Assembly: GCA_964514975.1 (NCBI GenBank)
Contig: CAZESS010000033.1
Coordinates: 1 to 11,437 of the forward strand
Reading direction: 5' to 3'
Length of the DNA: 11,437 bases
Source of the DNA: an uncultured Thermoplasmatales archaeon
Lineage (GTDB): Archaea; Thermoplasmatota; E2; UBA202; DSCA01
Part shown: in pieces, positions 1 to 11,437 of the stretch
Layout: every line of letters starts with the position of its first letter
Numbering within the stretch: the stretch's first letter is position 1
Made by a program: the position numbers and the translations under genes
Notes under the pieces: model-generated
The model's database searches: none
What the model saw: only the letters and a program-made list of their open reading frames with translations
Told to the model about the DNA's origin: nothing

Positions 1-71
1 AGTCACAGGAAGGCTAACCTGTGGTTTTCTTGGCCGGTTTGTCTTGCCAGGCTGCTCCTGATTTTTCTTTT

Positions 72-1685
72 TCAGGTGAGATGGCGGATGATGTACCGGT
101 GGATGTCGTCGTTGATGGCTATCTGAGAGTTGTGGTCTGCGTCGCCATGTGGCCGCGCCTGGCCGGTGACGATGTACAGCGGAACACCCTCGAGGTAGGG
201 GCTCTCGGTGGGGACGAGGCCGTCCGTGGTATGGTTCACCCCGTCACCGTCGAAATCTTTTGGCTCTCCGATGCGAAACCCGATGTCTGAGCCGATGGCG
301 TGGTAGTCGACGAGGTCGCATCCCCGGTAGCCCATGGCCTCGAGGAACTTGGAATGGTAGACCATGTCCTGCATCTGGCAGGCCCACCAGGGCAGCGGAA
401 TGAAGTCCAGTCGCTCCAGGAACGTCTCGTTGAATCCGGGGGGTATCCCGTGGTTCATGGTGCCGACCATGAAGAGGTCGTCTATCTGATGGGGGCCGAT
501 GGATATGTCCGGGGTGCCGTCGCCGTGCCACGGCGTGCCGGGATCGCCAGGCTGCCATGAATTGTTCCAGAAGTCGACGTCTGCACCCGTTTGCTCTGCC
601 AGAAACCGGGCGACGAGGCCGCCCATGCTGTGTGTCACCACGTCGATCGTCTGGTTGGGGCTGTATCCGTTGTCGACGAGAGCGCGTTCGATGGCGTCGT
701 TGACCCTGCCCGCCATCCAGGGGATGTGGCGGTCGGCCCAGCCCGGTGTATAGCGGAGGTACTGTATCCCCGGCAGGCTGGTGTCAAAGTCGAGGATGGT
801 GTGTCCATGCCGCTGCAGCTTCTCGGTGATATTTGACCATGTCTGGAGAAGTTTTTTGGTCATCGAGCCAAACCAGCCGTGGATGAGCACCACAGGGTAC
901 GTGCCCGGTGTCTCAGGCTGCACCTGGATGGATGTCATGCCGTTGCATCCTGCGTATTCGTGCTCCCCTGTGAGGTTCTCATCCATCTGCACCACGCACC
1001 ATATCTCGGTTGTCTCGTTGACGTCGGAGAGATAGAACGGAACGCTGGCGCTGCCCTTTTTGTCGGTTGTTGTTTCCCTGACGCTGAGCGGCTGCACCGT
1101 GTTCCCGCCCGCGTTGAAAAAGGTCCACGAGAGCGGCTGCCCTGCCAGATGACGCCATTCCTCGCCGTGGCGACCCCTGAGCGTGGCTGTCAGCCTGACG
1201 GTTTCCCCGGCCGTCATCGCTGCCTGCTCAGCCGAGATTGTGACGTTGGTTTCGTATATCTCCGGGATGACCATGTAGCGCGCCCGGGCATGGTAGGTTT
1301 CACCCAGCCAGGTGGTACGCGCCTCGATGGTTACGTTGTATCTGCGGACGTCAACGTCCTCCGGTGCCGTATAGATTGCGGTGAGCTTTCCCGTGTCGTT
1401 GAGCGCGGAGGCACAGCGGAGCGAGCCCTTGCCGCCCGGGGCATCTATGTTCCAGGACACCGCGGTGGACAACGGCGCTCCACCGTTGATGGTGAAGGAG
1501 AGCTCGAGCGCGGCGGTTTCGCCCTCGTGCAGCATCGCCGTTGTCGGGTTGAGCGTGAACGTTGCCGCTGGCACCTCGCCTCCGCCGGAGGACTGCCAGT
1601 TGAGGGCGATGGACGAGGAGGCCAGCACGAACCCGATGACGAGGATAAACAGCATTTTCTGTGTACCCTTCATCGGTTGTATCAT
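72..1685 (-). CDS. Secreted or membrane-anchored alpha/beta-hydrolase (lipase/esterase-like) with N-terminal beta-rich, probably Ig-like, domains
   Basis: 537-aa ORF with a hydrophobic N-terminus (MLFILVIGFVLASSSIAL). Motifs: oxyanion region PVVLIHGW, nucleophile elbow VVTHSMGGLVAR (THSMG at 621-635), TDGLVP (candidate Asp) and ADHN (candidate His). The start is uncertain: in-frame ATGs at 1685, 1673 and 1655. Confidence 0.85.
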   Translation of the reverse strand: MIQPMKGTQKMLFILVIGFVLASSSIALNWQSSGGGEVPAATFTLNPTTAMLHEGETAALELSFTINGGAPLSTAVSWNIDAPGGKGSLRCASALNDTGKLTAIYTAPEDVDVRRYNVTIEARTTWLGETYHARARYMVIPEIYETNVTISAEQAAMTAGETVRLTATLRGRHGEEWRHLAGQPLSWTFFNAGGNTVQPLSVRETTTDKKGSASVPFYLSDVNETTEIWCVVQMDENLTGEHEYAGCNGMTSIQVQPETPGTYPVVLIHGWFGSMTKKLLQTWSNITEKLQRHGHTILDFDTSLPGIQYLRYTPGWADRHIPWMAGRVNDAIERALVDNGYSPNQTIDVVTHSMGGLVARFLAEQTGADVDFWNNSWQPGDPGTPWHGDGTPDISIGPHQIDDLFMVGTMNHGIPPGFNETFLERLDFIPLPWWACQMQDMVYHSKFLEAMGYRGCDLVDYHAIGSDIGFRIGEPKDFDGDGVNHTTDGLVPTESPYLEGVPLYIVTGQARPHGDADHNSQIAINDDIHRYIIRHLT

Positions 1686-1696
1686 CCTGTGGGTGT

Positions 1697-1710
1697 ATCA
1701 TATATCTTTT
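1697..1710 (-). promoter_or_regulatory. Putative archaeal BRE/TATA promoter of the hydrolase gene
   Basis: Minus strand reads AAAAGATATATGAT, an AT-rich island in GC-rich DNA about 20-30 nt upstream of the candidate starts. Confidence 0.5.
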
Positions 1711-1760
1711 CGTTCGGCCATCGGCGGAGTTTGCCGCCTGTGCAGGGTCGTCCCGGGGCG

Positions 1761-1793
1761 AATGCTTAAAAGCCAGCGTGTGTTGTATCCATG
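1761..1793 (+). promoter_or_regulatory. Putative BRE/TATA promoter with downstream GTTGTATCCATG element; probably a leaderless start
   Basis: AATGCTTAAAA at 1761-1771, then GTTGTATCCATG at 1782-1793 containing the ATG at 1791. Confidence 0.55.
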
Positions 1794-2045
1794 ATGTCCG
1801 TGGCAGTGGCTGATGAACCCGATGCCGGGGAGGATGACGGAGCGTTCAGGGCGCGGCGCTACTGCCGTATCGTGGACTGGACGTCGCTTGCGCTCATCCT
1901 GATTGCTGTCCTGCTCGGCGGGCTGTATACGGTCTGGGTGCTCGGCAGCGTCGGTCTTGCCTTTGTCGCCATCGTGGTCGCCATCGTGGTGGTTATCGGC
2001 GGCGCCGCGTTCGTGTTGAAGGTGTGTATCCGCCGGGTGATGTGA
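1791..2045 (+). CDS. Small hypothetical membrane protein (2 predicted TM helices)
   Basis: 84 aa: acidic N-terminus, two long hydrophobic stretches (SLALILIAVLLGGLYTVWVL and VGLAFVAIVVAIVVVIGGAAFVL), basic C-terminus. It fills the gap between genes, has a TATA box upstream and ends 6 nt from the convergent DtxR stop. Confidence 0.7.
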   Translation: MMSVAVADEPDAGEDDGAFRARRYCRIVDWTSLALILIAVLLGGLYTVWVLGSVGLAFVAIVVAIVVVIGGAAFVLKVCIRRVM

Positions 2046-2051
2046 GGGCTG

Positions 2052-2513
2052 TTACTGCCGGTCGGTGTCGCAGAGATCGCATGGGGTCCGTTTCCCGGTT
2101 TTGCAGTACTGCCGGAAGTGGTGGACCCAGCGTGGCTCGTCGGGTGCGCCGGTGACGAAGTGGACGAATTTTTCGAGTTGCTGTATGCTCTGTTCGCTGA
2201 CGTGATGTTCTATCTGGCAGGCGTCGATTTCCGCTCTGGCCCGTTCGACGCCGATGATGTCGAGGAAGTCGGCGATGACCCGGTGCCTGTCCATGAGCTC
2301 GGCGGCGAGCGCGTGCCCGGTGTCGGTGAGCATGGCGCCCCGGTAGGGGGTGTAGTCGACGTACCCCGCGCGCTGGAGCTTTTTGAGCATTTCGGTGACT
2401 GAGGGAGCCTGGACGTTCATTTCTGCGGCTATGGCGCTGGTGTGGGCGCTGCCGTTTCGCTGCTGGAGGACGTGGATGGTTTCTATGTATTCTTCTATGG
2501 TTTTTTGTTTCAT
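2052..2513 (-). CDS. DtxR/MntR-family metal-dependent transcriptional regulator
   Basis: TIEEYIETI, wHTH (TSAIAAEMNVQAPSVTEMLKKL..GYVDYTPYRGAMLT..G) and dimerisation/metal-binding region (RHRVIADFL...DACQIEHH). Starts 6 nt after the feoB stop. Confidence 0.95.
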   Translation of the reverse strand: MKQKTIEEYIETIHVLQQRNGSAHTSAIAAEMNVQAPSVTEMLKKLQRAGYVDYTPYRGAMLTDTGHALAAELMDRHRVIADFLDIIGVERARAEIDACQIEHHVSEQSIQQLEKFVHFVTGAPDEPRWVHHFRQYCKTGKRTPCDLCDTDRQ

Positions 2514-2519
2514 GGTGTG

Positions 2520-4232
2520 CTATGTGCCGAGCAGTGTGATGTGCAGCAGCCCGCCGACGAGGGTTGCCGCGAGGAGCATGATGCCGGTTGCCTTGAGCAT
2601 GTCCCGGAGGCCGAGTTCGCGGAGCATGACCGCGAAGGTGGCGACGCAGGGAAAGTAGATGGTGAGGACGACGGCGGCGATGACGAGCTGCATGGCTGTC
2701 ATGTCGAGTGAGAGGAGCATGCCGATGGCGAGGTCCTTGCGGAGGAAGCCGATGAGCAGCGCCGTCGTCGCATCGCTGGGCAGCCCGAGCCATCCATGGG
2801 TGAACGGTGCGAAGAGGTCGCCGAGTCCCTGGAGGATACCCGCCGAGTAGAGCACGTTGATGAGGAGGACACCGAGGAACAGGAACGGGATAGCCTCGCC
2901 GAGAAATCCGCGGGCGCGCATCCATGTTTTTTTGGCAATTGCTGTCATCGAGGGCCGGCGATAGGGCGGTATTTCCATGAATATCTCGGGGCTTTCGCCT
3001 GCCACCACGCGGGTGAGCAGGAGCCCCGCCGTGACGTATGTTGCGATGAGCACGCCGACGACGAGGAGGATGTATCGGAATCCATGCGGCCCGAGGATGC
3101 CGAATATCATGGCGGTCTGGGCCATGCAGGGCACGGCGATGGCGAGCAGCGTCGACGCGATGAAGCGTTGTTTCCTGGTTTCCAGGTTCCGGGTGGCGAG
3201 CATGCCGGGGACGTTGCATCCCAGCCCCATGAAGACGGGGACGATGCCGTAGCCGTGCATGCCGAGCCGGTGGAAGACGTTGTCGGTGAGCGTCGCCAGC
3301 CTTGGGAGATATCCAGTGTCCTCAAGCAGCGACAGCAGGAGGTAGAACGCGATGATGTAGGGGAGCACCATGCCGAAGGGGACGTAGAGCCCGGTGGTGA
3401 GCATGCCCATTGATTGCTCGTAGTCGATGCCGCCGTTGACGAGCTGGCCGATGAGCACGTCGTGCAGCACGCCGGCGCCGAGCCATTCGCTGATGTCCAT
3501 GGCGAGCGGCCGGTATGCCTCGAATACGGGGTCAAGCAGGATGGTGATGATGGTTTCGCCGATGACCTGGATGAGCCAGAACGAGGCGAGCAGCACGGCG
3601 ATGGCGATGGGGATGCCGCTGGCGGGCATGATGGTCGCATCGGCGAGCCGGTCCCGCAGCGTGTGGTGCCGGTGTTCGACGTGCTGTACGTCCCGTATGA
3701 TGTGGCCGATGTCGATCCATCGCTGTTCGTCGCTGCCTGATGCTCGATCGCCCGTGCGGGCGTGTGGGAACGCTGCAACGAGGTCGCGGAATCCTTCGCC
3801 GGTGAGTGCCACCGTTGGTATCGTGGGGACGTGCAGCCTCGCCCTGAGATGTTCCTGGTCGATGTGGATGCCCTGGTGGGCTGTTTCGTCCCACATGTTG
3901 AGTGCTACCACCATGGGCACGTTTTGCTCGAGCAGTTCGAGCGTGAGGTAGAGGTTGCGTTCGAGGTTGGTGGCGTCGACGACGTTGATGACGAGGTCTG
4001 CTTCGTGGAGCAGTTCAACGGCGACCTCCTCGGCCTTGTTTGATGCTTCGAGTGAGTAGGTGCCCGGTGCGTCGATGATTTCTGCTCGGTCCTGTCCGAG
4101 GCGGATTTTTCCTCTGGAGATGTCGATGGTGGTGCCCGGGTAGTTTGAGGAGATGACCTGGGCGCCGGTGAGCCGTGCGAAGACGACGCTTTTGCCCACG
4201 TTTGGATTGCCCATTAAAACGATTTTTTTCAT
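2520..4232 (-). CDS. feoB: Ferrous iron transport protein B
   Basis: GTPase motifs G1 GNPNVGKS, G2 NYPGTT, G3 DAPG and G4 NMWD. The multi-TM C-terminal domain carries LLEDTGYLPR, GLGCNVP, FMEIPPYRRP and YFPCVATF. Confidence 0.97.
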   Translation of the reverse strand: MKKIVLMGNPNVGKSVVFARLTGAQVISSNYPGTTIDISRGKIRLGQDRAEIIDAPGTYSLEASNKAEEVAVELLHEADLVINVVDATNLERNLYLTLELLEQNVPMVVALNMWDETAHQGIHIDQEHLRARLHVPTIPTVALTGEGFRDLVAAFPHARTGDRASGSDEQRWIDIGHIIRDVQHVEHRHHTLRDRLADATIMPASGIPIAIAVLLASFWLIQVIGETIITILLDPVFEAYRPLAMDISEWLGAGVLHDVLIGQLVNGGIDYEQSMGMLTTGLYVPFGMVLPYIIAFYLLLSLLEDTGYLPRLATLTDNVFHRLGMHGYGIVPVFMGLGCNVPGMLATRNLETRKQRFIASTLLAIAVPCMAQTAMIFGILGPHGFRYILLVVGVLIATYVTAGLLLTRVVAGESPEIFMEIPPYRRPSMTAIAKKTWMRARGFLGEAIPFLFLGVLLINVLYSAGILQGLGDLFAPFTHGWLGLPSDATTALLIGFLRKDLAIGMLLSLDMTAMQLVIAAVVLTIYFPCVATFAVMLRELGLRDMLKATGIMLLAATLVGGLLHITLLGT

Positions 4233-4459
4233 GCTGTTGTGACGAAGATGCGCTGTGCCATGCCCCGGCCGATGGTTGTTTTTCGCCCTTCCACCTCGAC
4301 GACGAGCGGGCCGACGAAGGGGTGTTTGGTGACCACCCGGATGTGTTTGCCTTCGCGTATGCCCATGGTGCGGAGCTTGCGCTGGCAGCCGCGGCCGCCG
4401 GCGAGGCGGGCGATGGTTGCGGTGTCTCCCGTGTCGAGGTCTGCGATTGGCTGTTCCAT
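4229..4459 (-). CDS. feoA: Ferrous iron transport protein A
   Basis: 76-aa FeoA-type sequence (RKLRTMGIREG..IRVV..HPF.GPLVVEVEG.KTTIGRGMA). Overlaps the feoB start by 4 bp (ATGA) and has an SD-like GGTGA upstream. Confidence 0.95.
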   Translation of the reverse strand: MEQPIADLDTGDTATIARLAGGRGCQRKLRTMGIREGKHIRVVTKHPFVGPLVVEVEGRKTTIGRGMAQRIFVTTA

Positions 4460-4474
4460 ACCGTCACCGATATT

Positions 4475-4490
4475 TTTAGGTATACCTAAA
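4475..4490. promoter_or_regulatory. DtxR/MntR-family operator (perfect 16-bp palindrome TTTAGGTATACCTAAA)
   Basis: Perfect palindrome with TTAGG-N4-CCTAA half-sites, as in DtxR/MntR/SirR-type boxes. Lies between the TATA box and the feoA start of an operon that encodes a DtxR-family regulator. Confidence 0.88.
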
Positions 4491-4494
4491 CTCC

Positions 4495-4506
4495 TTTTTA
4501 AGCGTT
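4495..4506 (-). promoter_or_regulatory. BRE/TATA promoter of the feoA-feoB-regulator operon
   Basis: Minus strand reads AACGCTTAAAAA immediately upstream of the operator, resembling AATGCTTAAAA at 1761. Confidence 0.65.
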
Positions 4507-4541
4507 GTGGTGTCCCTCAGTGCCGCTTCGAGGGCCAACAA

Positions 4542-4577
4542 TTTATATGCCTGCCGGGGTTGTATCCATGAGAGGAG
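4542..4577 (+). promoter_or_regulatory. TATA box, GTTGTATCCATG element and SD sequence of the C25 peptidase gene
   Basis: TTTATAT at 4542-4548, GTTGTATCCATG at 4559-4570, GAGGAG at 4572-4577 and in-frame ATG at 4582. Confidence 0.6.
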
Positions 4578-4581
4578 CACG

Positions 4582-5994
4582 ATGGAGCGAACCTGGATAC
4601 CTGTAGCATGCACGATTGCTGTCCTGCTCAGCTCGCCGCTGCTCGCCGGCATGGATACAATACAGCCGGCAGACCCGGTCGTCGCACCGACCGCCACGGA
4701 TGGCGAAGGCGATACATATGACCTCCTCGTCATTTCCCCGGCACAATGGACAGACGAGCTGCAGCGCCTGGCGGAGCACAAGGAACGATACGGGCTGGCG
4801 ACACAGGTCGTCACCCTCGACGAGATATACACCGGTGCCTGGTTCCCCGTCCAGGGACGCGACGACGCCGAGCGGATAAAATACTTCATCAGGTACACGC
4901 TCGAAAACTGGAGCATTACCTACGTCATGCTCGTCGGCGGCCGCCGTCCCTCGCTCCAGGGCGAGCCATGGTGGCTTCCCGCCCGGTACAGCCACATAGA
5001 GGACAACGTCGCAACCGAGGAGGACCGATATCTCAGCGACCTCTACTACGCGGACATCTACACCAGCGAGGGCGATTTTTCCTCATGGGACACCGACCGC
5101 GACGGCGTCTACGGGGAATGGCGGAAAAACCGGGCGGCGGAGGACATCCGCGACCTGTATCCCGACGTGTGCCTGGGCCGCCTCGCCTGCCGGAATGCCC
5201 GCGAGGTTGCCATCATGGTCGACAAAATCATCACCTACGAGACCGGCGTTTACGATGCAGGATGGCTGGACACCTTCGTCACCGTCGCTGGTGACACCTA
5301 CACCTTCAACGACTACAACGAGGGCGAGGTCGCCGCCCGACAGGCCATCGAGCGCATGCCCAACATGACCGCCGTACATCTCTGGACATCTGACGGGTCG
5401 CTCCAGGGATGGCGCGACGTCGCCGCCACGCTCGAAAACGGCTGCGGATTCATCTTTTTCGCCGGACATGGCAGCCCGACCACCTGGGGCACCCATCCCC
5501 CCAACGACCCCGACACATGGATATACGGCCTGCAGACCTTCCAGATGCCCCTGCTGAACAACGGTGGGAAGCTGCCCGTCTGCGTGGTCGCCGGCTGCCA
5601 CAACAGCCTGTTCAACGTCAGCCTGGCCAATCCCTCCTGGACCTTTGGCATCCCGGTCTACGAATGCTGGAGTTGGCGGCTGACCAGCCACCCGCGCGGC
5701 GGTGCCATCGCAACCCTGGGCAGCACCGGCCTTGGCTACGGCAAAGAAGACAAGTTCCATCCAGAGGACGGCGGCGCGGGCGACTGGCTCGACGTGCTGT
5801 TCTTCGACGCCTGTGGCCGGCACGGTATCGACATGCTCGGCCGGGCATGGCGCCACGCCATCGACACCTACCTCGACCAGTACCCGATAAACTGGAACGC
5901 GATCGCCTTCCACGACCCGGCGCTGGACGCCAAAACCGTGGAGGAATGGGTGCTCCTCGGTGACCCGTCGCTCAAAATCGGCGGCTATCCATAG
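4582..5994 (+). CDS. Secreted gingipain-like cysteine peptidase (family C25, clan CD)
   Basis: Start moved from 4507 to ATG 4582 because of the SD and the signal peptide MERTWIPVACTIAVLLSSPLLA (470 aa). Motifs: YDLLVISP, YVMLVG, SDLYYAD, PDVCLGRL, catalytic His in FAGHG (CAT 5467), catalytic Cys in VAGCH (TGC 5596), GGAIA and C-terminal LLGDPSL. Confidence 0.92.
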   Translation: MERTWIPVACTIAVLLSSPLLAGMDTIQPADPVVAPTATDGEGDTYDLLVISPAQWTDELQRLAEHKERYGLATQVVTLDEIYTGAWFPVQGRDDAERIKYFIRYTLENWSITYVMLVGGRRPSLQGEPWWLPARYSHIEDNVATEEDRYLSDLYYADIYTSEGDFSSWDTDRDGVYGEWRKNRAAEDIRDLYPDVCLGRLACRNAREVAIMVDKIITYETGVYDAGWLDTFVTVAGDTYTFNDYNEGEVAARQAIERMPNMTAVHLWTSDGSLQGWRDVAATLENGCGFIFFAGHGSPTTWGTHPPNDPDTWIYGLQTFQMPLLNNGGKLPVCVVAGCHNSLFNVSLANPSWTFGIPVYECWSWRLTSHPRGGAIATLGSTGLGYGKEDKFHPEDGGAGDWLDVLFFDACGRHGIDMLGRAWRHAIDTYLDQYPINWNAIAFHDPALDAKTVEEWVLLGDPSLKIGGYP

Positions 5995-6003
5995 CATGCG
6001 TGC

Positions 6004-6016
6004 AAAGATAAAAATA
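6004..6016 (+). promoter_or_regulatory. Putative BRE/TATA promoter of the PAC2 gene
   Basis: AAAGATAAAAATA in the intergenic gap, about 30 nt upstream of ATG 6045. Confidence 0.45.
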
Positions 6017-6044
6017 GTCCGCCCGGATATTGATAGCTGATAGC

Positions 6045-6785
6045 ATGGCAGATGCCTGTTTTGAAATCCACGCAGACCGGGACATGCCCGACATCGAGTA
6101 CATGGTGGCAGGATTCCCCGGCATGGGCCTCATCGGCGGCATGGCCTCCGAGCAGCTCATCAACACCCTCGAGCTGGAGCAGGTCGCCTCGATAGACTGC
6201 GACCGGTTTCCGCCCACCGCGGTCATATTCGACGGCATCCCCCGCCGCCCCGTCCGGGTTTTCGCCGGCTCCGGTATGCTGCTCGCCAAGTCCGACATGG
6301 TGATCCCGCCCGTGCTCACCGCCCAGCTCGCAGAGCACATCGTCACCTACGCCAGGGAAAACGGCGCCCGGGAGGCCATCGTCTTCGACGGCATCCAGGA
6401 ACGCGAGGACGCCGACGAGGAAAACAAGGTCTGGGCCATCGTCAGCAGCCACGACGCAGCCGAAAAAGCCGAGGAGGCAGGCATTGACCTCATCAAACGA
6501 GGTGCCATCGCCGGCATGTCCAGCTCGCTGCTGCTCCACGCACAGCAGCAAAACATCGAAGCCATCGGCATGCTCGCAGAGGGCACACCCAAGCTGCCCG
6601 ACCCCCGCGCCGCAGCGAAGCTCCTCCAGATCTTCGCATCCTACAAAAACCTGGACATCGACACCAGCCCGCTCATCGAAAGCGCCGACCAGCTCGAACA
6701 GCAATATGCGCAGCTCGTCGCCAAAACCAAGCAGGCGCAGGCAGACATGGAGCCCCAGGCCGCGCATCCGCCGCTCTACGGATAG
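6045..6785 (+). CDS. Proteasome assembly chaperone PAC2-family protein (PbaA/PbaB-like) with C-terminal HbYX motif
   Basis: Motifs MVAGFPGMGLIG..ASEQL, FPPTAVIFDG, PDPRAAAKLL and IDTSPLIESA. The C-terminus ends PPLYG. ATG 6045 is preferred over TTG 6030 (246 aa). Confidence 0.92.
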   Translation: MADACFEIHADRDMPDIEYMVAGFPGMGLIGGMASEQLINTLELEQVASIDCDRFPPTAVIFDGIPRRPVRVFAGSGMLLAKSDMVIPPVLTAQLAEHIVTYARENGAREAIVFDGIQEREDADEENKVWAIVSSHDAAEKAEEAGIDLIKRGAIAGMSSSLLLHAQQQNIEAIGMLAEGTPKLPDPRAAAKLLQIFASYKNLDIDTSPLIESADQLEQQYAQLVAKTKQAQADMEPQAAHPPLYG

Positions 6786-6788
6786 CCA

Positions 6789-7358
6789 TCATTTCGTCGT
6801 TTCAGCGCGCTCCCTGAGCAGTTCCCGTGCCTCAGCCCGATAGATGTCCTCGAGGTCGCTTTCGTTGGACAGCCGCTCGCCCTCCTCGAGGAACTGCCGG
6901 ACGCCCTCGGGGCTGCCCTTCGTCAGGCCCATGAGCGCACCGGCCGAGGTATGCATGCCCAGCGCATATTCCGGTATCTCAAAACGCTCCATCTCATGGC
7001 ACCGGCGCATTACCTGCAAAAAATGACAGGTTATCCGTGACTTCTCGCTGCGGCACAGCAGCAGCACCACGTAGGCCAGCGCCATCCGCCATTCCCCGCG
7101 GTCGTTGCGGTACATGTCCCGCATGTCACTGATCGCGCTGCACGCCTGCATCACCGCCGCCGGGTCGCCCACCCCGACGTCCTCGTAGGCGATGACCGTC
7201 AGGCGGCTGGCAAGCTGCCCGAAGCCGCTCGCGCCCTCGCCGCCGAGCTCAAGCGCCCAGTACATCGCCCGTCGCTCGTTGCCCCGCCGGATGTCCTTCT
7301 GGAGCGCGCTGACAATCTCGTCGTCGTTGTAGCCATGCCGGGTCTGATAGTGTGCCAT
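6789..7358 (-). CDS. Stand-alone MgsA/RarA C-terminal-domain-like protein lacking the AAA+ ATPase module
   Basis: IVSALQKDIRRG...AMYWA, RLTVIAYEDVGVGDP, LAYVVLLLCRSEKS and EIPEYA match my recollection of the RarA/MgsA/WRNIP1 pattern (ISA..KS.RGS, RRL..IASEDVG.ADP, LA....YLA..PKS). There is no Walker A/B in the 189 aa. Confidence 0.75.
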   Translation of the reverse strand: MAHYQTRHGYNDDEIVSALQKDIRRGNERRAMYWALELGGEGASGFGQLASRLTVIAYEDVGVGDPAAVMQACSAISDMRDMYRNDRGEWRMALAYVVLLLCRSEKSRITCHFLQVMRRCHEMERFEIPEYALGMHTSAGALMGLTKGSPEGVRQFLEEGERLSNESDLEDIYRAEARELLRERAETTK

Positions 7359-7394
7359 GTCTCCATAGCGGCACGGGGCTCAAAAACCTTGCCG

Positions 7395-7604
7395 TTACTC
7401 GTCCTGTCGGCGCTCCCGGTATTCCTTCTGTATCTGGTCGGCGATGCGGCCGTCCTCGACGATAAACGCGCCGATGTAGCCGCAGTCCCGGCACTGCCAG
7501 TTCGACCAGGTCTGCGGTAGCGTCCAGTCGATGTTGCTCGAGCCACAGTTGGGACAAAACTTCTGCGGCACCCCGCTGTTTTCCTCGGTGTCCTCGGCCA
7601 TCAC
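7395..7604 (-). CDS. Small Zn-ribbon (CPxCG-type) protein
   Basis: FCPNCGS...WQCRDCGY (two CxxC pairs) followed by a charged helical tail. Start is GTG 7604 or ATG 7601. Confidence 0.8.
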   Translation of the reverse strand: MMAEDTEENSGVPQKFCPNCGSSNIDWTLPQTWSNWQCRDCGYIGAFIVEDGRIADQIQKEYRERRQDE

Positions 7605-7622
7605 GGATATAGCAGCCCCCGG

Positions 7623-8120
7623 TTAGTATAGTTTACGGGAGGCATACACCGCATCGTCGAGGCTGTCGGTTCGCCCGATGGCCACCCCGGCGAGCATGTC
7701 CGCCTTCCGGCTCCGGGCGCGCAAAACGTTGTTGAACCAGACCTCTTTTCCCAGCAGCCCGAGATGCATGACCAGCTGCTCGGCGCGGATGTACAGCGCC
7801 CGGAGATGGACCGCCTGCACCGCCCACTGCCCGGTCAGCTGCCGGACGACCAGCCGGCTGTCGCTGTTCACGTCGACGCCGTCAAAAGCGATGCCCCTGT
7901 CGTGCAATCGGACGGCCTCCTCGAGCCCCCGGATAACCGCCTTGTACTCGGCCTCATTGTTTGTTCCCACCCCGGTTTCCTCGGATATCTCGGCGATGAT
8001 CGCTCCGTCGAGCTCGATGACCACGCCGGCGCCGTTCAGCCCGCGCCGCGAGTTCGATGCGGCCCCGTCAACGGTGATGGAAAGCCGCCGGCCCACAGGT
8101 GCGCATGCTGCATCCCCCAT
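7623..8120 (-). CDS. rnhA: Ribonuclease HI family protein (archaeal/RT-like type)
   Basis: ITVDGAA, GAGVVI, GTNNEAEYKAVIRGLEEA, NSDSRLVVRQLTGQW and KADMLA supply the D-E-D-D catalytic set. ATG 8120 is preferred because a TATA-like CTTTTAT lies about 30 nt upstream, inside the longer ORF call. Confidence 0.88.
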   Translation of the reverse strand: MGDAACAPVGRRLSITVDGAASNSRRGLNGAGVVIELDGAIIAEISEETGVGTNNEAEYKAVIRGLEEAVRLHDRGIAFDGVDVNSDSRLVVRQLTGQWAVQAVHLRALYIRAEQLVMHLGLLGKEVWFNNVLRARSRKADMLAGVAIGRTDSLDDAVYASRKLY

Positions 8121-8146
8121 TGTCCACACACATAACACATGCCAGC

Positions 8147-8157
8147 ATAAAAGCATT
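8147..8157 (-). promoter_or_regulatory. Putative BRE/TATA promoter of the RNase HI gene
   Basis: Minus strand reads AATGCTTTTAT, sharing the AATGCTT prefix with the promoter at 1761. Confidence 0.5.
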
Positions 8158-8203
8158 GAGGATGGCTACGGTGACGCACTGCTCAACGACGGGAACTCAT
8201 TCG

Positions 8204-9850
8204 CTATAAAATCCGTACGCTCCGGATGACGACCTCGCGGGCTGGCCAGTCCTGCATGCCATGTTTCATGGTGGTGTCAACCGAGGCGATGGAGCGCAGT
8301 GTGTCCATGCTGCCAATGATTCTGCCAAAGGCCGCATAGTCGCCGTCGAGATGGGGCTGCGCGCCGTTGCAGATGAAAAACTGGCTGGTGGCGCTGTCCG
8401 GGTCGCTCGTCCGGGCCATCGAGATGGCGCCGTCGACATGCAAAACGTCGGGATGTGCCTCCAGCTCTATGGGGCCATAGGGGCTCTCCATCCGGGTGCC
8501 GTTGGCCGTGTAGCCGCCGCCCTGGATGACGAAGCCGTCGATGACCCGGTGGAAGACCAGGCCGTCGTAGAAGCCGTCGCGGGCGAGCCTGACGAAGTTT
8601 TCCGTCGTCGCCGGCATTTTTTCGTGTTCGAGCGCGAGCACCATCGCGCCATGGGAGGTGTCCATAACCGCCAGGGTGACCTCGTCAAGGGGGTATGGTG
8701 CTGGTGCCGGCTGCCAGTCGACGGCGGGCCAGGGCACCCGAAGCTCGGGATAGGCGGGCAGATACATGCTTCCCTGGATGATTTTGATGCCGCCGGCATG
8801 GTCTGCCCAGTAGTTGCCCTGCCAGCTGTTCAGCAGCGAGTTTTCCAGCCATACGTCCTGGTTGTTGTCGGCCAGGTTGTTGTACCGGATGGTGTTGCGG
8901 TAGGCGTAGCTGGCGACGACGCCGGAGCCGTTGTACCAGTCCGCGGGGCCGCCCGTTGCCCCCATGATGGTGTTGTATTCCACCGTGTTGTGCATCGTCG
9001 GGCCGGGCCCGAGCATGACACCCCATTCCAGGTTGTCTTCGAGATGGTTGTAGCGAACGATGTTGCCGTCAGAGTATGCCTTGAACGCCATGCCGCAGCC
9101 CGGATGGCTGTAGACGTGGTTGCCCGCGATGGTGTTGCCTGACGAATAGGGCCAGAAGGTCATGCAGCAGTAGTTGTCATGCATGCTGTTTCCCGCGATG
9201 GTGTTGCCCGAGGAGGCGTTGAACACGAAGGCGATGAAGGCGTTGTCATAGATGTGGTTGCCCACGATGACGTTGCCGGCGCTGTGATGCAGATAGACGC
9301 CGGTTTCCCGGTTGCCATATATCTCGTTGTCCACGATATGGTTGCCATCGCTCCTGTCGAGATACAGGCCGCCCTGCTCATAGCAGTAGCGCTCCCGGCC
9401 GTTGTCCCTGACAATGCAGTCATGGATGGTGTTGCCATCGGAGTGCAGCCTGATGCCGCTGTCATGGTCGTCGCTGCCGCCCCCGGTCACCGTCAGACCT
9501 GAGACGGTGACGTTGTCCGCCCGCACGGTGACCACGTCGCTGCCGCCGAGCCCGTCGATAACGGTCGATGCCGCATCCGTCCCGGTGAGCGTGACCGATG
9601 CCGCTATCTCTATGGTTTCCGTATAGCTGCCGGGATACACGTATATCGTGACGCCGTCGCCTGCATCGTCGAGCGCCGCCTGGATGGTACTGTAGTTGCC
9701 CGGCCCGGAGCCGCCGACATACAATGTGTCGTTGCCCGCCGTCGCCGTCGGTGCTGCATGCTGCATGGCCGTCTGCTGCACGCCGTGCTGGACGGGCACA
9801 AACAGGATGCCAAGAGCAAGGATGCAGACAAGTTTGGCTGCCAGTGACAT
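8204..9850 (-). CDS. Secreted right-handed beta-helix (NosD/CASH-like) protein fused to a C-terminal cyclophilin-type peptidyl-prolyl isomerase
   Basis: Start at ATG 9850 (SD GGAGG at 9861-9865; signal peptide MSLAAKLVCILALGILFVPV; 548 aa). LYVGGSGPGNYSTIQAA is followed by many N-x-I-x-x-N repeats. The last ~160 aa (about 8204-8683) contain NFVRLA..GFYDGLVFHRVIDGFVIQGG, GAISMART..PDSATSQFFI and PHLDGDYAAFG. Confidence 0.92.
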   Translation of the reverse strand: MSLAAKLVCILALGILFVPVQHGVQQTAMQHAAPTATAGNDTLYVGGSGPGNYSTIQAALDDAGDGVTIYVYPGSYTETIEIAASVTLTGTDAASTVIDGLGGSDVVTVRADNVTVSGLTVTGGGSDDHDSGIRLHSDGNTIHDCIVRDNGRERYCYEQGGLYLDRSDGNHIVDNEIYGNRETGVYLHHSAGNVIVGNHIYDNAFIAFVFNASSGNTIAGNSMHDNYCCMTFWPYSSGNTIAGNHVYSHPGCGMAFKAYSDGNIVRYNHLEDNLEWGVMLGPGPTMHNTVEYNTIMGATGGPADWYNGSGVVASYAYRNTIRYNNLADNNQDVWLENSLLNSWQGNYWADHAGGIKIIQGSMYLPAYPELRVPWPAVDWQPAPAPYPLDEVTLAVMDTSHGAMVLALEHEKMPATTENFVRLARDGFYDGLVFHRVIDGFVIQGGGYTANGTRMESPYGPIELEAHPDVLHVDGAISMARTSDPDSATSQFFICNGAQPHLDGDYAAFGRIIGSMDTLRSIASVDTTMKHGMQDWPAREVVIRSVRIL

Positions 9851-9860
9851 TGTAATGATG

Positions 9861-9897
9861 CCTCCATGGATAGAACCGGCAGCGGTTTTTAAACCTT
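9861..9897 (-). promoter_or_regulatory. BRE/TATA promoter, GTTCTATCCATG element and SD of the beta-helix/cyclophilin gene
   Basis: Minus strand reads AAGGTTTAAAAA (TTTAAA starting at 9893), then GTTCTATCCATG at 9876-9865, then GGAGG. Confidence 0.6.
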
Positions 9898-9909
9898 GTT
9901 CGTGACGGC

Positions 9910-9943
9910 AAACCATTTATGTCAAGGGCTTTTTCCATCCATG
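9910..9943 (+). promoter_or_regulatory. Putative promoter of the flavodoxin gene (divergent from the fusion gene); probably leaderless
   Basis: AAACCATTTATG with TTTAT at 9916-9920, then TTTCCATCCATG ending in the ATG at 9941. Confidence 0.5.
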
Positions 9944-10408
9944 GACGTCCTTCTCGTGTGCAGGTCGATACATCATGGCAATACCCGCCGTATCGCCGAG
10001 GTGATGGCCGACGAGCTCGACGCACCGGTGCGGCAGCCCGCCGACATCACGGTCGACGACCTCACCGGAGCGGACCTCGTTGGCTTCGGGTCGGGCATCT
10101 ATTTCTGGCGGCACCATCGCAGCCTGCTCGACCTCGCCGACAGGTTGCCGGCGATGCCGGGGAAGCGCGCCTTTCTGTTCTCCACGAGCGGCATCGGCCC
10201 CGGATGGCTGTGGCATCGCTCGCTCCGCCGGAGGCTCCGCCGCAAAGGATTCGCCGTCATCGACGAATATGCCTGCCGCGGCCATGACACCTACGGCCCC
10301 CTCAAAATTGTTGGGGGCATCCACAAAAACCGGCCCGACCGGGATGACCTTGAACGAGCGAGAGATTTCGCCGCGCGGCTTGCAGCGCCGTCGCAGCGCA
10401 AAAATTAA
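9941..10408 (+). CDS. Flavodoxin family protein
   Basis: FMN phosphate loop SIHHGNTRRIA, plus DLVGFGSGIY, AFLFSTSG and C-terminal CRG.DTYGPLK.VGG....RP...DLERARDFA. ATG 9941 (155 aa) is preferred over 9896. Confidence 0.92.
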   Translation: MDVLLVCRSIHHGNTRRIAEVMADELDAPVRQPADITVDDLTGADLVGFGSGIYFWRHHRSLLDLADRLPAMPGKRAFLFSTSGIGPGWLWHRSLRRRLRRKGFAVIDEYACRGHDTYGPLKIVGGIHKNRPDRDDLERARDFAARLAAPSQRKN

Positions 10409-10431
10409 TTAGCCCGGCGGGATGAACAGAC

Positions 10432-11313
10432 ATGGCATGTGGCGCTAGCCGAGCAATGCTTGTCCTGGCCACCGGTATGCTGCTGCTGGCAGGCTGCACC
10501 CCGGCGCTGTCCGCACGGCACCGCTCGCCCCTGCCTGCTGCTGGCGATGGCTCCGTCGTCCACCGGGCGGTTGTCATAGCTGCTGGCGAGCCACGCCGCG
10601 ACACCCGGACCGTTGACGCCGTCTGCGACGCCCTCGTCGGGCATGGCTGGCAGCGGGACAACATGTTGCTGCTGCTCGGAGACGACGCCACACGGGATGC
10701 GATTCTGGAGGAGCCGTTCACCTGGCTGCACAACCAGGGAGAGGACGCCGACGATGTCACCCTGTTCTTTTTCTCGCTGCACGGCGACCAGACCCCGGAC
10801 GTGGTGCCGCTCGACGAGCCGGACAGCCTGGACGAATATGTATGCCCGGCCGACTTCGAGCCCGGCAACGCTGCCACATATCTGCTGGACGACGCCCTCG
10901 CGGATCGCTTCACATCCATCCGGTCGGACAGTCTCGTCGCCATTTTTGAGACCTGTCACAGCGGCGGCATGCTCGACGGCTCCAGCGACCTGTGCGCGTC
11001 GGGGCGCGTCGTCCTGGCGTCCTGCGCCGCCGACGAGACCTCTTTCCCTGTCTATCTCAACGGCCGCTGGCTGTTCCCGCACTACCTGGCTCAGGGGCTC
11101 CGGGGGCCCGCCGACACCGGCGGCGACGGCCAGATATCCGCGGAGGAAGCATTCCGGTATGCCGAGCAGCCCACCATTATCCGCTCCGCCGTCACCGGAA
11201 TTTTTTTGTTTCTGCTGACGCCCACGCCCCTGCTCGTCCAGCATCCCCGGATGTATGACGGCTGGCCCAGCGCGGCGAACAACACCGCGATGCTGGACAT
11301 CGTGCCAGTATGA
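10432..11313 (+). CDS. Caspase-family (peptidase C14, clan CD) protein with putative lipoprotein signal
   Basis: LLLGDDATRDAI, DDVTLFFFSLHG (His, CAC 10780), DEYVCPAD, IFETCHSGG (Cys, TGT 10954), RVVLASC..DE.S, ADTGGDGQISAEEAF.YA and QHP. The N-terminal hydrophobic stretch ends in LAGC. Confidence 0.88.
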   Translation: MACGASRAMLVLATGMLLLAGCTPALSARHRSPLPAAGDGSVVHRAVVIAAGEPRRDTRTVDAVCDALVGHGWQRDNMLLLLGDDATRDAILEEPFTWLHNQGEDADDVTLFFFSLHGDQTPDVVPLDEPDSLDEYVCPADFEPGNAATYLLDDALADRFTSIRSDSLVAIFETCHSGGMLDGSSDLCASGRVVLASCAADETSFPVYLNGRWLFPHYLAQGLRGPADTGGDGQISAEEAFRYAEQPTIIRSAVTGIFLFLLTPTPLLVQHPRMYDGWPSAANNTAMLDIVPV

Positions 11314-11437
11314 TGCTGTAGGAACATATCGGGATGTCAAAGCGTTAACTAGGGTTTCACCTGTCCGGGTTTTCATATATATCCCAACTTTGACAGTAGG
11401 GTAAAAATAGTGTTCTTAGTTCAGTTTGTGATTGTGA

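What the first reader, a model, noticed from the sequence alone, without database searches (positions are those of the whole stretch)
8204..9850. Secreted beta-helix protein carrying its own cyclophilin PPIase domain
Seen in sequence: signal peptide, about 350 aa of NosD/CASH-like parallel beta-helix, a Pro-rich segment (WPAVDWQPAPAPYP) and a complete cyclophilin domain, all in one uninterrupted frame. The catalytic Arg (FHRV) is intact, and His replaces the cyclosporin-binding Trp (PHLD). Established: cyclophilins are usually stand-alone or fused to intracellular modules. From memory, a DWxP-x-x-x-PY segment normally ends archaeal NosD-type proteins, which suggests the PPIase was appended. 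Inference: this may be an extracellular or cell-surface foldase tethered by a glycan- or S-layer-binding beta-helix, serving secreted hydrolases or folding itself in cis. I do not recall a characterised protein with this architecture.
Basis: partly seen in the sequence, partly recalled or inferred. Interest (0 to 1): 0.75.

Follow-up and report, generated by a model that had tools for sequence, protein, structure and literature searches.

The report
Exported archaeal beta-helix–cyclophilin fusion protein
This is a real gene of an uncultured Thermoplasmatota archaeon for an exported protein in which an apparently active prolyl-isomerase (cyclophilin) sits at a fixed distance on the end of a beta-helix surface module; this design recurs in related archaea but has never been studied.

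Summary
Window 8204-9850 (-) is one uninterrupted 548-codon gene. It encodes an N-terminal hydrophobic export signal, a right-handed parallel beta-helix (residues 40-392), the cap motif WPAVDWQPAPAPYP, and a complete cyclophilin (393-548). Pfam E-values are 7.5e-35 and 1.4e-44.

The junction is not an assembly artefact. Contigs from three sequencing runs bridge it, and the fused ORF is present in all 4 other genomes of the genus.

The architecture is not rare. 101 of 120 listed database relatives carry both domains, and 18 of 131 sampled genomes of the class encode it. All co-linear matches lie in Thermoplasmatota MAGs, where NCBI labels them only "peptidylprolyl isomerase". I found no paper describing it.

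- Catalytic residues are invariant in 98 of 98 fusions.
- The helix-to-cyclophilin junction has a fixed length: 16 residues in 92 of 98, 13 in the other 6.
- A reverse-order fusion also exists.

The fused cyclophilin groups with exported stand-alone archaeal cyclophilins.

Best reading (about 0.55): an extracytoplasmic foldase mounted rigidly on a non-catalytic beta-helix scaffold. It is a new variant of a known kind (surface or periplasmic cyclophilins) and of moderate interest.

The parts
8204..9850 (-). Whole coding sequence (548 codons plus stop at 8204-8206) of the beta-helix-cyclophilin fusion protein
   Evidence: The frame is open and both Pfam domains score far over their cut-offs. Fused ORFs of 556-573 aa occur in all 4 other genomes of the genus.
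9886..9893 (-). TTTAAAAA, a TATA-box-like element about 40 nt upstream of the ATG, in the 90-nt divergent intergenic region
   Evidence: Read directly. Its function as an archaeal promoter element is inferred.
9861..9865 (-). GGAGG, a Shine-Dalgarno-like element 10 nt before ATG 9850
   Evidence: Read directly. Its function is inferred.
9782..9850 (-). N-terminal export signal (residues 1-23: charged Lys6, hydrophobic core, ..VQHG)
   Evidence: It is the only hydrophobic segment and is modelled as helix 3-16 followed by a low-confidence stretch 18-38. Homologues have comparable N-termini, several with VQAG. Whether it is cleaved or kept as a membrane anchor was not determined.
8675..9733 (-). 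Right-handed parallel beta-helix domain (residues 40-392), long form with two extra blocks (about 216-262 and 283-310) and a conserved Cys228/Cys252 pair
   Evidence: Pfam Beta_helix and NosD. AF2 model pLDDT 95.4. Best structural matches are AlgE4 A-module at Z 35.1 and NosD 7o0y_A at Z 35.0.
8690..8731 (-). C-terminal cap motif of the helix, WPAVDWQPAPAPYP (residues 374-387)
   Evidence: for the position. The same motif ends stand-alone relatives and two paralogues in the same genome.
8207..8674 (-). Cyclophilin-type PPIase domain (residues 393-548)
   Evidence: Pfam 1.4e-44. E. coli PpiA 1clh at 1.2e-28. Foldseek TM 0.83-0.90 to solved cyclophilins.
8546..8548 (-). Codon of Arg435 (FHRV), the catalytic arginine
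   Evidence: Aligned to the FHRV Arg of E. coli PpiA. Invariant in 98 of 98 cyclophilin-bearing rows.
8351..8353 (-). Codon of His500 (PHLD), at the position of the cyclosporin-contacting Trp of human CypA and the Phe of E. coli PpiA
   Evidence: alignment. The position varies in the family: H 31, R 24, G 16, F 12, Y 6. The equivalence to Trp121 is recalled.

Best explanation
The gene encodes an exported two-domain protein of a Thermoplasmatota archaeon.

**Proposed mechanism.**
1. A Sec-type N-terminal signal takes the unfolded chain across the single membrane. The signal is either cleaved or kept as an anchor; which one is unknown.
2. Outside the cell, a roughly 350-residue right-handed parallel beta-helix of the CASH/NosD type folds.
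3. A PpiA-like cyclophilin is held directly on the helix's C-terminal cap, through a junction of fixed length and hence probably in a fixed orientation.
4. The cyclophilin is catalytically competent. It speeds up cis/trans isomerisation of prolyl bonds in proteins that emerge unfolded at the cell surface, without ATP.
5. The beta-helix shows no conserved catalytic constellation. It most likely serves as a rigid scaffold that positions the enzyme at the envelope and/or binds clients.

The most obvious candidate clients are the many secreted beta-helix paralogues of the same genome, together with the protein's own helix.

**Shown here:** the domain make-up, the export signal, the conserved active site, the fixed junction and the phylogenetic origin from exported cyclophilins.

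**Inferred:** enzymatic activity, location after export, the scaffold role and the identity of the clients.
For: **The gene and the fusion are real.**
- One open frame carries both domains.
- The junction (about 8675) is bridged by contigs of three runs. X1 record 3 covers 8369-9950 with 0 differences and is probably the source sample. X2 record 14 covers 8525-9196 with 36 differences and no gaps. X3 record 21 covers 8577-8737.
- The fused ORF occurs in all 4 other genomes of the genus and in 18 of 131 genomes of the class.

**Export.**
- There is a single N-terminal hydrophobic segment, six N-x-S/T sequons and an acidic pI of 4.7.
- A Cys228/Cys252 pair is conserved in the long-form helices.
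- Relatives have comparable N-termini.

**An active enzyme is likely.**
- R435, F440, Q443, A479, R480, T481, Q490, F492, L501 and Y505 are invariant in 98 of 98 fusions.
- The closest solved relative is the E. coli periplasmic cyclophilin PpiA (1.2e-28). Foldseek TM to solved cyclophilins is 0.83-0.90.

**Rigid coupling.**
- The spacing from the Pro of DW.P to the first cyclophilin strand is 16 residues in 92 of 98 fusions and 13 in the other 6, although overall identity is only about 36-50%.
- The full-length AF2 model has pLDDT 90.7 and pTM 0.87.

**Origin.** In the cyclophilin-domain tree, all 21 fused domains plus the window fall in one 27-row group (SH-aLRT 88). That group lies inside a clade of Thermoplasmatota cyclophilins with N-terminal export extensions. 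It is separate from the clade of short cyclophilins that have no N-terminal extension and are presumably cytosolic.

**Functional link between the two modules.**
- A reverse-order fusion exists: signal, then cyclophilin 65-212, then helix 418-544, ending with the same cap motif (L041).
- The own genome gives more than 25 tblastn hits to beta-helix paralogues.

**Helix as scaffold.** Family-wide conserved positions are mostly the Asn ladder, Gly/Pro turns and N-cap residues. Its fold matches enzymes, adhesins and NosD equally well.

**Precedent.** Surface-exposed cyclophilin PpiA of Lactococcus lactis shows PPIase and chaperone activity in vitro (PMC3307742, abstract read).
Against: - No activity, localisation or expression data exist.
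- The model coordinates and PAE were not available to me. The orientation of the active site, and even the rigidity of the interface, rest on pTM and junction length alone.
- The -1 residue of the likely signal-peptidase site is His (VQH|G), which is not canonical, so cleavage is uncertain.
- Beta-helix folding is not generally limited by prolyl isomerisation. For pectin methylesterase PemA, two PPIases had no effect on refolding (PMC8392785, passages read). The contrary case, pectate lyase C, I saw only as reference titles in that paper.
- L. lactis PpiA had almost no phenotype in vivo, so a foldase of this kind may be dispensable.
- The long-form helices carry strongly conserved subgroup-specific blocks (WP, PGCG, K257, W276, GPT, W305). 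These could form a binding or catalytic site that I cannot evaluate without coordinates.
- No conserved gene partner exists outside the genus.
Confidence: 0.55

Rival explanations
1. Intramolecular foldase only. The cyclophilin acts in cis on slow prolyl bonds of its own beta-helix after export and has no other clients. The protein's real function then lies in the helix, for example as an adhesin or a glycan binder.
For: - The fixed 16-residue junction and the high pTM keep the enzyme next to the helix's C-terminal cap, which is Pro-rich (WPAVDWQPAPAPYP).
- The helix has 15 prolines.
- Fusions occur in both orders.
- Pectate lyase C folding is reported to be limited by proline isomerisation (seen only as reference titles in PMC8392785).
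Against: - Close stand-alone helices with the same cap exist without any cyclophilin, so the helix can fold without a fused one.
- A single-turnover catalyst would not obviously keep all substrate-groove residues invariant in 98 of 98 sequences.
- PemA beta-helix refolding was not accelerated by PPIases.
Confidence: 0.15
2. The beta-helix is the working part: a carbohydrate-active enzyme or an adhesin of the CASH class. The cyclophilin serves as a protein-binding or anchoring module, for example gripping Pro-containing envelope proteins, rather than as a foldase.
For: - The best structural neighbours include the mannuronan C-5 epimerase AlgE4 (Z 35.1), PL6 lyases, phage tailspike depolymerases and the adhesin PfbA.
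- The long-form subgroup has strongly conserved extra blocks.
- Other exported cyclophilins in the phylum are joined to PKD and TSP3 surface modules.
Against: - No acidic or basic constellation is conserved across the whole fusion family. Nearly invariant helix positions are mostly structural.
- Identity to any solved enzyme is at most 20%.
- NosD, which is not an enzyme of that kind, matches equally well (Z 35.0).
- Complete conservation of the catalytic Arg and partners points to catalysis rather than mere binding.
Confidence: 0.17
3. A NosD-type maturation factor: a periplasmic partner of an ABC transporter that assembles a copper-sulfur centre, which has acquired a PPIase.
For: Pfam NosD 3.8e-20, TIGR04247 2.2e-28 and the NosD structure 7o0y_A at Z 35.0.
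Against: - The TIGR04247 score is 98.9 bits against a cut-off of 300.
- No ABC-transporter genes neighbour it in the window.
- The genome holds more than 25 hits to such helices, which is typical of surface-protein families.
- nos_propeller (NosZ) was not found in the genome, but the control genomes were silent too, so this is inconclusive.
Confidence: 0.03
4. Assembly chimera, or two genes read through: the fusion does not exist in the organism.
For: The window is a short (11.4 kb) metagenome-assembled contig.
Against: - Independent contigs from other runs bridge the junction without gaps.
- The same fused ORF is present in 4 of 4 congeneric genomes, in 16 co-linear loci in named MAGs, and in 101 of 120 listed database relatives.
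- The junction length is conserved.
Confidence: 0.01

Closest known systems
E. coli periplasmic cyclophilin PpiA (PDB 1clh, 1j2a) and cytoplasmic PpiB (2nul)
   Same: They are the closest solved sequences to residues 395-548 (1.2e-28) and share the fold (TM 0.83-0.90). They share the bacterial-type active-site pattern (..FHRV....MART.., Tyr in place of the human His), and a non-Trp residue sits at the cyclosporin position. PpiA is likewise exported.
   Different: They are single-domain proteins. The NCBIfam equivalog scores (121.9 and 101.3 bits) are far below the cut-offs of 308 and 297, so this is not an orthologue. The target carries a 350-residue beta-helix in front and comes from an archaeon with a single membrane.
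Surface cyclophilins of Gram-positive bacteria (Lactococcus lactis PpiA, streptococcal SlrA)
   Same: They are extracytoplasmic cyclophilins of single-membrane cells, proposed to fold exported proteins. L. lactis PpiA is surface-exposed and shows PPIase and chaperone activity in vitro (PMC3307742, abstract). SlrA is named in PMC11853100, which I saw as a search listing and abstract start only. The second cyclophilin of the own genome (C5) has a lipobox-like signal of this kind.
   Different: Those proteins are tethered by a lipid or membrane anchor and have no beta-helix. The target has no lipobox and is mounted on a large beta-helix instead.
NosD, periplasmic beta-helix subunit of the NosDFY machinery (PDB 7o0y, 7osf)
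   Same: It has the same fold class and a similar length (Z 35.0, rmsd 2.5 over 304 residues, 20% identity). The Pfam NosD model matches.
   Different: The score is below the NosD family cut-off (98.9 against 300 bits). There are no nosF/nosY neighbours. NosD has no cyclophilin.
Stand-alone archaeal CASH/NosD-like secreted beta-helix proteins (e.g. P0012, P0014, P0016, P0019; own-genome paralogues on contig C12)
   Same: They are 46-53% identical to the helix domain. They have the same signal peptide, the same long-form inserts and the same terminal ..PW..DW.PA..PY cap.
   Different: They stop 0-15 residues after the cap, whereas the target continues into a cyclophilin. In the helix tree they are nested among fused forms.
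Multidomain foldases such as SurA, PrsA and trigger factor (a PPIase domain flanked by chaperone modules)
   Same: The design logic is the same: a PPIase domain joined to a larger module that binds or positions clients. This is recalled knowledge, not tested here.
   Different: They use other PPIase families (parvulin, FKBP), other partner folds and other lineages. No homology is implied.

Membership tests
Cyclophilin-type PPIase (Pfam PF00160) | Domain model matched above the curated cut-off over its full length | tested here: met
   152.6 bits against a cut-off of 21.7; profile positions 3-158 of 159.
Cyclophilin-type PPIase (Pfam PF00160) | Catalytic Arg and the substrate-groove residues (Phe, Gln, Ala-x-x, Gln, Phe, Leu, Tyr/His) | tested here: met
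   Aligned to E. coli PpiA. R435, F440, Q443, A479, Q490, F492, L501 and Y505 are invariant in 98 of 98 fusions. Which residues are catalytic is recalled knowledge.
Cyclophilin-type PPIase (Pfam PF00160) | Eight-stranded beta-barrel fold | tested here: met
   The AF2 model matches solved cyclophilins with target-normalised TM 0.83-0.90 and rmsd 1.6-2.6.
Cyclophilin-type PPIase (Pfam PF00160) | Measurable peptidyl-prolyl isomerase activity | not testable with these tools
   Needs a biochemical assay.
PpiA / PpiB equivalogs (NCBIfam NF008151, NF008057) | Score over the equivalog cut-off | tested here: not met
   121.9 against 308 bits and 101.3 against 297 bits. Related, but not an orthologue.
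Right-handed parallel beta-helix / CASH (Pfam PF13229, PF05048) | Repeat models over the cut-off and a beta-helix fold | tested here: met
   Beta_helix 120.3 bits against 25.9; NosD 72.7 against 23.6. Domain model pLDDT 95.4. Z 35 to AlgE4 and NosD.
NosD, nitrous-oxide reductase maturation (TIGR04247) | Score over the family cut-off | tested here: not met
   98.9 bits against a cut-off of 300.
NosD, nitrous-oxide reductase maturation (TIGR04247) | Genomic association with nosF/nosY and nosZ | tested here: inconclusive
   No ABC-transporter genes in the 11.4-kb window. nos_propeller was not found in the genome, but none of the control genomes rang either.
Lipoprotein-anchored surface cyclophilins (SlrA / PpiA type) | Lipobox Cys at the end of the signal peptide | tested here: not met
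   The only N-terminal Cys is residue 9, inside the hydrophobic core, and it is not conserved in homologues. The paralogue on C5 does have ..SAFGGC.
Carbohydrate-active beta-helix enzymes (epimerase AlgE/AlgG, PL6 lyases, tailspike depolymerases) | Conserved catalytic residues of the respective family | tested here: inconclusive
   Only the fold matches, at no more than 20% identity. AlgG NCBIfam scores 18 bits against 700.

The most novel reading that the evidence does not exclude
Exported cyclophilins of these archaea form a dedicated foldase-client system with the expanded family of secreted parallel beta-helix proteins. On this reading, the enzyme is welded at a fixed geometry to the growing end of a beta-helix. 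It catalyses the prolyl isomerisations that limit ATP-free folding of such helices outside the cell, first in cis and then in trans on the more than 25 paralogue hits in the genome. The fusion is therefore kept in either domain order. If true, this would be the first natural case of a built-in prolyl isomerase for beta-helix folding, and a handle on how archaea fold surface proteins without a periplasm.
Probability: 0.22. Interest if true: 0.6.

Novelty: new variant of a known kind. Interest (0 to 1): 0.4.

Why it matters
How archaea fold proteins after Sec export, outside a single membrane and without ATP, is largely unknown.

Published surveys of archaeal prolyl isomerases mention neither signal peptides nor this architecture. 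The PPIase survey has 0 occurrences of helix, NosD or signal peptide. The N. maritimus paper has 0 of extracellular or periplasm, and it reports multidomain archaeal cyclophilins only in Thaumarchaeota.

This gene and its relatives show that one class of Thermoplasmatota carries cyclophilins with N-terminal export-type signals. These occur stand-alone with lipobox-like signals, or fused to beta-helix, PKD or TSP3 surface modules. In the beta-helix fusion the two domains are coupled with a conserved geometry.

That gives a concrete, testable candidate for an archaeal extracellular foldase, and a natural system for asking whether prolyl isomerisation limits beta-helix folding.

The finding is not a new principle. 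It extends the known class of periplasmic and surface cyclophilins, and the sequences are already in public databases under a generic name.

Tried and rejected
- **RNA evidence.** The look-up of sequencing runs listed no RNA holder, so expression remains open.
- **ESM Atlas**. The best hits were 0.82 or lower, all plain NosD/beta-helix clusters. No cluster with the fusion was returned, which is not informative.
- **The search of earlier findings** by place and by sequence. Nothing relevant came back: two unrelated windows sharing 4 of 110 words.
- **The search for related loci with the 105-row alignment** failed because no conserved stretch was found. I repeated it with a 16-row alignment.
- **'This genome has no FKBP and no parvulin'.** PF00254 and PF00639 gave no match at E <= 0.001. 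I rejected the FKBP part after finding weak FKBP_C hits in roughly 350-aa ORFs in 27 of 39 genomes of the order and a 75%-identical homologue in the own genome at C9:20089-21180 (Pfam FKBP_C 4e-6 on the congeneric ORF).
- **NosZ search.** PF18764 was not found, but the control genomes were silent, so this is inconclusive.
- **Conserved operon partner.** Only RNase H, MgsA_C and the flavodoxin-like gene are syntenic, and only within the genus (3 loci). Of the other 17 fusion loci examined, one (L026) has a C25 peptidase upstream. No partner can be proposed.
- **Foldseek with the full-length model** returned only cyclophilins, so the helix had to be modelled alone.
- **Not done.**
  - Complex prediction, because no specific pair claim depended on it.
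  - The search of protein representatives.
  - A 'longer' or 'shorter' homologue search.
  - No signal-peptide predictor was available.
Full report
**1. What is in the sequence**

The minus strand carries an ORF 8204-9916. The frame from ATG 9850 gives 548 residues without a stop.

ATG 9850 is the likely start:
- GGAGG lies 10 nt upstream and a TTTAAAAA box about 40 nt upstream, in the 90-nt gap to a divergently transcribed flavodoxin-like gene.
- The four closest database homologues begin MS.AAKL.

Pfam finds three domain models:
- Pro_isomerase at residues 395-546 (1.4e-44).
- Beta_helix (7.5e-35).
- NosD (3.8e-20).

The cap motif WPAVDWQPAPAPYP is at 374-387, FHRV at 433 and PHLD at 499. 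The opposite-strand ORF that I scanned (8261-9142, +) has no Pfam match.

**2. Is the fusion real?**

The window is a whole 11.4-kb contig of a 1.96-Mb, 98.9%-complete metagenome-assembled genome.

Contigs of three public runs bridge the domain junction near 8675:
- X1 record 3 covers 8369-9950 with no difference. This run is probably the source sample and so is not independent.
- X2 record 14 covers 8525-9196 with 36 substitutions and no gap.
- X3 record 21 covers 8577-8737.

The same fused ORF (556-573 aa, 81-84% identity over the junction and cyclophilin) is in all 4 other genomes of the genus. An assembly chimera can be dismissed.

**3. How common and where**

- **Database relatives.** Of the 120 best relatives listed from the 5.8-billion-protein database, 101 carry PF00160 together with PF13229 or PF05048. 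Ten have only the helix and 9 have only PF00160. The NCBI names seen are 'peptidylprolyl isomerase [Thermoplasmatota archaeon]'.
- **One genome per species.** Among the best 80 of 576 confirmed loci, 16 match the query co-linearly over helix and cyclophilin. All 16 are Thermoplasmatota, Thermoplasmata or Thermoplasmatales MAGs. All bacterial loci (Chloroflexota, Myxococcota, Pseudomonadota and others) match the cyclophilin alone.
- **The window's class.** A profile search of 131 genomes found the helix-then-cyclophilin ORF in 18:
  - Own family: genus g1 5 of 5, g3 4 of 5, g5 1 of 1; none seen in g2 and g4.
  - A second family, f3: g20 7 of 9, and g32 with two copies.
  - None in the 25 genomes of the sister family f2 of the same order, which have only stand-alone cyclophilins.

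The design is therefore frequent but patchy, and as far as sampled it is confined to one archaeal phylum.

**4. The cyclophilin**

- **Closest solved relatives.** Its closest solved relatives by sequence are E. coli periplasmic PpiA (1clh, 1.2e-28) and PpiB. The full-length AF2 model (pLDDT 90.7, pTM 0.87) superposes on solved cyclophilins with target TM 0.83-0.90.
- **Active site.** In a 105-row alignment (98 fusions, 7 stand-alone helices), the catalytic Arg435 and the groove residues F440, Q443, A479, R480, T481, Q490, F492, L501 and Y505 are invariant in 98 of 98.
- **Cyclosporin position.** The position of the human cyclosporin-contacting Trp (an equivalence recalled from memory) is His here. 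It is free to vary: H 31, R 24, G 16, F 12, Y 6.
- **Orthology.** The domain scores far below the PpiA and PpiB equivalog cut-offs, so it is a relative and not an orthologue.

**5. The beta-helix**

Modelled alone, residues 40-392 give pLDDT 95.4.

An all-against-representatives structural search puts two hits on top:
- AlgE4 epimerase A-module: Z 35.1, 19% identity.
- NosD: Z 35.0, 20% identity.

These are followed closely by tailspike depolymerases, PL6 lyases and the adhesin PfbA. This is the generic CASH right-handed beta-helix and does not single out a function.

It is not NosD proper. TIGR04247 scores 98.9 bits against a cut-off of 300, and there are no ABC-transporter neighbours.

Positions conserved across the whole fusion family are the Asn ladder, turn glycines and prolines, and the N-cap.

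The window's protein belongs to a 'long form' with two extra blocks (about 216-262 and 283-310). These blocks carry a conserved Cys228/Cys252 pair and WP, PGCG, K257, W276, GPT and W305. A Cys pair in adjacent coils fits an extracellular disulfide (inference). Without coordinates I could not tell whether these blocks form a site.

**6. Export**

- The only hydrophobic segment is residues 1-22. AF2 makes it a helix followed by a low-confidence stretch 18-38.
- Relatives, fused or not, have similar N-termini, several with a canonical VQA|G. Here the -1 residue would be His, so cleavage against retention as an anchor is open.
- Six N-x-S/T sequons and a pI of 4.7 fit a surface glycoprotein. That fit is an inference.
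- There is no C-terminal anchor. The protein ends with the cyclophilin.

**7. The junction**

Stand-alone relatives end 0-6 residues after ..PW.N(I/V)DW.PA..PYD.

The distance from the Pro of DW.P to the conserved Thr of the first cyclophilin strand is exactly 16 residues in 92 of 98 fusions and 13 in the other 6, although the sequences are only about 36-50% identical overall. There is no variable linker. Together with pTM 0.87, this argues for a conserved, rigid packing of the enzyme on the helix's C-terminal cap.

**8. History**

*Cyclophilin-domain tree* (111 rows, IQ-TREE quick, LG+G4):
- All 21 fused domains plus the window fall in one 27-row group (SH-aLRT 88, not starred).
- That group also holds two contig-truncated fusions, the reverse-order protein and three stand-alone exported cyclophilins.
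- It lies inside a 55-row clade of Thermoplasmatota cyclophilins with N-terminal extensions. Within that clade, a starred 18-row branch holds the own genome's second cyclophilin and two Dehalococcoidia sequences.
- The short cyclophilins without an N-terminal extension form a separate starred clade.

The fused enzyme thus derives from exported cyclophilins.

*Helix tree* (41 rows):
- The long-form clade (18 rows, 98*) is nested among short fused forms.
- Its 10 stand-alone members form two groups, so at least two changes are needed.
- The simplest reading is loss of the cyclophilin in those lineages. However, the sample was drawn by similarity to a fused query and the root is not established.

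*Other architectures:*
- One MAG locus (L041) encodes the reverse order: signal, cyclophilin (65-212), then helix (418-544) ending in the same cap motif. Two genomes of the class have 595-aa ORFs that look the same.
- Other exported cyclophilins in the phylum are joined to PKD (L032) or TSP3 repeats (L040).

**9. Context**

- Synteny (RNase H and MgsA_C downstream, flavodoxin-like gene divergent) holds only within the genus. No operon partner emerges.
- The own genome gives more than 25 tblastn hits to beta-helix paralogues, the best at 32% identity. Only this gene carries a cyclophilin.
- Its second cyclophilin (C5:92447-92920) has a lipobox-like signal ..SAFGGC.

**10. Mechanism**

The best-supported reading is an extracytoplasmic, ATP-independent prolyl isomerase held at a fixed geometry on a non-catalytic beta-helix scaffold. 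It would be the archaeal counterpart of periplasmic PpiA and of the surface cyclophilins of Gram-positive bacteria. L. lactis PpiA is surface-exposed and shows PPIase and chaperone activity in vitro, but has little phenotype (PMC3307742, abstract).

Fusion in both orders to the same helix family, and the expansion of that family in the genome, make secreted beta-helices themselves the most obvious candidate clients.

The literature on this point is mixed:
- Refolding of the beta-helix PemA was not accelerated by two PPIases (PMC8392785, passages).
- That paper's reference list cites work entitled as showing slow proline isomerisation in pectate lyase C. I saw the titles only.

The rivals are a purely cis-acting foldase, a helix enzyme or adhesin with the cyclophilin as a binding module, a NosD-type role, and an artefact. 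They are weighed in their own sections of this report.

**11. Novelty**

- I found no paper on this architecture. 'cyclophilin' plus 'NosD' returned 0 papers. A four-term search returned nothing relevant.
- The 2021 survey of archaeal PPIases has 0 occurrences of helix, NosD or signal peptide.
- The N. maritimus cyclophilin paper reports multidomain archaeal cyclophilins only in Thaumarchaeota.
- These searches cover open-access papers and bioRxiv only. InterPro could not be queried.

The proteins are already in public databases under a generic automatic name. I class the finding as a new variant of a known kind, of moderate interest.

Noticed in passing
G000:C5:92447-92920 (-); locus L002 1492-2109 (-): The genome's only other cyclophilin (54% identical to the fused domain) also carries an N-terminal signal, with a lipobox-like ..SAFGGC followed by a Gly-rich linker. 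Both cyclophilins of this organism therefore look exported. The short cyclophilin without an N-terminal extension, which sits in tandem with the exported one in many other Thermoplasmatota loci (e.g. L045, L048, L050, L052, L055-57), was not found here.
   Followed up: partly
G000:C9:20089-21180; relatives L097:13-1107, L098: Pfam FKBP_C and Rotamase gave no match in the own genome at E <= 0.001. A divergent FKBP-like ORF of about 360 aa is nevertheless present (75% identical to a congeneric ORF that scores FKBP_C 4e-6). It has an N-terminal transmembrane segment and many N-x-S/T sequons. All three PPIase-like genes detected thus look extracytoplasmic, and no cytosolic PPIase was found with these searches.
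   Followed up: partly
window 72-1685 (-), 4507-5994 (+), 10432-11313 (+): Three other genes on this 11-kb contig encode likely exported hydrolases. One is an alpha/beta hydrolase with an MG2 domain and a signal peptide. One is a Peptidase_C25 (gingipain family, 5e-60) with a signal peptide after an internal Met. One is a caspase-like C14 protein with a lipobox..LLAGC. One unrelated MAG (L026) also has a C25 peptidase (40% identity) directly upstream of its fusion gene.
   Followed up: partly
L041:448-2232 (+): This is a reverse-order fusion in another Thermoplasmatota MAG: signal peptide, cyclophilin (65-212), then a NosD/beta-helix (418-544) ending in the same ..DW.PA..PY cap. ORFs of 595 aa in G232 and G382 look the same.
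   Followed up: partly
L032:166-1983 (+); L040:3386-4495 (+); L067:3836-5098 (+): These loci show further exported cyclophilin architectures in the phylum. L032 has an unknown N-terminal domain, then cyclophilin, then PKD. L040 has a Cys-rich segment, then a TM segment, then TSP3 repeats, then cyclophilin. L067 has a signal, then cyclophilin, then an unknown domain, then a C-terminal TM segment.
   Followed up: partly
G000 contig C12 (about 23.6-53.9 kb) and contigs C1, C4, C16, C25: The genome holds a large paralogous family of secreted NosD/CASH-type beta-helix genes: more than 25 tblastn hits, seven of them on C12, with the best only 32% identical to the target. Two of those on C12 end with the PW..DW.P cap.
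   Followed up: partly
window 9813-9819: In the roughly 95%-identical relative seen in run X2, one base is inserted after 9813 and one is deleted at 9819. This is a compensated two-codon frame change inside the signal-peptide region.
   Followed up: no
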